Part shown: piece by piece, positions 1 to 10,965 of the stretch | How the letters are laid out: each line of letters starts with the position of its first letter | Position numbering within the stretch: the stretch's first letter is position 1 | Origin: a virus | Reading direction: 5' to 3' (one strand) | Length of the DNA stretch: 10,965 nt | UHGV virus genome: UHGV-1359962 | Translations under genes and position numbers: made by a program | Notes under the pieces: model-generated | Told to the model about the DNA's origin: nothing | Database searches by the model: none | The model's input: only the letters and a program-made list of their open reading frames with translations

Positions 1-1347
1 CTTACTGGTCAGTTTGGTGACATGTTAGCCCGTATTGAGGCTGGGGAGTTTCCAGCAAGTACAATTTTGCTAGTTGAGAGTATCGACCGTATAGGCCGAT
101 TAGAGCATCTTGAAACAGAAGCCTTGATGAACCGCATCTTAGGCAACGGGATAGAGATTCACACATTGCAAGATGGCCTTATCTACACAAAGGATGCTTT
201 AGCCGATGACCTTGGCATAAGCATCATCCAGCGTGTCAAAGCCTACATAGCGCATCAGGAATCTAAGCAGAAATCTTTCCGTGTTAGTCAGAAGTGGGAA
301 CAACGTGCAAAACTTGCCCTTGCTGGTGAACAACGTCTTACAAAGATGGTTCCCGGATGGATTGACCCCGATACTTTCAAGTGCAATGAACACGCTGAGA
401 CTGTAAGACTGATTTTCAAGCTGCTGCTAGATGGTGAAAGTCTGCATAACATTGCACGTCACCTACAGGCTAATAACATTAGTTCATTCTCACGGCGTAA
501 AGATGCTAACGGGTTTAGTGTTCACTCTGTGCGTACTATCTTAAGGTCAGAGACAACGATAGGCACACTACCAGCATCACAACGCAATGACCGCCCCGCT
601 ATACCGAACTACTACGAAGCCGCTATAGATGTATCAACGTTCAATAAAGCTCAAGAGATTCTCGATAAAAACCGTAAAGGCCGTACACCTGCAAGTGATA
701 ACCCATTAACGATTAACATCTTCAAGGGATTATTCCGGTGTCAGTGTGGGGCTAGTGTTCACCCTACAGGGACTAAGAATAAGTATCAGGGTGTTTATCG
801 GTGCAATAACCATCTTGACGGTCGCTGTGATGTTCAACCGTTGAAGCGTAAACCGTTTGACCGATGGATGATTGATAATTTTCTGGGGATGATTGACGTG
901 GGGAATGATGGAGAATCAGAGAGGAAGATTGCAGCGTTACAGCATGAGGTTGAAATTGTCACAGCCAGAATCAAGAAAGCTACCGCCCTACTTCTTGAGA
1001 TGGATGATATTGATGAACTAAAAATTCAGCTTAAGGAACTGAACCAGAAGCGCACAGAACTACAGACCACGATTGATAACATGAGGCGTAAGGCTTCACT
1101 CACTGATAAGGAACTACCCCAGCTTAAAGATATTGACCTGACAACTAAAGCGGGTCGTGTCGAGTGTCAATTAATTTTGTCCAAACATCTAAAAGGGCTT
1201 ACATTGGGTAAGGATACGGTAACTGTAACGCTACAGAACGACACTGAAATAACCATACCTACAGACCCGCTACCGCTAAATGATGGAACATCAATCTTTG
1301 AAATTGCTGAGAAAAATCTTTTGAATATTGACACTTTCCAACTGTAG
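1..1347 (+). CDS. Large serine recombinase (integrase/resolvase family), C-terminal ~449 codons; 5' end runs off the window start
   Basis: Frame 1 is open from position 1 to TAG at 1345-1347. Translation shows the end of a serine-recombinase catalytic domain (TILLVESIDRIGR), a recombinase-domain-like block (ETVRLIFKLLLDGESLHNIARHLQANNI ... SVHSVRTILRSETTIGTL), a Cys-rich zinc-ribbon-like motif (FRCQCGASVHPTG...YRCNNHLDGRC) and a coiled-coil-like C-terminus (ERKIAALQHEVEIVTARIKKATALLLEMDDIDELKIQLKELNQKRTELQ). Family assignment is by motif recognition, no search run. Confidence 0.85.
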   Translation, partial: LTGQFGDMLARIEAGEFPASTILLVESIDRIGRLEHLETEALMNRILGNGIEIHTLQDGLIYTKDALADDLGISIIQRVKAYIAHQESKQKSFRVSQKWEQRAKLALAGEQRLTKMVPGWIDPDTFKCNEHAETVRLIFKLLLDGESLHNIARHLQANNISSFSRRKDANGFSVHSVRTILRSETTIGTLPASQRNDRPAIPNYYEAAIDVSTFNKAQEILDKNRKGRTPASDNPLTINIFKGLFRCQCGASVHPTGTKNKYQGVYRCNNHLDGRCDVQPLKRKPFDRWMIDNFLGMIDVGNDGESERKIAALQHEVEIVTARIKKATALLLEMDDIDELKIQLKELNQKRTELQTTIDNMRRKASLTDKELPQLKDIDLTTKAGRVECQLILSKHLKGLTLGKDTVTVTLQNDTEITIPTDPLPLNDGTSIFEIAEKNLLNIDTFQL

Positions 1348-1356
1348 CAATCAATC

Positions 1357-1374
1357 AGGGGGCTATGCCCCCCT
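1357..1374. terminator. GC-rich hairpin between convergent stop codons (1347 plus, 1379 minus); candidate bidirectional terminator
   Basis: GGGGGC (1358-1363), loop TAT, GCCCCC (1367-1372). It sits exactly between the two convergent genes. The flanking T-tracts are weak on both strands, so confidence is limited. Confidence 0.4.
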
Positions 1375-1378
1375 TCTA

Positions 1379-2167
1379 TCAATATCTCTTGTTCGGATTC
1401 ACTGAGTACTTTTTAAGCTTTGAAGCTACCCGACCAGCGTTACTATTAGCATTGGTGACGTTGGTTTTTTCAGCTTCTGTTAAGTCTGAATAGTCCAGCT
1501 TCCAAGCCTTATTACATTTAATCTGAGCATCGAGAATATCATTTCTGATAGCTGGAGCGTAACCGGATACATCGCTAATATCCATTAGCTCTTTGCACGA
1601 TAGCATAGGCGCGTTATTGCGTTCAGTGGTCACGTTACCTGCATTCTTCTTACTGGTCACACCACCGTCATTAGTGGTAGCCGTTTTGCCAGTGGCAGCC
1701 GAAATATCAGTTTGCCCCACAATAGCTTTAAAGTTAATTTCCTGAAAAGTTAGCTGGATTCTCAGGCCGTTTGAAATACCAACATCTTTTGAGGCTTTAA
1801 AGCTCGTAATAATGGAATCATCAATTTTAATCCCATCTTTACAGATGACAGAAATAATCTGCTTCTGGTCACGCCAGTTTTCAAGGGTTTCGATGAAGTT
1901 TTCTACTAATTGACCCTGACGAGTTAATAATAAGCTTCCTTCATAGCCAACTACAACGACACCACTAATAGTGATTGTTCTGGGTGCTCTTTGCACATTA
2001 TCTGTGACAGTTTGCCCTGATTGCATGTTCTGTGTAGTCACCTGCATAGGACTATCAAATTCCATGTTTTCAGTTGCTGATAAGGTTAAGAAGGCATCTA
2101 CATTATCTCTTAAGTGGAAATAGATGCCATCTTTGCCACTGTAACGAATCTGATTAGAGTAAATCAT
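1379..2167 (-). CDS. Hypothetical protein, 262 aa, immediately downstream of the tape-measure-like gene; tail-associated role is possible only by position
   Basis: ATG at 2167-2165 preceded by AAGGAG (complement of 2174-2179) with 6-nt spacing. The ORF-track start at 2188 is a TTG and is less likely. Stop TGA at 1381-1379. No recognisable domain; the sequence has a hydrophobic beta-like stretch ([18 protein letters not shown]) and a Thr/Asn/Gly-rich segment. Confidence 0.6.
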
Positions 2168-2242
2168 TAAATTCTCCTTTGATTTCAAAGGCTTAGTGTA
2201 TTTTAATCATTTTTAACCAAGCCTTTGATATATAAGTATTTT

Positions 2243-2289
2243 CTCTGTTAAGCGTGAGCTACGTAAATTCTATTTTTCAGTGCGGGTAT
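2243..2289. promoter_or_regulatory. Conserved ~45-bp element (CTCTGTTAAGCGTGAGCTACGTAAA ... GGGTAT), copy upstream of the 262-aa gene
   Basis: 25-nt block identical to 4519-4543, followed by a similar ATTTTT..GGGTAT tail. Lies in the 135-bp gap between the TMP-like gene stop (2324) and the 262-aa gene start (2167). Confidence 0.45.
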
Positions 2290-2323
2290 TAACTTTGCTT
2301 TATTCACGTAGAACACCGTTAAA

Positions 2324-4504
2324 TCAATCATCTTCTGGGAATGATGAACTTAATAACGTAGCTTCTGCATATTGGTCGTAGATATTACTGCTAAAGGTCA
2401 TAAAGCTGGTTTCATCTGGTTTAATGGCAACTTCACCACCAAGTGAAACTTTCACAGGCTCCTGAATACGCTTACTTAAAGCAGAGATTTCATCCCTCAG
2501 ACCCTGAATATCTGCACTCGTTAATGATGCATCTTGTTTCATGGTAATTAATTCTGGATGATTGAATCTTGCAATATTCATTGTGGCATTGTTAAACAAT
2601 TCACCCATTGAACTAAAAATCCTGCCCCATCCTTCGTTAATCATATTCGGTTTATTAGGGTCACCAGAATACACAGGATTAAAGTCACTACCCACACCTA
2701 CCCCAGATGGATGCATATTAGCGTTTTTGACTACTTCCTGATTCATAAAATCCAGTGCTTTCTTCAATGCATATAAACCAAGAGTGACACCTCTGATTTG
2801 TGGAATCATTGAAGCTAATGCTAACGCTGTTTCATAACCGTCATCAGCATAACCAATTGCAAGAGCACTACCTACACCACCAGCTACACCTTTCAGTTTT
2901 CCACCACCTTTACCAGTAGCTACCTGACCAGCCACCTGATTAGCTCTTGTACCTAACGTTGTGATTGCTCTTGTCAGGTTCATAACCCCTGTAGTAGCAC
3001 TGAATAGTGTCTTTGCAGATAACGCTATAGCAAGACCTTTGACAAAATTGATAAAACCATCACCGACTTCATCAAGTAGTTTTCGTTTAGTGTCATCAAG
3101 GCTGTAATAGAACTTCTTAGTCTGTAGAATCCAGCCTTCAAGGTGATTGTTAAAGATACGGATGTCATCTACACCAGCTTTAAGCATGTCGATAAGTCCA
3201 CCGATAGCATCACCAGCGATAGAAGAACTCATACCCATTTCACTAAGCAGGTTACTCAGGCTGGATAAGAAGCCGTTTAGCTCATCCTGTGAACCTGAGA
3301 AGATTTTCACCATCGTATCATCCCAGTTGTTAGCCAGTTTCCCTAAAGCTGTCTGAGTGCTCTTAGCGACTTCAGCCCAGCCACCCGCTTTATCAATCAT
3401 CAAGCCCATCTGTTTAGCGACTTTAGGGAGAGTATCACTACTTAAAATCTTCCCGTTTTTCATGGCTGCATCAAGCTCTGTAGCAGTCATACCCAGTGCT
3501 TCAGCGAATAGCTTAAATGCACCAGCCATACGGTCACCTAACTGTCCACGAAGCTCTTCAGCCTGAATCTTGCCCTTAGAAGCCATCTGCTCAAAAGCTT
3601 TCAAAATGCCGTTTAGCTCGTCGTTAGAAAGCCCCATTAAGCGACTCATAGCCGTTGCATTACCAAATAGTTCCTGTGTCTGTTCCTGTGACATAGAACC
3701 CTGAGCACCTGCTGCAAACTTAGCGTAGCTTGACAGCCCTTCAGAGATATTAAGACCTGTCTTGTCTGCTAAATTTCGAATAAATACCTCAGCCTCAGAT
3801 GCTTTATCACCAAGTACAAACTTAGCGGCTCTCTGTGCGGAATCTCGTTTAAGACCTGCATTCATAATGGCCTTGTAAGCGTTAAGAGCACCCATCACAG
3901 AGTAAAATGCACCAGATAATTTAATTGCATTGCTTGCAAGATTATTAAATGCGTCGCTTGTATTATTAATGCTGGTGGTCTTTGTCTGTGACCTGAGTTT
4001 ATTCAACGTTTCACGAAGAGATTGATTTAATTTTGCAAGTTCAGCGTTAAACTTTTCACTTCCAATATTACCAGCCTTGCCGCTTAAACTGTAATATTGT
4101 GCTTTAAACATTTTAGCCATCAGCGGATTAATATCACCAAGCTTAGACATATTCACACTATGCGCTGCTGTGATTGCTCTGTTTCCGCTAATTCGTGGCT
4201 GTCTTGGTTGTTTTGGAGGATTGATAACGTCATTAACCTGACTTGTGAAACGGAAAACTCTAGTGTTTTTTGCTCTAGCTTCCAGACGGTCAAAGGTCTT
4301 ATTAAACTTCCTTTCAAGTTGCCCTAAAGAACTTGTCAGATTGCTGTCAAGTTGCTTGGTATCGACCTTAAACGCTCTATTCAAATTACGTTCAATTCTT
4401 TGTGCTGACTGCAAAGCTGCCTTTTCAACTCTTTGCAAGCCCTTAATAACGTTCTCGCTGAAGCCTAGCTCAACGATAAAACTATCAACTTTAAATTGTG
4501 CCAT
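2324..4504 (-). CDS. Phage tail tape-measure-like protein, 726 aa
   Basis: Long ORF, ATG at 4504-4502, stop TGA at 2326-2324. Predicted helical N-terminal half. The segment MSRLMGLSNDELNGILKAFEQMASKGKIQAEELRGQLGDRMAGAFKLFAEALGMTATELDAAMKNGKILSSDTLPKVAKQM resembles the conserved tape-measure domain as I recall it, and Gly-rich hydrophobic stretches (GQVATGKGGGKLKGVAGGVGSALAIGYADDG) are typical of TMPs. The SD-like GAGGTG lies 11 nt upstream of the ATG, so the exact start is uncertain. Confidence 0.75.
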   Translation of the reverse strand: MAQFKVDSFIVELGFSENVIKGLQRVEKAALQSAQRIERNLNRAFKVDTKQLDSNLTSSLGQLERKFNKTFDRLEARAKNTRVFRFTSQVNDVINPPKQPRQPRISGNRAITAAHSVNMSKLGDINPLMAKMFKAQYYSLSGKAGNIGSEKFNAELAKLNQSLRETLNKLRSQTKTTSINNTSDAFNNLASNAIKLSGAFYSVMGALNAYKAIMNAGLKRDSAQRAAKFVLGDKASEAEVFIRNLADKTGLNISEGLSSYAKFAAGAQGSMSQEQTQELFGNATAMSRLMGLSNDELNGILKAFEQMASKGKIQAEELRGQLGDRMAGAFKLFAEALGMTATELDAAMKNGKILSSDTLPKVAKQMGLMIDKAGGWAEVAKSTQTALGKLANNWDDTMVKIFSGSQDELNGFLSSLSNLLSEMGMSSSIAGDAIGGLIDMLKAGVDDIRIFNNHLEGWILQTKKFYYSLDDTKRKLLDEVGDGFINFVKGLAIALSAKTLFSATTGVMNLTRAITTLGTRANQVAGQVATGKGGGKLKGVAGGVGSALAIGYADDGYETALALASMIPQIRGVTLGLYALKKALDFMNQEVVKNANMHPSGVGVGSDFNPVYSGDPNKPNMINEGWGRIFSSMGELFNNATMNIARFNHPELITMKQDASLTSADIQGLRDEISALSKRIQEPVKVSLGGEVAIKPDETSFMTFSSNIYDQYAEATLLSSSFPEDD

Positions 4505-4518
4505 TGTTCATATTTCAC

Positions 4519-4563
4519 CTCTGTTAAGCGTGAGCTACGTAAAAAATAATTTTTGGTGGGTAT
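4519..4563. promoter_or_regulatory. Conserved ~45-bp element, copy abutting the RBS of the TMP-like gene
   Basis: CTCTGTTAAGCGTGAGCTACGTAAA at 4519-4543 is identical to 2243-2267, and the tail ATTTTTGGTGGGTAT matches ATTTTTCAGTGCGGGTAT. It ends 14 nt from the TMP start codon. Confidence 0.45.
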
Positions 4564-4595
4564 ATCTGTTCAGAAGATTTCACGTAGCACACATA

Positions 4596-4638
4596 CAAAA
4601 AAGGGAGAAACTACCGAATAATATCGATAATCTCTCCC
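4596..4638 (-). terminator. Candidate rho-independent terminator (minus strand) after the 71-aa gene
   Basis: On the minus strand GGGAGAGA (complement of 4638-4631) pairs with TTTCTCCC (complement of 4610-4603) around a 20-nt loop, followed by TTTTTTGT (complement of 4602-4595). The loop is long, so the call is tentative. Confidence 0.4.
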
Positions 4639-4686
4639 CGTGTTATAGATTCGATAGAACCTATCTCATACACCCAACCAATTCTT

Positions 4687-4902
4687 TTAATGCATGACAA
4701 GATAATGTAGTTCCGTTTCACCTATGATTTGAGCATCAGAAGGAATACGGTCGATACACCATTTTGGAATCTTGCGTGTTTTTGGTTTGCGTGAGGTGAT
4801 AATTTGATGTTTGGTTTTAATTCTTAAGACTGGCTTAGTTTGTAACTTTAAGTTTTCACAAACAGACTTAATAGTTTCATAGCGTTCTGTTAAATCAATC
4901 AT
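4687..4902 (-). CDS. Small basic hypothetical protein, 71 aa
   Basis: ATG at 4902-4900 preceded by GAGGTGA with short spacing. It starts 22 nt after the stop of the 234-aa gene (operon arrangement). Lys/Arg-rich middle (KTKHQIITSRKPKTRKIPKW). No domain recognised. Confidence 0.5.
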   Translation of the reverse strand: MIDLTERYETIKSVCENLKLQTKPVLRIKTKHQIITSRKPKTRKIPKWCIDRIPSDAQIIGETELHYLVMH

Positions 4903-4924
4903 TCATCACCTCACATATGCATAA

Positions 4925-5629
4925 TTAAACAGCCTTGCTAAATTCTCGTGGAACACTCAGAAAATCATTGAAGCTGATAATCTGTGCCAACTCTTGACGG
5001 TACTCCTTAGCCAGCGCTTGATGGTCACTAATCAGCTTAGCCAGTCTTGATTTCAGCAAATTAATCTCATTTTCTCTTGCTTTCATCAGTTTCTCTTTGG
5101 CAATTTCTTCAAGCTCAGCTTGTGATTTATCAGCAACAATTAGAGACAGTCGATGTGGTGCTCTGACAGCTCTTTCTGTACGAACAACTCTTTGACCTTC
5201 TGGTAAATCTGCAATCACTTTACCAATCTCTACAGGGTCATACCCCCAACCGTCACGGTCTAGTCGAGAGAAATAAGCATAAGAATTGGTTTGAAGCTCC
5301 ATCAAAATAGCCATTTCGTCAATTTCGTCTTCAAGTTTGGACTGAATTTTCTCGTAAACACTTCTCATTGCTTCTTGAGAGTCTCGAAGGTCTTTGAAAT
5401 ATTTGCGTTGCAGCTTCAGTTTCAAATCAAGCTCACATTCCTCATTCATCGAAAAATCAATTTCAACTCTTGGAATCTCGATTGGTTCTGGTGGAATATA
5501 TGGACCTTTATTTACTTCGTGCGATTCCCGCCAAGCTCTATCAAAAGATTCACGCAAAGTTAATTCGTGAATATCAAGTGCACTTGGTCTGTTCTCAACA
5601 ATCATTTCGTGTTCATTACGAATGGACAT
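4925..5629 (-). CDS. Acidic coiled-coil-like hypothetical protein, 234 aa
   Basis: ATG at 5629-5627 with AGAGGAA upstream; stop TAA at 4927-4925. Charged, heptad-like regions (EAMRSVYEKIQSKLEDEIDEMAILMEL; ELEEIAKEKLMKARENEINLLKSRLAKLISDHQALAKEYRQELAQI). No family recognised. Confidence 0.7.
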   Translation of the reverse strand: MSIRNEHEMIVENRPSALDIHELTLRESFDRAWRESHEVNKGPYIPPEPIEIPRVEIDFSMNEECELDLKLKLQRKYFKDLRDSQEAMRSVYEKIQSKLEDEIDEMAILMELQTNSYAYFSRLDRDGWGYDPVEIGKVIADLPEGQRVVRTERAVRAPHRLSLIVADKSQAELEEIAKEKLMKARENEINLLKSRLAKLISDHQALAKEYRQELAQIISFNDFLSVPREFSKAV

Positions 5630-5877
5630 TAATATTTTCCTCTTCTAAGATAATTTATGTTTCAGTTTTTAAAAAGCACACCTGACAGCCTACGAACTTA
5701 GAAGAGACTTAAAAGCGTTTGCCAAGTATGCTTTTTAAAAGCTGAAAAAAGCCCTAAACATAGGTGATTCGGATATTCATGGAATCATCCTCATCTGTGA
5801 AGGGCTTTGAAGGTTTGCTTTAACGTTAACGAAGTTTCAGGAAAAACTTTCTTTAAAAGCTCTGTTTAAAAACTCTT

Positions 5878-5907
5878 AAAGAAAACGCCCTAATCATGAG
5901 TTAGGGC
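5878..5907 (-). terminator. Rho-independent terminator (minus strand) downstream of the small-gene operon
   Basis: 7-bp stem GCCCTAA (5887-5893) / TTAGGGC (5901-5907) with a 7-nt loop. On the minus strand the hairpin is followed by GTTTTCTTT (complement of 5886-5878). Confidence 0.5.
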
Positions 5908-6208
5908 AAAGCTGTAAGGGTTCAATAATGAATGATTAAGCACTTTTTGATATATAGCCTATCTAGTGGGCTAAATAGGCCATGTAGCGAAAAGCATTGC
6001 ACCTTTCAGAATAACTATCCCTAGATGTAGATGGAATTGTTGAAAGAAATAAGAGAGAATTGCTCTCCCATACTTAAAATTATGGCATATTTAAGGTTAT
6101 TTGTCAACAGCTTTTTAACAGATTGGTAACATTAATTCTTATTTACCGTGTTACCTACCCAGCAACCAACAAATAAACCCAAAGCTGTCCAAGCAATTAT
6201 TAAGCCCA

Positions 6209-6532
6209 TTAATGCACCACCTTCGAATCCGTAACCAAAATATTGTCAGCGTACAAAATTGCTATAGCTGCCTTGAGATATCTTTCAGGGCTAACGCTGT
6301 ATCGGTTCGTTTGCTCGATAACCAATCTTTTCATGTTGCTGTCTTTAATTGGTAGCATCATTCGAGGCTCGTTAAACTCCACCAACTGAATAAAATCTTC
6401 AATTGTTTCTGAGTTATCAGCCATTAGCCTTAACAGCCTGTCAAAGTCAATGCTAACACCTACATCAGTGAAAGCCTGAATCATCATAGCGGTGTCGCTA
6501 TCAACGAAAATCTGTAATTCGTAATTGTTCAT
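6209..6532 (-). CDS. Hypothetical protein, 107 aa
   Basis: ATG at 6532-6530 (MNNYELQIF...) preceded by AAGGAG (complement of 6542-6547). The ORF-track start at 6565 is a TTG 11 codons upstream and less likely. Stop TAA at 6211-6209. Confidence 0.6.
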   Translation of the reverse strand: MNNYELQIFVDSDTAMMIQAFTDVGVSIDFDRLLRLMADNSETIEDFIQLVEFNEPRMMLPIKDSNMKRLVIEQTNRYSVSPERYLKAAIAILYADNILVTDSKVVH

Positions 6533-6550
6533 TTTTAAAATCTCCTTTTT

Positions 6551-6673
6551 ACCAGACCTCCTCAATCGCTCTGTAACGAGCTAAACAGTCTTTTTCAGGG
6601 GTAGCCTGTACAGTGGTATTACCCACCCTAAAATAAGGTAGTTTTTTGCGTTAGAATGCGATTGAGAGCGTCT
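6551..6673. repeat. Copy 1 of a ~100-120 bp paired element with conserved 19-nt and 21-nt end blocks
   Basis: TCAATCGCTCTGTAACGAG at 6562-6580 and AGAATGCGATTGAGAGCGTCT at 6653-6673 are identical to 8230-8248 and 8298-8318. The interior is similar but diverged. Lies in the gap between the HNH-like gene and the 107-aa gene. Confidence 0.6.
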
Positions 6674-6687
6674 GAGAAGCTGTTTTT

Positions 6688-6975
6688 CTAATTTCTCTTA
6701 AAGTCTCGGACTTGCATAAGATTTTTTGGTCTGGTATCGGCTCTGTTACCATTTCGATGGATAATTTGCTTGTTGGATTGATAGCCATGATAAAGGAACC
6801 AGACAACATATTTCACGTAGAAAGTATATCGGCCTATATTAAATGTTTTGTTGCCGTAGTCGTCGGTATTTATCGTGACTGACTCTCCATCAGACCAGTA
6901 CAGGGAATCACTGGATTCATCATAGATAAGGTGTTCTGTAAAATATCGTCTAACATCTTCATGCCAAGGTTTCAT
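6688..6975 (-). CDS. HNH_3-like (homing-endonuclease-type HNH) small protein, 95 aa
   Basis: ATG at 6975-6973 with strong GGAGG 4-5 nt upstream. Motifs LIYDESSDSLYWSDGESV and IHRNGNRADTRPKNL resemble the HNH_3-type nuclease signature (His ... GN ... N-L) as I recall it. Shorter than typical members. Its start overlaps the upstream gene stop (ATGA). Confidence 0.55.
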   Translation of the reverse strand: MKPWHEDVRRYFTEHLIYDESSDSLYWSDGESVTINTDDYGNKTFNIGRYTFYVKYVVWFLYHGYQSNKQIIHRNGNRADTRPKNLMQVRDFKRN

Positions 6976-7187
6976 AAAACCTCCTCACCCCAATAACCTA
7001 ATTCAATCTTGTGACGCTCAAACCATTCCGGTTTAACTGCTGTTTTCAGTACTTCATTTGGGCCAATGGCTTTAATGAAAATATCTTTTGAGTTATGGAT
7101 GTCACCGAATCCGTTTCCTTTAATCAGGAGGTCGGAGATGTGGCGAATCATTTTATCTGTGTGGTATTCAAAGGTAACGCATAGCAT
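6972..7187 (-). CDS. Hypothetical protein, 71 aa
   Basis: ATG at 7187-7185 with GGAGG 4 nt upstream. Start overlaps the stop of the upstream 92-aa gene by 1 nt (TAATG) and its stop overlaps the HNH-like gene start (ATGA), indicating translational coupling. Confidence 0.5.
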   Translation of the reverse strand: MLCVTFEYHTDKMIRHISDLLIKGNGFGDIHNSKDIFIKAIGPNEVLKTAVKPEWFERHKIELGYWGEEVL

Positions 7188-7465
7188 TAAACCTCCATCG
7201 CTAACTTGTGAATCTTAAGACTCAATAGACGGGCAATATCAATTTTAAAGCCGTTAAGTCCCTTCAAAGTATCTAAAGCGTCCTGAGTAATTCGGATGTG
7301 TTTACGACCTTTAGAGACTGGATATCTAAGTAAATCCGACTCAGTAACCTCTTTAGCAATTGCAAGCTGCATAACAGTCTGATGAGGCAAGTTAGTAGCT
7401 CGTTTAATTCTGGCAAGCTCGTTAAAAGCTTCCTCTGAAATACGGGTCAAAGTGTGTTTCTTCAT
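7187..7465 (-). CDS. Hypothetical protein, 92 aa
   Basis: ATG at 7465-7463 with AGAGGAA upstream, directly adjacent to the stop of the 185-aa gene. No domain recognised with confidence. Confidence 0.55.
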   Translation of the reverse strand: MKKHTLTRISEEAFNELARIKRATNLPHQTVMQLAIAKEVTESDLLRYPVSKGRKHIRITQDALDTLKGLNGFKIDIARLLSLKIHKLAMEV

Positions 7466-8023
7466 TTAAAATTCCTCTGTAACTAAATACGGGTCAAACT
7501 CGAAATCTGGTTGCTCGTTTTCCATTGGCTCAATATTTCCAACGGCAATATGATGCTCAACAACACCAATTAACTTTGCGCACATTACAGCAAGCAAAGC
7601 GCAATATTTATCGCTTGGTAATTCATGGCTAAGTCTGGTTGCTTGACGCTGAAGATAATTTGTCACGGTAGCTGAGTTAATTTCATCAAGATTCTTTAGA
7701 ATATAAAATAGCTTTCTGTTGTATTTTGGGTGACCTTCGCTTCTGCAAAATCCGATAATTACATCTTCAAACTTGCGTGGTAATTGCTCGTAAGAATCAA
7801 CGTTAGCCAAATAATTTTTGATGCTGTTCTGGGTGCTCTTTCTGGTTGACATATAACGACTCCTCGGTGTAATTGCCCGAATTACTTCGTCAATGCCTTT
7901 GCGTTCTGCTCTGGTGAACTTGGGTACTTCGTGGCTGGTGGGGTTGTTTGTGTAAGCGTAGGAGTTGTGCTTGTTGCGTTCTCTTGATGCCTGAAGCATC
8001 GCTCTAAATTCTCTGTCGTTCAT
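7466..8023 (-). CDS. Hypothetical protein, 185 aa, first gene of the minus-strand small-gene operon
   Basis: ATG at 8023-8021 downstream of a candidate sigma70-type promoter. The SD-like AAGGA is 11 nt upstream; an out-of-frame ATG at 8027-8025 is better spaced, so the start is somewhat uncertain. Confidence 0.6.
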   Translation of the reverse strand: MNDREFRAMLQASRERNKHNSYAYTNNPTSHEVPKFTRAERKGIDEVIRAITPRSRYMSTRKSTQNSIKNYLANVDSYEQLPRKFEDVIIGFCRSEGHPKYNRKLFYILKNLDEINSATVTNYLQRQATRLSHELPSDKYCALLAVMCAKLIGVVEHHIAVGNIEPMENEQPDFEFDPYLVTEEF

Positions 8024-8071
8024 TCATAAGCCAGTCCTTATAATTGTTAATTCTCTGTTAACTTATATACA

Positions 8072-8100
8072 ATACTAGCATTTTCAAAGACTAATGTCAA
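8072..8100 (-). promoter_or_regulatory. Candidate sigma70-type promoter for the minus-strand operon
   Basis: On the minus strand: -35 TTGACA (complement of 8100-8095), 17-nt spacer, -10 TAGTAT (complement of 8077-8072). Confidence 0.5.
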
Positions 8101-8107
8101 GCATTTT

Positions 8108-8137
8108 TTAACATTTCATTAACATCTGTGGTATAAT
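8108..8137 (+). promoter_or_regulatory. Candidate plus-strand promoter with extended -10, divergent from the operon promoter
   Basis: -35-like TTAACA (8108-8113), 18-nt spacer, TG at 8129-8130 and -10 TATAAT at 8132-8137 (TGgTATAAT). Confidence 0.55.
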
Positions 8138-8219
8138 GGTTTTATGGGGAGAGTAAAATATGAGGCGTGGCTATGAGGTATCAACTATCGAGAATGGCCG
8201 CATGGTTATTGCATTGCAC

Positions 8220-8318
8220 ACAGACCTCTTCAATCGCTCTGTAACGAGTTAAATGGCCTCTTCAGGTCAACTCATAAGGTCAGGTACTTTTTGTGTCAGA
8301 ATGCGATTGAGAGCGTCT
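8220..8318. repeat. Copy 2 of the paired element, within the leader of the membrane-protein gene
   Basis: Blocks at 8230-8248 and 8298-8318 are identical to copy 1. Located between the plus-strand promoter and the ATG at 8333. Confidence 0.6.
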
Positions 8319-8332
8319 TACAAGGAAATTTA

Positions 8333-8521
8333 ATGGTAAATCTCCCTCCTGAACTGGGGTCACCTGATGTATGGGCTGGTGGAGGTGTTGGACTTATTGC
8401 GGGTCTGCTGCTTCGCTATTTCATCGTCAGAGTGTTTATCGTGTTCAGATTGTTTGGTCGTGAATGGTCGTTTGACCTCAAGGACAGGACCAGAACAGAC
8501 AACCACACAGAACCCCGCTAA
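8333..8521 (+). CDS. Small membrane protein, 62 aa, one predicted transmembrane helix
   Basis: ATG at 8333 with AAGGA 6 nt upstream; stop TAA at 8519-8521. Translation MVNLPPELGSPDVWAGGGVGLIAGLLLRYFIVRVFIVFRLFGREWSFDLKDRTRTDNHTEPR has one hydrophobic helix followed by a charged C-terminus. Preferred over the alternative frames at 8291 and 8367 because of the RBS and protein-like composition. Confidence 0.5.
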   Translation: MVNLPPELGSPDVWAGGGVGLIAGLLLRYFIVRVFIVFRLFGREWSFDLKDRTRTDNHTEPR

Positions 8522-8534
8522 ACTCCCTTCAAAA

Positions 8535-8575
8535 CCCCTATACCATCTCGTACAGGGGTATCTTTAGCATTTTGT
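8535..8575 (+). terminator. Candidate terminator after the membrane-protein gene
   Basis: Stem CCCCTATAC (8535-8543) / GTACAGGGG (8550-8558) with one mismatch, then a T-rich tail TATCTTTAGCATTTTGTG. Confidence 0.35.
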
Positions 8576-8635
8576 GCTATCTATTAAAAAACGGCTTGAC
8601 AGAACCGGAAAGCTGTATCTATCAAGTATTCACCT

Positions 8636-8816
8636 CTCTGACAGTAATTTCTAAAAGTTCTTATTTTTCAATGAGTTGTAATTAGCCAATATAAAGGACT
8701 GACAAGACCCTTCACAATTAACTCTGTAACCTTAACAGTAATTTCTAAAAATGCTTATTTTTCAATAAGTTGTAATCACCCAATATATAAGACTGTCCAG
8801 TACCTTCACAGATAAC
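8636..8816. repeat. Two tandem direct repeat units of about 86 and 95 bp
   Basis: Unit 1 (8636-8721) and unit 2 (8722-8816) align along their length. Shared blocks include CAGTAATTTCTAAAA, CTTATTTTTCAAT, AGTTGTAAT and GACTG.C.AG..CCTTCACA..TAAC. Confidence 0.7.
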
Positions 8817-9603
8817 TTCAAGCCCTCTTAACCGCCCCACTAATCGGGAGAAGAGCGATAACCCCAGAGAGGGAAGCTCCCTTCTTAATCGGCCTCCTAA
8901 CCAGTCTTTACAAACCTTGTTCAAGGTAATCACAATAGTTTTTCTTCCCTCGGTTTCCTGTGTTCCTCGGTTTATCTATTGAGACTTGAAAGACCTCTGT
9001 AAGTGCTCTCTTAGCGAGAGAAAAATCATTCATAGTGACCCCAAGCGAAGTGCCCCTCTAAAAAGATTTTTTAGCTATTTTGCTTAAAACCATATCAAAC
9101 GATACATTTTATTGATTTAGGTCAAAGACAAAAACATTGACAAAATGGTATGATTGTTCACATGACCTTACTTAACAGATTCTTAAGAGCTTTGAAACGA
9201 CCTACTTAACAAGGTCACTACCTCTGGTCTTATCGTTCCCTTCTTTCTAGGTAGTCATCTGTTAAGAACTTTTCAGTTTTATTCTTAAGATAATTGTTAA
9301 GATGATACTCTCCCTTCGGGTTATATCGTATCTCTTCCCCCGTTAAACACTCCTTCCTAACAACTTCATAGTTATCTGTCAAGTACCTTTGAAGATTCTA
9401 TCAAGACCTCTAAATCTGACCTGATATAGATGCTGTGAAGGCATGTTCTCTAGGTCTGTGTAGCTTACTTAGTGGGAAGAGAGGGTGATACATGAGAAAG
9501 AACCCCTCCTACTTAAAAGAATTATTTGACATTATTGTGATGGTTATTTAAGATGCAACTGTACAGACACCTTCATCGGTTTCTCTACACCTTCCTATGG
9601 CTT

Positions 9604-9664
9604 GGTCTGGCTAGGTAGGGTGGGGTCTGGTTAGGTAAGGTGGGGTATGGTTAAGTGTGGGTGG
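9604..9664. repeat. Three tandem ~20-bp iterons
   Basis: GGTCTGGCTAGGTAGGGTGG (9604-9623), GGTCTGGTTAGGTAAGGTGG (9624-9643), GGTATGGTTAAGTGTGGGTGG (9644-9664). Confidence 0.75.
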
Positions 9665-9696
9665 ATTGTCGTAGCCACGTTAAAAATCGACTTATA

Positions 9697-9720
9697 GGGA
9701 CTCTTTCGGGAGTCCTTTTT
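9697..9720 (+). terminator. Rho-independent-type terminator hairpin with UUCG loop
   Basis: GGACTCT (9698-9704) pairs with GGAGTCC (9709-9715) around the loop TTCG (9705-9708), followed by TTTTT (9716-9720). Confidence 0.55.
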
Positions 9721-10791
9721 AGTTTGTATAAAATCTGTACAGTAACTTTTCAGATTCTGAAAATTTTTATAAAAAAATAATCAGGCCTCTTCTAAGTCTC
9801 TTCAACCAAATCTTTCAAAAATATCTACACTCAATTGATGGCTGTTAAGTACCCCAGATTCACGATATAGCACCCCCTTTGCAAAAGCAGTTAAAATATC
9901 TATAACCAACTATTGACTTTCTTCATAGCATCTGTTAAGTCCACCTCAAGAAACCTTCATCACACTTCAAAGCATCTATCAAGAAGGTTTAACCTATCAA
10001 TAGCTGTAACATTTTGTAGTTCTGTGAAGTCCTATCCAGTTTTCTCTGTAACAGACACAAACTTCTGCGACCTTATGTATCAATGACTTAGAATACATGC
10101 TCTCAAGGTTCTGTATAGTCTCTTATCTTCAAATACACAAAACCCTTATAAATCAGTACTGATACGTATACAGTTCGTTTTTAACATAATGGCTGTTTTA
10201 CGCACTAATCGTGTTCTACATGAAATCTGTATAGATATTAAGGTGTCTGTAAGTGATTTTTTAAGAAGGGACTACGAAGATTTGACAAGGTAACTATGAG
10301 GTTGATTCCTAGAACAACCGAATCAACTATAACCATCACTTTTCAATATTCACGCAGGATATCGTTAAGTTTCTTGATAGTTACACCATGTGACCAACTG
10401 CATAGATAGCGTTATATACTCCTGTATATATCACTTTTCTAGGAGTCTGGAGAGGGACGACTAACACGATACAGTTTACCCTGAAAAGAGACTTCACAGA
10501 TTCTTTATATATTTCAATAAGTTATGCTAAAAAGAGACTATACCGATACTGCATAGAATCTGTGTAAAACTGCTTAGATACTTGGGAAAATGCCTTTAAA
10601 TTGCATAGTCATAGGGGTTGGAACAAGCCCAACTTCACCTGATATTGTCCTGTAATTAACAGGTTTCTTAGAAAACCGAATAGACTTCATTCAAGGGTCA
10701 TTGTATTGTAGCTATTCGGCATTGTAGCATTAGCCATAACGTTTATAAGTTCATCTTTAAATGATAATCAATTGCATGGGAGTTTATCACC

Positions 10792-10965
10792 ATGAGACAC
10801 GTAATTACATACCTTCGGTACAGTTCAGCCATACAAGGCGCTGAAGGTGCTGATTCAACCAGACGACAAAATGAGCTATTCAAACAGTGGTTAAGGAAGA
10901 ATAGCGATGCTCAGGTAGTTGCGTCTTTCAGTGATGAAGGGTTGAGTGGTTACAAAGGTAAGCAC
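10792..10965 (+). CDS. Serine recombinase N-terminal catalytic segment (58 codons); 3' end runs off the window end; probably the same gene as 1-1347
   Basis: ATG at 10792 preceded by GGGAG (10779-10783). Translation MRHVITYLRYSSAIQGAEGADSTRRQNELFKQWLRKNSDAQVVASFSDEGLSGYKGKH carries the serine-recombinase N-terminal signature (Y-x-R-x-SS-x-x-Q with the presumed catalytic Ser, later D-x-G-x-SG). The frame ends exactly on a codon boundary at 10965. Confidence 0.7.
   Translation, partial: MRHVITYLRYSSAIQGAEGADSTRRQNELFKQWLRKNSDAQVVASFSDEGLSGYKGKH

Follow-up and report, generated by a model that had tools for sequence, protein, structure and literature searches.

What is an ~11-kb stretch of DNA with its own integrase and a phage tail gene, and by which phage, if any, is it carried? 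The window analyzed here (the whole 10,965-bp stretch) had been described in an earlier note as a satellite-like integrative element fitting no satellite family known to its author, a reading that would fall if the stretch proved to be an internal fragment of a larger prophage or plasmid. Comparison with integrated copies identified the window as an exact circular permutation of an ~11-kb element integrated between tonB and yciI in E. coli chromosomes. In the integrated copies, positions 10691–10964 run straight on into position 1, and the 300-nt junction across the window ends was 100% identical and gap-free in two of them. Because the window is a circular permutation, its ends split the recombinase ORF; joined (10792..10965 plus 1..1347), it encodes 506 aa with the N-terminus MRHVITYLRYSS and aligns collinearly with a 506-aa protein annotated as "recombinase family protein" in integrated copies L001 and L002. 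The 13-bp core TCAAGGGTCATTG, which contains the tonB start codon, is common to attP, the K-12 attB, and attL and attR of both copies. The flanks of the site swap in the pattern expected for site-specific recombination. Rather than a fragment, the window represents the entire element after excision, as a circle with attP, and a plasmid search with it returned no match. The sequence data show that excision regenerates exactly the circle seen in the window. Searches of viral, genome, and metagenome contig collections did not turn up the attP junction; the IMG/VR contigs with relatives were integrated copies flanked by bacterial DNA. A second integration site, inside yecE, is used by relatives whose recombinase is 34% identical.

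Several features reported in the earlier note stand: one large serine recombinase, small ORFs without family match (71, 234, 107, 71, 92, and 185 aa in profile searches of four HMM libraries, plus a 95-aa HNH_3 ORF), and a window without match to capsid, portal, terminase, lysis, primase, or helicase genes in Pfam, PHROGs, NCBIfam, and PADLOC. Others needed amendment. The single tape-measure-like gene is real but accompanied by a second tail gene: one of the supposedly unrecognizable ORFs encodes a tube initiator, while most of the rest match nothing known. The ~2.2-kb noncoding region is confirmed at 2.17 kb, yet the area called noncoding includes a conserved 62-aa ORF (open in nearly all relatives, 66–97% aa identity), and "repeat-dense" is moderately true (one 94-bp tandem duplication and one 20-bp × 2.5 array in the window). 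The lack of a replication initiator holds for the window but not for all relatives, in which the early-operon module is exchangeable: one alternative module begins with a 322-aa protein matching PHROG replication initiators (1.8e-7), to which the 185-aa ORF is unrelated. No capsid-size factor, repressor, excision factor, or origin was identifiable in the window, which also lacks tRNA genes and Rfam families above threshold.

Table 1. Features of the 10,965-bp window (TMP, tape measure protein; DTR, direct terminal repeat of the putative helper)
Feature	Position	Strand	Observations
Large serine recombinase (integrase), 5' part	10792..10965	+	Gene continues at position 1
Large serine recombinase, 3' part	1..1347	+	Pfam Resolvase, Recombinase, Zn_ribbon_recom; PHROG_95 integrase 5.7e-65
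Tail tube initiator (Dit-like)	1379..2188	-	269 aa as called; Pfam Dit_like 2.4e-20; PDB 9ndy_A "Tube initiator protein gp018" 3.3e-115
Intergenic region upstream of tube-initiator gene	2189..2323	-	Conserved motif GTGTTCTACGTGAA ... TTTACGTAGCTCACGCTTAACAGAG
TMP, 726 aa	2324..4504	-	TMP_3 2.7e-21; PHROG TMP 4e-95; PDB 9ndy_F "Tape measure protein gp017" 1e-73
Intergenic region upstream of TMP gene	4505..4686	-	Terminator-like hairpin 4639-4602, then motif pair GTGTTCTACGTGAA / TTTACGTAGCTCACGCTTAACAGAG again
ORF 71 aa, basic	4687..4902	-	No family match; hypothetical in relatives; region aligns in 82-95% of loci
ORF 234 aa	4925..5629	-	Predicted all-helical; two long helices, 61-114 and 170-224
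Late-operon leader	5630..6107	-	Strong sigma-70-like promoter 6107-6079 (11/12 consensus positions + TG); terminator-like hairpins at 6071-6049 and 5908-5886 (at least these two); inverted repeat 5660-5747, 28-nt arms
ORF 107 aa	6209..6532	-	Within the family's best-conserved stretch; no known relatives
Hairpin-forming element, copy 1	6553..6679	-	Between HNH ORF and 107-aa ORF; fold z-score -3.3
Early operon	6688..8023	-	ORFs 185 aa (7466-8023), 92 aa (7187-7465), 71 aa (6972-7187), HNH_3 endonuclease 95 aa (6688-6975; HNH_3 match 1.8e-8)
Back-to-back sigma-70-like promoters	8072..8137	.	Leftward 8100-8072 (10/12), rightward 8108-8137 (11/12); TG in both
Hairpin-forming element, copy 2	8221..8324	+	5' leader of 62-aa ORF
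ORF 62 aa	8333..8521	+	One hydrophobic helix (single-transmembrane); PGAP-annotated in relatives L014 and L017
Noncoding region and cargo slot, 2.17 kb	8522..10690	.	No ORF open across relatives
94-bp tandem duplication	8641-8817		Within noncoding region
Helper-DTR-like segment	9190-9248		Matches inside DTR
DTR match	9556-9573		18/18 nt, inside DTR
Phage promoter-upstream-like module	9596-9691		GGT-rich repeats + GTAGCCACGTTAAAAATC
Hairpin terminator	9696-9717		Within noncoding region
Conserved block	9731-9850		9735-9774 matches phage DNA just right of DTR
Conserved block	10391-10600		AAGAGACT-type repeats
attP	10671..10714	.	Core TCAAGGGTCATTG at 10691-10703 (13 bp); 8-bp inverted arms CCGAATAG / CTATTCGG on either side

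The element belongs to a widespread family. The whole window was matched in 549 of 5,426 complete E. coli genomes and its element-specific part (4687–8140) in 475 (~9%); homologs also occur in Salmonella, Shigella, E. fergusonii, and Citrobacter. Family genes are annotated as hypothetical in relatives; in PGAP annotation the tail genes are called phage proteins. Region 5900–6500 aligned in 95–100% of 19 family loci, and block 8051–8170 was 93–95% identical among aligned relatives. Homologs of the 107-aa ORF formed 3,450 clusters at 90% identity, every one named hypothetical, with just 18 matches among 1.84 billion representative proteins. Those of the 234-aa ORF (AF2 mean pLDDT 56, dN/dS 0.18–0.59) formed just 40 clusters, in E. 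coli, Shigella, and Citrobacter; a role as scaffold or capsid-size factor would be only a guess. Neither ORF had a match in any of 50,697 phage genomes, and these core genes are not phage-derived. No description of the family was found in the searchable literature, and it is most likely new.

The tail genes point to a specific phage group. DNA matches to phages were confined to the TMP and tube-initiator genes and to Felixounavirus (212 records, 88–96% nt identity on segments). The tube initiator, which probably begins at the ATG at 2167 and would then have the 262 aa seen in relatives, is 96–100% identical to the phage protein across residues 50–150, the tube-like domain, but just 12–28% across residues 200–250. 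The TMP is ~30% identical to its Felixounavirus counterpart overall. Its first 50 aa (74%) and aa 300–350 (~70%) are phage-like, and its last 26 aa (42%) keep the motif LLSSS[FY]PE; other blocks range from 14% to 42%, mostly <36%. Since dN/dS lies within 0.05–0.39 (0.05–0.39 for the tube initiator, ~0.3 for the TMP), both are working genes. Both proteins are chimeric, with phage-like regions that likely dock onto phage parts and a diverged remainder. PDB 9ndy is the tail hub complex of phage Bas63, with gp17 as TMP and gp18 as tube initiator, and the domain-wise chimerism coincides with its structural description (PMC12609058), with conservation in the tube-like domain and divergence in the ~100-aa C-terminal extension. 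Like their Bas63 homologs, the element proteins keep the tube-like domain and the TMP termini that contact hub parts. Unlike in Bas63, their genes reside on an integrative element in the chromosome, with a TMP ~30% identical and a diverged C-terminal extension in the tube initiator. The two genes abut in the phage, whereas a 135-bp control region separates them in the element; its motif GTGTTCTACGTGAA ... TTTACGTAGCTCACGCTTAACAGAG is present in relatives and absent from phage garuso. Among the satellites known to us none has a tape measure gene, which leaves the part played by the two tail genes here without precedent and counts against the satellite reading.

An integrase and phage tail genes at a chromosomal site, the latter labelled as phage proteins by PGAP, could also mark a cryptic prophage, the decayed remnant of a temperate Felix O1-like relative that kept these genes by chance; IS insertions show that some copies are indeed decaying. 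Decay is nevertheless hard to reconcile with the same compact architecture and intact ORFs under purifying selection in all fetched copies, with related sequence in hundreds of genomes and at two sites, or with the existence of an exact excised circle. Moreover, core genes lack phage homologs, the separated tail genes with their own control regions do not resemble tail-operon relics, and the noncoding DNA contained no remnants of other structural genes. We consider a cryptic prophage very unlikely.

The noncoding region provides a second link to the same phages. Its matches among the 50,697 phage genomes were to Ounavirinae only, and several resemble the helper's 618-bp DTR, which was defined by the annotation of phage UAB_69 and by several records starting or ending at the same boundaries. 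The DTR-like stretches are short (18–61 nt) and ~82% identical; their match scores were reached by 0 of 300 shuffles. They are kept in most relatives of both integration types, with the DTR right boundary spanned in one relative; 3 of 12 relatives lacked them at the chosen threshold. The motif TCTGTDAAG occurs in 11 copies versus 0.5 expected by chance, and the phage DTR shows 18-fold enrichment of the related heptamer TGTTA[AG]. GC content follows the phage (39.7% in the element, 38.9% in the phage) rather than the host flank (49%). Together with the tail genes, these observations support the satellite-like character proposed earlier and name Felixounavirus as the probable helper lineage. We therefore favor, at a probability of roughly 60%, that the element represents an undescribed family of integrative satellites whose helpers are virulent Felix O1-like myoviruses (Felixounavirus, Ounavirinae); its reliance on a helper, its packaging, and what its tail genes do are inferred.

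The mosaic of 88–96% identical segments shows recombination with phages, and might mean that tail-gene segments were merely exchanged by homologous recombination during infection while the element spreads independently of Felixounavirus particles, through conjugative mobilization, generalized transduction, or natural recombination. A published in silico study offers a parallel that counts in favor: E. coli chromosomes and a virulent coliphage had exchanged 544 bp at a place where PHASTER found no prophage (PMC11069274). Profile searches of the window, however, matched no relaxase, oriT-associated, or conjugation protein, no plasmid match was found, and independent spread leaves unexplained why both tail genes are intact and why relatives conserve noncoding DNA that resembles the helper's terminal repeat. 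It appears highly improbable.

A further reading is an integrative anti-phage defence island that is not transduced and spreads by other means. Upon Felixounavirus infection, the deviant TMP and tube initiator would be expressed, dock onto helper baseplates by way of their conserved parts, and poison tail assembly, with exclusion or abortive killing perhaps contributed by the 62-aa membrane protein. Such an island would account for likely docking regions that stay phage-like in otherwise diverged proteins, for the separate upstream control region of each tail gene, unlike in the phage, and for TMPs that are highly diverse among relatives whereas phage TMPs are ~95% alike. The cargo slot of relatives also holds Dam methylase and nuclease-type genes. 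By contrast, PADLOC returned no match, and interference by itself does not account for the sequences resembling the helper's terminal repeat, the element-wide phage-like GC content, or an intact excision system at two sites. We regard a pure defence island as unlikely; known satellites also interfere with their helpers, and defence is therefore more a component of the satellite reading than its replacement.

Under the satellite reading, we hypothesize that the element lies silent in the chromosome, with a strong promoter and, downstream of it, several terminator-like hairpins preceding the late operon. Felixounavirus infection would trigger excision and copying, the latter via the exchangeable early module (the 185-aa ORF here, the replication-initiator-like protein in relatives) and/or the phage replisome. 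The helper terminase would recognize the terminal-repeat-like sequences, so that heads made by the helper take up element DNA, as monomers if the heads are smaller or else as concatemers. The element's TMP and tube initiator, the proteins that occupy the helper's tail tube and initiate it, would enter helper-built tails and dock through the tube-like domain and the N-terminus and C-terminal tip of the TMP; their diverged parts may adapt particles to the element or spoil the helper's tails. After injection into a new cell, the recombinase would integrate the element.

The closest known satellites share some features with the element and differ in others. PLE resembles the element in a virulent myovirus helper, a compact chromosomal island with a large serine recombinase, mostly small unique ORFs, a large noncoding region, and no head or terminase genes. 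Host and helper differ, protein similarity is undetectable (no Pfam or PHROG family in common), and no RepA_N-type initiator was recognized in the element. To our knowledge, neither a tape measure nor a tube-initiator gene occurs in PLE. Capsid-forming PICIs (cf-PICIs) encode part of the virion and obtain the rest from the helper. Their logic is inverted relative to the element: cf-PICIs make heads and packaging proteins and take only tails, whereas the element encodes two internal tail parts and no head or packaging genes, and its integrase type and all other genes differ. Phage-inducible chromosomal minimalist islands (PICMI) of Vibrionaceae are described as small, gene-poor satellites that exploit virulent phages, lack capsid-remodelling genes, and are packaged as concatemers (PMC10803314). 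Such packaging may by analogy model how an 11-kb element could fill an 86-kb head. The element differs from PICMI in bacterial family, larger size, serine recombinase, and two structural tail genes. P4-like satellites of P2-like phages share with it an 11-kb integrative form in the E. coli chromosome and a variable cargo hotspot (PMC9122126). The tyrosine integrase, primase-helicase, Sid, Psu, and Delta of P4 were undetectable in the element by profile searches, and the P4 helper is temperate, whereas the putative helper here is virulent.

Alignment to E. coli chromosomes showed the integrated element to be collinear with window positions 1–4912 and 5627–10703. In the chromosome, the DNA of window positions 10691–10964 directly precedes position 1, so the large serine recombinase gene runs across the window ends and yields a joined product of 506 aa (N-terminus MRHVITYLRYSS). 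The last 150 nt of the window followed by its first 150 nt matched two integrated copies at 100% identity and without gaps. A 13-bp core (TCAAGGGTCATTG), which includes the tonB start codon and has 8-bp inverted arms at attP, is common to attB, attL, attR, and attP. The window itself is the excised circle of a discrete integrative element, which carries both an integrase gene and att sites of its own. An earlier note on this DNA had allowed that it might come from the interior of a larger prophage or plasmid; this reading fails because the att sites and the junction show a complete excised circle, and no plasmid carried a window match. Integrated copies with flanking attL and attR, which that note had suggested seeking, were found in E. 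coli chromosomes, while a 30-mer spanning the attP junction had no match among viral, genome, and metagenome contigs in public collections. The sites listed for exact matches to its proteins were integrated copies or short contigs. Insertion at the tonB start codon displaces the native tonB promoter by ~11 kb. The new upstream DNA (10691–10791, minus strand, towards tonB) has an 11-nt Fur-box-like core (AATGATAATCA), rejected as a Fur box since the match is confined to that core and the 17-mer consensus had no match at ≤3 mismatches; the same DNA provides TGCTACAAT-type −10 boxes.

Genes were called from an ORF listing combined with four HMM libraries (Pfam, PHROGs, NCBIfam, and PADLOC). The earlier gene list holds apart from two omissions, the second tail gene and a conserved 62-aa membrane ORF. 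The libraries yielded no capsid, portal, terminase, lysis, primase, or helicase match among the window ORFs, bearing out the absences first noticed by eye. Genes for autonomous virion building were absent (Pfam, PHROGs, NCBIfam), and a tape measure protein (TMP) and a tube initiator are the sole structural proteins. The window contains no tRNA genes, an Rfam scan gave no credible match, and no ORF stays open across relatives in 8522–10690 (2.17 kb). That the element is a defence island that is not transduced by phages is unlikely, as none of the ten ORFs scanned matched a PADLOC defence model. Structure predictions were of poor quality for the 234-aa and 185-aa ORFs (mean pLDDT 56 and 41, respectively), neither ORF had a significant match among PDB sequences, and profile comparison of the 234-aa family with the helper tape-measure chaperone and head protease/scaffold was negative. 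The PGAP name "transposase", given in many genomes to a 236-aa allele of the 234-aa ORF (e.g. positions 13194–13904 of the chromosomal E. coli copy L001), is supported by no Pfam or NCBIfam model. The 62-aa ORF has one hydrophobic helix, a long structured leader upstream, and no family match; its product could act as a small membrane toxin, in exclusion, or in the manner of a holin.

Features of the element, its att sites, and similarity of its tail proteins and noncoding DNA to Felix O1-like phages
Feature	Position or sequence	Strand	Remark
Large serine recombinase	10792..10965 + 1..1347		
Dit-like protein (tube initiator), 269 aa	1379–2188	−	
Tape measure protein, 726 aa	2324–4504	−	
HNH_3 endonuclease, 95 aa			
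ORFs of 71, 234, 107, 71, 92, and 185 aa			No family match (HMM libraries)
Single-transmembrane ORF, 62 aa	8333–8521	+	Conserved; recognized by comparison with relatives
attB	...GGTAAA-TCAAGGGTCATTG-AAGTCA...		Empty site in K-12
attL	...GGTAAA-TCAAGGGTCATTG-TATTGT...		Comparison with K-12 empty site
attP	...ACTTCAT-TCAAGGGTCATTG-TATTGT...		Comparison with K-12 empty site
Tube initiator	aa 50–150		96–100% identity to phage
Tube initiator	aa 200–250		12–28% identity to phage
TMP	First 50 aa		74% identity to phage
TMP	aa 300–350		~70% identity to phage
TMP	Last 26 aa		42% identity to phage; motif LLSSS[FY]PE kept
TMP	Other blocks		14–42% identity to phage, mostly below 36%
Terminal-repeat match	9190–9248		Within repeat; 61 nt, 82%
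Terminal-repeat match	9556–9573		Within repeat; 18/18
Phage DNA match	9735–9774		60–110 bp right of repeat

Phage DNA matches (megablast, 50,697 genomes) were confined to the tail-gene region, window 1634–4505, and comprised 212 records, essentially all from Felixounavirus (the Felix O1-like phages, subfamily Ounavirinae), with 88–96% identity on segments. The top match, GU169904, deposited as "Staphylococcus phage SA1", is ~92% identical to Felix O1-like tail genes and appears from its sequence to contain Felixounavirus DNA. At the protein level, the Dit-like protein matched chain A of PDB 9ndy, the tail hub complex ("tube initiator protein gp018", 3.3e-115), and the TMP matched chain F ("gp017", 1e-73), chain names that correspond to proteins of phage Bas63. 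In the Bas63 structure report (PMC12609058), the complex includes the hub gp20 and the puncturing protein gp21, the tube initiator gp18 is a hexamer with a tube-like domain and a ~100-aa C-terminal extension spanning the baseplate, and the final 25 TMP residues touch both hub and puncturing protein. The block-wise identities of the element proteins agree closely with this description. Phage TMPs are ~95% alike, whereas those of the element family range from 6% to 100% identity per 50 aa. Both tail genes are under purifying selection, as indicated by dN/dS values of 0.05–0.39. They abut in the phage but are separated by 135 bp in the element, where the same conserved motif pair precedes each of them. 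The motif is not obviously a helper promoter because it is missing from the Felix O1-like phage garuso, in which the remaining element proteins had no homolog. The two tail proteins may adapt particles to the element, sabotage helper tails, or both.

A second connection to these phages lies in noncoding DNA. The GC content of the window (39.7%) is close to that of garuso (38.9%), compared with 49% in the E. coli flank. In garuso, convergent transcription units flank a noncoding region of 1.66 kb (48951–50610; positions 3951–5610 of the phage stretch L005) that is dense in TGTTAAG-type heptamers. The annotation of phage UAB_69 places a 618-bp direct terminal repeat (DTR) in this region, equivalent to garuso 49410–50004, and several independent phage records start or stop at its boundaries. 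Arrays of TGTTAAG heptamers and variants make up most of the DTR and its flanks, with TGTTA[AG] at 37 per kb in the DTR versus 2 per kb genome-wide (about 18-fold enrichment). The Felix O1 genome paper does not discuss these arrays (PMC3185647); the heptamers may be sites for terminase or a replication protein. Three window segments resembled the DTR or its right flank. When the noncoding region was dinucleotide-shuffled 300 times, no shuffle reached the top two observed scores. DTR-like segments were retained in 9 of 12 relatives, including the type integrated in yecE; in one relative, a segment of ~170 bp spans the right DTR boundary, and block 9731–9850 is among the family's most widely shared noncoding parts. 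Searched against the whole phage database, the noncoding region matched Ounavirinae only. One module (9596–9691; GGT-rich repeats and GTAGCCACGTTAAAAATC) matched, at E = 5e-15 against that database, two phage sites just upstream of promoters in the replication-gene region. Only around one relative in four has this module, for which reason it is not a core feature, and we rejected it as a small RNA. The window also contains 11 copies of TCTGTDAAG (0.5 expected). A 94-bp unit that is tandemly duplicated at 8641–8817 (84% identity), and is well conserved among relatives, is a possible iteron-like origin element.

Of two strong back-to-back sigma-70-like promoters (8072–8137), one is directed leftward to the early operon and the other rightward to the 62-aa ORF. 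The late genes (234-aa ORF, 71-aa ORF, TMP, and tube initiator) lie downstream of an 11/12 promoter (6107–6079) and a leader (5630–6107, minus strand) with two or more terminator-like hairpins plus a long inverted repeat, the first hairpin ~35 nt or less past the promoter. This arrangement of promoter then hairpins resembles the PR'/tR' antitermination layout of lambda and suggests, from sequence, read-through control; the T4-type late promoter TATAAATA was absent from the window. A hairpin-forming element of ~105–127 nt (closing stem CAGAC..CTCAATCGC / GCGATTGAG..GTCTG) occurs in two copies, 6553–6679 (fold z-score −3.3) and 8221–8324 (−1.05, not significant), the first ahead of the 107-aa ORF and the second within the leader of the 62-aa ORF. 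Transcripts of the two sites would be mutually complementary, and by analogy the pair brings to mind type I toxin control or the RNA-based immunity of P4 and P1.

The window encodes no recognizable replication protein (Pfam, PHROGs, NCBIfam), as first reported, yet the lack of an initiator does not extend to the family: relatives have, in place of the first early gene, one for a 322-aa, O-like protein that matches PHROG replication initiators (1.8e-7). This match makes the first early position plausibly a replication module, although the window's 185-aa ORF is unrelated to the 322-aa protein. Eight copies of the 10,965-bp circle sum to 87.7 kb, near the helper genome plus terminal repeat (~86.4 kb). 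Such a sum would suit packaging of a concatemer into normal heads, but may be coincidence, since family sizes vary (10.97–11.8 kb).

The whole window matched 549 of 5,426 complete E. coli genomes and its element-specific part (4687–8140) matched 475, in every case on the chromosome; carriers include E. coli strains ET120 (CP101001) and 98206 (CP173544). Homologs of the 185-aa, 234-aa, and 107-aa ORFs (1,089, 40, and 3,450 clusters at 90% identity) occurred in E. coli, Salmonella, Shigella, E. fergusonii, and Citrobacter, all named "hypothetical"; the 107-aa ORF had only 18 matches in 1.84 billion representative proteins, mainly fragments from the same family. Elements of the tonB type measure 10,965–11,783 bp, and a second integration site lies within yecE, where the recombinase is just 34% identical. 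The constant backbone comprises recombinase, tube initiator, TMP, 71-aa ORF, 234-aa ORF, 0.5-kb leader, and 107-aa ORF; next come the early module, which is exchangeable, the divergent promoters, the 62-aa ORF, a cargo slot, and noncoding DNA. The slot (about 9860–10390) is empty in the window. In relatives it is occupied by genes for a Dam methylase, a small resolvase/invertase, or an AP2-HNH protein, or by uncharacterized genes. A cryptic, i.e. defective, prophage is an improbable source of this gene set: the 107-aa and 234-aa core ORFs had no match in the 50,697 phage genomes, the 185-aa ORF had one weak match, and the noncoding DNA contains no pseudogene remnants.

Taken together, the element fits the profile of a phage satellite because it excises, bears an integrase, and is non-autonomous, and because all its phage-related genes and noncoding DNA point to one virulent lineage. 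We put the probability of this reading, drawn from sequence comparison, at about 0.6. The excised circle and the Felixounavirus protein and noncoding links place the satellite-like character proposed in the earlier note on firmer ground. The in silico link to a helper consists of the gp17/gp18 homologs and the Ounavirinae-restricted noncoding matches, both terminal-repeat-like and promoter-upstream-like; the steps of the satellite cycle from infection to packaging are putative. Spread of the element by other routes is the least probable of the explanations considered. More tentatively, and at rather less than even odds, the family may form a new class of satellites of virulent Felix O1-like phages, in which the element's own matched, fast-diversifying TMP/tube-initiator pair replaces that of the helper and packaging signals are borrowed from its terminal repeats.

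Among known satellites, PLE of Vibrio cholerae is nearest in its working: both have a virulent myovirus helper (putative for the element), a large serine recombinase as integrase, small ORFs unique to each, and a sizeable noncoding region. PLE responds to ICP1, whereas the element resides in E. coli, Salmonella, Shigella, and Citrobacter and is linked to Felixounavirus. PLE has a RepA-type initiator with an iteron origin; the window gave no replication family match (Pfam, PHROGs, NCBIfam), and one relative has a replication-initiator-like (O-like) protein. PICMI is likewise a minimal satellite of virulent phages. Neither PLE (at the level of Pfam/PHROG families) nor PICMI has a detectable protein in common with the element, and their hosts differ. 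The gene sets defining P4-like satellites (tyrosine integrase, alpha primase-helicase, Sid/Psu/Delta) and PICIs (tyrosine integrase with AlpA and pri-rep) were not detected (Pfam, PHROGs, NCBIfam), confirming the mismatch noted at first reading, nor were the capsid, portal, and small terminase genes that cf-PICIs additionally own. While cf-PICIs make heads and steal tails, the element supplies two inner parts of the tail and would have to steal all else. To our knowledge, neither tape measure nor tube-initiator genes have been described in any satellite. We class the element as a new satellite family with tail-core genes that lack precedent and a dependence on a helper that we infer from sequence.

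Felix O1-like phages are classic tools for typing Salmonella and frequent components of cocktails for biocontrol and therapy. An element that resides in ~9% of complete E. coli genomes and is tuned to these phages could reduce their efficacy or move host DNA when they are applied. If its tail proteins enter helper tails, this would be a new mode of virion hijacking or sabotage and a natural system for studying tail core/baseplate matching, now that the Bas63 structure exists. Were the tail core indeed swapped, a family present in about 1 in 11 E. coli genomes and in Salmonella could shape phage-therapy outcomes and gene transfer, and its TMP diversity would be the trace of an arms race over DNA injection or tail assembly.

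We found no description of the element in the searchable literature; SpLE2 of O157 Sakai was rejected as a candidate because it occupies a different locus (cobU-yeeB). An in silico study reported that a virulent coliphage and E. coli chromosomes had exchanged 544 bp where PHASTER found no prophage (PMC11069274); the site is probably the locus of this element. Prophage and satellite finders appear to miss the family, an annotation blind spot in which its genes are labelled "hypothetical" or, wrongly, "transposase". Some family copies are decaying, with insertions of IS21, IS2, and IS3-family elements breaking the recombinase and TMP genes (two further copies, L015 257–8696 and L016 2000–4836).

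Follow-up and report, generated by a model that had tools for sequence, protein, structure and literature searches.

Boxes in an 11-kb Escherichia coli island were probably copied from DNA control sites of virulent Felix O1-like phages

The window analysed here, 10,965 bp long, is an excised and circularly permuted integrative island whose E. coli integration site lies between tonB and yciI. This 11-kb island looks like an undescribed, satellite-like parasite of virulent Felix O1-like phages (Felixounavirus; Ounavirinae), and it has probably copied helper DNA control sites for its own replication or packaging. The sites are copies of a short box, CTGTTAAG, which is real and occurs far above chance. 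Felix O1-like phages have their genome-end region filled with the same short repeat. Our leading explanation, which we hold tentatively, is that the boxes are sites for a helper-encoded DNA-binding protein, copied by the island as an origin-type array that hijacks helper replication.

The island encodes a large serine recombinase and carries an attP core.

10792..10965, plus strand, 5' end of the large serine recombinase gene, which runs on at window position 1
1..1347, plus strand, 3' part of the serine recombinase gene (Resolvase + Recombinase + Zn_ribbon_recom)
10691..10703, attP core TCAAGGGTCATTG, common to both chromosomal junctions

Joining 10792-10965 to 1-1347 gives a single 506-aa ORF, with 480/506 residues identical to the recombinase of island L001. 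When aligned with the L001 junctions, window 10691-10964 matches the left one and 9724-10703 the right one. Since the attP core is intact, the window represents the excised circular or tandem form. Related sequences were found in 549/5,426 complete E. coli genomes, chromosomal in every case, with further relatives in Citrobacter and Salmonella. A divergent relative, L024, uses a second integration site, and island length differs among strains with cargo. The GC content is 39.7% for the island vs 38.9% for the helper, and 37% in the ORF-free region. No replication protein was recognisable among the island ORFs, and capsid or packaging genes were absent from the island.

The sequences that the earlier note had assigned to individual boxes were found at their positions: CTCTGTTAAG at 2243-2252 and 4519-4528, CTCTGTTAAC at 8053-8062, CCTCTGTAA at 7474-7482 and TCTGTAACG at 6570-6578. 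The core was counted against dinucleotide-preserving shuffles. Exact CTGTTAAG was enriched, with 9 copies vs 0.55 expected, a number reached in 0/200 shuffles, and CTTAACAGAG with at most one mismatch gave 7 copies (1.0 expected). In the ORF-free region (8522-10791) the degenerate form CTRTNNAG had 17 plus-strand occurrences (1.55 expected) and 14 on the minus strand (1.43 expected). Five palindromes are counted on both strands, leaving ~26 distinct sites, close to the "about 20" further copies first proposed. The exact octamer CTGTTAAG accounts for 3 plus and 2 minus copies in this region.

8522..10690, ORF-free region (NCR) with ~26 CTRTNNAG boxes, ~10-fold more than expected on each strand, and no supported ORFs of at least 50 aa
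8595..9211, minus strand, left block, mostly minus-oriented boxes in the site list
9190..9265, minus strand, homologue of the centre of the helper direct terminal repeat (DTR), with inverted-repeat arms, a purine-rich spacer and flanking boxes
9259..10234, plus strand, central block of plus-oriented boxes, many in pairs 10-11 bp apart
9735..9774, minus strand, homologue of the AT-rich tract right of the helper DTR (TTTTATAAAAATTTT...CTGAA), 83% over 41 nt
9841..9864, plus strand, most conserved single box site in the cross-island comparison, GCTGTTAAGTACCCCAGATTCACG
10373..10556, minus strand, right block of four minus-oriented boxes (inverted repeats I6, I7, I15, I16)

The box family had been described as having a single orientation. 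This holds for the extended form [G/C]TTA(A)CAGAG, the only strictly one-stranded one, with 9 minus-strand (gene-sense) copies vs 0 on the plus strand (expected 0.37 and 0.26; maxima in 500 shuffles, 4 and 3). It fails for the ORF-free array, which has a plus centre and minus flanks: boxes at 8595-9171 are mixed and mostly minus, those at 9259-10227 nearly all plus, and those at 10373-10549 all minus. The left block has minus sites at 8595, 8731, 8804 and 9171, as well as TTGTTAAG at 9204-9211, and plus-strand sites at 8619, 8793 and 8976. The central block has plus sites at 9259, 9376, 9398, 9433, 9456, 9842, 9932, 9976, 10022 and 10032 and palindromic sites at 9559, 9735, 10111 and 10227. 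Same-strand neighbours are 10-11 bp apart in 8/22 cases (in-phase P ~0.02); box phasing in L024 was not significant.

Among 8 island variants, fixed box positions are 96.0% conserved vs 88.1% for non-box positions (permutation P ~0.0005). Against L024 the difference is slight (boxes 83.7%, spacers 77.9%), and the L024 boxes that differ keep the motif form. CTGTTAAG is among the top 8-mers of the L024 NCR (4 plus and 2 minus copies), and GCTGTTAAGTACCCCAGATTCACG is identical in the E. coli islands, in L024 and in the Citrobacter island L022. Many long non-box blocks are also conserved between the island and L024, so the NCR contains more than boxes.

In the helper phage garuso (85.8 kb) the only dense box cluster lies at 49.0-50.5 kb, which is the 581-bp direct terminal repeat, as defined by PhageTerm, with its right flank. 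TGTTAAG occurs there in 15 copies vs 0.84 expected. Helper boxes are phased at 10-11 bp (P ~0.001), and in a Felixounavirus/Mooglevirus alignment the boxes are invariant and the spacers variable. The island NCR contains homologues of three helper non-coding elements. Positions 9190..9265 match DTR positions 245-318 of Pr103Blw (78% identity, 78 nt, E 1e-10) and garuso 49681-49739 (82% identity), and the inverted-repeat arms of this DTR centre are conserved across Ounavirinae genera. The AT-rich tract beside the DTR is near-invariant between Felixounavirus and Mooglevirus, and the third element has an NCR homologue at 84% over 68 nt. All three segments share one consistent relative orientation, which matches that of the tail genes.

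Boxes also occur in the leaders of island genes, two of which encode tail proteins.

1379..2167, minus strand, Dit-like baseplate/tail hub gene, 262 aa (Pfam Dit_like, PHROG 3721, E 1e-130)
2243..2322, minus strand, module D4 copy 1, between the tape-measure and Dit-like genes, with box CTTAACAGAG at 2243-2252
2324..4504, minus strand, tape-measure protein gene, 726 aa (Pfam TMP_3, PHROG 4036; Felixounavirus homologue)
4511..4596, minus strand, module D4 copy 2, directly upstream of the tape-measure gene
6553..6680, minus strand, module D5/D7 copy 1, structured 5' leader of the 107-aa gene
7474..7482, minus strand, TTACAGAGG box, the weakest member, which overlaps both the 92-aa gene SD and the final codons of the 185-aa ORF
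8053..8062, minus strand, GTTAACAGAG box at ~+3 to +12 of the sigma-70-type promoter of the 185-aa operon
8221..8325, module D5/D7 copy 2, with box 8236-8244, 86-89% identical to copy 1

The tape-measure gene is 78-79% identical to garuso at the nucleotide level, in patches. Window 1634-2143, in the Dit-like gene, is 92-96% identical to Felixounavirus DNA, and this near-identity points to recent exchange with the helper. In D4 copy 2 a hairpin, CTACGTGAA...TTTACGTAG, is followed by CTCACGCTTAACAGAG fused to the SD; a terminator lies before the module at 4639-4602. Box GTTACAGAG (6570-6578) is within the 3' arm of the long hairpin of D5/D7 copy 1 (RNA fold -46.5 kcal/mol, z -3.9), while D5/D7 copy 2 belongs to the 5' UTR of a hydrophobic 62-aa ORF on the plus strand. 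The leader boxes had been placed just before the SD or fused to it; this is true of the tape-measure copy, the only fused one, but not every copy adjoins an SD. Nor are all of them separate instances, as 2243 and 4519 share an 80-nt duplicated module and 6570 and 8238 share a 125-nt module. Only the shared heptamer CTTAACA/TGTTAAG justifies placing leader and array boxes in one family, and in divergent islands only CTTAACA is retained at leader sites. Two longer duplicated modules contain the leader copies, whose signal may be distinct from that of the array.

We infer from these sequence comparisons that a protein binds the boxes. Because the array unit is the repeat of the helper terminal-repeat region, the putative binder is more likely helper-encoded than a small island protein. 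Among the functions suggested in the earlier note, a repeated protein-binding array for partition or packaging fits best, though the element does not have this array to itself. According to the explanation that we favour, the island would have taken the boxes (core TGTTAAG, generalised CTRTNNAG, either strand) from the non-coding region at the genome ends of Felix O1-like phages, where a sequence-specific helper DNA-binding protein would bind them. Once the serine recombinase has excised the island, the array could serve as origin-type iterons and, with the co-inherited DTR-centre hairpin/purine element and AT-rich tract, recruit helper DNA machinery. This machinery would amplify the island, probably as concatemers. 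The leader CTTAACA that follows a conserved hairpin may tie the same factor to tail gene expression, which is the weakest step. The presumed outcome is replication, not packaging.

Packaging is the closest rival, possible but rather unlikely. Here the boxes would be helper terminase or packaging-initiation sites, and island concatemers would be loaded into helper capsids, eight copies (87.7 kb) filling one head. In the helper, the array is none other than the direct terminal repeat. An inverted box forms each end of this repeat; the two have an extension in common, TAGCCC(CC)TTAACA, which is exact in four phages belonging to two genera, and three CTTAACA copies at 11-bp spacing begin 5 bp from the left end of the repeat. 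The excised circular or tandem form of the window is also consistent with packaging, and 8 x 10,965 is 87,720 bp vs helper genomes of 85.8-88.4 kb, but this ratio may be a coincidence because island length varies with cargo. Packaging as 8-mer concatemers, with no remodelling of the capsid, is known from the PICMI satellites of virulent phages (PMC10803314). On the other side, neither the window nor the NCR of any scanned island gave a significant match to the terminus motif TAGCCC(CC)TTAACA, and the island segments with homology correspond to the repeat centre and outside flank instead of its boundaries. No exact match to the attP junction turned up in a scan of viral contigs, and a protein-based scan of IMG/VR found island copies only on 20-55 kb contigs, with no free 11-kb element. 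The absence of the helper terminus-cut motif favours an origin-like role; arrays, AT-rich tract and hairpin kept without that motif are what a copied origin, not a copied cut site, would be expected to show.

Several observations weigh against an origin. The helper array coincides with the terminal repeat and its boundaries, for which packaging is at least as natural, and it sits between convergent transcription units, an unusual setting for an origin. Phasing in the island is modest, the box vs spacer gap against L024 is small, and the PLE precedent has its own initiator, none being seen here.

Transcription control is unlikely. The boxes would be operators or promoter elements for an island or helper regulator, or for a remodelled host RNA polymerase, timing island gene expression to helper infection. 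The reverse complement of the box, CTTNACAG, includes the hexamer TTNACA, which resembles a -35 element, and the sequence of helper early promoters is CTTGACAAGG, but without a preference for G at the variable base N the hexamer is not a true TTGACA. The timing mechanism of Felix O1 transcription is unknown (PMC3185647). The box at 8053-8062 is operator-like in its position on a strong promoter (TTGACA-17-TAGTAT, 8100-8072), and the tape-measure and Dit-like genes lack a sigma-70 promoter, each being preceded by a conserved D4 ending in CTTAACA. However, the tape-measure box is no promoter because it is SD-fused, 12 nt from the ATG; D4-like sequence is absent from the helper loci, no boxes lie upstream of helper late operons, and ~26 sites across a 2.2-kb gene-free region are unlike operators. 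A dedicated sigma factor or promoter is thus poorly supported, given this tape-measure box and the 8053 box, which lies just downstream of a good sigma-70 promoter.

A decoy is distinctly unlikely. The island would be mainly an anti-phage one, its array titrating a helper DNA-binding protein (initiator or terminase) without efficient island transfer, and variant tape-measure and Dit-like proteins would poison tail assembly. The sequence facts are equal to those behind our favoured explanation; two diverged tail-assembly proteins are carried in the absence of capsid and packaging genes, and the relatives in E. coli genomes are all chromosomal. PLE blocks its helper and is poorly transduced (PMC7145576). 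Against this, PADLOC defence models gave no match to the island, and real mobility is argued by the intact recombinase and attP, the free circular form, the second integration site of L024, and the Citrobacter and Salmonella relatives.

An RNA-level signal is very doubtful. The sense-oriented TTA(A)CAGAG copies would be an mRNA processing or translational-control site or, in a variant, would pair with plus-strand NCR transcripts carrying the complementary CUGUUAAG. Their strand bias recurs in six other E. coli islands (7 sense vs 0-2 antisense in four, 3 vs 0 in two), the copies are found in structured modules of 5' leaders, and the NCR has plus-strand promoter-like sites at 9125-9154 and 9526-9554. 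In the PLE-ICP1 system, control by sRNA is documented. However, the box is single-stranded after the D4 hairpin but paired in the D5 stem, and the GAG extension is not conserved, since three E. coli islands have CTTAAAGAGG in the tape-measure leader and the L024 leaders read CTTAACATGA and CTTAACATAA. The two-orientation arrays and the helper terminal-repeat array would also be left unexplained.

Functionless boxes, by-products of base composition or recent internal duplications, are highly improbable: the region is AT-rich and some boxes lie within longer low-identity repeats (D1, D3, D8, D10), but shuffle and conservation tests contradict the idea, as observed counts were never reached by shuffles, outside the box the repeats that carry it agree at just 70-84%, conservation among islands is selective for box positions and the box unit is conserved across helper genera.

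Among known systems, the T7/T3 arrays that Dunn and Studier reportedly described in 1983 are degenerate short repeats flanking the terminal repetition at the concatemer junction, and these heptamers are said to serve concatemer processing and packaging. There too a direct-terminal-repeat phage has its repeat bordered by degenerate heptamer arrays, but the phage family and the sequence are different, and we know of no satellite that copies them. Iterons of lambda ori, P1 and RepA_N plasmids, which an initiator binds cooperatively, are likewise short direct repeats in helical phase beside an AT-rich tract. Classical iterons are 17-22 bp, few, closely spaced and in one orientation, whereas the island has ~26 copies of a 7-8 bp unit over 2 kb in inverted blocks. 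P4, SaPIs and other PICIs carry a copy of the helper packaging recognition sequence (cos/pac), by which the helper terminase packages satellite DNA. These mimics are single defined sites, in contrast to a multi-copy degenerate array without the helper terminus motif.

PICMI (phage-inducible chromosomal minimalist islands) of Vibrionaceae form a ~8-copy concatemer equal to the helper genome length when packaged (PMC10803314). They too are small satellites of virulent phages without capsid-remodelling genes, and the island is ~1/8 of the presumed helper length. PICMI differ in inserting beside fis and in requiring alpA, int and prim, which were not found on the island, for excision and replication; their packaging looks headful, and helper-like cis repeats are unreported for them. 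In PLE, a satellite of the lytic phage ICP1, one of several repeat types in a 2.7-kb non-coding region supplies the origin iterons (PMC7145576). Like the island, PLE is a chromosomal island parasitising a virulent myovirus, and the non-coding region of the island, also multi-kb (2.2 kb), likewise holds several repeat types. PLE also integrates by a large serine recombinase. It differs in its size (18 kb), in residing in Vibrio, in having no sequence in common with the island, and in encoding its own RepA_N initiator, whereas the island has none recognisable; the island repeats are instead the repeat unit of the helper, and they are accompanied by helper-derived tape-measure and Dit genes.

Joining 10792-10965 to 1-1347 gives a single 506-aa ORF for a large serine recombinase (Resolvase, Recombinase, Zn_ribbon_recom), and the attP core is intact at 10691-10703. 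These two features mark the window as a circular permutation of a 10,965-bp integrative element in its excised (or tandem) form, an island equipped with att sites and a large serine recombinase. The element lies between tonB and yciI in 4/4 E. coli loci inspected. Related DNA was found in 549/5,426 complete E. coli genomes, always in the chromosome, and the plasmid collection searched showed no similarity to the island. In a divergent relative (L024, ~65% protein identity) the insertion site is a DUF72 gene near aspS, and Citrobacter, Salmonella, Shigella and E. albertii have further relatives. An exact-match search of viral contigs with the attP junction returned no match. The protein-based scan of IMG/VR found 7 island copies, all on 20-55 kb contigs, and 0 free 11-kb elements.

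The island encodes two tail proteins (tape-measure and Dit-like hub), a small HNH endonuclease, several orphans and, on the other strand, a 62-aa hydrophobic ORF. No replication, capsid, terminase or defence genes were recognisable among the island ORFs using Pfam, NCBIfam and PHROG, with PADLOC for defence. The window contains no tRNA or tmRNA genes, and the sole match of an Rfam scan (E <= 1) was a sub-threshold chance miRNA. Four Chi sites (GCTGGTGG; 2877 minus; 3971, 7934 and 8375 plus), 3 of them co-oriented, were present with 0.15 expected from shuffles. By rough estimate this is near the E. coli chromosomal density despite the phage-like 40% GC of the island, and a Chi reading was set aside on this ground.

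Within the island is a 2.2-kb ORF-free region with enriched, conserved repeats. The repeat unit, here called the box, has the core TGTTAAG (complement CTTAACA) and the degenerate form CTRTNNAG. Box sequences quoted in the earlier note were found where it had placed them. Its expectation that copy number exceeds that of shuffled sequence, a check set beforehand, was also borne out. Exact CTGTTAAG occurs 9 times over both strands (0.55 expected), and 0/200 dinucleotide-preserving shuffles reached 9. CTTAACAGAG at <=1 mismatch occurs 7 times (1.0 expected). In the ORF-free region (8522-10791) CTRTNNAG has 17 plus-strand copies (1.55 expected) and 14 minus-strand copies (1.43 expected), equivalent to ~26 distinct sites because 5 are palindromic. 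The same note had proposed a single orientation, which holds only in part.

8595-9171, mixed, mostly minus: left box block
9259-10227, almost all plus: central box block
10373-10549, all minus: right box block

The extended form [G/C]TTA(A)CAGAG is strand-biased, with 9 copies on the gene-sense (minus) strand and 0 on the other (0.37 and 0.26 expected). The bias recurs in 4 other E. coli islands (7 vs 0-2) and in two more (3 vs 0). Paired boxes 10-11 bp apart are frequent, for example CTGTTAAGaaCTTTTCAG, and 8/22 same-strand neighbour distances are 10 or 11 bp. This spacing excess, together with an AT-rich tract at 9735-9790, gives the region the layout of origin iterons, with helically phased direct repeats next to AT-rich DNA.

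Among 8 island variants, the 6 fixed box positions were 96.0% conserved vs 88.1% for the non-box positions of the region, and a box conservation of 96.0% was matched in only 0.05% of 2,000 random placements. Against the divergent island L024 the difference was small (boxes 83.7%, non-box 77.9%), with many conserved non-box blocks. Changed boxes in L024 mostly keep the motif form (CTGTATAG to CTATTCAG, CTATCCAG to CTCTTCAG), and the top 8-mers of its ORF-free region include CTGTTAAG (4 plus, 2 minus copies). The site GCTGTTAAGTACCCCAGATTCACG (9841-9864) is identical across the E. coli, L024 and Citrobacter islands. The cargo inserted here differs between island variants in other loci: a hypothetical protein, a second small recombinase or a Dam-type N6-adenine methyltransferase. 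It makes the region a cargo hotspot as well.

Island L001, 13516-14184: cargo gene
Island L010, 10593-11261 and 12183-12731: cargo genes
Island L009, 12176-12841: cargo gene

Phage matches to the window were restricted to Felixounavirus and relatives (212 records), the Felix O1-like virulent phages referred to here as helpers. Identity to Felixounavirus is 92-96% for part of the Dit-like gene (1634-2143) and 78-79% for parts of the tape-measure gene. The Dit-like gene is a mosaic in which the 3' two thirds are near-identical to Felixounavirus; its remainder and the tape-measure gene are far more diverged, a pattern indicating that the island and infecting phages have recombined recently. Island GC (39.7%) is close to that of the helper (38.9%), and the chromosomal flank is at 48%. 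Three non-coding island segments are homologous to helper non-coding DNA, in the same relative orientation as the tail genes.

9190-9265: counterpart of the helper terminal-repeat centre, 78% over 78 nt, E 1e-10
9735-9774, in the AT-rich tract: counterpart of the conserved AT-rich tract that adjoins the helper repeat on its right, 83% over 41 nt
9596-9691: counterpart of a GGT-rich element that the helper has twice near its ligase gene, 84% over 68 nt

The internal box array and core of the helper terminal repeat are also common to the island. As an observation the box family is solid, and its origin in helper cis-elements is well-supported by these comparisons.

A candidate sRNA of ~160 nt was noted at 9526-9722 (+), where a promoter-like TTGACA-17-TAAGAT (9526-9554) precedes an intrinsic terminator (9696-9722); its fold z is -2.1. 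Its GGU-rich body (9596-9691) is 84% identical to the element that is doubled in helper non-coding DNA, and 9526-9722 had no Rfam match. The helper copies are as follows.

Phage garuso, 4396-4474 and 5652-5719: GGU-rich element
Phage tootiki (L005), 2340-2600: GGU-rich element

The only dense box cluster of the 85.8-kb garuso genome lies in a 1.65-kb non-coding region where gene blocks converge; copies of CTGTTAAG, TTGTTAAG and CTTGTTAG crowd this region. Several independently deposited Felixounavirus records begin at the same base within the box-rich region, and in phage Pr103Blw a 581-bp direct terminal repeat (DTR), defined using PhageTerm, is annotated there. The first 2.5 kb of the Pr103Blw record contain 15 TGTTAAG copies vs 0.84 expected.

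Left end of the Pr103Blw repeat: 3 inverted copies (CTTAACA) at 11-bp spacing, the first 5 bp from the left end
Inside the repeat: 8 plus-oriented TGTTAAG copies, up to the right boundary
Right of the repeat: 4 more TGTTAAG copies

Phasing of the helper boxes at multiples of ~10.5 bp was significant (P about 0.001). In an alignment of 2 Felixounavirus and 2 Mooglevirus phages, the boundaries and the TGTTAAG cores were invariant and the spacers variable. These facts make the box the repeat unit of a conserved genome-end region of the Ounavirinae that acts in cis.

Both DTR boundaries carry an extended box, TAGCCC(CC)TTAACA, in inverted orientation.

Locus L006, 1-14 and 568-581: boundary motif
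Phage garuso (L004), 5410-5423 and 5989-6001: boundary motif

In garuso and Pr103Blw both boundaries show the motif without a mismatch; Felix O1, Mijalis and Sf15 have it at the homologous aligned positions with at most one mismatch. CCCTTAACA occurs 3 times in garuso, 2 of them at the repeat boundaries. TAGCCC(CC)TTAACA is likely a terminase cut-site motif, of which we found no description; nor was a description of Felix O1-like origin or packaging signals found in the literature searched. The window and the island ORF-free regions scanned gave no match to it better than chance. TTA(A)CAGAG was not enriched in the helper (10 copies per 86 kb, both strands). The garuso leaders downstream of double TTGACA early promoters contain phased, sense-oriented arrays of CTTAAAAG, CTTAACAG, CTATACAG and CTTATAAG, a looser relative of the box.

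Phage garuso (L003), 12100-12310, sense: early-leader array
Phage garuso (L004), 13640-13810, sense: early-leader array

We propose that a sequence-specific DNA-binding protein of the helper would recognise the boxes, and that the island has copied its sites. The short unit common to island and helper, the helical phasing and the block-wise inverted orientation point to copied, predicted binding sites of this kind, as do the conservation of the unit in both and the co-inheritance of two further pieces of the helper terminal region. The island itself offers little as a source of such a protein: neither its 185-aa nor its 234-aa protein matched a family, a PDB entry or a phage homologue. For the 185-aa protein, an orphan with no fold match, exhaustive searching of 1.8 billion representatives yielded 21 hits. 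No candidate for a cognate initiator was found in island or helper.

As to what the sites do, our tentative preference is that the array may serve as an origin-type element that recruits helper machinery. It is favoured because the arrays, the AT-rich tract and a hairpin/purine element were kept and the terminus motif has no significant copy. It is also favoured because the island lacks a replication gene of its own, and in the nearest precedent, the satellite PLE, the repeats of a 2.7-kb non-coding region are origin iterons (PMC7145576).

A mimic of the helper packaging signal is a second plausible reading, though a less likely one, since the helper box array coincides with the terminal repeat and its boundaries. 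In addition, eight island lengths make 87,720 bp vs 85.8-88.4 kb for the helper (helper record MW481326), which recalls the PICMI satellites, packaged as 8-mers (PMC10803314). The 1/8 ratio may be coincidence because island length varies between strains, and the boundary motif, lacking a significant copy in the window or scanned regions, argues against packaging.

The leader boxes are not independent of two longer duplicated modules. In the first, D4 (80 nt, copies at 2243 and 4519), CTCACGCTTAACAGAG follows a conserved hairpin (CTACGTGAA ... TT[T/C]ACGTAG), and every island, L024 included, has D4 directly in front of both tail genes derived from the helper. Its tape-measure copy is preceded by a strong terminator and lacks a sigma-70 promoter. 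The tape-measure leader reads CTTAAAGAGG in 3 E. coli islands, and the L024 leaders read CTTAACATGA and CTTAACATAA. Only CTTAACA, the helper box heptamer, is conserved in leaders across islands, and the GAG extension is lineage-specific. At 8053 the box covers approximately +3 to +12 relative to a good sigma-70-type promoter, and the box at 7474 overlaps coding sequence. A transcriptional operator or promoter is an improbable function for the boxes. A role as decoy or in defence is quite improbable, the island having no PADLOC match.

Several specific signals were considered and rejected. A helper late promoter resembling D4 was discarded, the D4 core being absent from the phages (late-operon upstream regions inspected, all loci scanned). 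No Felixounavirus transcriptome or late promoter was found in the literature searched, and the Felix O1 genome paper states that transcription timing is not known (PMC3185647). Boxes as sigma-70 -35 elements gave 33 promoter-like sites vs 28.3 expected, with no preference for G at the variable base; in the leaders the start codons are too close. By eye, an IHF site failed to fit its consensus and nut/boxA had a weak resemblance in D5 only. A pC194/phiX-type nick site, CTTGATA (complement of CTATCAAG), also considered by eye, was dropped because no HUH protein is present.

The second module, D5/D7 (125 nt, copies at 6570 and 8238), folds to a long hairpin (z -3.9) in which the box is base-paired. 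An RNA-level signal for the leader copies is given little credence, and chance or a by-product of duplication is hardly credible for boxes so far in excess of shuffled sequence. The two D5/D7 copies, at 6553-6680 (minus-strand leader of the 107-aa gene) and 8221-8325 (plus-strand 5' UTR), are 86-89% identical and transcribed in opposite senses, and their RNAs would be complementary over ~125 nt. The latter copy lies in the leader of ORF 8333-8521, which encodes the 62-aa hydrophobic protein, with a promoter-like site at 8108-8137. The pair could exert antisense control in trans or, alternatively, form a module around a toxin-like small membrane protein.

Felix O1-like phages are classics of typing and biocontrol, and the genus is widely used in both for Salmonella and E. 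coli. The shared box is a concrete cis-element, hence a pointer to the missing DNA-binding protein. If the proposal is true, the box reveals a DNA-recognition code controlling replication or packaging of these phages, and would explain why island-bearing hosts may resist or subvert them. About one complete E. coli genome in ten has sequences related to the island. An island with the copied element plus tape-measure and hub genes would count as a satellite or defence element of a new type for virulent coliphages, with consequences for phage therapy and biocontrol host range.

Helper-dependent excision, replication and transfer in helper virions are hinted at indirectly, by the excised circular form, helper-derived genes and cis elements, and helper-like GC. 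It is a serious possibility, if somewhat short of an even one, that Felix O1-like (Ounavirinae) virulent phages have in this island their first satellite family, one exploiting a copied iteron array of the helper genome end; the literature searched contains no description of such a satellite. To our knowledge only two satellite families of virulent phages are known, PLE and PICMI, and the island would add a third example of strictly lytic phage satellites. It appears to work most like these two and is a member of neither. PLE has a RepA_N initiator, whereas no island ORF matched a Pfam, NCBIfam or PHROG replication family. PICMI lies next to fis with alpA, int and prim, whereas the island lies between tonB and yciI (in the DUF72 gene in L024) and has no AlpA or primase match. 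Markers of PICI, cfPICI and P4-like elements (tyrosine integrase, AlpA/Stl-type regulator, primase-helicase, terS, capsid/sid-type) were not detected among the island ORFs, and the island shares no sequence with PLE, PICMI, PICI or P4. Mimicry of helper cis-sites (cos/pac) is a known satellite strategy. The island differs in copying a multi-copy, degenerate array from a phage with direct terminal repeats, together with helper tape-measure and hub genes.

What the first reader, a model, noticed from the sequence alone, without database searches (positions are those of the whole stretch)
2243..4563. Near-identical ~45-bp element upstream of both the TMP-like gene and the 262-aa gene
CTCTGTTAAGCGTGAGCTACGTAAA occurs identically at 2243-2267 and 4519-4543, each followed by a similar ATTTTT..(G)GGTAT tail. 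Both copies lie upstream of consecutive minus-strand genes, and the TMP copy ends 14 nt from the start codon. The core contains a near-palindrome (GTGAGCTAC). A sequence conserved this exactly between two intergenic regions suggests a shared regulatory site, for example a late-type promoter or activator site, possibly helper-dependent, or a leader RNA element.
Basis: seen in the sequence. Interest (0 to 1): 0.55.

Follow-up and report, generated by a model that had tools for sequence, protein, structure and literature searches.

The report
Conserved control cassette before stolen tail genes
The repeated 25-mer is real and is the core of a 74-base cassette that a family of small E. coli elements, which carry tail genes copied from Felix O1-like phages, keeps just upstream of those genes; it most likely acts as a regulated promoter/operator, but this has not been tested.

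Summary
CTCTGTTAAGCGTGAGCTACGTAAA occurs exactly twice, with none expected by chance. The repeat is longer than reported: a 74-nt unit at 4519-4592 and 2243-2316, sense on the minus strand.

Each unit has two inverted arms, GCTACGTGAA and TTYACGTAGC. Their ACGT cores lie exactly 45 bp apart. Between them is an A/T-rich segment with a fixed-register TAnnnT hexamer, followed by a near-invariant AGCTCACGCTTAA.

The window is an excised 10,965-bp circle. It carries a serine integrase, and its attP overlaps the tonB start codon. Its tape-measure (TMP) and Dit-like genes are about 90-95% identical in DNA to Felixounavirus phages. Related elements match in 549 of 5,426 complete E. coli genomes.

The cassette precedes Dit in 27 of 27 loci and TMP in 16 of 25. 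It stays about 85-100% identical while TMP alleles fall to 38% and Dit alleles to 59% amino-acid identity. Copy A begins 5 nt after an intrinsic terminator.

There is no RNA covariation, no Rfam match and no copy in the phage genome checked. The best reading is a weak sigma-70-type promoter that needs or is controlled by a factor bound at the arms (confidence about 0.45). Helper dependence is untested.

The parts
4519..4592 (-). Cassette copy A, directly upstream of the TMP Shine-Dalgarno sequence (74 nt, read 4592 to 4519)
   Evidence: Many BLAST hits in other E. coli genomes end exactly at these borders.
2243..2316 (-). Cassette copy B, between the TMP stop codon and the Dit-like gene (74 nt, read 2316 to 2243)
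   Evidence: A copy sits at this position in 27 of 27 family loci that include the Dit start.
4578..4592 (-). Left arm of copy A, GTGTGCTACGTGAAA (invariant core CTACGTGA at 4580-4587). Predicted position about -55 to -41.
4529..4543 (-). Right arm of copy A, TTTACGTAGCTCACG (core TTTACGTAG at 4535-4543). It overlaps the predicted transcription start at 4536.
   Evidence: Both arms are invariant across the family, and the ACGT-to-ACGT spacing is 45 bp in every variant without the insertion.
4543..4548 (-). Candidate -10 hexamer TATTTT of copy A
   Evidence: T 36/37, A 36/37, three variable positions, T 37/37. One search gives the position.
2267..2272 (-). Candidate -10 hexamer TAGAAT of copy B (predicted +1 at 2260)
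   Evidence: It ranks 3rd of 21,838 positions when scored on the -10 element alone.
2304..2311 (-). Left-arm core CTACGTGA of copy B
2259..2267 (-). Right-arm core TTTACGTAG of copy B
4558..4563 (-). Conserved central ATACCC motif of copy A, near the dyad centre. In copy B it is at 2284-2289.
4596..4639 (-). Intrinsic terminator-like hairpin (16 pairs) plus T-run. It ends 5 nt before copy A and separates TMP from the upstream 234-aa and 71-aa genes.
   Evidence: Conserved in relatives.
2324..4504 (-). Tape measure protein gene (726 aa), copied from a Felixounavirus
1379..2167 (-). Dit-like / 'phage baseplate protein' gene (262 aa), copied from a Felixounavirus
2177..2236 (-). Allele-specific leader hairpin between copy B and the Dit Shine-Dalgarno sequence. 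It is absent where the cassette abuts the Shine-Dalgarno sequence directly.
   Evidence: Inverted repeat I10; fold (box 3 at -100 versus -38/-39).

Best explanation
The 25-mer is the downstream part of a portable 74-nt promoter/operator cassette. The element places one cassette in front of each tail gene it has copied from its phage.

Inferred working: host RNA polymerase uses the TAnnnT hexamer as a -10 element and starts at about 4536 (copy A) and 2260 (copy B). There is no usable -35, so the promoter is weak on its own. A sequence-specific DNA-binding factor recognises the two inverted arms (GCTACGTGAA at about -47, TTYACGTAGC over the start site). It either activates the promoter or keeps it shut until infection. 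Whether that factor comes from the satellite, the phage or the host is unknown. The invariant AGCTCACGCTTAA would then form the first bases of a 28-36-nt leader that runs into the ribosome-binding site.

Shown: the anatomy, the conservation, the fixed spacing, the placement after a terminator, and the independence from the cargo allele. Inferred: transcription initiation, the factor, and any dependence on infection.
For: 1. The repeat is exact and non-random.
2. Across 37 distinct copies, the predicted -12 T (36/37), -11 A (36/37) and -7 T (37/37) are fixed. Positions -10 to -8 vary freely (TATTTT, TAGAAT, TAGATT, TAGTTT, TAATTT), as expected for a sigma-70 -10 element.
3. Copy A starts 5 nt after a 16-pair terminator with a T-run, so a new transcription start is plausible there.
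4. Box 3 sits 32-40 nt from the start codon wherever the cassette abuts the Shine-Dalgarno sequence, and orientation toward the gene is constant.
5. Arm spacing is exactly 45 bp in all variants, including the most diverged copy (L150), even though the middle segment differs by compensating indels. That points to a geometric constraint at the DNA level.
6. Arm cores never vary, and flanking pairs break without compensation. This favours sequence-specific protein recognition over an RNA helix.
7. The cassette stays about 85-100% identical while TMP alleles drop to 38% and Dit alleles to 59% amino-acid identity. It precedes Dit in 27 of 27 loci.
8. In the phage, TMP and the Dit-like gene overlap with no intergenic space, and homology to the phage starts at the TMP ATG. 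The cassette is therefore a satellite-specific addition.
9. Elsewhere the element has canonical strong sigma-70 promoters (13.4 and 13.3 bits), so the tail genes have a distinct, non-canonical control region.
Against: No -35 element is conserved. TGAACA at 18 bp occurs in 21 of 37 copies; the rest have nothing similar. The weight-matrix score is ordinary, ranking 471st and 779th of 21,838 positions.

T at -7 is also part of the right arm, so the -10 signature is not fully independent of the arms. The most diverged copy (L150 B) has GTGTAT in place of TAnnnT.

Nine of 25 loci lack the TMP copy, with the terminator running straight into the Shine-Dalgarno sequence and the TMP ORF intact. TMP can therefore be expressed without it, presumably by read-through. 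Three TMP copies carry a 27-bp insertion that moves the left arm out of helical phase.

No arm-binding protein was identified. The 71-aa candidate gave no fold match. No transcript data are available.
Confidence: 0.45

Rival explanations
1. The arms are a DNA site for a protein whose job is not transcription initiation. Examples: a roadblock or nucleoprotein complex tied to replication or packaging, or a conserved 'socket' that promotes recombinational swapping of tail-gene alleles between satellites and phages.
For: The arm sequence and 45-bp spacing are invariant, with a conserved ATACCC near the dyad centre. Cargo alleles are highly mosaic behind a constant cassette, and hybrid middle segments show recombination or gene conversion between copies. 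The 3' tail CTTAACAG matches a motif that is over-represented in the element's 2.2-kb non-coding region. The same motif is arrayed in a non-coding region of phage garuso. Extra isolated arm-like sites occur elsewhere in family members.
Against: The arms do not resemble the element's attP. A 33-bp spacer is too long for a tyrosine-recombinase core site and too short for inversion. The strict orientation and fixed distance to the ribosome-binding site are not explained. The CTTAACAG tail is lost in the most diverged copies while the arms remain.
Confidence: 0.2
2. The cassette acts as RNA. A 14-pair hairpin with a 33-nt A/U-rich loop in a read-through transcript would serve as a processing, stability or translation-control element just upstream of the ribosome-binding site.
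For: Copy A folds better than shuffles (-17.2 kcal/mol, z = -4.4). The T/C polymorphism in the right arm keeps a G-U or G-C pair. Copy B has no terminator upstream, so it is transcribed with TMP. The 27-nt insertion could be tolerated as a nested hairpin.
Against: There is no covariation above shuffled or slid controls. Outer and inner pairs break without compensation. Copy B folds no better than shuffles (z = -1.7). Exact loop-length conservation and the TAnnnT pattern are not expected for a loop. No Rfam family matches. Copy A lies downstream of a terminator.
Confidence: 0.12
3. The repeat has little function of its own. It would be a miniature mobile or duplicated segment kept identical by gene conversion between two direct repeats 2.3 kb apart.
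For: The unit has sharp borders, and it is present or absent upstream of TMP in two different sequence backgrounds. The TMP copy decays in several lineages by deletion, remnant or insertion. Hybrid variants indicate gene conversion.
Against: The Dit copy is retained in 27 of 27 loci across Escherichia and Citrobacter-type elements, although the flanking genes have diverged to 59% and 38% identity. No target-site duplication is seen, and the inverted arms are not terminal. All 693 places found lie on E. coli chromosomes (none on plasmids), and every copy inspected lies in this element family.
Confidence: 0.06
4. The cassette encodes a 22-codon mini-ORF (GTG...TAA) that relays translation from TMP to Dit.
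For: The frame is open in most variants, and the 27-nt insertion is in frame and free of stop codons (my reading of the sequences).
Against: There is no Shine-Dalgarno sequence. The conserved ATACCC is read in different frames in different variants, so conservation is at the nucleotide level. L150 B has a stop codon and the L015 copy has a frameshift. The peptide sequences are unrelated between variants.
Confidence: 0.03

Closest known systems
Activator-dependent late promoters of satellite P4 and helper P2 (Psid/PLL, P2 late promoters; Ogr/Delta), from my own knowledge
   Same: A satellite places similar promoter units in front of morphogenesis-related genes. These units have a usable -10, no good -35, and an upstream site with dyad symmetry for a small activator.
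   Different: The P2/P4 site is TGT-N12-ACA centred near -55. Here the symmetry is between two arms 45 bp apart that bracket the core promoter, one of them lying over the start site. There is no Ogr/Delta-like zinc-finger protein, and no sequence similarity.
Phage Mu middle and late promoters (Mor and C activators), from my own knowledge
   Same: A -10 without a -35. An activator site replaces the -35 region. Several near-identical units control late genes.
   Different: The Mu sites overlap the region from -30 to -55 as a single dyad. No Mor/C homologue was found here.
[quoted passage not shown]
   Same: A small island with a large serine recombinase. It is tied to one group of lytic myophages, is found as an excised circle, and has a long non-coding region with repeats resembling helper sequences.
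   Different: No protein homology was tested or seen. The cargo here is copies of the helper's own TMP and Dit-like genes. The host is E. coli and the phage group is Felixounavirus. No PLE counterpart of the cassette is known to me.
'Putative mobile promoters': near-identical upstream segments in front of unrelated genes (Matus-Garcia and colleagues, from my own knowledge)
   Same: A discrete upstream unit is reused before different genes and alleles.
   Different: Here the unit is confined to one element family and has a defined two-arm architecture.

Membership tests
Sigma-70 promoter | -10 hexamer TAnnnT with conserved T-12, A-11 and T-7 | tested here: met
   36/37, 36/37 and 37/37, with variable inner positions. 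The exception is L150 B.
Sigma-70 promoter | -35 hexamer resembling TTGACA, 16-18 bp upstream | tested here: not met
   The region is not conserved. The best case is TGAACA at 18 bp in 21 of 37 copies. Weight-matrix ranks are 471 and 779 of 21,838, and the consensus scan did not list the sites.
Sigma-70 promoter | A mapped transcription start | not testable with these tools
   No transcript data are available.
P2/P4-type late promoter | TGT-N12-ACA dyad near -55 and an Ogr/Delta-like activator | tested here: not met
   The cassette sequences have no such dyad. No zinc-finger activator appears in the Pfam, PHROG or NCBIfam scans.
Phage single-subunit RNA polymerase promoter (T7-like) | The helper encodes such a polymerase, and the same about 20-bp block recurs before helper genes | tested here: not met
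   Felix O1 encodes no RNA polymerase (PMC3185647). The block is absent from phage garuso and from the phage collection.
Structured cis-acting RNA | Base pairs kept through compensatory changes | tested here: not met
   One double change in 168 cells. Covariation is not above the shuffles, and outer pairs break. No Rfam match.
Intrinsic terminator | G+C-rich stem, short loop, U-run | tested here: not met
   The loop is 33 nt and there is no U-run. The scan did not list it.
MITE / IS-derived element | Terminal inverted repeats at both ends and a target-site duplication | tested here: not met
   The right arm is internal, with 11 conserved nt beyond it. Comparison of empty and filled sites shows no duplication.
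Attachment site of the element's serine integrase | Similarity to attP around the crossover core | tested here: not met
   The attP core TCAAGGGTCATTG and its flanks do not resemble the arms.
Phage satellite (the element as a whole) | Integrase, an excised circular form, helper-derived sequences, no full virion gene set | tested here: met
   The integrase ORF is continuous across the window ends, and attP is defined against attL and attR. TMP and Dit are about 88-96% identical in DNA to Felixounavirus. Window 9600-9691 is about 80% identical to a phage non-coding repeat. Only two structural genes are present.
Phage satellite (the element as a whole) | Helper-dependent induction, replication and packaging | not testable with these tools
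   This needs infection experiments.

The most novel reading that the evidence does not exclude
The cassette is the infection-responsive 'expression socket' of an undescribed family of satellites that parasitise Felix O1-like phages. A factor binds the two invariant arms and switches on whatever tail-gene allele has been recombined in behind it. The satellite could then keep swapping TMP and Dit alleles to match, or sabotage, different helpers without rebuilding its regulation.
Probability: 0.3. Interest if true: 0.7.

Novelty: new member of a known kind. Interest (0 to 1): 0.5.

Why it matters
How Felix O1-like phages time their transcription is unknown (PMC3185647). I also found no description of an element that exploits them. 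A short, sharply defined and invariant cassette in front of the copied tail genes gives a direct handle. It can be fused to a reporter, mutated at three predicted -10 positions or at the arms, and used as bait to find the protein that reads it. That would show how this widespread island senses phage infection; the island matches in about 10% of complete E. coli genomes. It would also show whether its copied tape-measure and baseplate-hub genes serve satellite spread or phage interference.

Tried and rejected
- **Cassette in the helper phage.** I looked for the 25-mer with up to 8 mismatches, sub-motifs, ATACCC-N-TAnnnT, and by blastn of the intergenic region. Nothing was found. CTACGTGA occurs 6 times against about 2.2 expected, in unrelated coding contexts.
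- **Degenerate pattern scan of metagenome contigs** (ACGTANNNCACGCTTAA). Only 6 of 120 loci were real copies.
- **Genome-contig scan with the 234-aa protein.** One locus only, from E. albertii.
- **Rfam, tRNA and tmRNA searches.** Nothing relevant.
- **Candidate regulators.** Pfam, NCBIfam and PHROG scans of the small ORFs gave only a weak DndE-like hit for the 92-aa protein. The 71-aa protein encoded just upstream of TMP was modelled (pLDDT 75) and searched against the PDB, with no match at E <= 0.001.
- **By-eye comparisons with known sites.** Sigma-32, sigma-E, CRP, NarL, IHF, LexA, SlmA and boxA/nut consensus sequences gave partial matches only, not conserved across variants. These rest on my own knowledge of the consensus sequences, not on a tool.
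- **Relation to the second repeat pair** (6553-6679 and 8221-8324). The resemblance is only weak and gapped.
- **Mini-ORF reading.** Rejected (see rival explanations).
- **Literature.** Eight searches found no description of this element family.

Full report
**1. The observation**

CTCTGTTAAGCGTGAGCTACGTAAA occurs at 2243-2267 and 4519-4543 with no mismatch. No further match appears at up to 3 mismatches, and 200 dinucleotide-preserving shuffles gave none.
- A 726-aa tape measure protein (TMP) on the minus strand at 2324-4504.
- A 262-aa Dit-like 'baseplate' protein at 1379-2167.

Copy A ends 14 nt before the TMP ATG.

The repeat is longer than reported. In the same register, TTCACGTAG(A/C)ACAC recurs at 2303-2316 and 4579-4592, giving a 74-nt unit. 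BLAST hits in other genomes often stop exactly at these borders (query 15-88).

**2. Anatomy, read on the minus (sense) strand**

The unit has four parts:
- A left arm, GTGTGCTACGTGAAA.
- A variable A/T-rich middle with a conserved ATACCC, an A-tract and a TAnnnT hexamer.
- A right arm, TT(T/C)ACGTAGCTCAC.
- A tail, GCTTAACAGAG.

The two arms are inverted repeats.

Over 37 distinct copies the arm cores CTACGTGA and ACGTA are invariant. The hexamer shows T 36/37, A 36/37, three free positions, then T 37/37. The following AGCTCACGCTTAA is nearly invariant. The ACGT-to-ACGT distance is 45 bp in every variant, including the most diverged one. This holds even though the middle segments differ by compensating indels. 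Only three TMP-side copies carry a 27-bp insertion.

**3. Context**

The window is a complete circle.
- The serine-integrase ORF is continuous across the ends.
- Comparison with integrated relatives defines attP. The core TCAAGGGTCATTG at 10691-10703 overlaps the tonB start codon.

TMP and the Dit-like gene are about 88-96% identical in DNA to Felixounavirus phages. In phage garuso the two genes overlap with no intergenic space, and homology begins at the TMP ATG. The cassette is therefore a satellite-specific addition.

Related elements match in 549 of 5,426 complete E. coli genomes, and the cassette occurs in 446 of them at 693 places. More distant relatives occur in Citrobacter and in metagenomes.

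A 16-pair terminator with a T-run ends 5 nt before copy A.

**4. Family census**

| Position | Loci with cassette | Notes |
|---|---|---|
| Upstream of Dit | 27 of 27 | every locus that includes the Dit start |
| Upstream of TMP | 16 of 25 | three of these carry the 27-bp insertion |
| Upstream of TMP, lost | 9 of 25 | deleted, or reduced to ACGCTTAACAGAG; the terminator runs straight into the Shine-Dalgarno sequence |

TMP alleles range from 38 to 100% and Dit alleles from 59 to 100% amino-acid identity to the window. The cassette stays about 85-100% identical throughout. Box 3 lies at -38/-39/-42 from the ATG. In alleles with an extra leader hairpin it lies at -100. Hybrid middle segments show exchange between copies, which helps explain the exact identity within the window.

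**5. How it probably works**

The best-supported reading is a regulated promoter/operator cassette.

Support:
- Its position after a terminator.
- The -10-like conservation pattern.
- The fixed 28-36-nt predicted leader.
- The constant orientation.
- The strict arm spacing and arm-sequence invariance, which point to DNA recognition by a protein.
- The contrast with the element's two canonical strong promoters.

Weaknesses:
- No -35 element, and an ordinary weight-matrix score.
- T at -7 doubles as part of the arm.
- One diverged copy lacks TAnnnT.
- TMP evidently does without the cassette in nine loci.
- No binding protein was identified.

Helper dependence is conjecture. The cassette is absent from the phage, and Felix O1 has no known polymerase or sigma factor. 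Its temporal control of transcription is unknown (PMC3185647).

**6. Rivals**

- **RNA hairpin.** It folds well for copy A (z = -4.4) but not for copy B (z = -1.7). It shows no covariation and matches no Rfam family.
- **Non-transcriptional DNA site or recombination 'socket'.** This remains possible. The CTTAACAG tail belongs to a motif enriched in the element's non-coding region and arrayed in a phage non-coding region. But the arms do not resemble attP.
- **Neutral duplication.** This is hard to square with 27 of 27 retention before Dit.
- **22-codon mini-ORF.** Rejected because conservation is at the nucleotide level and the frame is broken in two variants.

**7. Comparison and novelty**

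In function it most resembles the activator-dependent late promoters of P4/P2 and of Mu. It fails their defining sequence features. The element as a whole resembles PLE in lifestyle features only. I found no paper describing this family.

I rate the cassette as a new member of a known kind, a satellite regulatory region. The surrounding element is the more novel object.

Noticed in passing
window 10793-10965 joined to 1-1347; attP core 10691-10703: The window is a circular permutation of an excised element. The serine-integrase ORF runs across the ends. The 13-bp core TCAAGGGTCATTG overlaps the tonB start codon, so integration separates tonB from its native upstream region and puts element DNA in its place (attL and attR in L002).
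   Followed up: yes
window 9600-9691; L152 2501-2592; phage garuso 5575-5800: G-rich tandem repeats (GGTCTGGTTnGGTAAGGTG...) followed by GGGTGGAT..GTAGCCACGTTAAAAATC are about 80% identical to a non-coding region just downstream of the DNA ligase gene in Felixounavirus phages. This could be a copied replication origin or other helper recognition site.
   Followed up: partly
window 8500-10750; phage garuso 49400-50300: The element has a 2.2-kb non-coding region rich in CTGTnAAG / CTTnACAG-type octamers (19 in the window against about 1.3 expected). The same motif, CTTAACAG/CTAACAAG, is densely arrayed in a 1.6-kb non-coding region of the phage. The cassette tail CTTAACAGAG carries one copy.
   Followed up: partly
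window 6553-6679 and 8221-8324: A second repeat pair of about 125 nt (86-89% identical) forms a long hairpin, CTCAATCGC...GCGATTGAG. One copy lies upstream of the 108-aa gene; the other lies beyond the divergent promoters near 8072-8137. It has only a weak gapped resemblance to the cassette tail (TAGCTCGTTACAGAG).
   Followed up: partly
window 6049-6107 (minus strand): A near-consensus promoter (TTGACA-17-CATAAT with TG) is followed at once by a terminator-like hairpin. A second hairpin lies at 5886-5908 and a 28-nt-arm inverted repeat at 5660-5747, all before the 234-aa gene. The long structured leader suggests attenuation or antitermination control of the operon that reads toward TMP.
   Followed up: no
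window 6812-6822; several family loci: Isolated copies of the arm motif TTCACGTAG / CTACGTGAA occur outside the cassette. They are found in the HNH gene, in some TMP and integrase alleles, and in the right-hand non-coding region (for example L003 13303, GTGTTCTACGTGAAATCTGTATAG). This is more than the roughly 0.1 per element expected.
   Followed up: partly
L016, L022, L024 (TMP-side copies): A 27-nt insertion (TGATTCGGATAAGAATTATCCTCA plus a repeated TGA), itself a small palindrome, sits right after the left arm in three loci.
   Followed up: partly
L021, L023, L024, L148 versus L002, L003, L022: Family members use at least two integration sites: the tonB start codon and inside the DUF72 gene (yecE). 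Each site goes with a different integrase allele. Some genomes carry up to five cassette copies, which suggests more than one island per genome.
   Followed up: no
window 8333-8521 (plus strand): A small ORF (62 aa) with a hydrophobic core lies downstream of a strong rightward promoter (8108-8137, TTAACA-18-TATAAT with TG). Transcription from this promoter would run into the non-coding repeat region.
   Followed up: no

What the first reader, a model, noticed from the sequence alone, without database searches (positions are those of the whole stretch)
2324..4504. Orphan tape-measure-like gene without the rest of a tail module
A 726-aa protein with a tape-measure-type conserved segment and Gly-rich hydrophobic stretches is present, but I see no tail tube, sheath, chaperone pair, baseplate or fibre genes. 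It is flanked by a coiled-coil protein and a small basic protein upstream and a 262-aa protein downstream. A mobile element carrying only a TMP-like gene could be retargeting helper-phage tail assembly or tail length, or the domain may be used for something other than tail building. I know of no standard precedent, so this is speculative.
Basis: partly seen in the sequence, partly recalled or inferred. Interest (0 to 1): 0.65.

Follow-up and report, generated by a model that had tools for sequence, protein, structure and literature searches.

The report
Tail-core genes on a Felix-O1-phage satellite
The gene is a genuine, intact phage tape-measure gene, paired with a second tail gene, on a small mobile island of E. 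coli that has no other virus-particle genes, so the island is most likely an undescribed parasite ("satellite") of Felix-O1-type lytic phages that swaps its own core into the phage's tail.

Summary
ORF 2324-4504(-) is a real 726-aa tape measure protein (TMP). It hits Pfam TMP_3, TIGR02675 and PHROG 4036, and its nearest solved relative is Felixounavirus Bas63 gp17.

It is not an orphan. The downstream 262/269-aa protein is a homologue of the Bas63 tube initiator gp18 (Dit_like). Its tube-like domain is 97% identical to the phage protein, and its C-terminal extension is replaced.

The window is a circular permutation of a complete ~11-kb element. It holds a 13-bp att core and a 506-aa large serine recombinase that spans the window ends. 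The element has no tube, sheath, chaperone, capsid or terminase gene. Integrated copies sit exactly at the tonB start codon.

Related TMP+initiator DNA occurs in 452 of 5,426 complete E. coli genomes. Relatives also occur in Shigella, Citrobacter and Salmonella. Both genes are under purifying selection.

The best reading is a satellite of virulent Ounavirinae phages that builds chimeric tails. This was shown experimentally in 2026 for Vibrio PLE and phage ICP1, where the satellite replaces the phage's TMP and its Dit_like protein BhuB. Induction, incorporation into tails and packaging are inferred here, not shown.

The concept is therefore known. This family and its apparent helper were not found described in the searchable library.

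The parts
2324..4504 (-). Tape measure protein, 726 aa, a mosaic homologue of Felixounavirus gp17
   Evidence: PF20155 76.6 bits; TIGR02675 at aa 289-356; PHROG 4036 4e-95; 9ndy_F 1e-73. Against phage garuso: aa 1-47 79% identical, core 289-356 63%, last 11 aa 64%, the rest 21-36%. dN/dS within the family is 0.30-0.35.
1379..2167 (-). Tube initiator / Dit_like baseplate-hub protein, 262 aa from the ATG (269 aa if the TTG at 2188 is used), homologue of Felixounavirus gp18
   Evidence: PF21821 2.4e-20; 9ndy_A 3.3e-115; PHROG 3721 1.4e-130. aa 13-185 are about 97% identical to the phage protein. Nucleotides 1634-2143 are 88-96% identical to 212 Felixounavirus records. The C-terminal extension, aa 186-269, is divergent apart from the ...SVNPNK(R/K) tip. 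dN/dS is 0.02-0.05.
4519..4590 (-). About 70-nt conserved element directly upstream of the TMP start. It ends in the 25-nt box TTTACGTAGCTCACGCTTAACAGAG (4519-4543).
   Evidence: The box is repeated exactly before the tube-initiator gene; 0 matches are expected by chance. It is also present in L001, L003 and L005. It is not found in phage garuso. Function unknown; a promoter or regulatory site is inferred.
2243..2315 (-). Second copy of the same conserved element, upstream of the tube-initiator gene (box at 2243-2267)
4602..4639 (-). Strong intrinsic-terminator-like hairpin (16-pair stem plus T run) between the 71-aa gene and the TMP regulatory element
4687..4902 (-). 71-aa basic protein, present in all six family members compared, function unknown. 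It is a candidate accessory factor of the tail module, either a chaperone substitute or an Rta-like inhibitor (speculative).
   Evidence: 72-99% identical in L001, L003-L006 and L024. Homologues occur only in Escherichia, Shigella and Citrobacter. AF2 pLDDT 73.5, with no fold match.
4925..5629 (-). 234-aa all-helical (coiled-coil-like) protein, function unknown; two alleles about 26% identical exist in the family
   Evidence: It occupies the position held by the capsid gene in the unrelated E. coli satellites of PMC10448857.
6209..8023 (-). Upstream gene block: 118-aa protein, HNH_3 endonuclease (6688-6975, 95 aa), 71-aa, 92-aa and 185-aa proteins
   Evidence: HNH_3 PF13392 1.8e-8; the others have no family hit. 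The 185-aa protein has more than 1,000 hypothetical-protein relatives (90%-identity clusters) in Escherichia, Shigella and Salmonella.
9604..9691 (+). Non-coding array of 20-nt repeats (GGTCTGGTTAGGTAAGGTGG x2.5) plus a 38-nt conserved tail, similar to an intergenic array in Ounavirinae phage genomes
   Evidence: 75-84% identical to Felixounavirus and Suspvirus intergenic DNA, for example tootiki 10135-10226 and garuso 5652-5719. Replaced by other sequence in L001.
10691..10703 (.). 13-bp attachment core TCAAGGGTCATTG (attP-type junction of the element's right and left ends)
   Evidence: The same core flanks integrated copies as attL and attR and occurs once at the empty K-12 site, where it contains the tonB ATG.
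10792..10965 (+). 5' part of the large serine recombinase gene; it continues at window position 1
   Evidence: The circular join gives a 506-aa ORF 95% identical to the recombinase of L001.
1..1347 (+). 3' part of the large serine recombinase (Resolvase + Recombinase + Zn_ribbon_recom domains)
   Evidence: PHROG 95 integrase 3e-63
8641..8817 (.). Two tandem copies of a 94-nt unit in the ORF-poor region; possible origin or packaging site (inferred)
   Evidence: both copies are conserved in L001, L003, L015 and L017

Best explanation
The 726-aa ORF is a functional tape measure gene. With the adjacent tube-initiator gene it forms a two-gene tail-core module. The module is carried by an ~11-kb integrative element that has a large serine recombinase, inserts at the tonB start codon in E. 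coli, and has no other virion genes.

The element is most likely a satellite of virulent Ounavirinae phages (Felixounavirus, the Felix O1 / Bas63 type). The proposed mechanism has five steps:
1. The helper phage infects the cell.
2. The element excises. Its recombinase is of the type that needs a directionality factor for excision. None was recognised here; in PLE the phage supplies it.
3. The element expresses its own TMP and tube initiator.
4. These two proteins keep the segments that must dock onto helper parts. These are the TMP N-terminus, the TMP core, the extreme TMP C-terminus that contacts the hub and puncture device, and the whole tube-like domain of the initiator. They therefore seed tail assembly on the helper's hub and are finished with the helper's tube, sheath, wedge and fibres. 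The result is a chimeric tail in which the phage's own TMP and initiator are replaced.
5. This diverts tail production to particles that carry the element, lowers the helper's yield, or both.

Shown here: homology, the mosaic pattern of conservation, purifying selection, the attP junction and precise att sites, and the spread and modularity of the family.

Inferred by analogy with PLE/ICP1: induction by the phage, incorporation into tails, packaging and transduction.
For: 1. Identity of the two genes. They are in the same order as in the phage (TMP, then gp18 homologue).

2. Selective conservation. TMP aa 1-47 are 79% identical to the phage although synonymous sites are saturated (dS 1.36, dN 0.14). 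The core 289-356 is 63% identical. The tip LLSSS[FY]PE[DE][DE] is conserved, while the remaining segments are 21-36% identical. In Bas63 the C-terminal 25 residues of the TMP contact the puncture device and the hub (PMC12609058). The initiator's tube-like domain is 97% identical and its 100-aa baseplate-spanning extension is replaced.

3. Exchange with phages. Window 1634-2143 is 88-96% identical in nucleotides to 212 Felixounavirus records, with sharp borders. The same tract is present in a Salmonella relative.

4. Both genes are kept. dN/dS is 0.30-0.35 for the TMP and 0.02-0.05 for the initiator. An identical TMP is present on 17 contigs. Related DNA occurs in 452 of 5,426 complete E. coli genomes, always chromosomal.

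5. It is an element, not a prophage. There is an attP junction in the window, clean attB/attL/attR sites, a size of 11.0-11.8 kb, and host genes on both sides. GC is 39.7%, against 38.9% in the phage and 49% in the flanks.

6. The only other similarity to the phage genome is non-coding.

7. Experimental precedent. In PLE11 virions, mass spectrometry found PLE TMP and PLE BhuB and no ICP1 TMP or BhuB, and deleting the PLE tmp cut transduction by 100-fold or more (PMC12987554). ICP1 BhuB (gp78) belongs to the same Pfam family, Dit_like, as the protein here. PLE also uses a large serine recombinase (my knowledge of the PLE literature).
Against: No experiment links this element to any phage. No tail assembly chaperone, capsid, capsid-size, terminase or recognisable packaging signal was found. 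No recognisable replication initiator was found in this window either.

The element does not occur in the 50,697 phage records. Its attP junction was not found in IMG/VR or JGI metagenome contigs. There is therefore no evidence that it is ever packaged.

The replaced C-terminal extension of the initiator could just as well make a dead-end (poisoned) baseplate. The TMP length is almost that of the phage, so the reading predicts no visible tail phenotype for this allele. One Citrobacter copy has its TMP split by an IS21-type insertion.
Confidence: 0.6

Rival explanations
1. Defence only. The element's TMP and tube initiator are dominant-negative 'poison' subunits. They dock onto the helper's hub but cannot complete a working baseplate or tail. 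Infected cells then release tailless or defective Felixounavirus particles. The island spreads vertically or by other routes and is not packaged.
For: No capsid, packaging or chaperone genes are present. The initiator's baseplate-spanning C-terminal extension and most of the TMP are replaced while the docking segments are kept. Tail-assembly interference is an established defence strategy: Tai systems (PMC11364771) and Rta of PLE11 (PMC12987554). No trace of the element was found in phage or virome collections.
Against: PADLOC finds no defence model. The replaced segments are themselves under strong purifying selection and are conserved within the family. In the one tested system the satellite TMP and BhuB are built into infectious particles (PMC12987554). 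The element is found in four genera, and relatives use different recombinases and sites, which implies efficient horizontal transfer without conjugation genes. Interference and hijacking are not mutually exclusive.
Confidence: 0.2
2. Sensor or decoy. The tail proteins are not structural here. They act as bait that binds a phage tail component (a chaperone, the hub or the tube), and that binding triggers another effector of the island, such as the HNH endonuclease or the small membrane protein, to abort infection.
For: The island carries an HNH_3 endonuclease and a conserved 62-aa membrane ORF. Many defence systems sense structural proteins (stated in PMC11364771).
Against: A full-length 726-aa TMP with a conserved hub-contacting tip, plus a complete tube-like initiator domain kept at 97% identity, is far more than a bait needs. 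Three unrelated satellite lineages carry the same pair, and in PLE the pair is structural. No known sensor domain is present.
Confidence: 0.08
3. Decaying remnant of a prophage or of captured phage DNA, with no present function.
For: Only two virion genes are present. A 2.8-kb stretch (8024-10790) has no ORF above 76 aa. One relative has an IS in the TMP.
Against: The ORFs are intact, with dN/dS of 0.02-0.35 across relatives. The same gene set recurs in hundreds of genomes and four genera. The att sites are precise and an excised or tandem junction is present. Ounavirinae are 86-kb virulent phages with no integrase.
Confidence: 0.03

Closest known systems
[quoted passage not shown]
   Same: A small island with a large serine recombinase that parasitises a virulent myovirus. 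It carries its own TMP plus a Dit_like protein encoded right after the TMP (ICP1 gp78/BhuB and the protein here both hit PF21821). It has no tube, sheath or fibre genes and carries a nuclease gene. In PLE the two proteins replace the phage's in chimeric tails.
   Different: There is no detectable sequence relationship beyond the shared Pfam domains. No tail assembly chaperone was found here, and no recognised RepA_N initiator or capsid-size factor. The host is Enterobacteriaceae and the apparent helper is Felixounavirus. The initiator here is 75% identical to the phage's (BhuB of PLE11: 41%), and part of it is nearly identical at the nucleotide level. Nothing here has been tested experimentally.
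[quoted passage not shown] 2023, PMC10448857)
   Same: 10-14-kb E. coli islands with the same layout: integrase, then on the other strand a Dit_like 'baseplate protein', a TMP and a small ORF (L008). They lack most tail genes.
   Different: No protein of the window resembles any protein of L008 (BLASTP, nothing below E = 0.08). Those islands carry a major capsid protein, a decoration protein and a RepA_N-type initiator. [quoted passage not shown]
Felixounavirus tail core: TMP gp17 and tube initiator gp18 (Bas63 cryo-EM, PDB 9NDY, PMC12609058)
   Same: Direct homologues, in the same gene order. The initiator's tube-like domain is 97% identical, and the TMP N-terminus, core and C-terminal tip are conserved.
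   Different: The genes are encoded on a chromosomal island without the chaperone genes gp15/16 or the other 20-odd virion genes. 60-70% of the TMP and the initiator's C-terminal extension are replaced.
Tail-assembly-inhibition defences (Tai in PICIs, P4-like satellites and prophages, PMC11364771; Rta of PLE11)
   Same: They are carried by mobile islands and act on the tail-assembly step of an infecting phage. The ICP1 TMP region where Rta-escape changes map (aa 314-387) aligns with aa ~287-353 of this TMP, its conserved core.
   Different: Those are small inhibitors, not homologues of tail structural proteins. No Tai or other defence model hits here. Whether the 71-aa protein is an Rta-like inhibitor could not be tested.

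Membership tests
Tape measure protein (Pfam TMP_3 / Felixounavirus gp17 type) | Profile match to TMP families above the curated cutoff | tested here: met
   PF20155 76.6 bits against cutoff 41; TIGR02675 55.7 against 21.35; 11 PHROG TMP families, best 4e-95
Tape measure protein (Pfam TMP_3 / Felixounavirus gp17 type) | Homology to a TMP seen inside a solved virion tail | tested here: met
   9ndy_F, Bas63 gp017, 1e-73, with N-terminus, core and C-terminal tip aligned
Tape measure protein (Pfam TMP_3 / Felixounavirus gp17 type) | Preceded by a tail assembly chaperone pair (programmed frameshift) and followed by hub or initiator genes | tested here: inconclusive
   It is followed by the initiator homologue, as in the phage. 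No chaperone homologue lies upstream: the 71-aa and 234-aa proteins do not match the phage chaperones, and a terminator separates them from the TMP.
Tape measure protein (Pfam TMP_3 / Felixounavirus gp17 type) | Present in the tail lumen and setting tail length | not testable with these tools
   Needs virion proteomics and electron microscopy
Tube initiator / Dit_like (Bas63 gp18; ICP1 BhuB) | Dit_like (tube-fold) N-terminal domain | tested here: met
   PF21821 73.4 bits against cutoff 24.2; 9ndy_A 3.3e-115; ICP1 gp78 hits the same family
Tube initiator / Dit_like (Bas63 gp18; ICP1 BhuB) | C-terminal extension of about 100 aa that spans the baseplate | tested here: inconclusive
   An extension of the same length is present, but it is only about 30% identical to the phage's. 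Just the C-terminal tip is conserved.
Phage satellite (generic) | Integrase, defined att sites and the ability to excise | tested here: met
   A 506-aa large serine recombinase; a 13-bp core at attB, attL, attR and the attP-type junction inside the window
Phage satellite (generic) | Lacks the full set of genes for its own particle | tested here: met
   Only the TMP and the initiator are recognisable virion genes
Phage satellite (generic) | Sequence traces that tie it to one helper lineage | tested here: met
   88-96% nucleotide identity to 212 Felixounavirus records over 510 nt, plus a phage-like non-coding repeat array
Phage satellite (generic) | Induced by, packaged by and transferred with a helper phage | not testable with these tools
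   No packaged or virome copy was found. Absence there is weak evidence only.
PLE family (Vibrio) | Homology of the core genes (RepA_N initiator, TcaP, NixI, TAC and others) and synteny with PLE1-11 | tested here: not met
   PLE sequences themselves were not compared. No RepA_N or other PLE-type domain was found. The TMP and Dit_like proteins resemble the ICP1 (helper phage) proteins only at domain level. The resemblance to PLE is functional, not membership.
E. coli satellites of Barth et al. 2023 | Shared proteins (capsid, decoration, RepA_N, TMP) | tested here: not met
   All-against-all BLASTP with L008 gave nothing below E = 0.08. The window has no capsid or decoration gene.
cfPICI / PICI / P4-like satellites | Capsid module with terminase small subunit (cfPICI), Pri-Rep and alpA (PICI), or sid, psu, delta and alpha (P4) | tested here: not met
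   No such Pfam, PHROG or NCBIfam hit
Known anti-phage defence systems | Match to a PADLOC model | tested here: not met
   No hit except a chance-level one for the HNH protein

The most novel reading that the evidence does not exclude
This is a third, independently evolved lineage of satellites, after PLE and the Barth-type E. coli islands, that replaces exactly the same two tail parts: the TMP and the Dit_like tube initiator. It is the most minimal of the three, at ~11 kb with no capsid, chaperone or packaging gene. It parasitises virulent Felix-O1-type phages and is present in roughly one in twelve E. coli genomes as well as in Salmonella, Shigella and Citrobacter.

If so, the TMP/initiator core would be a general 'ownership tag' of a tail. 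It would let a satellite block the helper's own tail core with a small inhibitor, for which the conserved 71-aa protein is a candidate, while its resistant copy still assembles. The swapped central TMP segments among family members would then record that arms race.
Probability: 0.35. Interest if true: 0.75.

Novelty: new variant of a known kind. Interest (0 to 1): 0.6.

Why it matters
Felix O1 and its relatives are among the phages most used for Salmonella and E. coli typing, biocontrol and therapy. An island that tampers with their tails could lower their yield or turn them into carriers of bacterial DNA. Related tape-measure and tube-initiator DNA occurs in about 8% of complete E. coli genomes.

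The family would also give a genetically tractable E. coli model for chimeric-tail assembly, which so far has been shown only for Vibrio PLE and ICP1. Three unrelated satellite lineages have converged on the same two tail proteins. That raises a direct question about tail assembly: which contacts of the tape measure and the tube initiator decide whose tail gets built?

Tried and rejected
Searches and tests that led nowhere:
- The attP junction was searched as an exact pattern in IMG/VR and in JGI metagenome contigs. Neither gave a match, so the source of the circular form is unknown.
- The whole window against plasmids gave no match.
- Rfam gave nothing credible.
- The 234-aa protein has only hypothetical relatives, no PDB sequence match, and an AF2 model with pLDDT 55 that is too poor for fold search.
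- The 71-aa protein has an AF2 pLDDT of 73.5, but Foldseek against PDB and BFVD gave nothing below E = 0.3. The Rta sequence is not in the papers held, so an Rta comparison was impossible.
- The 185-aa and HNH proteins have no meaningful phage relatives. No Odn-like phage nuclease sharing a domain with the island was found.
- The 25-nt box before the TMP and the initiator is absent from phage garuso. Its RNA fold is no better than shuffles (z about -1).
- A CAGATTCT motif repeated in the island's non-coding region is not a phage-wide motif.

Checks on the helper hypothesis:
- I tested whether divergent family members copy other phage genera. The initiators of L006 and the Citrobacter copy are only about 70% identical to Suspvirus. 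The TMP of L005 is under 30% identical to any phage. No cognate helper could be named for those.

Readings rejected: a prophage fragment, a member of the Barth-type satellites, cfPICI, PICI or P4, and a known defence system.
Full report
**1. The observation**

ORF 2324-4504 on the minus strand encodes 726 aa without interruption. It is a tape measure protein (TMP) by every profile tried:
- Pfam TMP_3, 76.6 bits against a cutoff of 41.
- TIGR02675 at aa 289-356.
- Eleven PHROG tape-measure families, the best at 4e-95.

The closest solved chain is the tape measure gp017 of Felixounavirus Bas63 (9ndy_F, 1e-73).

The protein encoded next is 262 aa from the ATG at 2167, or 269 aa from the TTG at 2188. 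It hits Pfam Dit_like. It matches the Bas63 tube initiator protein gp018 at 3.3e-115. In Felixounavirus genomes that gene follows the tape measure gene directly. In the Bas63 structure it forms the hexamer that adapts the threefold hub to the sixfold tube (PMC12609058).

**2. The element**

The window is a circular permutation of a whole mobile element.
- Positions 10691-10964 match the DNA that immediately precedes window position 1 in integrated relatives.
- A single 13-bp core, TCAAGGGTCATTG at 10691-10703, joins the element's right end to its left end.
- The same core flanks integrated copies on both sides.
- It occurs once in the empty site of E. coli K-12, where it contains the tonB start codon.
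- A 506-aa large serine recombinase gene runs across the window ends, 10792-10965 then 1-1347.

The window therefore shows an attP-type junction, from an excised circle or a tandem array. A 13-bp repeat is shorter than typical assembler k-mers, so the junction is unlikely to be an assembly artefact (my inference).

Integrated copies are 11.0-11.8 kb and lie between tonB and yciI, with ordinary host genes on both sides and no further phage genes. The element's GC content is 39.7%. Its chromosomal flanks have 49% and Felixounavirus garuso has 38.9%.

**3. Gene content**

Everything except the recombinase is on the minus strand. In order of transcription:
- proteins of 185, 92 and 71 aa;
- an HNH_3 endonuclease of 95 aa;
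- a 118-aa protein;
- after a 580-nt gap, a 234-aa helical protein and a 71-aa basic protein;
- a strong terminator;
- the tape measure gene;
- the tube-initiator gene.

None of the unnamed proteins hits Pfam, PHROGs, NCBIfam or PADLOC convincingly. There is no tube, sheath, chaperone, wedge, fibre, capsid, portal or terminase gene.

Positions 8024-10790 hold no ORF above 76 aa. An exact 25-nt box, TTTACGTAGCTCACGCTTAACAGAG, lies inside a ~70-nt repeat just upstream of both tail genes. The two genes seem to share one control element, whose nature I could not determine.

**4. Relationship to Felixounavirus**

Against the complete genome of phage garuso, only the two tail proteins match. The tape measure is a mosaic:

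| TMP segment | Identity to phage garuso | Note |
|---|---|---|
| aa 1-47 | 79% | synonymous sites saturated (dS 1.36, dN 0.14) |
| core 289-356 | 63% | TIGR02675 domain |
| last 11 aa | 64% | LLSSS[FY]PE[DE][DE] |
| all other segments | 21-36% | |

In Bas63 the C-terminal 25 residues of the tape measure are the part seen touching the puncture device and the hub.

The initiator's tube-like domain, aa 13-185, is about 97% identical to the phage protein. Window 1634-2143 is 88-96% identical in nucleotides to 212 Felixounavirus records, with sharp borders. Its C-terminal extension spans the baseplate next to the spacer protein in Bas63. In the element that extension is replaced except for its tip. 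A Salmonella relative carries the same high-identity tract.

The pattern is what one expects of proteins that must still dock onto phage-made partners but are otherwise free, or pressed, to differ.

Apart from a few short, weak patches nearby, the only other similarity to the phage is non-coding. A 20-nt repeat array plus a 38-nt tail at 9604-9691 is 75-84% identical to an intergenic array in Felixounavirus and Suspvirus genomes.

**5. The family**

- The identical tape measure is on 17 contigs.
- DNA related to the two-gene module is in 452 of 5,426 complete E. coli genomes, always chromosomal, with up to three places per genome.
- Relatives occur in E. albertii, Shigella, Citrobacter and Salmonella. 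This is also the host range of the Ounavirinae records seen.
- Selection is purifying: dN/dS is 0.30-0.35 for the tape measure and 0.02-0.05 for the initiator.

The family is modular:
- Three recombinase types, 28-35% identical to one another, use other sites.
- There are two alleles of the 234-aa protein, about 26% identical.
- Cargo varies (small resolvase, Dam methylase, a 322-aa HTH protein).
- Tape measures of 682-726 aa have central parts swapped while their ends stay identical.

One Citrobacter copy has its tape measure split by an IS.

**6. Most likely mechanism**

A closely parallel system has been worked out experimentally. PLE islands of Vibrio cholerae parasitise the virulent myovirus ICP1. 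They encode a chaperone, a tape measure and a baseplate hub protein, BhuB. PLE11 virions contain the PLE tape measure and PLE BhuB and none of the ICP1 versions. Their tails are 10 nm shorter. Deleting the PLE tape measure gene cuts transduction by 100-fold or more (PMC12987554).

ICP1 BhuB is gp78, encoded right after the tape measure. It belongs to the same Pfam family, Dit_like, as the protein here. The same pair, next to the integrase, is also found in the unrelated putative E. coli satellites of Barth et al. (PMC10448857).

I therefore read the element as a satellite of Felixounavirus-type phages that supplies its own tail core and completes it with helper parts. Homology, mosaic conservation, selection, mobility and distribution are shown. 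Induction, incorporation, packaging and transfer are inferred. Confidence is about 0.6.

For this allele, tail-length change is not expected. It has 726 aa against 735-742 aa in the phage.

**7. Rivals**

- **Defence by poisoned assembly without transfer (0.2).** It fits the lack of any packaging or capsid function, the replaced initiator extension, and my failure to find the element in phage or virome collections. It does not explain the element's spread across genera without conjugation genes. It is also not exclusive of hijacking.
- **Bait or sensor role (0.08).** This is hard to square with full-length, highly constrained structural proteins.
- **Decaying remnant (0.03).** It is contradicted by the selection and distribution data and by the fact that Ounavirinae are virulent 86-kb phages without integrases.

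**8. Membership**

The gene is a member of the TMP_3 tape-measure family, and its neighbour is a member of the Dit_like tube-initiator family.

The element is not a member of the Barth-type E. coli satellites; no protein similarity was found. It is not a cfPICI, PICI or P4-like element, nor a known defence system. No PLE-type domain was found and the host is different, so I do not file it under PLE; PLE sequences themselves were not compared. It works like PLE as far as sequence can tell.

Full-text searches found no paper describing a satellite of Felixounavirus or an island at tonB with these genes. This covers only the open-access library.

**9. A link worth testing**

Substitutions that let ICP1 escape the PLE11 inhibitor Rta fall in TMP residues 314-387. 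By pairwise alignment these correspond to about aa 287-353 here, the conserved core. That core and its surroundings are what is swapped between members of this family. A 71-aa protein of unknown fold is present just upstream of the tape measure in all six relatives compared. Whether it is an Rta-like inhibitor or a chaperone substitute is open.

**10. Verdict**

The interpretation points the right way, but a precedent now exists. The finding is a new, common and apparently undescribed family that fits a recently established kind of system. Interest is 0.6.

Noticed in passing
window 10691-10703 and the window ends; L022 775-800: The window is a circular permutation with an attP-type junction. 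The 13-bp core contains the tonB ATG. Integration therefore detaches tonB from its native promoter region. In K-12 that region holds the Fur-regulated promoter (from my own knowledge, not tested here). After integration it lies on the attR side, pointing into the element's right end, and element DNA sits directly upstream of tonB.
   Followed up: partly
window 9604-9717: A non-coding array of 20-nt repeats (GGTCTGGTTAGGTAAGGTGG x2.5) plus a 38-nt conserved tail is 75-84% identical to an intergenic array in Felixounavirus and Suspvirus genomes. A hairpin with a T run follows at 9696-9717. In relative L001 the slot holds a different sequence. It could be a phage-responsive promoter, an origin or a protein-binding site through which the island senses or uses the helper.
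   Followed up: partly
window 2243-2315 and 4519-4590 (minus strand): A ~70-nt repeat ending in an exact 25-nt box lies just upstream of both the tape measure and the tube-initiator genes. A strong terminator at 4602-4639 insulates the tape measure gene from the genes upstream. The box is absent from the phage genome examined.
   Followed up: partly
window 8024-10790: A 2.8-kb stretch has no ORF above 76 aa. It contains a 94-nt tandem repeat (8641-8817), divergent sigma-70-like promoters at 8072-8137, and a conserved 62-aa single-pass membrane ORF (8333-8521, plus strand; 98% identical in L011). Relatives carry a small resolvase, a Dam methylase or a 322-aa HTH protein in this region.
   Followed up: partly
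L005, L006, L004, L024 against window 2324-4504: Family members have tape measures of 682-726 aa. In L005 and L006 the first ~60 residues are identical to the window's, and in L005 also the last ~80, yet their central parts are only 22-62% identical. This suggests repeated cassette exchange inside the gene. Recombinases of three types, 28-35% identical to one another, go with different insertion sites (the Salmonella copy lies near wrbA/yccJ).
   Followed up: partly
L020 10001-14041 (Citrobacter sp. ANG330): This copy of the element has its tape measure gene split by an IS21-type insertion (two ORFs of 340 and 259 aa).
   Followed up: no
L023 (Vibrio phage ICP1) 1192-4995: The homing endonuclease that splits the ICP1 tape measure gene sits exactly in the conserved core (window TMP aa ~315/316). 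The Rta-escape region of ICP1 maps to the same core (window aa ~287-353).
   Followed up: partly
L001 17194-17904: RefSeq annotates the alternative allele of the 234-aa helical protein as 'transposase'. No Pfam family supports that name.
   Followed up: yes
phage records GU169904.1 and MG065664.1: Records named 'Staphylococcus phage SA1' and 'Campylobacter phage A132' contain Felixounavirus-like tail genes that are 90% or more identical to E. coli and Salmonella phages. These are probably contaminated or mislabelled records.
   Followed up: no

Follow-up and report, generated by a model that had tools for sequence, protein, structure and literature searches.

The DNA analysed here, referred to as the window, is the whole 10,965-nt stretch of UHGV virus genome UHGV-1359962. 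Its sequence identifies it as a circularly permuted, PLE-like phage-satellite island of ~11 kb from E. coli. The gene for a large serine recombinase wraps round, running across both window ends. The tape-measure and Dit-like genes contain segments 88-96% identical to Felixounavirus phages, and the island tail genes are ~90% identical to those of Felix-O1-type phages. A satellite of the PLE kind is expected to have an integrase, to carry virion genes derived from its helper but no full set of them, and to form an excised circle; all three hallmarks can be recognised in the sequence. Related islands are integrated between tonB and yciI and occur in ~10% of complete E. coli genomes; we found no literature on this island family. 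The features discussed below are the following.

6553-6674, minus strand: copy 1, the ancestral intercistronic stem-loop of the leftward operon, ending just ahead of the Shine-Dalgarno sequence of a 107-aa gene (ATG at 6532)
8072-8100, minus strand: predicted leftward promoter P_L, with TTGACA (from 8100), a 17-nt spacer and TGcTAGTAT (TAGTAT to 8072); 10/12 with TG
8108-8137, plus strand: predicted rightward promoter P_R, with -35 TTAACA at 8108-8113, an 18-nt spacer and an extended -10 TGgTATAAT (TATAAT at 8132-8137)
8144-8153, plus strand: predicted transcript 5' end, with the start near 8144 as judged from the position of the -10
8167-8201, plus strand: leader hairpin 1, with an 8-bp stem GUGGCUAU/AUGGCCGC
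8209-8220, plus strand: invariant 12-mer TTGCATTGCACA, identical in 23/23 distinct leaders (E. coli, Citrobacter, Kluyvera)
8222-8318, plus strand: copy 2, a palindromic stem-loop of 97 nt with a 16-bp outer stem AGACCUCUUCAAUCGC/GCGAUUGAGAGCGUCU, a 1x1 mismatch and an irregular inner stem
8322-8326, plus strand: Shine-Dalgarno sequence AAGGA for the 62-aa gene, separated from the ATG by six nt
8333-8521, plus strand: gene for a 62-aa single-helix membrane protein, MVNLPPELGSPDVWAGGGVGLIAGLLLRYFIVRVFIVFRLFGREWSFDLKDRTRTDNHTEPR, called by PGAP in some genomes and conserved
8342-8349, plus strand: pyrimidine run CUCCCUCC in codons 4-6, the candidate pairing partner of the transcript 5' end
8534-8559, plus strand: 3' hairpin with a stable stem, 13 nt past the stop codon and with a weak U-rich tail behind it
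8565-8579, plus strand: second small hairpin, after the U-rich tail

The 62-aa ORF proposed in the initial annotation was confirmed, together with an upstream AAGGA, and is conserved in relatives. Of the 21 relatives' loci searched (E. coli, Citrobacter and Kluyvera), 20 yielded the ORF intact, and the remaining locus, L007, carries an intact 58-aa version that the search pattern had missed. Median pN/pS was 0.31 at a mean pS of 0.44, the indels of 3 and 12 nt are in frame, and truncated versions are rare among the 76 homologue clusters. Conserved residues include G20, R28, R33 and the RLFGREWSFDLKD tail. These patterns indicate that the ORF is a real gene under purifying selection. One could instead regard it as a chance frame, and the cassette as non-functional intergenic sequence beside replication-origin-like repeats, given that PGAP omits the ORF in many genomes and that it has no known domain. 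This reading is already contradicted by the conservation pattern, with an ORF that stays intact in three genera while its pN/pS, in-frame indels, conserved motifs and rarity of truncation all speak of a protein, and we consider its probability close to negligible. The family appears to be confined to these islands: no homologue beyond them was found in Pfam, NCBIfam, PHROGs, PADLOC or PDB, or by tblastn of 50,697 phage records, and an exhaustive profile search of 1.84 billion proteins returned only 13 representatives, apparently the family's own members. Nor did these searches reveal similarity to a holin, a LidI-type protein or a toxin family.

Other reading frames at the locus did not stand up to comparison. 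A 30-codon upstream ORF had been proposed at 8160-8252 on the plus strand; the window does contain it, with a 3' end that runs into the repeat block at 8221-8253, but it is not conserved. Its ATG is found in 11/23 distinct leaders and lost in 12/23, its frame is broken in other leaders by 14- and 17-nt indels, and its length ranges from 5 codons, as in Kluyvera, to ~30. On this comparison the mini-ORF is not a gene, and it should not be carried forward. A second mini-ORF (8253-8333), whose stop codon overlaps the ATG of the 62-aa gene (TAATG), was likewise rejected, its start being lost in many copies (AAATGG to AAACGG or AAGCGG). Some gene callers favour a 76-aa version of the ORF that starts from TTG at 8291; this version was rejected because its additional residues come from the inserted palindrome, which relatives lack.

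The product had been described as one hydrophobic helix followed by a charged tail. That description holds in outline: AlphaFold predicts one long helix spanning residues 11-53, the Kyte-Doolittle 19-residue maximum is 2.2, the hydrophobic segment covers approximately residues 18-41, and the tail reads GREWSFDLKDRTRTDNHTEPR. The helix is atypical, however, in that the invariant R28 and R33 lie within the hydrophobic stretch, and because of these two residues the predicted transmembrane segment is borderline, with a simple Hessa-scale sum of +1.5 kcal/mol. In its predicted shape the protein resembles small single-TM holins and pinholin-like proteins, with which it shares one hydrophobic helix, a glycine-rich packing motif (here GGGxGxxxG), a highly charged C-terminal tail and residence in a phage-related element. 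Holins are recognised by at least one TM domain together with a charged, mostly basic C-terminal tail, and both are predicted here, the segment being borderline. By contrast, the protein has no dual-start motif and carries two arginines in its helix, the island lacks an endolysin, a spanin and a lysis cassette, and no described holin family was matched in Pfam, NCBIfam, PHROGs, PDB or the 50,697 phage records. More broadly, no convincing lysis gene was found in the island. The PHROG "endolysin" labels that it carries were rejected as secondary matches of the Dit-like baseplate protein only.

P_R scores 11/12 with TG and is a predicted sigma-70 promoter close to consensus. It had been called the best promoter in the window, and its score is indeed the highest, but that score is tied with a minus-strand site at 6107-6079. 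Since the promoter scan of the window returned 33 sites against 28.3 expected, with no enrichment, the hexamer match of P_R carries little weight by itself. The -10 with its TG, TGGTATAAT and the TAACA repeats are kept in 23/23 distinct homologous leaders, and we conclude from this comparison that P_R is a conserved promoter sequence of the sigma-70 type. A possible operator is provided by two direct TTAACAT repeats (8108-8114 and 8119-8125, with an 11-bp period) that overlap both the -35 and the spacer. P_L, a second strong predicted promoter, lies back to back with P_R, and its sequence is also kept in relatives; the operon predicted to follow it comprises genes for 185-aa, 92-aa and 71-aa proteins, an HNH protein and the 107-aa protein. 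The 62-aa gene is the sole gene on the rightward arm of this promoter switch. As a separate observation, the near-consensus sequence of P_R suggests helper-independent expression, an unexpected property in a lytic effector except where a repressor binds the TTAACAT repeats. Elsewhere in the island, a repeat upstream of the tail genes was considered as a borrowed helper late promoter and rejected, as it has no match in phages.

At the other end of the cassette, the initial annotation had placed a terminator. A stable hairpin does follow the stop codon, but its U tract is weak: the tail UAUCUUUAGCAUUUUG has 4 U in its first 8 nt, fails the U-tract rule of the terminator scan and was not called by it. 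Among relatives, three hairpin types of unrelated sequence occur at this post-stop position, and the tails of the other types are U-poorer still. The sequence does not support a canonical intrinsic terminator here, and the term should not be carried forward as a feature.

The leader, previously given as ~190 nt, measures ~189 nt from the predicted start near 8144. The ancestral leader is ~75 nt long, and that of the window has been lengthened by two insertions of 15 nt and 97 nt. It opens with the purine run GGGGAGAG at 8146-8153, and every homologue has either GGGGAGAG or GAGAGAGGGA. Hairpin 1 was found in 23/23 distinct leaders; its loop is GAGA in many relatives and is enlarged by the 15-nt insertion in the window. 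In its stem, 95% of cells are paired, versus 24-54% in slid controls, four pairs vary one-sidedly yet stay paired (G.U, G-C, A-U), and there is one two-sided change, from A-U to G-C; the shuffle control (36/500) was not decisive. In the ancestral leader the invariant 12-mer TTGCATTGCACA abuts the Shine-Dalgarno sequence on its 5' side, and neither a second copy nor a complement of it was found within the window. The leader matched no Rfam family. Across all Rfam families at E <= 1, the sole match was a spurious plant microRNA at an unrelated inverted repeat (5660-5747).

Two lines of evidence bear on control at the start of the gene. In MFE folds, the 5' purine run pairs with 8342-8349 or its equivalent in most of 17 leaders, the window being an exception; the predicted pairing amounts to -11 to -14 kcal/mol and is statistically weak, falling only within the top 6-12% of random 18-mers, both partners being of low complexity. 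The fraction of synonymous differences is 0.06-0.18 in codons 1-16 versus 0.32-0.46 elsewhere, and the nonsynonymous fraction is similar. The substitution pattern indicates that an RNA-level constraint acts at the ORF start. Predictions for nearly all homologues leave the AAGGA mostly unpaired (probability 0.64-0.96), and strong translational repression is not evident because the Shine-Dalgarno sequence and the start codon are predicted to be largely open.

These observations bear on whether the cassette could be a moron-type protective gene, that is, whether a small inner-membrane protein, made constitutively from the quiescent island, stops competing or helper phages at DNA entry or at another membrane step and has no part in lysis. 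The gene stands by itself: it has a near-consensus sigma-70 promoter of its own, a hairpin behind it and no other gene on its arm of the switch, and its ribosome-binding site and start codon are predicted to be accessible. As an autonomous unit it resembles the HK97 gp15-type superinfection-exclusion morons, which are autonomous promoter-gene-hairpin units of mobile elements that encode small inner-membrane proteins. The conserved charged tail and the invariant arginines would also suggest a specific protein partner. However, there is no homology to gp15-type proteins, and no match to any PADLOC defence model or to PHROGs was obtained. A structured, conserved leader is atypical for morons and, together with the suppressed synonymous change at the ORF start, fits regulated synthesis better than constitutive synthesis. 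We therefore place the moron reading on the unlikely side.

The initial annotation had also noted a conserved block of "copy 2" in the leader. The block is present, but it is in fact an inserted palindromic stem-loop, placed between CACACAG and the Shine-Dalgarno sequence of the 62-aa gene. Copy 2 is missing as a clean gap in L010, L011, L013 and L276 and in all diverged islands. It was found in 400 of 5426 E. coli genomes, only within this island family, and no phage has it. Across E. coli it is 95-100% identical, and the ORF region is 81-95% identical; one pair of its stem forms the series U-A, U.G and C-G in L027, L115 and L002. Substitutions compatible with G.U pairing appeared strand-specific by eye and were considered as a guide to the functional strand of the palindrome; this was rejected, whole-element ddG giving no preference (6:3, 5:7).

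Copy 1, in the leftward operon, is a paralogue of copy 2. Diverged islands have structured elements at the corresponding site, with which it is collinear when read in the minus-strand sense, and its fold z-scores are -3.5 and -4.1. Support for the ancestral stem-loop across lineages comes from per-sequence z-scores, because RNAalifold gave no consensus across lineages from the MAFFT alignment, which is not structure-aware. Copies 1 and 2 stand in direct DNA orientation, and therefore the divergent transcripts are complementary to each other there, over 33 + 31 nt. As transcribed, long irregular hairpins (100-125 nt) directly 5' of a ribosome-binding site, the palindromes resemble the T7 early RNase III sites, the lambda N-leader site and ERIC/MITE-like repeats; they share with such elements the occurrence in either orientation to the gene, presence/absence polymorphism and short flanking repeats (ACAG/ACAAG). 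In contrast to ERIC and MITE elements, the palindrome occurs in one or two copies, in the island family and not genome-wide, and shows no ERIC similarity and no Rfam family. Its interpretation as a general MITE or a helper-phage element was rejected on the same grounds of confinement to the island family and absence from phages.

The complementarity between the two transcripts raises the question of whether the RNA is the main product, with the leader, including hairpin 1, the 12-mer and, in this lineage, copy 2, acting as a regulatory RNA that pairs with the leftward mRNA upstream of the 107-aa gene or titrates an RNA-binding protein, and the ORF being secondary. The leader is more conserved than the coding sequence, as judged by the 12-mer in 23/23 leaders and by the identities of copy 2 and the ORF region given above, and the two copies do make the divergent transcripts complementary. 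Against this stand the clear protein-level selection on the ORF, the stable intramolecular stems in which both complementary regions are predicted to be locked, with unrelated apical loops, and the invariant 12-mer, for which the window offers no target. Moreover, there is no Rfam family, and copy 2 is missing from many islands. An RNA as the main product is, in our judgement, very unlikely.

The same features can be read as a type I toxin-antitoxin-like module, in which a membrane toxin would be made from a long-leader mRNA that is inert until processed, an antisense RNA would neutralise it, and the island would be stabilised. In tisB, zorO and dinQ, the long leader folds back onto the start region, and the long conserved 5' leader of the 62-aa gene may do likewise. 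The likeness to TisB/IstR-1, ZorO/OrzO, DinQ/AgrB and Hok/Sok extends to small hydrophobic single-helix proteins with long structured leaders, and to the possibility that pairing of the mRNA 5' end keeps the primary transcript poorly translated. The 62-aa protein is predicted to be a small hydrophobic, membrane-targeted peptide of this sort with a charged C-terminus, and in lineages with copy 2 its leader shares the 33 + 31 nt of complementarity with the copy 1 part of the leftward operon mRNA. By contrast, no antitoxin RNA at or near the locus could be recognised in the island sequence: copy 1 aside, the island contains no stretch with complementarity or similarity to the transcript, copy 2 is absent from many islands that retain the 62-aa gene, and no antisense promoter is conserved, the only minus-strand promoter-like site of the leader sitting in a window-specific insertion. 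At 62 aa the protein is long for the class and longer than most of its members, its Shine-Dalgarno sequence is predicted to be open, and a chromosomally integrated island scarcely needs addiction. A type I module is thus distinctly unlikely.

The closest parallel is found among satellites. PLE satellites supply a tape measure and a baseplate hub of their own (PMC12987554). LidI, a previously unannotated 66-aa transmembrane protein of PLE (PLE1, PLE2), has been linked to the satellite's acceleration of host lysis, and its role in collapsing lysis inhibition has been established experimentally (PMC7182436). Like LidI of the Vibrio cholerae PLE, the 62-aa protein is a small, annotation-missed, predicted TM protein of a satellite-like island with a large serine recombinase, a putative lytic myovirus helper and its own tail genes. 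The two were compared by description, and the likeness is one of kind and not of homology, gene position and promoter context being different. As a small predicted TM protein of a putative satellite of a lytic myovirus, the 62-aa protein would nevertheless fit the description of the LidI class of lysis modulators.

The view of the cassette as an autonomous unit composed of a promoter, a leader, a small single-helix protein and a 3' hairpin has held up, and its protein gene is under purifying selection. The accompanying suggestion of a toxin, holin or abortive-infection effector is a reasonable guess, compatible with the predicted protein shape and with the signs of RNA-level control. By analogy with PLE, we tentatively propose, as a reading with somewhat less than even chances, that the cassette is the rightward unit of a divergent pair in a PLE-like satellite and encodes an RNA-gated membrane effector of lysis timing or permeabilisation. 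In this model, the purine-rich 5' end of the transcript would pair with codons 4-6, within the ribosome footprint, and so gate synthesis of the 62-aa protein, and cleavage or remodelling of the leader would lift the block. The inserted long stem, copy 2, could be a natural RNase III substrate. The protein would be inserted into the inner membrane so that the acidic N-terminus faces outwards and the arginine-rich end and the charged tail stay on the inner side. It would act on the envelope of the helper-infected cell, changing the timing of lysis or permeabilising the membrane.

A bolder version of this proposal, which we regard as a long shot, is that the window represents one excised, complete member of an as yet undescribed family of satellites of Felix-O1-type lytic phages, carried by about one in ten E. 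coli genomes, in which an RNA-wired switch times a LidI-like effector that sets lysis. The rightward and leftward transcripts would then cross-talk through the 33 + 31 nt of complementarity between the stem-loop paralogues or, alternatively, both transcripts would share one RNase III or protein-binding module. This cross-talk and the pairing between the 5' end and the start region would together time production of the membrane effector.

Small membrane proteins are routinely missed in annotation, and the 62-aa protein has been skipped by PGAP in most genomes. PLE is the one well-studied comparable satellite, and there a small membrane protein controls lysis timing; a conserved orphan family with its own promoter and a structured leader marks a candidate effector. 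Islands of this family, which are common in E. coli, Citrobacter and Kluyvera, take their tail genes from Felix-O1-type phages. Should the 62-aa protein alter lysis or membrane integrity, it would offer a handle on satellite interference with phages that are widely used in the biocontrol of Salmonella and E. coli.

Scans of metagenome and genome collections were carried out with arm patterns of 15-16 bases, which are too short for this purpose and gave matches that were almost all due to chance; the real matches among them were L115, L122 and L175 (E. albertii) only.

The cassette of rightward promoter, leader, 62-aa ORF and 3' hairpin (8108-8575) is an orphan small membrane-protein unit of a mobile element; what the initial annotation had observed was largely confirmed, and its interpretation as a toxin or holin-like module was partly supported. 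The 62-aa ORF (8333-8521, with AAGGA six nt upstream) is a real gene: it is annotated by PGAP in some genomes, has 76 homologue clusters (all named hypothetical, from E. coli, Citrobacter and Kluyvera), displays changes at third positions and indels of 3 and 12 nt that keep the frame in DNA alignments, has a median pN/pS of 0.31 at a mean pS of 0.44, and preserves G20, R28, R33 and the tail RLFGREWSFDLKD across the family. The AlphaFold model contains one helix (residues 11-53; block-mean pLDDT 88-93 for residues 21-40), in agreement with the single-helix protein claimed initially. The Kyte-Doolittle maximum was 2.2, and the Hessa-type sum for the hydrophobic stretch was slightly unfavourable (+1.5 kcal/mol) owing to two invariant arginines inside it. 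A 76-aa start chosen by some gene callers (TTG at 8291) was rejected, as it lies in inserted sequence. Searches of Pfam, NCBIfam, PHROGs, PADLOC, the PDB and 50,697 phage records gave no match to the protein; in an exhaustive profile search, 1.84 billion representatives yielded no more than 13 proteins (39-113 aa), 9 of them already among the results of the first homologue search.

The best reading is that the protein would be a small inner-membrane effector of the satellite, acting on the envelope of the infected cell. Its nearest functional precedent is LidI of PLE, the Vibrio cholerae phage satellite, a 66-aa transmembrane protein that was missed by annotation and is tied to the satellite's acceleration of host lysis (PMC7182436). 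The glycine-rich helix and charged tail resemble those of small holins, and the proposed toxin or holin character is compatible with this shape; however, no endolysin is linked here, no holin family match was obtained and an antitoxin RNA is lacking.

The rightward promoter comprises TTAACA (8108), an 18-nt spacer and TGgTATAAT ending at 8137 (11/12 plus an extended -10). It was the equal best in the window in a promoter scan that as a whole showed no enrichment over shuffles; a hexamer match alone proves little. Every relative, Citrobacter and Kluyvera included, retains TGGTATAAT and two TAACA direct repeats spaced by one helical turn, and the best promoter match ahead of the 62-aa gene was confirmed as a conserved sequence feature. 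Back-to-back with it is the leftward operon's own strong promoter (8100..8072), and the two have the layout of a genetic switch. Because the rightward promoter looks constitutive, the envelope effector has a serious rival in a moron-type exclusion protein.

The leader, described initially as ~190 nt, is a predicted 189 nt here, an ancestral-type leader enlarged by two insertions (15 nt in the hairpin 1 loop and the 97-nt palindrome). In diverged islands it spans only about 75-80 nt and runs from a 5' purine run through an 8-bp hairpin and the invariant TTGCATTGCACA to the Shine-Dalgarno sequence. The hairpin lies in the window as follows:
8167-8201, plus strand: leader hairpin 1, 8-bp stem, pairing kept among relatives
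This pairing withstands G.U, G-C and A-U changes as well as one double change from A-U to G-C, with 95% of cells paired versus 24-54% in slid controls and a shuffle control that was not decisive. The 30-codon upstream ORF of the initial annotation (8160-8252) was ruled out as a gene: its ATG is present in 11/23 distinct leaders and replaced by ATA or AAA in 12/23, 14- and 17-nt indels shift the frame, and the Kluyvera version stops after five codons. Its apparent conservation comes from nucleotide conservation of the RNA hairpin. After the 62-aa ORF, the proposed terminator stood as a stable hairpin (8534-8559) that in relatives is always present 10-20 nt past the stop codon, in three unrelated sequence types; with no proper U tract in any of the three, a canonical terminator is to be dropped, and the element is a conserved 3' structure only putative as an intrinsic terminator.

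In minimum-free-energy folds, the 5' purine run pairs in most of 17 leaders with CUCCCUCC (codons 4-6) or an equivalent pyrimidine stretch, inside the ribosome footprint; in the window's own fold the partner lies further into the ORF. The duplex with codons 4-6 reached -11 to -14 kcal/mol (top 6-12% versus random 18-mers, both partners being low-complexity), which weakly suggests pairing of the 5' end with the gene start region in the transcript. As separate evidence, synonymous differences were 0.06-0.18 in codons 1-16 versus 0.32-0.46 elsewhere and nonsynonymous differences there were not depleted, a strong synonymous-only depletion that argues for nucleotide-level constraint. For the Shine-Dalgarno sequence and the start codon themselves, folding predicts a mostly unpaired state.

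The leader palindrome (copy 2, 8222-8318) sits between CACACAG and GGAAA with ACAG/ACAAG flanks, and its site is empty in four related islands (L010, L011, L013, L276). In all diverged islands a structured element directly precedes the Shine-Dalgarno sequence of the 107-aa gene (fold z-scores -3 to -4.8 for most; arm sequences differ), and the paralogue of the palindrome, copy 1 (6553-6674), is collinear with this element in minus-strand sense. By this collinearity copy 1 is ancestral and copy 2 a later paralogue. The element is restricted to this island family and displays a U-A, U.G, C-G series at one stem pair; each copy finishes a few bases short of a ribosome-binding site, but the two face opposite ways with respect to the gene, and neither strand could be favoured as the functional one. 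The long, nearly perfect stem is plausibly an RNase III substrate or protein-binding module. Were the 62-aa protein a type I toxin, it would require an antitoxin RNA, whereas transcript complementarity within the island is confined to copy 1 and many gene-bearing islands have no copy 2. An RNA-centred cassette is possible but disfavoured, given the stable stems that tie up the complementary parts and the clear selection on the ORF as a protein. In L012 (E. coli O111 strains, e.g. NC_013364.1), an IS1203 insertion splits the island within the 5' arm of this leader palindrome, leaving the 62-aa ORF intact yet parted from its promoter.

The envelope effector would belong to a satellite. The 10,965-base window is circularly permuted, with a large serine recombinase gene wrapping round both ends: the N-terminal resolvase domain begins at 10792 and is cut short by the window's end, the frame resumes at 1-1347, and the joined protein carries Resolvase, Recombinase and zinc-ribbon domains. 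Recombinase and 62-aa ORF aside, the convincing genes all lie on the minus strand (1379-8023):
within 1379-8023, minus strand: Dit-like baseplate protein
within 1379-8023, minus strand: tape measure protein, 726 aa
within 1379-8023, minus strand: small unknown proteins
within 1379-8023, minus strand: HNH endonuclease
within 1379-8023, minus strand: 185-aa protein
Segments of the baseplate and tape-measure genes have 88-96% DNA identity to Felixounavirus (Felix-O1-like) phages of E. coli and Salmonella, and tonB and yciI flank related islands in their integrated form. Given the recombinase wrap-round, these tail genes and the tonB/yciI islands, the window looks like a complete excised satellite of a lytic myovirus, similar to Vibrio PLEs, which likewise combine a large serine recombinase with a tape measure and baseplate hub of their own (PMC12987554). 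The island was matched in 549/5426 complete E. coli genomes (about 10%) and the cassette region in 414/5426. A literature search found no papers describing this family, apparently undescribed so far and common in E. coli, and it is mainly this setting that gives the cassette its interest.

An inverted repeat, CCGAATAG...CTATTCGG (10674-10719), is probably attP, because homology to integrated islands stops there. Its half-site motif AACCGAAT(C/A)(A/G)ACT recurs at 10316-10328 and inside the hairpin 1 loop of L002, L009, L018 and L027, the window's loop keeping only the remnant ATCAACTAT. The mini-hairpin GGGGTTGGAACAAGCCCAAC (10614-10636) adjoins the presumed attP, and a near-identical copy (TAC for AAC) is inserted in the hairpin 1 loop of L002, L011, L013 and L023; this loop seems a hot spot for small insertions. 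The 2.2 kb at 8580-10790 hold no credible ORF and look like a replication origin from their repeats (94-nt tandem repeat, 8641-8817; 20-nt repeat in 2.5 copies, 9604-9653), many TCTGTNAAG sites and A+T-rich tracts; the counterpart in other islands carries cargo, e.g. Dam methylase, small resolvase or invertase, or AP2-HNH. A promoter-like site at 9526-9554 (+; TTGACA, 17 nt, TAAGAT) is followed after ~140 nt by the strongest intrinsic-terminator-like hairpin of the plus strand (9696-9717) and then a T run. Together they enclose the 20-nt repeats, and 9526-9725 (+), with 78-97% conservation in several islands, is a candidate non-coding RNA gene of ~165 nt.

CTCTGTWA has 10 occurrences, all on the plus strand, versus 1.0 expected (0/200 shuffles reach 10):
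2243, 4519, 6569, 6741, 7475, 8053, 8237, 8722, 8995, 10044, plus strand: CTCTGTWA
The related TCTGTNAAG has 13 copies versus 0.6 expected, 8 of the 13 within 8595-10500. One motif copy lies at the start region of the leftward promoter and one in each palindrome arm; CTCTGTWA/TCTGTNAAG is probably recognised by an island regulator or replication initiator. The baseplate and tape-measure genes are each closely preceded, in minus-strand sense, by a copy of a ~75-nt repeat, CTCTGTTAAGCGTGAGCTACGTAAA...TTCACGTAG (2243-2316, 4519-4592), which had no match in phage genomes; the two genes may share it as a late promoter or activator site.

Ahead of the 234-aa gene, the long intergenic region contains an inverted repeat with 28-nt arms, 86% complementary (5660-5747), where an Rfam plant-microRNA match was spurious. 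A near-consensus promoter at 6107..6079 (-; TTGACA, 17 nt, TGgCATAAT) is followed almost directly by a terminator-like hairpin (6071..6049), with a second beyond it (5908..5886, -); 6049-6107 (-), in front of the 234-aa gene, is a possible attenuator or very short RNA. At 6132-6209 (-), a 25-aa hydrophobic peptide, MGLIIAWTALGLFVGCWVGNTVNKN, begins with a start codon overlapping the 107-aa gene's stop (TAATG). Absent from the gene lists of the islands examined, it recurs as close variants at that position in islands of E. coli, Citrobacter and Kluyvera and is a second conserved tiny membrane peptide of the island.

What the first reader, a model, noticed from the sequence alone, without database searches (positions are those of the whole stretch)
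8568..10791. About 2.2 kb of ORF-free, repeat-dense DNA upstream of the recombinase gene
Roughly one fifth of the element has no protein-like ORF with a ribosome-binding site, yet it is highly structured: tandem ~90-bp units, three iterons, a GC-rich island, hairpins, and many CTGTTAAG-type boxes. Candidate roles are not mutually exclusive: replication origin, packaging (pac or cos) region, attP, or one or more large structured noncoding RNAs of the kind found in phage-related DNA.
Basis: partly seen in the sequence, partly recalled or inferred. Interest (0 to 1): 0.7.

Follow-up and report, generated by a model that had tools for sequence, protein, structure and literature searches.

The report
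Helper-phage-mimicking non-coding arm of a satellite
The gene-free fifth of this small E. coli mobile island is real: it holds the island's integration site, stretches copied from the genome-end region of Felix O1-type phages, and a small RNA gene of an undescribed class that in those phages sits next to a CRISPR-type (Cas7-like) RNA-binding protein gene.

Summary
Window 8568-10791 has no ORF longer than chance under any genetic code tried, and its repeats and boxes are far above chance. The window is the circular form of an ~11-kb E. coli island. It has a serine recombinase and tape-measure and Dit genes related to Felix O1-like phages, and related sequence occurs in about 10% of complete E. 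coli genomes. It looks like an undescribed satellite of Felixounavirus.

The ORF-free arm is a patchwork:
- attP core TCAAGGGTCATTG at 10691-10703.
- Two blocks (9152-9264 and 9724-9917) homologous to the helper's ORF-free, box-dense region that carries its ~580-bp direct terminal repeat. The same CTKWWMAG/CTGTTAAG boxes are about 10-fold enriched in both.
- The "iterons/GC island" are really a ~165-nt RNA gene (9526-9725). It has a sigma-70 promoter, 12-13 GGYNN pentamers, a covarying H-type pseudoknot and a terminator. It is homologous to tandem modules in the helper's replication-gene cluster.
- Island-specific repeats: the 94-bp tandem units and TTTCAATRAGTT x3.

The parts
8072..8137 (.). 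Divergent sigma-70 promoters. The minus-strand one (TTGACA-17-TAGTAT, 8100-8072) serves the 185-aa gene operon. The plus-strand one (TTAACA-18-TATAAT with TG, 8108-8137) points into the non-coding arm.
   Evidence: 89-94% conserved among islands
8333..8521 (+). Conserved small ORF of 62 aa with a predicted transmembrane segment. It lies just left of the finding and is annotated as a hypothetical protein in other copies.
   Evidence: conservative substitutions in L003; PGAP CDS in L014, L016, L018
8641..8817 (+). Two tandem 94-bp units, each carrying the island-specific motif TTTCAATRAGTT. A third copy of the motif is at 10512. Function unknown; it is a candidate binding array for an island protein.
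   Evidence: 92-95% conserved among islands; motif absent from the helper genome
9152..9264 (-). Block homologous to the interior of the helper's direct terminal repeat (core GGTCACTAcCTCT..TCTTATCGTTCCCTT), flanked by CTTAACAG/CTGTTAAG boxes.
   Evidence: blastn E 3e-11 to the Pr103Blw DTR; nhmmer E 1.8e-8 with a 6-phage junction profile; found in 10 of 12 islands
9526..9554 (+). Sigma-70 promoter of the small RNA (TTGACA-17-TAAGAT).
   Evidence: Three different promoter sequences occupy the same position in different islands, and all are good sigma-70 matches.
9599..9663 (+).
   Evidence: 81% identical to module C of Felixounavirus. Unit number and spacer bases vary among copies, while GGY is kept.
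9661..9691 (+). H-type pseudoknot. S1 is GTGG (9661-9664) paired with CCAC (9675-9678). S2 is GTCG (9668-9671) paired with CGAC (9688-9691). The linker GTTAAAAAT is A-rich.
   Evidence: both stems are 100% paired in 30 distinct copies and 7 of 8 core pairs change on both sides (covariation 0.46 vs 0.18 shuffled, 0/500); extraction without any pairing criterion gives the same result.
9696..9725 (+). Intrinsic terminator of the small RNA (GGGACTC-TTTC-GGGAGTCC followed by a T run).
   Evidence: stem kept, with compensatory variants, in L007 and L011
9724..9917 (-). Block colinear (reverse orientation) with the helper region that spans the right boundary of its terminal repeat and about 110-190 bp beyond it. 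The boundary sequence itself is not conserved.
   Evidence: nhmmer E 2.7e-10; blastn patches 9735-9774 and 9868-9917; longer matches in other islands, E 1e-20 to 1e-23; boundary not found
9920..10325 (.). Variable segment. In other islands, here and near ~9000-9124, accessory genes are inserted or replace the sequence (Dam-type methyltransferase, HTH protein, small resolvase-type recombinase).
10296..10335 (+). Small insertion-like element ATGAGG..hairpin..CCGAATCAACTAT. Another copy is at 5794-5760 (-), and an empty site is at about 8172. One copy lies just right of the helper VpaE1 terminal repeat.
10691..10703 (+). attP crossover core TCAAGGGTCATTG.
   Evidence: the island sequence switches to chromosome sequence on either side of this core at attL and attR of L003. 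The reverse complement contains the tonB start codon.
10704..10791 (+). Leader and promoter region of the serine recombinase gene, which starts at 10792 and continues at window position 1.
   Evidence: the joined ORF is 506 aa and 97% identical to the recombinase of L003

Best explanation
The ORF-free arm (8024-10791) is the cis-acting and RNA-coding 'hijack' arm of a small integrative satellite of Felix O1-like (Ounavirinae) phages.

Shown:
- The window is the circular form of an island that integrates through a large serine recombinase at the 13-bp core 10691-10703.
- The island has no recognisable replication, capsid or terminase gene.
- Its arm contains two conserved blocks, and a roughly ten-fold excess of CTKWWMAG boxes, that are homologous to the helper's own ORF-free region around its ~580-bp direct terminal repeat.
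- It contains a promoter-to-terminator small RNA gene (9526-9725) homologous to tandem 'pentamer array + pseudoknot' modules of the helper.

Inferred:
- After helper infection and excision, the terminal-repeat-like blocks and boxes make satellite DNA a substrate for the helper's DTR-type packaging machinery. Packaging may be as a concatemer, since 8 x 10,965 = 87.7 kb, about one helper genome.
- The small RNA is a ligand for a helper factor, most plausibly the Cas7-like RAMP protein encoded next to the corresponding helper modules. A protein polymerising on the GGY-every-5-nt array would explain why the triplet is kept while spacers and unit number drift. Through this RNA the satellite would either exploit or titrate that factor.
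- The 94-bp units and the TTTCAATRAGTT motifs are island-specific and probably bind an island protein.
For: Island and helper link:
- Related sequence occurs in 549 of 5,426 complete E. coli genomes (only 3 cover at least 80% of the window), and the ORF-free arm matches in 554.
- The Dit gene is up to 96% and parts of the TMP gene about 90% nt-identical to Felixounavirus.
- No replication, capsid or terminase family was found in any island protein.
- attL/attR comparison defines the core.

Helper terminal-repeat region:
- The helper has a 1.7-kb ORF-free, box-dense region containing the DTR.
- DTR ends were shown experimentally or by PhageTerm (PMC4837284, PMC8303462).
- Homology of window 9152-9264 and 9724-9917 to this region: E 3e-11 / 1.8e-8 and 2.7e-10, repeated in most islands.
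- These blocks are among the best-conserved parts of the arm.
- Box enrichment: 11 vs 1.1 in the arm, 18 vs 1.3 in the helper junction.

Small RNA:
- Promoter function is kept through three different promoter sequences; the terminator is present.
- Pseudoknot covariation; the GGYNN profile is kept over 407 units.
- In IMG/VR the module occurs only in phage-size contigs of roughly 80-94 kb and in smaller island-bearing contigs of 25-54 kb.

RAMP link:
- In three distant gp091 homologue contexts, tandem pentamer-array modules again flank the gene.

Precedent: a 1/8-size satellite of a virulent phage packaged as an 8-mer (PICMI, PMC10803314).
Against: - Nothing was measured: no data on induction, excision, replication, packaging or transcription.
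- The helper's exact DTR boundary sequences, which are 93-100% conserved among helpers, are not found in the window above chance.
- The helper-like blocks are not colinear with one another: the DTR-interior block lies on the 'wrong' side of the boundary block.
- Box density in the arm (4.9/kb) is well below that of the helper DTR (17/kb), and the boxes lack the helper's strand bias.
- Felix O1 itself lacks gp091 yet keeps a class-D module, so the RAMP-RNA pairing is not obligatory.
- No RNA-protein contact was tested, and Cas7 proteins bind RNA with 6-nt, not 5-nt, periodicity.
- The attP junction was not found in the virome or metagenome collections. Another island copy is 11.3 kb, so the 1/8 ratio is not exact.
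Confidence: 0.55

Rival explanations
1. The pentamer-array RNA module is a transcription-primed replication origin of the helper, copied by the satellite. The sigma-70 promoter would fire a G-rich transcript that forms a stable R-loop on the C-rich template. The helper's T7-like polymerase and primase-helicase would then use it, allowing a satellite with no replication genes to be replicated.
For: - The island has no replication protein.
- The helper modules lie inside the replication-gene cluster between DNA ligase and DHFR, downstream of a strong sigma-70 promoter.
- The array is 51% G and 6% C.
- Established precedents for RNA-primed origins, from my own knowledge: T7 phi1.1A/B, T4 oriF/oriG, ColE1 RNA II.
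- TGGTC and GGGTC, the T7-type primase sites, occur in the array (seen directly in the sequence).
Against: - The modules travel with a RAMP-like gene, not with replication genes, in actinophage and prophage contexts. One of these sets lies downstream of the gene pair.
- 3 to 5 tandem copies per locus are odd for an origin.
- Strict conservation of GGY with free spacers, together with a covarying pseudoknot, fits protein recognition of an RNA better than hybrid stability.
- GGTC occurs about as often as expected in GGTNN units.
Confidence: 0.15
2. The arm is mainly decaying phage-derived DNA plus an accessory-gene landing pad. In this view the island is a degraded, miniaturised Felix O1-like genome, and the helper-like patches, boxes and RNA module are relics with no present cis function. 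Only attP and the promoters are functional.
For: - The helper-like patches are short, 75-83% identical, rearranged, and lack the DTR boundaries.
- The arm is a hotspot where methyltransferase, HTH and resolvase genes are inserted in other islands.
- Helper-like promoter, terminator and box 'grammar' also occurs in the island's other intergenic regions.
Against: - The arm is kept end to end at about 80% identity in islands at different att sites. In one case (L012) it is 88% identical where the adjacent protein is only 61% identical.
- The helper-like blocks are conservation peaks at 87-94%.
- RNA promoter function is preserved through promoter replacement, and the pseudoknot and terminator keep pairing.
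- No ORF remnants are detectable.
Confidence: 0.15
3. The boxes and helper-like blocks are regulatory, not packaging, sites. They would be binding sites or promoters for a helper-encoded transcription factor (for example the Cro/CI-type regulator in the same helper cluster, or a late-gene activator). Helper infection would then switch on the island operon carrying the TMP and Dit genes and/or excision.
For: - CTKWWMAG boxes also lie in island intergenic regions just upstream of the TMP and Dit genes (4521, 4566, 2245) and in the helper's divergent late-gene control region at 23219-23448.
- The box is a degenerate palindrome, as expected for a dimeric DNA-binding protein.
- Temporal control of Felix O1 transcription is unexplained (PMC3185647).
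Against: - The highest box density in the helper, by a factor of about 10, is in and around the terminal repeat, where no genes start.
- The longer helper-like blocks (113 and 194 bp) are much larger than operator sites.
Confidence: 0.15

Closest known systems
cis-acting packaging signals borrowed by phage satellites (P4 cos identical to P2 cos; SaPI/PICI pac sites; PICMI concatemer packaging)
   Same: A small integrative element without capsid or terminase genes carries non-coding DNA resembling the helper's packaging region. Its size is about 1/8 of the helper genome, as for PICMI115, which is packaged as an 8-mer (PMC10803314).
   Different: The helper is a virulent myovirus with exact direct terminal repeats, and no satellite of such a phage was found in the literature searched. 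The resemblance is patchy (75-83% over 40-190 bp) and omits the repeat boundaries. The island carries its own tape-measure and Dit genes and no replication genes.
Concatemer-junction / terminal-repeat regions of DTR phages (T7/T3-type), which are gene-free and flanked by arrays of short repeats (own knowledge)
   Same: An ORF-free region packed with short, strand-biased repeated boxes around a short exact terminal repeat. This is what the Felixounavirus region 13530-15280 looks like.
   Different: The satellite copy is less dense, has boxes on both strands, and no terminal repeat has been defined for it.
crRNA-Cas7 (Csm3/Cmr4) backbone filaments of type III/I/IV/VII CRISPR effectors
   Different: The period is 5 nt, not 6. 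The variable stretch is itself a GGYNN repeat rather than a captured spacer. No cas1/cas2, Cas10, Cas5 or Cas6 is recognisable, and no CRISPR repeats are present. The satellite has the RNA only. Binding has not been tested.
TRAP-trp leader (11 G/UAG triplets spaced by 2-3 nt wrapped round an 11-mer ring) and the T4 gene 32 operator (pseudoknot plus unstructured repeat tract nucleating cooperative protein binding) (own knowledge)
   Same: A conserved triplet with free 2-nt spacers repeated 8-19 times, and a pseudoknot adjoining the repeat tract, located in transcribed leaders upstream of genes in the helper.
   Different: The triplet is GGY. No TRAP-like or gp32-like protein was identified. In the satellite the RNA ends at a terminator and precedes no gene.
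preQ1-I riboswitch aptamer (small H-type pseudoknot with an A-rich 3' linker)
   Same: Architecture: a short S1, a loop that pairs with sequence after an A-rich linker, and about 31 nt overall.
   Different: No match to the Rfam preQ1 models, even at E<=10 on a 300-nt query. S1 is 4 bp and the loop sequences differ between classes, which a ligand pocket would not tolerate.

Membership tests
Phage satellite (generic: P4-like, PICI, PLE, PICMI) | Integrase or recombinase with att sites; excised circular form | tested here: met
   506-aa large serine recombinase spanning the window ends. A 13-bp core is shared by attL and attR, and the window is the attP-containing circle.
Phage satellite (generic: P4-like, PICI, PLE, PICMI) | Lacks capsid and terminase genes, with evident dependence on a specific helper | tested here: met
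   Only TMP and Dit are structural, and both are related to Felixounavirus. Non-coding homology to the same phages. Dependence itself is inferred.
Phage satellite (generic: P4-like, PICI, PLE, PICMI) | Helper-induced excision, replication and packaging into helper virions | not testable with these tools
   No experimental data. The attP junction is absent from the virome and metagenome collections.
PICI / P4-like / PLE specifically | Own replication module (primase-helicase or RepA plus adjacent ori) | tested here: not met
   No replication family in Pfam, PHROGs or NCBIfam for any island protein. The 185-aa protein has no solved relative by sequence.
Iteron-type replication origin | Direct repeats of ~17-22 bp next to an initiator gene and an AT-rich unwinding element | tested here: not met
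   The '20-bp x 2.5' repeat is part of a 5-nt-period array lying between a promoter and a terminator. It is homologous to transcribed helper modules. No initiator gene was found.
Helper packaging site (pac/cos/DTR junction) | Sequence homology to the helper's terminase recognition or cleavage region | tested here: inconclusive
   Homology to the DTR interior and to the right-flank region is significant. The conserved DTR boundary sequences are not detectable in the window. The helper's actual recognition site is unknown, and Felix O1 has no identified TerS (PMC3185647).
attP site of a serine recombinase | Short core at which island and chromosome sequences are exchanged, next to the recombinase gene | tested here: met
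   TCAAGGGTCATTG at 10691-10703, 88 bp upstream of the recombinase start.
Large structured ncRNAs of phage-related DNA (GOLLD, ROOL, HEARO, OLE and the like) | Match to the family covariance model; several hundred nt of conserved multi-helix structure | tested here: not met
   No Rfam hit in the arm at E<=1 or at E<=10 around the RNA. The RNAalifold scan of 12 islands shows only local hairpins.
CRISPR array / crRNA | Identical 24-48-nt direct repeats separated by unique spacers; cas genes nearby | tested here: not met
   No such repeats in the window. There is only one module and the island has no cas-like gene. The resemblance concerns the helper's RAMP-fold neighbour only.
RAMP-associated pentamer-array RNA (class proposed here) | (GGYNN)n array of 8-19 units ending in GGYATGGG, followed by a conserved structured 3' element | tested here: met
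   Window 9599-9691. The same layout occurs in helpers and, with a different 3' element (a tRNA-like arm or simple hairpin instead of the pseudoknot), in distant phages.
RAMP-associated pentamer-array RNA (class proposed here) | Adjacent gp091-type RAMP gene and its ~150-180-aa partner gene | tested here: not met
   The island encodes neither: tblastn of island proteins against the helper finds only TMP and Dit. The window copy is an orphan RNA.

The most novel reading that the evidence does not exclude
The RNA at 9526-9725 belongs to an undescribed class of phage RNAs. These are tandem modules of a GGY-every-5-nt array plus a pseudoknot or tRNA-like end, and they would be the RNA partner of a stand-alone Cas7-like RAMP protein found from enterobacterial myoviruses to actinophages. 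On this reading, the E. coli satellite keeps an orphan copy under a host promoter. On infection it would load, divert or titrate the helper's RAMP protein, giving an RNA-based handle for sensing or interfering with its helper. The surrounding DNA would mimic the helper's terminal-repeat region so that the satellite is packaged as an 8-mer.
Probability: 0.3. Interest if true: 0.85.

Novelty: new variant of a known kind. Interest (0 to 1): 0.7.

Why it matters
1. It points to a widespread, apparently undescribed satellite of Felix O1-like phages. Related sequence is in about 10% of complete E. coli genomes, and homologues of an island protein occur in Salmonella and Shigella. These phages are workhorses of Salmonella and E. 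coli typing, biocontrol and therapy, so a resident element that hijacks or interferes with them would affect the outcome of phage treatment.

2. It gives a concrete, testable map of what a satellite needs in cis from a helper that packages by exact terminal repeats. No satellite precedent for that packaging mode turned up in the literature searched.

3. It uncovers a conserved RNA motif absent from Rfam, genetically linked to a stand-alone Cas7-fold protein in unrelated phage groups. If the two interact, this would be a CRISPR-independent use of the RAMP-RNA filament principle.

Tried and rejected
- Coding under alternative genetic codes: rejected, no ORF exceeds shuffles.
- tRNA or tmRNA genes in the window: none.
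- Rfam families: none in the arm. The only window hit is a sub-threshold miRNA-like hairpin at 5660-5747, outside the finding.
- preQ1-I riboswitch identity for the pseudoknot: rejected.
- Large conserved RNA structure: not seen in a sliding RNAalifold scan. Several extreme z-scores there came from near-zero energies and were ignored.
- Pairing of the C/U-rich leader with the array (MFE fold, z -2.3): not conserved in islands with other leaders or arrays, so not adopted.
- Exact helper DTR boundaries in the islands: not above chance in the window. A first attempt with fuzzy regex timed out.
- Plasmid relatives: none.
- Species-representative genomes: only E. albertii had a close relative of the 185-aa protein.
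- attP junction in IMG/VR and JGI metagenomes: not found.
- One IMG/VR scan was wasted on a pattern with one N too many.
- Function of island proteins: Pfam, PHROGs, NCBIfam and PDB sequence search gave nothing for the 185-, 92-, 71-, 118- and 234-aa proteins. The 1,089 homologue clusters of the 185-aa protein are all 'hypothetical'.
- Helper gp093 has too few homologues for a useful structure prediction.
- Literature: no paper in the library links a satellite to Felix O1-like phages or describes the box region or the pentamer modules.
Full report
**1. What the window is**

The window ends join in frame. Positions 10792-10965 plus 1-1347 encode a 506-aa large serine recombinase, 97% identical to that of an integrated island in E. 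coli ET120. So the 10,965-bp window is the circular, attP-containing form of a chromosomal island.

Sequence related to the window occurs in 549 of 5,426 complete E. coli genomes, always on chromosomes and never on plasmids. Only three genomes hold a copy covering at least 80% of the window. In ET120 the island sits between tonB and yciI. Other copies use other sites: a DUF72 gene next to yecN, mdtG, and others.

On the minus strand the island carries:
- a Dit-like baseplate gene and a tape-measure gene;
- an HNH endonuclease;
- six small genes of unknown function.

No replication, capsid or terminase family was detected.

The Dit gene is up to 96% nt-identical to Felix O1-like phages (genus Felixounavirus), and parts of the tape-measure gene are about 90% identical. 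At protein level against phage VpaE1, Dit is 73% identical and the tape-measure protein 33%. Homologues of the 185-aa protein occur in E. coli, Shigella, Salmonella and E. fergusonii, which are the hosts of these phages.

I found no paper that describes a satellite of these phages.

**2. The observation**

It is correct.
- The longest ORF in 8568-10791 is 62 aa. Shuffles give 73 +/- 16, and no stop-codon reassignment helps.
- NCBI's pipeline annotates nothing in the homologous 3.3 kb of ET120.
- The 94-bp tandem units at 8641-8817, the hairpins and the boxes are real. CTKWWMAG occurs 11 times against 1.1 expected, and CTGTNNAG on either strand 19 against 1.3.
- The arm is alignable end to end at about 80% identity in 12 islands from different att sites. 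It has conservation peaks, one variable segment (~9920-10325), and a second insertion point (~9000-9124) where other islands carry a methyltransferase, an HTH protein or a small resolvase.

**3. attP**

Island sequence gives way to chromosome sequence on the two sides of TCAAGGGTCATTG (10691-10703) at attL and attR. The core overlaps the tonB start codon. Integration therefore replaces everything upstream of tonB with island DNA.

**4. The box-rich DNA mirrors the helper's terminal-repeat region**

*The helper region.* Felixounaviruses have a 1.7-kb ORF-free region between convergent gene blocks (VpaE1 13530-15280). The Pr103Blw record, which starts at the physical end, shows that this region contains the 581-bp direct terminal repeat. 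Exact repeats of about 600 bp were demonstrated for UAB_Phi87 with Bal31 nuclease and for Pr103Blw by PhageTerm (PMC4837284, PMC8303462).

The region is packed with CTTGTTAG, CTGTTAAG, TTGTTAAG, CTTAAAAG and CTATAAAG boxes. TGTTAR reaches 36 per kb in the repeat, almost all on one strand. CTKWWMAG occurs 18 times against 1.3 expected.

*Homology in the window.*
- 9190-9265 matches the interior of the repeat: 78% identity, E 3e-11.
- 9735-9774 matches a stretch 73-113 bp to the right of the repeat.
- 9868-9917 matches its last ~70 bp.
- With a profile of six helper junctions, nhmmer joins these into 9152-9264 (E 1.8e-8) and 9724-9917 (E 2.7e-10). All matches are in reverse orientation.
- Other islands have longer matches, E 1e-20 to 1e-23.
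- These blocks coincide with conservation peaks of the arm.

*Against a simple copy.*
- The helper's boundary sequences, which are 93-100% conserved among helpers, are not found in the window above chance.
- The two blocks are not colinear with each other.
- The satellite's boxes are less dense and lie on both strands.

*Reading.* I take this as a diverged, rearranged mimic of the helper's packaging and end-processing region. That function is inferred, not shown.

The size relation is 8 x 10,965 = 87,720 bp, against 87.8-88.4 kb for helpers. It recalls PICMI satellites, which are packaged as 8-mers (PMC10803314). Another copy, however, is 11.3 kb.

**5. The 'iterons' are part of a small RNA gene**

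*Gene layout.* A sigma-70 promoter (TTGACA-17-TAAGAT, 9526-9554) is followed by:
- a ~40-nt leader;
- 12-13 pentamers GGYNN (9599-9663);
- a pseudoknot (9661-9691);
- an intrinsic terminator (9696-9725).

Different islands have three unrelated promoter sequences at this spot, and all are good sigma-70 promoters.

*Homology to the helper.* The array and pseudoknot are 81% identical to a stretch of Felixounavirus DNA between the DNA ligase gene and gp091. There the phages carry one to five tandem modules of the same design, in two intergenic regions. The modules are read in the direction of the flanking genes and lie downstream of a strong promoter.

*The array.* Over 407 units in 32 distinct arrays the profile is:
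- position 1: G 79%, never C;
- position 2: G (required by my extraction rule);
- position 3: T 88% or C 11%;
- positions 4-5: free.

Each array has 8-19 units.

*The pseudoknot.* The 3' element falls into five classes whose two stems differ in a compensatory way.
- S1: GTGG/CCAC, GTAG/CTAC, AAGG/CCTT.
- S2: GTCG/CGAC, TGGTAG/CTACCA, TAATCG/CGATTA, AGTCTCA/TGAGACT, TGGCAG/CTGCCA.

On 30 distinct sequences both stem cores are 100% paired. Seven of the eight core pairs change on both sides. The covariation score is 0.46 against 0.18 for shuffles (0/500) and at most 0.145 for slid registers.

Because my first extraction required S1 to pair, I repeated it without any pairing rule. All 28 genuine variants pair fully, while the five spurious matches to the pattern show 0-2 of 4 pairs. 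The five classes amount to only about five independent events.

*Distribution and databases.* No Rfam family matches. In IMG/VR the element is found only in phage-size contigs of roughly 80-94 kb and in smaller island-bearing contigs of 25-54 kb.

**6. A RAMP-fold neighbour**

The gene after the module class closest to the island's copy is helper gp091 (195 aa, no Pfam family). It has a confident AlphaFold model: pLDDT 93.5, pTM 0.85, built on 36 diverse sequences.

Structure searches return only RAMP proteins at the top:
- The first 50 Foldseek hits are Csm3, Cmr4, type VII Cas7 or Cas6.

The family's invariant C-terminal glycines fit the RAMP glycine-rich loop.

Homologues at 41-49% identity occur in unrelated phages and in a Rhodococcus genome. 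They are always followed by a 150-180-aa partner gene.

In all three distant contexts I read, tandem pentamer-array modules flank the gene pair:
- three (GGYNN)n modules upstream in a 72-kb phage contig;
- three (GGCNN)n modules upstream in a skin-metagenome phage;
- five downstream in Rhodococcus.

In the two high-GC cases each module ends in GGCATGGG followed by a tRNA-like acceptor/T-arm hairpin. ARAGORN calls two of them aberrant tRNAs. None of the three contexts matches an Rfam family. The end-of-array signature GGYATGGG is shared with the E. coli phages.

Together this makes a functional RNA-protein pairing likely, although nothing was measured. Two points weigh against it:
- Felix O1 itself lacks gp091/gp092 but keeps one module.
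- Cas7 filaments bind 6 nt per subunit, not 5.

The island encodes no RAMP-like protein, so its RNA is an orphan.

**7. Remaining parts**

- The 94-bp units and a third site at 10512 share TTTCAATRAGTT. This motif is absent from the helper, which suggests a site for an island protein.
- A divergent promoter pair at 8072-8137 and a conserved 62-aa membrane-protein ORF (8333-8521) lie just left of the finding.
- Small insertion-like elements (ATGAGG..CCGAATCAACTAT) occur in the arm, elsewhere in the island, and next to the VpaE1 terminal repeat.

**8. Verdict**

The region is a composite non-coding arm of a Felix O1-phage satellite. It comprises attP, helper-terminal-repeat-like DNA, an orphan pentamer-array/pseudoknot RNA gene, and island-specific repeats.

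As a kind of thing, a satellite's cis-acting arm is known. What is new:
- the helper type;
- the way helper non-coding DNA is mimicked;
- above all, the RNA class and its link to a stand-alone Cas7-fold protein.

How it works is inferred. The rivals remain open: an RNA-primed origin, regulatory sites, or relic DNA.

Noticed in passing
window 10691-10703; L003 5990-6015: The att core contains the tonB start codon (reverse complement CAATGACCCTTGA = ATG ACC CTT GA.., MTLD..). Integration therefore replaces the native tonB upstream region with island DNA, which offers TACAAT-type -10 elements. TonB expression or Fur control may be altered in carriers.
   Followed up: partly
whole window (10,965 bp): 8 x 10,965 = 87,720 bp, close to the unit genome of Felixounaviruses (87.8-88.4 kb). 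PICMI satellites of virulent vibriophages are 1/8 of their helper and are packaged as 8-mers (PMC10803314). Another island copy (L003) is about 11.3 kb, so the ratio is not exact.
   Followed up: partly
window 1379-4504 (-): The island carries its own tape-measure (726 aa) and Dit-like (269 aa) genes, in the helper's gene order. Dit is 73% identical to VpaE1's. The TMP is only 33% identical over 500 aa but has short patches of about 90% nt identity, suggesting ongoing recombination with helpers. A satellite-specified tail core is unusual.
   Followed up: partly
[not shown]
   Followed up: partly
window 10296-10335 (+), 5794-5760 (-), empty site ~8172; L003 14370-14425; L017/L018 between pseudoknot and terminator; VpaE1 14650-14680: Short (30-45 bp) hairpin-bearing insertions are bounded by ATGAGG(T) and CCGAATCA(A/C)CTAT. 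They are present or absent at identical sites in different islands, and one lies next to the helper's terminal repeat. They resemble a miniature mobile element shared by helper and satellite.
   Followed up: partly
window 5630-6208 (-): A second ORF-free stretch of 580 bp inside the island. It has a strong sigma-70 promoter (TTGACA-17-CATAAT at about 6107-6079), a 13-bp tandem repeat (5842-5876), and a long hairpin at 5660-5747 that gave the only (sub-threshold, miRNA-family) Rfam hit.
   Followed up: no
L004 (VpaE1) 13530-15280; L019/L020 (Pr103Blw ends): The helper's terminal-repeat region holds about 26 TGTTAR boxes on one strand, within and around a 581-bp DTR, and is 70-100% conserved from Felixounavirus to Mooglevirus. 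The papers I read do not discuss it, and Felix O1 has no recognisable small terminase.
   Followed up: partly
window 8333-8521 (+): A conserved 62-aa ORF with one hydrophobic helix, transcribed from the plus-strand promoter that faces the non-coding arm. It is annotated in several genomes as a hypothetical protein (WP_000247745 and relatives). Its function is unknown.
   Followed up: no
L059 2507-2911: The 134-aa 'gene' called on this metagenomic phage contig overlaps the (GGCNN)n RNA modules and is probably a false gene call.
   Followed up: no

What the first reader, a model, noticed from the sequence alone, without database searches (positions are those of the whole stretch)
8636..8816. Two tandem ~90-bp direct repeat units
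Units at 8636-8721 and 8722-8816 align along their whole length with scattered substitutions and a short indel near the 5' end. Each unit begins with a CTCTG-type box and ends with a GACTGnCnAG..CCTTCACA..TAAC block, so each carries two copies of the box family. They could be paired promoters for small RNAs, large iterons, or repeated binding modules.
Basis: seen in the sequence. Interest (0 to 1): 0.45.

Follow-up and report, generated by a model that had tools for sequence, protein, structure and literature searches.

The report
Tandem repeat in satellite control region
The two ~90-bp repeats are real and conserved, and they lie in the gene-free control region of an apparently undescribed 11-kb E. 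coli element that looks like a parasite of Felix-O1-type phages; they are built partly from an 8-bp box that also fills the phage's terminal repeats, so they most likely act as protein-binding DNA rather than as small-RNA genes.

Summary
Cores 8641-8723 and 8735-8817 match at 70/83 positions without gaps (period 94); shuffled sequence gives at most 44/83.

The window is an exact circle of 10,965 bp. It carries a large serine recombinase, a tape-measure gene and a Dit-like tail gene related to Felixounavirus, and about 2.7 kb with almost no ORFs. Hundreds of E. coli chromosomes hold integrated relatives. It looks like a phage satellite, and I found no paper describing it.

The unit occurs in 1, 2 or 3 copies among 61 relatives. 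It stays 83-96% identical where synonymous sites of the neighbouring gene are only 50-70% identical.

Each unit has CTTNACAG-type boxes in both orientations around an invariant A/T-rich core. The box is about 10-fold enriched in the window. In helper-type phages it is arrayed with 11-bp phasing inside the 581-bp direct terminal repeat.

The unit itself has no homologue in the phage. It shows no conserved RNA fold, no terminator, no codon periodicity and no Rfam match.

Best reading (0.45): a repeated protein-binding DNA module, iteron-like, serving satellite replication, packaging or control. Main rival (0.3): tandem sigma-70 promoters for a noncoding transcript. Function was not tested.

The parts
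8641..8723 (.). Repeat unit 1, the 83-nt core
   Evidence: TRF; the repeat finder family D1; nhmmer with the family profile, E=1e-27
8724..8734 (.). 11-nt linker CTGTAACCTTA between the cores. With its flanks it forms the overlapping opposed boxes CTGTAACC and CTTAACAG.
   Evidence: Sequence; conserved in 29 two-copy arrays
8735..8817 (.). Repeat unit 2, the 83-nt core, 70/83 identical to unit 1
8590..8635 (+). Nearly invariant block just upstream of unit 1. It contains the box CTTGACAG (8595-8602) and a sigma-70-like TTGACA-N18-TATCAA. The -10-like part is not kept in the divergent relatives L190 and L166.
   Evidence: Alignments; box
8638..8667 (+). Promoter-like site in unit 1: CTGACA, 18-nt spacer, TATTTT. 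Bases 8638-8644 (CTGACAG) are also a variant box.
   Evidence: variants in relatives keep TAnnnT
8732..8761 (+). Promoter-like site in unit 2: TTAACA, 18-nt spacer, TATTTT. It overlaps the box CTTAACAG at 8731-8738.
8666..8678 (+). IHF-consensus-like core TTTCAATGAGTTG (12/13 of WATCAANNNNTTR) after a T-tract, inside the invariant A/T-rich core of unit 1
   Evidence: Relative L166 has a 13/13 match at this position. The pattern is not enriched in the window as a whole.
8760..8772 (+). IHF-consensus-like core TTTCAATAAGTTG in unit 2
8699..8717 (.). Opposed box pair at the 3' end of unit 1: CTGACAAG (8699-8706) and CTTCACAA (8710-8717). The first lies in a short imperfect dyad.
8793..8811 (.). 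Opposed box pair at the 3' end of unit 2: CTGTCCAG (8793-8800) and CTTCACAG (8804-8811)
8535..8558 (+). Hairpin CCCCTATAC-CATCTC-GTACAGGGG followed by TATCTTT. It ends the small + strand ORF 8333-8521 and bounds the module on the left. Relatives carry the reverse-complement version of the same hairpin.
9696..9717 (+). First strong intrinsic terminator downstream on the + strand. It is the only candidate end for any transcript started in the units.

Best explanation
The two units are duplicated copies of one cis-acting DNA module. The module lies in the gene-free control region of an approximately 11-kb integrative element that appears to be a satellite of Felix-O1-type (Felixounavirus) phages.

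Each module has a defined layout. A box of the CTTNACAG family comes first. An invariant A/T-rich core follows (CTTATTTTTCAATRAGTTGTAAT, with an IHF-like motif). Then come three to four more boxes in alternating orientation.

The same box is arrayed every 11 bp inside the helper-type phage's direct terminal repeat. I therefore infer that the module recruits the factor that recognises the phage's terminal-repeat region, whether that factor is phage-encoded or host-encoded, possibly together with a DNA-bending protein. The resulting nucleoprotein complex would serve satellite replication, packaging or their control. This is how iterons work in the noncoding region of the Vibrio satellite PLE, and how the R sites plus the IHF site work in lambda cosB.

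Copy number (1 to 3 in relatives) would tune the number of binding sites and is not essential.

Shown: the repeat, its conservation, its copy-number variation, the box enrichment, the shared box in the phage terminal repeat, and the absence of RNA-structure and coding signals.

Inferred: protein binding, the identity of the factor, and the process served.
For: Repeat:
- It is real and far beyond chance.

Element context:
- The window is an exact circle. Base 10965 joins base 1 inside the serine-recombinase gene.
- The tape-measure gene and the Dit-like gene are related to Felixounavirus.
- Integrated copies lie at different chromosomal sites, and 549 of 5426 complete E. coli genomes match the noncoding region.

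Conservation:
- The unit is 83-96% identical to the window's in relatives where four-fold sites of the adjacent gene are only 50-70% identical.
- Most unit columns are invariant across 29 arrays.
- Two copies is the common state in E. coli genomes.

Boxes:
- CTTNACAG occurs 19 times in the window against 1.8 expected, and no shuffle out of 200 reached 19. Eleven of these lie in 8595-10499.
- The phage half-genome L128 has 39 against 9.5 expected. Eleven lie in one orientation within 700 bp of the noncoding region.
- TRF finds CTTAACAGATT with period 11 in 12.9 copies there.
- That phage region contains the annotated 581-bp direct terminal repeat of phage Pr103Blw.

Homology of neighbouring satellite DNA to the phage:
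- 9190-9242 matches the terminal-repeat interior at 83%. 9730-9933 aligns across the repeat boundary.

Evidence against an RNA or coding role:
- No Rfam hit.
- RNAalifold gives -9.45 kcal/mol over 223 columns with 0 compensatory pairs.
- The array is among the least structured stretches of the region.
- There is no 3-nt periodicity.
- There is no complementarity to the phage longer than 13 nt.

Precedent:
- PLE has a 2.7-kb noncoding region with four repeat types, one of which is the RepA iteron of its origin (PMC7145576).
Against: - No binding protein was identified. No replication initiator is recognisable among the satellite ORFs, and the structure prediction of the adjacent 185-aa protein failed (pLDDT 42).
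- The unit as a whole has no homologue in the phage genome (nhmmer best E=0.39). Within the unit the boxes are not 11-bp phased as they are in the phage.
- The A/T-rich core is as invariant as the boxes, and box binding alone does not explain that.
- The IHF-like pattern is not enriched in the window (21 found, 20.6 expected).
- The A/T-rich cores are only among the ten least stable windows, not the minimum.
- Two divergent relatives replace the first box by unrelated sequence yet keep a -35-like hexamer 17-18 nt upstream of TATTNN. That favours the promoter rival.
- All + strand signals in 8597-9717 point the same way and end at one terminator, which is also compatible with transcription.
Confidence: 0.45

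Rival explanations
1. The units are tandem sigma-70 promoters, possibly working with the conserved TTGACA block at 8597. They fire rightwards and make a noncoding transcript of about 0.9-1.1 kb that ends at the terminator at 9696-9717. That transcript would carry the phage-like GGT-repeat element at 9600-9691. Transcription could also prime or activate an origin, as in T4 and T7 origins that combine a promoter with an A/T-rich region (my knowledge).
For: - Each unit scores 9/12 as TTAACA or CTGACA, 18-nt spacer, TATTTT on the + strand.
- Among 83 distinct unit sequences, the changes in the -10-like hexamer keep TAnnnT (TACTTT, TATATT, TATTCT), with one exception. The four most variable bases fall in the spacer.
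- There are no indels between the two hexamers in 29 arrays.
- Divergent relatives L190 and L166 have different sequence upstream but still carry TTGATA-18-TATTCA and TTTACA-17-TATTAA.
- A helper-phage intergenic promoter reads TTGACA-17-TATTTT.
- The first terminator downstream is on the same strand.
Against: - Sites of this quality are common by chance: 15 found against 8.1 +/- 2.0 expected in the region.
- The divergent variants lose the T at the last -10 position.
- The 25 bases downstream of the hexamer are just as invariant, which a promoter does not require.
- There is no ORF or structured RNA downstream in the array.
- Most other CTTNACAG boxes in the region have no -10-like hexamer at the right distance.
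- In the phage the same boxes sit every 11 bp, which cannot be promoters.
Confidence: 0.3
2. Only one unit is functional, whatever its role. The second copy is a neutral by-product of unequal recombination between satellite variants, so the tandem arrangement has no function of its own.
For: - Relatives carry 1, 2 or 3 copies.
- The 3' half of the last unit co-varies with the sequence or cargo to its right. For example, the ...AAAGGACTGACAAGACCC type lies next to the methyltransferase cassette.
- Internal units are mostly of another type. This pattern is what exchange by homologous recombination within units would leave.
- One unit in L134 carries the dyad in inverted form.
Against: - Both copies stay highly conserved. 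Two copies is the majority state in complete E. coli genomes: 349 of 405 matching genomes cover at least 80% of the two-copy query, though a few of these are single-copy places counted twice.
- The linker and junction are nearly invariant.
Confidence: 0.12
3. Each unit encodes a small regulatory RNA.
For: Promoter-like hexamers are present in each unit. A short dyad near the 3' end pairs in 89% of alignment cells and has two pairs with changes on both sides.
Against: - No Rfam match at E<=1.
- The consensus fold is about 0 kcal/mol per unit on either strand, with 0 compensatory pairs over the array.
- The dyad is thermodynamically weak (0 to -5.4 kcal/mol, mean -2.1 against -1.0 for shuffles). 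Its covariation score is matched by the control slid by +1 column.
- No terminator follows either unit.
- There is no extended complementarity to the phage.
Confidence: 0.05
4. The repeat lies in a small protein-coding gene, such as the - strand ORF 8745-8933, or it encodes a repeated peptide.
For: A 62-codon ORF with a GTG start overlaps unit 2 on the - strand.
Against: - Column variability has no 3-nt periodicity (lag 3 r=0.13, below lags 1 and 2).
- Relatives have indels of 1-4 nt in the TATA tract and large indels just right of the array.
- RefSeq annotates nothing under the match in any listed genome.
Confidence: 0.02

Closest known systems
Noncoding region of the Vibrio cholerae satellite PLE, with its repeat families and RepA iterons (Barth et al. 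2020, PMC7145576)
   Same: - Both are satellites of a virulent myovirus that integrate with a large serine recombinase.
- Both carry about 2.7 kb of noncoding DNA holding several repeat families.
- In PLE one repeat family is the origin iteron, a semi-palindromic direct repeat around an A-tract. The units here also combine inverted sub-repeats with A/T tracts.
   Different: - There is no sequence similarity.
- No RepA_N-like or other initiator is recognisable here.
- The unit is 94 bp, much longer than a typical iteron.
- Its short boxes are shared with the helper's terminal repeat, which is not reported for PLE.
- Function has not been tested here.
Box arrays in the direct-terminal-repeat region of Felixounavirus genomes (tootiki MN850647 53.45-55.09 kb; Pr103Blw MW481326 ends)
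   Same: - The same 8-bp box, CTTNACAG or CTTAACAGAT, is strongly enriched in both.
- Neighbouring satellite segments are truly homologous to this phage region.
   Different: - The 94-bp unit itself has no detectable homologue in the phage.
- Phage boxes are in one orientation with 11-bp phasing. In the unit they alternate in orientation and flank a 45-bp A/T-rich core.
Lambda cosB: terminase-binding R sites interspersed with the IHF site I1 (my knowledge, not tested here)
   Same: The architecture is similar: short repeated protein-binding boxes flank an IHF-type bend site in a region that serves DNA packaging.
   Different: - Neither terminase nor IHF binding is shown here.
- The IHF match is 12/13 and is not statistically enriched.
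- The helper packages by direct terminal repeats, not by cos ends.
Tandem early promoters and promoter-plus-A/T-rich origins of virulent phages: T7 A1-A3, T4 oriF/oriG, the T7 primary origin (my knowledge)
   Same: Promoter-like hexamers repeat in one direction at about 40-nt and 94-nt spacing and are followed by A/T-rich DNA.
   Different: No gene lies downstream. Promoter quality is moderate (9/12). No transcription data are available.

Membership tests
Origin iterons (plasmid or satellite ori, for example PLE repeat 3) | Several direct repeats of a 17-30-bp binding site at regular spacing | tested here: inconclusive
   There are two 83-nt cores with period 94. Inside them are 8-bp boxes in both orientations at irregular spacing. 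Copy number is 1-3 in relatives.
Origin iterons (plasmid or satellite ori, for example PLE repeat 3) | An adjacent A/T-rich DNA-unwinding element | tested here: inconclusive
   The unit cores 8645-8684 and 8737-8776 are among the ten least stable 40-bp windows of the element, but they are not the minimum.
Origin iterons (plasmid or satellite ori, for example PLE repeat 3) | A cognate initiator protein encoded by the element | tested here: not met
   Pfam, PHROGs and NCBIfam find no Rep, primase or helicase. PDB sequence searches find nothing significant. The AlphaFold model of ORF185 is unusable. A novel initiator cannot be excluded.
Origin iterons (plasmid or satellite ori, for example PLE repeat 3) | Demonstrated binding and a requirement for replication | not testable with these tools
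   This needs EMSA or footprinting and deletion analysis during phage infection.
Sigma-70 promoter | -35 and -10 hexamers with a 16-18-nt spacer | tested here: met
   CTGACA-18-TATTTT at 8638-8667 and TTAACA-18-TATTTT at 8732-8761, both 9/12. Such sites are common by chance (15 found against 8.1 expected).
Sigma-70 promoter | Conservation focused on the key promoter positions across relatives | tested here: inconclusive
   Close relatives keep TAnnnT and vary the spacer. Divergent relatives keep the geometry but lose the last T. The flanks are equally invariant.
Sigma-70 promoter | A mapped transcription start | not testable with these tools
   No expression data were available.
Small regulatory RNA gene | Membership of a described RNA family | tested here: not met
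   cmscan of the whole window at E<=1 gave only a spurious plant microRNA hit elsewhere.
Small regulatory RNA gene | A conserved secondary structure with compensatory changes | tested here: not met
   Over 29 arrays, 0 of 35 predicted pairs show a compensatory change. The per-unit consensus energy is about 0 on both strands.
Small regulatory RNA gene | An intrinsic terminator at the 3' end | tested here: not met
   The nearest + strand terminator is at 9696-9717. None lies in or after either unit.
IHF binding site | WATCAANNNNTTR with an upstream A/T tract | tested here: inconclusive
   12/13 matches at 8666-8678 and 8760-8772, each after a T-tract. L166 has 13/13 at the same place. The window-wide count equals chance (21 against 20.6).
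Felixounavirus terminal-repeat box array | CTTAACAG-type box | tested here: met
Felixounavirus terminal-repeat box array | 11-bp phasing in one orientation, and sequence homology to the phage region | tested here: not met
   Boxes in the unit alternate in orientation. nhmmer with the unit profile finds nothing in the phage.
Phage satellite (context of the repeat) | A small integrative element with an integrase that lacks capsid and terminase genes but shares genes or sites with a helper phage | tested here: met
   It is a 10,965-bp circle with a large serine recombinase. Only the tape-measure gene, the Dit-like gene and the HNH gene hit the phage. Chromosomal copies sit at tonB/yciI and inside yecE. 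The noncoding DNA is homologous to the phage terminal-repeat region.
Phage satellite (context of the repeat) | Helper-dependent induction, replication and packaging | not testable with these tools
   This needs infection experiments.

The most novel reading that the evidence does not exclude
The 94-bp units are the origin or packaging enhancer of a previously undescribed family of E. coli and Salmonella satellites that parasitise virulent Felix-O1-type phages. The units would work by molecular mimicry. They present the same CTTNACAG boxes that coat the helper's direct terminal repeats, and so capture the helper's end-recognition or replication factor for the satellite. Copy number would tune how strongly the satellite competes with the phage.
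Probability: 0.3. Interest if true: 0.8.

Novelty: new variant of a known kind. Interest (0 to 1): 0.55.

Why it matters
Satellites of virulent phages are known from very few systems (PLE with ICP1, PICMI), and their cis-acting DNA is what makes them replicate and get packaged. This repeat is conserved, variable in copy number and easy to mutate. It sits in a 2.7-kb noncoding region that copies motifs and segments from the terminal-repeat region of Felixounavirus, a phage genus widely used for Salmonella and E. coli typing and therapy.

If the units bind the factor that recognises the phage ends, they offer two things. They give a handle on the unknown packaging or replication signals of Felix-O1-type phages. 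They also help explain how a common chromosomal element, present in roughly 7-10% of complete E. coli genomes, could interfere with those phages.

If they are only promoters or a recombination scar, the finding is ordinary.

Tried and rejected
- **Structured small RNA.** Rejected. No Rfam hit and no consensus fold or covariation. The short dyad is weak.
- **Coding sequence.** Rejected. No periodicity and frequent indels.
- **Antisense RNA against the helper.** Rejected for the phage tested. The longest exact match to tootiki is 13 nt, which is chance level.
- **Homology of the unit to the phage or to other parts of the element.** None found (nhmmer).
- **All CTTNACAG boxes as -35 elements.** Rejected. 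Most have no -10-like hexamer at the right distance.
- **Attachment site.** Rejected. The attP core maps to about 10691-10703.
- **DnaA, CRP and TyrR-type sites.** I checked these by eye only and saw no convincing match.
- **IHF enrichment.** Not found window-wide.
- **Identity of a binding protein.** Pfam, PHROGs and NCBIfam were uninformative apart from a weak DndE-like hit for the 92-aa ORF, E=0.006. I recall DndE as belonging to the ribbon-helix-helix clan; that was not checked here. The PDB searches gave no significant match (best E=0.22 for ORF185, none for ORF92). The AlphaFold2 model of ORF185 from a shallow alignment had pLDDT 42 and was not searched further.
- **Wasted scan.** A 16-mer scan of genome contigs returned only chance hits. 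Loci L007-L126 should be ignored.
- **Literature.** Searches for a Felix-O1 or Felixounavirus satellite found nothing relevant.
- **Eight-copy concatemer idea.** Eight copies of the element (87.7 kb) would fill a helper head, but relatives are about 11.6 kb, so I dropped it as unsupported.

Full report
**Observation.** Tandem Repeats Finder reports a single array at 8641-8817 with period 94, 1.9 copies, 84% matches and no indels. The repeat finder gives two 83-nt copies, 8641-8723 and 8735-8817. An equivalent description is two ungapped cores separated by an 11-nt linker. The match is far beyond chance: P is about 1e-28, and the best 83-nt self-match in shuffles is 41-44 against 70 observed.

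**What the window is.** Base 10965 joins base 1 in frame inside a large serine recombinase gene, exactly as in an integrated E. coli copy. The window is therefore a complete 10,965-bp circle.

The - strand carries one operon, 8023 down to 1379. It includes a tape-measure protein and a Dit-like tail protein. The Dit-like protein is 72% identical and the tape measure 34% identical to those of Felixounavirus tootiki. Stretches of these genes reach about 90% DNA identity to other Felix-O1-type phages. No capsid, portal, terminase or replication gene is recognisable.

From 8023 to 10790 there is almost no ORF. Integrated relatives of about 11.5 kb lie between tonB and yciI in one genome and inside yecE in another. 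The noncoding region matches 549 of 5426 complete E. coli genomes, always on the chromosome. The adjacent 185-aa protein has 1089 clusters in E. coli, Salmonella and Shigella, all annotated as hypothetical.

Taken together, this is the anatomy of a phage satellite whose helper would be a virulent Felix-O1-type phage. Seven literature searches found no description of such an element.

**Comparative data on the repeat.** I compared 61 relatives: 2 E. coli genomes, 4 IMG/VR contigs and 55 metagenome contigs. The unit occurs once in roughly a third of them, twice in most, and three times in one, always with a 92-95-bp period. In complete E. coli genomes the two-copy form predominates.

The unit is 83-96% identical to the window's units even where four-fold degenerate sites of the neighbouring gene are only 50-70% identical. 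Most columns are invariant across 29 two-copy arrays. The variable positions are few:
- four bases in the A/T-rich part;
- a TAG/CAC alternative;
- the length of a (TA)n tract;
- the centre of a short dyad;
- two or three bases after CACAG.

The 3' half of the last unit co-varies with whatever lies to its right, for example a Dam-type methyltransferase cassette. This indicates that units serve as recombination joints between satellite variants.

**Anatomy of a unit.** Reading the + strand, a unit has five parts:
- a box, CTGACAG or CTTAACAG;
- GTAAYYTCTAAAA;
- four variable bases;
- the invariant CTTATTTTTCAATRAGTTGTAAT;
- a TATA tract, then a box in the opposite orientation inside a short dyad (CTGACAAG, CTGTCCAG or CTGTTCAG), then CTTCACAG.

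The linker contributes CTGTAACC. The 8-mer CTTNACAG occurs 19 times in the window against 1.8 expected, and 11 of these lie between 8595 and 10499.

**Link to the phage.** In phage tootiki the same box is four-fold enriched. Eleven copies in one orientation lie within 700 bp of a 1.64-kb noncoding region between convergent gene blocks. TRF finds CTTAACAGATT there with an 11-bp period.

That region is about 90% conserved across 257 Felixounavirus records. In phage Pr103Blw it contains the annotated 581-bp direct terminal repeats determined by PhageTerm. So the boxes fill the phage's terminal repeat.

Other parts of the satellite's noncoding region are homologous to the phage:
- 9190-9242 matches the repeat interior at 83%.
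- 9730-9933 aligns across the repeat boundary, which maps to about 9847/9848.
- 9600-9691 matches a GGT-rich repeat in a phage intergenic leader at 81%.

The 94-bp unit itself, however, has no detectable counterpart in the phage.

**Tests of an RNA or coding role.**
- No Rfam family matches.
- RNAalifold on 29 arrays gives -9.45 kcal/mol over 223 columns with no compensatory pair.
- Per-unit consensus energies are about 0 on both strands.
- The array is among the least structured stretches of the noncoding region.
- The short dyad pairs in 89% of cells and has two pairs with double changes. It is thermodynamically weak, and its covariation score is matched by a slid control. It may simply be a palindromic box.
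- There is no 3-nt periodicity.
- No terminator follows either unit.
- There is no complementarity to the phage beyond 13 nt.

**The promoter question.** Each unit contains TTAACA or CTGACA, an 18-nt spacer and TATTTT on the + strand. In close relatives the -10-like hexamer varies only at its middle positions. Two divergent relatives have unrelated sequence upstream but still place TTGATA or TTTACA 17-18 nt before TATTCA or TATTAA. A phage promoter reads TTGACA-17-TATTTT.

Several points weigh against a promoter. Such sites are frequent by chance (15 found against 8.1 expected). The divergent hexamers lack the critical last T. The 25 bases after the hexamer are equally invariant. Most boxes elsewhere have no -10 partner.

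The invariant core also reads as an IHF-type site: 12/13 in the window, and 13/13 in L166. That pattern is not enriched overall.

**Interpretation.** The best-supported reading is a repeated cis-acting DNA module that assembles a protein complex. The complex would use the same box-binding factor as the helper's terminal-repeat region, perhaps with a bending protein on the A/T-rich core. It would serve satellite replication, packaging or their control.

The closest precedent is the 2.7-kb noncoding region of the Vibrio satellite PLE. One of its four repeat families is the RepA iteron (PMC7145576). Lambda cosB (my knowledge) is an architectural parallel.

I put this reading at 0.45. No binding protein or initiator was found, and function is untested.

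Tandem sigma-70 promoters feeding a noncoding transcript that ends at 9696-9717 is the main rival (0.3).

That the second copy is a neutral recombination product is possible (0.12). Small-RNA genes (0.05) and coding sequence (0.02) are unlikely.

**Novelty and interest.** Repeats in satellite control regions are a known kind. This unit is new in sequence and unusually long. It is built from helper terminal-repeat boxes in what appears to be an undescribed satellite family, so I rate it a new variant of a known kind. By itself the repeat is moderately interesting. Its value lies in making the cis-acting logic of a common, unstudied Felix-O1 parasite directly testable.

Noticed in passing
window 1-10965: The whole window is an exact circular permutation of a satellite-like element of about 11 kb. 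It carries a large serine recombinase (10792-10965 joined to 1-1347), a tape-measure gene and a Dit-like gene related to Felixounavirus, and no capsid or terminase genes. Chromosomal copies occur in roughly 7-10% of complete E. coli genomes. I found no paper describing a Felix-O1-type satellite.
   Followed up: partly
window 9722-9940: This segment aligns with the helper-phage region that spans one boundary of the 581-bp direct terminal repeat (Pr103Blw record 581/582). The boundary maps to about window 9847/9848. It may be a mimic of the packaging cleavage site. The stretch 9800-10290 is almost invariant among 12 collinear relatives.
   Followed up: partly
window 9190-9242: The sequence GGTCACTACCTCTGGTCTTATCGTTCCCTTCTTTCT is 83% identical to a segment inside the phage terminal repeat. 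CTTNACAG boxes are in + orientation to its left (8595-9205) and in - orientation to its right (9259-10029).
   Followed up: partly
window 9600-9717: GGT-rich 20-bp tandem repeats (GGTCTGGTTAGGTAAGGTGG, 2.5 copies) plus a hairpin are 81% identical to an intergenic leader in Felixounavirus (tootiki 10135-10226). A second copy lies upstream of the tootiki gene at 11579. In the satellite a strong terminator follows at 9696-9717. Many relatives lack this block or have a different version.
   Followed up: partly
window 8820-9124; L001 10700-11680; L139 2160-3060: The stretch immediately right of the repeat array is a variable cargo site. Some relatives carry a DNA N6-adenine methyltransferase there on the opposite strand. 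RefSeq also annotates AP2/ERF-type proteins under matches to the noncoding region in some genomes.
   Followed up: partly
window 8023-8330, and 6553-6679 against 8221-8324: This is a divergent promoter-like region: - strand TTGACA-17-TAGTAT at 8100 and + strand TTAACA-18-TATAAT at 8108. A module of about 100 bp (CAGACCTCTTCAATCGCTCTGTAACGAG ... GAATGCGATTGAGAGCGTCT) is duplicated at 86-89% identity in the intergenic gap at 6553-6679.
   Followed up: no
window 2243-2289 and 4519-4565: A 47-nt direct repeat (CTCTGTTAAGCGTGAGCTACGTAAA...) lies immediately upstream of both the Dit-like gene and the tape-measure gene on the - strand. It contains the same box.
   Followed up: no
window 8535-8558; L134 unit 2: Two hairpins or dyads exist in relatives as exact reverse-complement versions. 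One is the terminator-like hairpin upstream of the array (CCCCTATACCATCTCGTACAGGGG against CCCCTGTACGAGATGGTATAGGGG). The other is the unit dyad (GAGAACTGACAAGTCTC against GAGACTTGTCAGTTCTC).
   Followed up: no
window 8333-8521 (+): A small ORF of 62 aa has a good ribosome-binding site (AAGGAA) and a hydrophobic segment. It is conserved in relatives and is the only clear + strand gene besides the recombinase.
   Followed up: no
window 7187-7465 (-): The 92-aa ORF has a weak NCBIfam match to the DNA-binding protein DndE (E=0.006). I recall DndE as belonging to the ribbon-helix-helix clan; that was not checked here. It is a candidate box-binding regulator.
   Followed up: no
window 5660-5747: A 28-nt-arm inverted repeat (86% complementary, 32-nt loop) lies in the gap upstream of the 234-aa ORF. 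It is the source of a spurious plant microRNA (MIR9563) hit in Rfam.
   Followed up: no
window 9436-9525 (+): This is one of the three lowest consensus folding energies in the noncoding region (-29.6 kcal/mol, structure conservation index 0.99 in 9 relatives). It may be a structured RNA or a DNA element.
   Followed up: no

What the first reader, a model, noticed from the sequence alone, without database searches (positions are those of the whole stretch)
10792..10965. Serine recombinase gene spans the window junction: the sequence is probably circular
The last 58 codons of the window are a serine-recombinase N-terminus and end exactly on a codon boundary at 10965. Position 1 opens in frame 1 with LTGQFGDMLARIEAGEFPASTILLVESIDRIGR, the expected continuation of the same catalytic domain (the D-x-G-x-SG ... 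hydrophobic ... DR-x-x-R block). Joined across the junction this gives a single large serine recombinase of about 507 aa. The simplest reading is a closed circle (excised element, plasmid-like replicon or circular assembly) or a circularly permuted record.
Basis: partly seen in the sequence, partly recalled or inferred. Interest (0 to 1): 0.7.

Follow-up and report, generated by a model that had tools for sequence, protein, structure and literature searches.

The report
Excised circular phage-satellite-like island of E. coli
The window is one complete copy of an 11-kb mobile element caught as a closed circle and cut open inside its integrase gene; it normally sits at the start of the E. coli tonB gene and looks like an undescribed parasite (satellite) of Felix O1-type phages.

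Summary
ATG 10792 opens 58 codons that run to 10965. Frame 1 from base 1 continues to a stop at 1345-1347. Joined, they give a 506-aa large serine recombinase (not 507), with one Resolvase domain crossing the junction. The same 506-aa protein is encoded uninterrupted on E. coli chromosomes.

The circle is real in the data. Two contigs of run SRR5677787 (8081 and 2944 bp, 100% identical) tile the circularised window with 30-bp overlaps, and 8081+2944-60 = 10965. The junction and an attP site lie inside the larger contig.

attP has a 13-bp core (10691-10703) that overlaps the tonB start codon. The empty attB is contiguous in 5193 of 5426 complete E. coli genomes. 225 genomes carry the integrated element, and none has attP.

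The cargo points to Felix O1-type phages (Felixounavirus):
- a tape measure protein and a tail-tube initiator homologous to theirs;
- phage-like GC (39.7%);
- a gene-poor 2.7-kb region with short copies of Felixounavirus non-coding DNA, one from inside the phage's direct terminal repeat.

The best reading is an excised satellite-like island. The circle and integration are shown. Helper dependence and packaging are inferred. I found no description of this family.

The parts
10792..10965 (+). 5' part of the large serine recombinase gene. It covers codons 1-58 and holds R9 and the nucleophile S11.
   Evidence: The upstream GGGAG ribosome-binding site is seen.
1..1347 (+). 3' part of the same gene (codons 59-506 plus stop). 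It holds R88 and R91, the Recombinase domain, the zinc ribbon and the coiled-coil region.
   Evidence: A profile of the alignment hits A118 integrase 4kis (E=1.6e-16) and the PhiC31 integrase N-terminal domain 9ibl (E=1.2e-10).
10676..10719 (.). attP. It is an imperfect inverted repeat, CCGAATAG...CTATTCGG (14 of 22 half-site positions symmetric), centred on G10697/T10698.
   Evidence: The left arm equals the attR-side end of integrated copies and the right arm equals the attL-side end.
10691..10703 (.). 13-bp core TCAAGGGTCATTG, shared by attP, attB, attL and attR. On the other strand it reads CAATGACCCTTGA, which is positions -2 to +11 of tonB.
1379..2188 (-). Tail-tube initiator (Dit-like, 269 aa). 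It is 75% identical overall to phage garuso gp119, the gene directly downstream of the phage TMP gene, as TI gp18 follows TMP gp17 in the Bas63 structure. The N-terminal ~180 aa are nearly identical and the C-terminal ~80 aa are diverged.
   Evidence: The role is taken from PMC12609058.
2324..4504 (-). Tape measure protein, 726 aa. It is a mosaic relative of the Felixounavirus TMP (735 aa, 34% identity). The N-terminal 45 aa, the centre and the C-terminal tip are conserved.
4687..5629 (-). Two conserved genes of unknown function (71 aa and 234 aa). The 234-aa protein is predicted to be largely long helices.
6209..8023 (-). Leftward gene set: 185 aa, 92 aa, 71 aa, 95-aa HNH_3 endonuclease-like, and 118 aa. 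All but the HNH protein have no known family.
8044..8137 (.). Divergent strong sigma-70-like promoters. Leftward: TTGACA-17-TAGTAT, ahead of the 185-aa gene. Rightward: TTAACA-18-TATAAT with TG.
   Evidence: sequence.
8024..10690 (.). Gene-poor 2.7-kb region with no ORF over 76 aa. It is conserved at 86-88% in other E. coli copies, where several records annotate nothing. It is enriched in TTAACA-type motifs.
9173..9265 (-). Segment homologous to the interior (positions 245-333) of the 581-bp direct terminal repeat of Felixounavirus genomes.
9600..9691 (+). Segment homologous (76-84%) to an unannotated intergenic region of 106 Felixounavirus records (garuso 5652-5719). It lies inside a candidate ~165-nt small RNA (about 9561-9725).
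9735..9774 (-). 41-nt match (83%) to sequence 73-113 nt beyond the right boundary of the phage terminal repeat.

Best explanation
The window is one full unit (10,965 bp) of an integrative mobile element in its excised, circular form. A circular assembly was linearised by a cut that happens to fall inside the integrase gene.

Shown:
- The integrase is a 506-aa large serine recombinase.
- Its gene starts 88 bp downstream of the attP core.
- attP (10676-10719, core 10691-10703) recombines with an attB whose 13-bp core overlaps the start codon of chromosomal tonB. This gives attL next to tonB and the recombinase gene, and attR next to yciI.

Inferred:
- The crossover is at the central GT.
- Excision needs a directionality factor, possibly supplied by a phage.

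Nature of the element (inferred, about 60% likely): it is a phage satellite of virulent Felix O1-type phages (Felixounavirus). It encodes no capsid, terminase, sheath or tube genes. It does carry its own tape measure protein and tail-tube initiator, which are derived from and still recombining with those phages. It has phage-like GC content. Its long gene-poor region contains short copies of Felixounavirus non-coding DNA, including part of the phage's direct terminal repeat and the TTAACA-type repeats that mark the boundaries of that repeat.

The proposed life cycle is: a Felixounavirus infects the cell; the element excises by attL x attR; it is replicated and then packaged by the phage terminase, which recognises the repeat-like sites; it leaves in virions whose tails contain the element's own tape measure and tube initiator; and it integrates at tonB in the next cell.
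For: Circle:
- Two SRR5677787 contigs, both 100% identical to the window, tile the circularised window with 30-bp overlaps at both joints, and 8081+2944-60 = 10965.
- The junction and attP are internal to the 8081-bp contig.
- A 13-bp repeat cannot close a k=31 graph falsely (the k value and this step are my own inference from the 30-bp overlaps, not a tool result).

One gene:
- Pfam gives a single Resolvase stretch over residues 4-162.
- The joined protein is identical to uninterrupted genes in L008, L011 and L012.
- 506-aa homologues cover it fully.

att sites:
- The arms of attP match attR and attL of integrated copies.
- The reconstructed attB is contiguous in 5193 of 5426 complete E. coli genomes.
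- 225 genomes have the tonB-side junction. Every such match starts at the core and none carries attP.
- The same site is used in a Citrobacter genome.

Recombinase family:
- Y7, R9, S11, Q15, D48, S52, R88 and R91 are invariant in the alignment.
- The profile hits A118 and PhiC31 integrases.

Phage link:
- The tube initiator is 75% identical to garuso gp119, and 92-96% identical in nucleotide sequence over 1634-2143 to more than 200 Felixounavirus records.
- The TMP is homologous.
- GC is 39.7% in the window, 38.9% in garuso and 47% in the chromosomal flanks.
- Window 9173-9265 matches the inside of the annotated 581-bp terminal repeat of Pr103Blw, and matches at two places per record in phages deposited with both repeats.
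- Seven other tonB elements carry matches to the same junction region. The four other loci tested (an unrelated satellite L023, Citrobacter L017, and yecE-type L018 and L019) and the chromosomal flanks show none.
- CTTAACAG occurs 9 times against 0.5 expected in the window, 23 against 5.0 in garuso, and 1 against 0.5 in E. coli flanks.
- The motif sits at both boundaries of the phage repeat.
- A Felixounavirus 608-bp terminal repeat has been shown experimentally (PMC4837284).
Against: - No experiment links the element to any phage.
- No replication initiator, terminase subunit, repressor or directionality factor was recognised.
- The matches to phage non-coding DNA are short (41-95 nt, 75-87% identity) and are not collinear with the phage junction.
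- attP was not found in viral, metagenome or species-representative genome collections, so packaged or excised copies are documented in only one run.
- The nature of that run is unknown.
- The window was probably built from those same reads, so the two contigs are not an independent replicate.
- The contig breaks at 7250-7279 and 10164-10193 imply other DNA in the sample that shares those 30-mers.
Confidence: 0.85

Rival explanations
1. The attP junction comes from two or more tandem integrated copies (attL-element-attP-element-attR), or from a replicating concatemer, rather than from a free monomeric circle. The window would then be one repeat unit.
For: A de Bruijn graph closes in the same way for tandem copies. 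Many genomes hold more than one related element (median 2 places per genome).
Against: None of the 225 complete genomes with the tonB junction has attP. The 8081-bp contig runs through attP without the branch that attL and attR k-mers would create. That last point rests on my own reasoning about the assembler.
Confidence: 0.08
2. The element is a self-replicating plasmid-like circle that only occasionally integrates.
For: It was assembled as a circle. It has a long non-coding region with tandem 94-bp repeats (8641-8817) that could be an origin.
Against: There is no match in 72,556 plasmid records. All 892 matching places in E. coli lie on chromosomes and none on plasmids. No replication or partition protein was recognised.
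Confidence: 0.04
3. The element is mobile through its recombinase but is not packaged. It is instead a defence or decoy island. Its tape measure and tube-initiator variants would poison tail assembly of infecting Felixounavirus, and the phage-like non-coding pieces would be leftovers of recombination.
For: The tube initiator keeps a near-identical tube domain but has a diverged C-terminal extension. In Bas63 that extension contacts the baseplate spacer. Tail-assembly interference is a known defence strategy (PMC11364771, listed). No packaging gene was found.
Against: No PADLOC defence family matches. The matches to the terminal-repeat junction recur across variants of the element that differ elsewhere. 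The element is found across E. coli and Citrobacter, and its recombinase and marker proteins also occur in Shigella and Salmonella, while the site is empty in most strains. That pattern needs a transfer route. Defence and satellite roles are not mutually exclusive.
Confidence: 0.25
4. The window is a linear fragment with two separate recombinase genes at its ends.
For: None beyond the raw layout.
Against: There is one Resolvase domain across the junction. The joined protein is identical to uninterrupted genes. The DNA is contiguous in all related loci.
Confidence: 0.005

Closest known systems
Large serine recombinases (serine integrases) of phages and islands, e.g. A118/LI, PhiC31, Bxb1
   Same: Same domain order: Resolvase, Recombinase, zinc ribbon, coiled coil. 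The catalytic Ser and Arg residues are conserved. attP is short and imperfectly palindromic, with a small core shared with attB. The integrase gene lies next to attP.
   Different: It is only distantly related in sequence. phmmer against PDB found nothing, and a profile was needed. The target is the tonB start codon. No directionality factor is known.
PLE of Vibrio cholerae (satellite of the virulent myovirus ICP1)
   Same: Both are small chromosomal islands integrated by a large serine recombinase, associated with a strictly virulent myovirus, and showing recent sequence exchange with that phage. PLE biology is taken from the papers listed and section 24 of PMC10055350.
   Different: There is no RepA_N initiator or other PLE gene. 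The host and helper are different. Unlike PLE as I know it (my own knowledge, not tested here), this element carries tail genes (TMP and tube initiator).
[quoted passage not shown] 2023, PMC10448857)
   Same: The layout is strikingly similar. The integrase is followed by a baseplate-type gene and a TMP on the opposite strand, then small genes, about 2 kb without genes, and (in many variants of our element) a small resolvase near the far end. A subset of those satellites also uses a serine recombinase.
   Different: No nucleotide or protein similarity was detected. Our element has no major capsid or decoration protein and no RepA_N. It integrates at tonB, not at a tRNA or lysR site. Its tail genes match Felixounavirus, not Justusliebigvirus.
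PICMI (minimalist satellites of virulent vibriophages, PMC10803314)
   Same: Both are small, lack capsid-remodelling genes and are associated with virulent phages. Packaging as a concatemer in full-size heads would be the analogous solution (abstract seen).
   Different: No shared genes were tested or found. Packaging here is pure inference.
PICI, cfPICI and P4-like satellites of Enterobacteria
   Same: Same host range, similar size, and integration with short att repeats.
   Different: The element has no tyrosine integrase, AlpA, Pri-Rep, terS, capsid, sid, psu or delta genes.

Membership tests
Large serine recombinase (serine integrase) | N-terminal resolvase-type catalytic domain with the nucleophilic Ser and conserved Arg residues | tested here: met
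   PF00239 matches residues 4-162, E=5.9e-16. R9, S11, R88 and R91 are invariant in 15 homologues. The profile hits the PhiC31 integrase N-terminal domain, E=1.2e-10.
Large serine recombinase (serine integrase) | C-terminal Recombinase domain plus zinc ribbon and coiled coil | tested here: met
   PF07508 matches 187-282 and PF13408 matches 298-340. C305, C307 and C326 are invariant. The profile aligns over positions 184-479 to the A118 integrase C-terminal domain 4kis, E=1.6e-16.
Large serine recombinase (serine integrase) | Short attP and attB with a small common core and imperfect dyad symmetry | tested here: met
   The core is 13 bp. attP half-sites match at 14 of 22 positions. The empty attB is found in 5193 genomes.
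Large serine recombinase (serine integrase) | Catalysis of attP x attB recombination, with excision dependent on a directionality factor | not testable with these tools
   Only the products are seen: attL and attR in 225 genomes, and attP in one run.
Phage satellite (generic) | Integrated island with att sites that excises as a circle | tested here: met
Phage satellite (generic) | Lacks most virion and lysis genes but shows specific homology to one phage group | tested here: met
   Only TMP and tube-initiator genes are present, and both are Felixounavirus-like.
Phage satellite (generic) | Carries the helper's packaging signal | tested here: inconclusive
   There are short matches to the inside and flank of the Felixounavirus terminal repeat, plus shared TTAACA-type repeats. 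Their function is untested.
Phage satellite (generic) | Helper-dependent induction, packaging and transfer | not testable with these tools
   This needs infection experiments.
PLE | RepA_N replication initiator with a cognate origin, and PLE core genes | tested here: not met
   No Pfam, PHROG or NCBIfam hit for any such gene.
PICI / cfPICI / P4-like | Tyrosine integrase, AlpA, Pri-Rep or alpha primase, terS, capsid or sid/psu/delta genes | tested here: not met
   No hits were found, and the integrase is a serine recombinase.
Barth et al. E. coli TMP/baseplate satellites | TMP and baseplate gene next to the integrase | tested here: met
   compared with L023.
Barth et al. E. coli TMP/baseplate satellites | Major capsid and decoration proteins, RepA_N initiator, and sequence relatedness to the published set | tested here: not met
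   There are no capsid or RepA_N hits. blastn and tblastn against the NGF1 member found nothing. The tonB/yciI site and our accession numbers are absent from their tables.

The most novel reading that the evidence does not exclude
This is the first member, caught in its excised form, of an undescribed family of satellites that parasitise strictly virulent Felix O1-type phages. Such satellites would replace the phage's tape measure and tube initiator with their own and mimic the phage's terminal-repeat packaging signals. They would integrate through a serine integrase exactly at the tonB start codon, so that TonB expression in about 4% of E. coli strains is uncoupled from its Fur-controlled promoter.
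Probability: 0.45. Interest if true: 0.8.

Novelty: new variant of a known kind. Interest (0 to 1): 0.6.

Why it matters
The split gene itself is ordinary. It is the signature of a circular assembly cut at an arbitrary base, and it tells an annotator to rotate the record.

The element behind it is more interesting. Felix O1-type phages are used for Salmonella typing, biocontrol and therapy, and they are regarded as clean, strictly lytic agents. A satellite present in 4-10% of complete E. coli genomes (and in Citrobacter, with related marker and recombinase proteins in Shigella and Salmonella) would matter in three ways if it hijacks or blocks them. It would affect their efficacy. It would give them a route for gene transfer. 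It would offer a new model for how satellites exploit tail assembly and terminal-repeat packaging.

The recombinase, with its defined 44-bp attP and a conserved chromosomal attB, is also a candidate genome-engineering tool. Insertion at the tonB start codon predicts a testable change in iron-regulated TonB expression and in sensitivity to TonB-dependent phages and colicins.

Tried and rejected
- Exact-pattern scans for the 24-nt attP junction found nothing in viral contigs, metagenome contigs or species-representative genomes.
- The recombinase protein found only one partial locus in IMG/VR and one Citrobacter locus in GTDB representatives.
- phmmer of the recombinase against PDB found nothing. 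A profile was needed.
- The 234-aa and 185-aa proteins gave no Pfam, PHROG, NCBIfam, PADLOC, PDB or phage tblastn match. Their AlphaFold models were too poor (pLDDT 57.5 and 44.0) to justify fold searches.
- Rfam found only a chance microRNA hit.
- The repeated 25-nt and 14-nt motifs upstream of the TMP and tube-initiator genes, and the duplicated 130-nt leader, have no counterpart in phage garuso.
- A shared GTTACAGAGCG motif with the Barth satellite proved unconvincing.
- The UAB_Phi87 record does not start at its physical end, so it could not be used to place the terminal repeat. Pr103Blw was used instead.
- A literature search for the run accession, and searches for any Felixounavirus-satellite link, found nothing.
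- The fit between 8 x 10,965 = 87.7 kb and Felixounavirus genome sizes was considered. It is not used as evidence because other copies of the element differ in length.

Full report
OBSERVATION. The last 174 bases of the window (10792-10965) start with ATG, preceded by a GGGAG ribosome-binding site, and encode MRHVITYLRYSSAIQ...LSGYKGKH (58 codons). Frame 1 from base 1 reads LTGQFGDMLARIEAGEFPASTILLVESIDRIGR... and stays open until the stop at 1345-1347. Joined, they give 506 residues plus a stop codon. Pfam finds one Resolvase domain over residues 4-162 (E=5.9e-16), which crosses the junction at residue 58/59. It is followed by Recombinase (187-282) and Zn_ribbon_recom (298-340). PHROG 95 'integrase' matches residues 1-470 in one stretch (E=1e-78). 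The window has no terminal direct repeat.

ONE GENE, AND NEIGHBOURING ENDS. A database search returned 506-aa proteins at 88-95% identity that cover 100% of the joined query. In the alignment the junction context SGYKGKH|LTGQFG has no gap, and Y7, R9, S11, Q15, D48, S52, R88 and R91 are invariant. The catalytic Ser and Arg of one active site are therefore split between the two ends of the window. The joined protein is 100% identical to uninterrupted genes on two NCBI E. coli contigs (L008 of 190 kb, and L011) and on a Logan contig (L012). At the DNA level, window 10691-10965 is followed directly by window 1 onward in every related chromosomal locus.

THE CIRCLE. Two Logan contigs of sequencing run SRR5677787 are 100% identical to the window. 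L012 (8081 bp) covers 10164-10965 and then 1-7279. L020 (2944 bp) covers 7250-10193. They overlap by 30 bp at both joints, and 8081+2944-60 = 10965. The window junction lies 802 bases inside L012. The window was probably derived from this same assembly graph, so this shows what the raw data support rather than giving an independent replicate. The direct repeat that flanks integrated copies is only 13 bp. A graph with 30-bp overlaps cannot be closed falsely through it (my inference). Both joint 30-mers are unique in the window, so the contig breaks must come from other DNA in the sample. That remains unexplained.

ATTACHMENT SITES. In E. coli chromosomes a roughly 90% identical element lies between tonB and yciI, with the intact recombinase gene next to tonB. 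Window sequence up to 10703 matches the yciI-side end (attR). Window sequence from 10691 matches the tonB-side end (attL). The 13-bp overlap TCAAGGGTCATTG is present at both ends of integrated copies. The window therefore contains attP. It is flanked by an imperfect inverted repeat (CCGAATAG...CTATTCGG, 14 of 22 half-site positions symmetric) centred on GT at 10697-10698. An attB rebuilt from the two chromosomal flanks is contiguous in 5193 of 5426 complete E. coli genomes. 225 genomes carry the tonB-recombinase junction. Every one of those matches begins at the first base of the core, and none contains attP. A Citrobacter genome carries the element at the same site. No plasmid record matches, and all E. 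coli matches are chromosomal. The window is therefore the excised form, not a chromosomal segment or a known plasmid.

THE RECOMBINASE FAMILY. A profile built from the alignment hits the C-terminal domain of the A118 (LI) serine integrase (4kis, E=1.6e-16, profile positions 184-479). It also hits the N-terminal catalytic domain of PhiC31 integrase (9ibl, E=1.2e-10, positions 48-153, which span the junction). All sequence-testable criteria of a large serine recombinase are met. Activity and directionality are not testable here. A second branch of the element family carries a recombinase only 35% identical and sits next to yecE, yecD and aspS, so the integration module has been swapped.

WHAT THE ELEMENT CARRIES. 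All the remaining ORFs of 90 aa or more lie on the minus strand.
- ORF 1379-2188 is a Dit-like protein (PF21821, phrog_3721). It is 75% identical to gp119 of Felixounavirus garuso. The first ~180 residues are almost identical and the last ~80 are diverged.
- Nucleotides 1634-2143 are 92-96% identical to more than 200 Felixounavirus records. This indicates recent exchange.
- In the Bas63 cryo-EM structure, the gene that follows the TMP gene (gp18, after TMP gp17) — the position gp119 holds in garuso — encodes the tail-tube initiator. That protein is a tube-like domain plus a ~100-residue C-terminal extension running beside the baseplate spacer (PMC12609058).
- ORF 2324-4504 is a 726-aa tape measure protein. 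It is 34% identical to the 735-aa phage protein. The N-terminal 45 residues, the centre and the C-terminal tip are conserved, and the tip is the part that contacts the hub in Bas63.
- Gene order (TMP, then tube initiator) is the same as in the phage.
- The other genes (71, 234, 118, 95 HNH_3, 71, 92 and 185 aa) have no informative family, defence or structure match.
- The 185-aa protein family has 1089 clusters, with members named from E. coli, Shigella, Salmonella and E. fergusonii.
- GC is 39.7%, against 38.9% for garuso and 47% for the chromosomal flanks.

THE GENE-POOR REGION AND PHAGE NON-CODING DNA. Bases 8024-10690 hold no ORF over 76 aa and no family hit. Even so, the region is conserved at 86-88% in other genomes, where several records annotate nothing there. 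Three short pieces match Felixounavirus non-coding DNA.
- (a) Window 9173-9265 matches 151 phage records. In records deposited with both physical ends there are two matches per record, at positions about 245-330 from the end. In Pr103Blw the match lies inside the annotated 581-bp 'short direct terminal repeat'.
- (b) Window 9735-9774 matches sequence 73-113 nt beyond the right boundary of that repeat.
- (c) Window 9600-9691 matches an unannotated intergenic segment in 106 Felixounavirus records.

Seven other tonB-type elements carry matches to the same terminal-repeat junction, including variants that lack piece (a). The other four loci tested showed none: the unrelated satellite L023, Citrobacter L017, and yecE-type L018 and L019. 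The chromosomal flanks within the positive loci also gave no match. The octamer CTTAACAG occurs 9 times in the window against 0.5 expected, 23 times in garuso against 5.0 expected (7 of them in the gene-free region that holds the repeat), and once in E. coli flanks against 0.5 expected. The phage repeat begins GCCCCCTTAACATTTTCTTAACAATTTCTTAACAA and ends ...GTTGTTAAGGGCTACC. A Felixounavirus terminal repeat of 608 bp was demonstrated experimentally for UAB_Phi87 (PMC4837284). These matches are short and not collinear with the phage. They are a lead for packaging-signal mimicry, not proof.

MECHANISM. What is shown:
- a circular unit of 10,965 bp;
- one intact serine-integrase gene next to attP;
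- the precise attB, attL and attR sites;
- the occupied and empty sites in nature.

What is inferred:
- integration by attP x attB with crossover at the central GT;
- excision that needs a directionality factor, which was not identified;
- helper dependence on Felixounavirus;
- use of the element's tape measure and tube initiator in the tails that carry it, or alternatively as poisons of phage tail assembly;
- packaging through the repeat-like sites, possibly as concatemers.

I put the circle-plus-integrase reading at about 0.95 and the Felixounavirus-satellite reading at about 0.6.

COMPARISON WITH KNOWN SYSTEMS. The element works like PLE of Vibrio cholerae in using a serine integrase and being tied to a virulent myovirus, but it has none of PLE's genes. 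Its layout closely parallels the putative E. coli satellites reported by Barth et al. (PMC10448857). Those have an integrase, baseplate gene, TMP, small genes, about 2 kb of gene-free DNA and a small resolvase. They belong to phages of the Stephanstirmvirinae and also encode capsid proteins and RepA_N. They integrate at tRNA or lysR sites and share no detectable sequence with this element. PICI, cfPICI and P4 hallmarks are absent. Four full-text searches found no paper linking Felixounavirus to a satellite. Absence from that library does not prove the family is undescribed.

VERDICT. The split gene is a linearisation artefact of a genuinely circular molecule. The molecule is the excised form of a tonB-targeting, serine-integrase island that is best read as a new variant of phage satellite associated with Felix O1-type phages.

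Noticed in passing
window 10691-10791 (P' arm); L008 14640-14830; L001 attR 15784-15950: Integration replaces everything upstream of position -2 of tonB. The native promoter region and the Fur-box-like TGAAATGATTATGACTTCA end up at attR, pointing into the element. tonB is now preceded by element DNA that carries two TACAAT boxes (one of them as TGCTACAAT) and an in-frame ATG 12 codons upstream (MANATMPNSYNT-MTLD...). Gene callers call TonB as 250-251 aa rather than 239 aa in four of the lysogen loci (L004, L007, L009, L011). TonB regulation is probably altered in lysogens.
   Followed up: partly
window 9526-9725 (+): A candidate ~165-nt small RNA. It has a TTGACA-17-TAAGAT promoter at 9526-9554 and a 9-bp GC-rich terminator hairpin at 9696-9717 followed by a T run. 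The fold energy is -58.5 kcal/mol (z = -3.4). Its G/U-rich repeats (GGUCUGG...) are homologous to an intergenic segment of 106 Felixounavirus genomes, in the direction of phage transcription.
   Followed up: partly
window 6553-6679 vs 8221-8324; 2243-2316 vs 4519-4592: There are duplicated regulatory leaders. A ~130-nt region is repeated ahead of the 118-aa and 185-aa genes. A 25-nt motif (TTTACGTAGCTCACGCTTAACAGAG) plus a 14-nt motif (GTGTTCTACGTGAA) is repeated ahead of the TMP and tube-initiator genes. Neither is found in phage garuso.
   Followed up: partly
window 8641-8817: Two tandem 94-bp-spaced repeats (83 nt, 84% identical) lie in the gene-poor region. They could be iterons or an origin, or twin promoters.
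   Followed up: no
window 7250-7279 and 10164-10193: The two SRR5677787 contigs break at these 30-mers. Both are unique in the window, so the sample must hold other DNA that shares them, possibly a second related element with a different 7.3-10.2 kb module.
   Followed up: partly
L002 13977-14546; L004 3894-4442; L005 3643-5392; L001 13516-14184: The region between the 185-aa gene and attR is a variable cargo slot. Other copies hold a small serine resolvase or invertase (182-191 aa), a Dam-type N6-adenine methyltransferase, a 322-aa unknown protein, or AP2/HNH endonucleases. The window's copy has none of these.
   Followed up: no
L018 7170-8693; L019 6701-8224: A sister branch of the family has the same backbone (185-aa and 92-aa genes, TMP, Dit-like gene) but a 507-aa recombinase only 35% identical. 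It is inserted next to yecE, yecD and aspS. The integration module has been swapped.
   Followed up: partly
L017 12419-16459 (Citrobacter sp. ANG330); hits H27, H31, H33: Copies of the element are often hit by insertion sequences. An IS21-like pair interrupts the TMP gene in Citrobacter, and IS3 and ISEc12 insertions appear in E. coli copies.
   Followed up: no
L001 9194-9904 (WP_404999199.1), homologue of window 4925-5629: PGAP labels the 234-aa protein's homologue 'transposase' in several genomes. No Pfam, NCBIfam or PHROG hit supports that name. The protein is predicted to be mostly long helices.
   Followed up: partly
L023 13281-15297 (NZ_CP016007.1): The unrelated Barth-type satellite also has a ~2-kb stretch without annotated genes, followed by a small resolvase near its far att site. 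This mirrors the layout seen here and may be a common design of these E. coli satellites.
   Followed up: no
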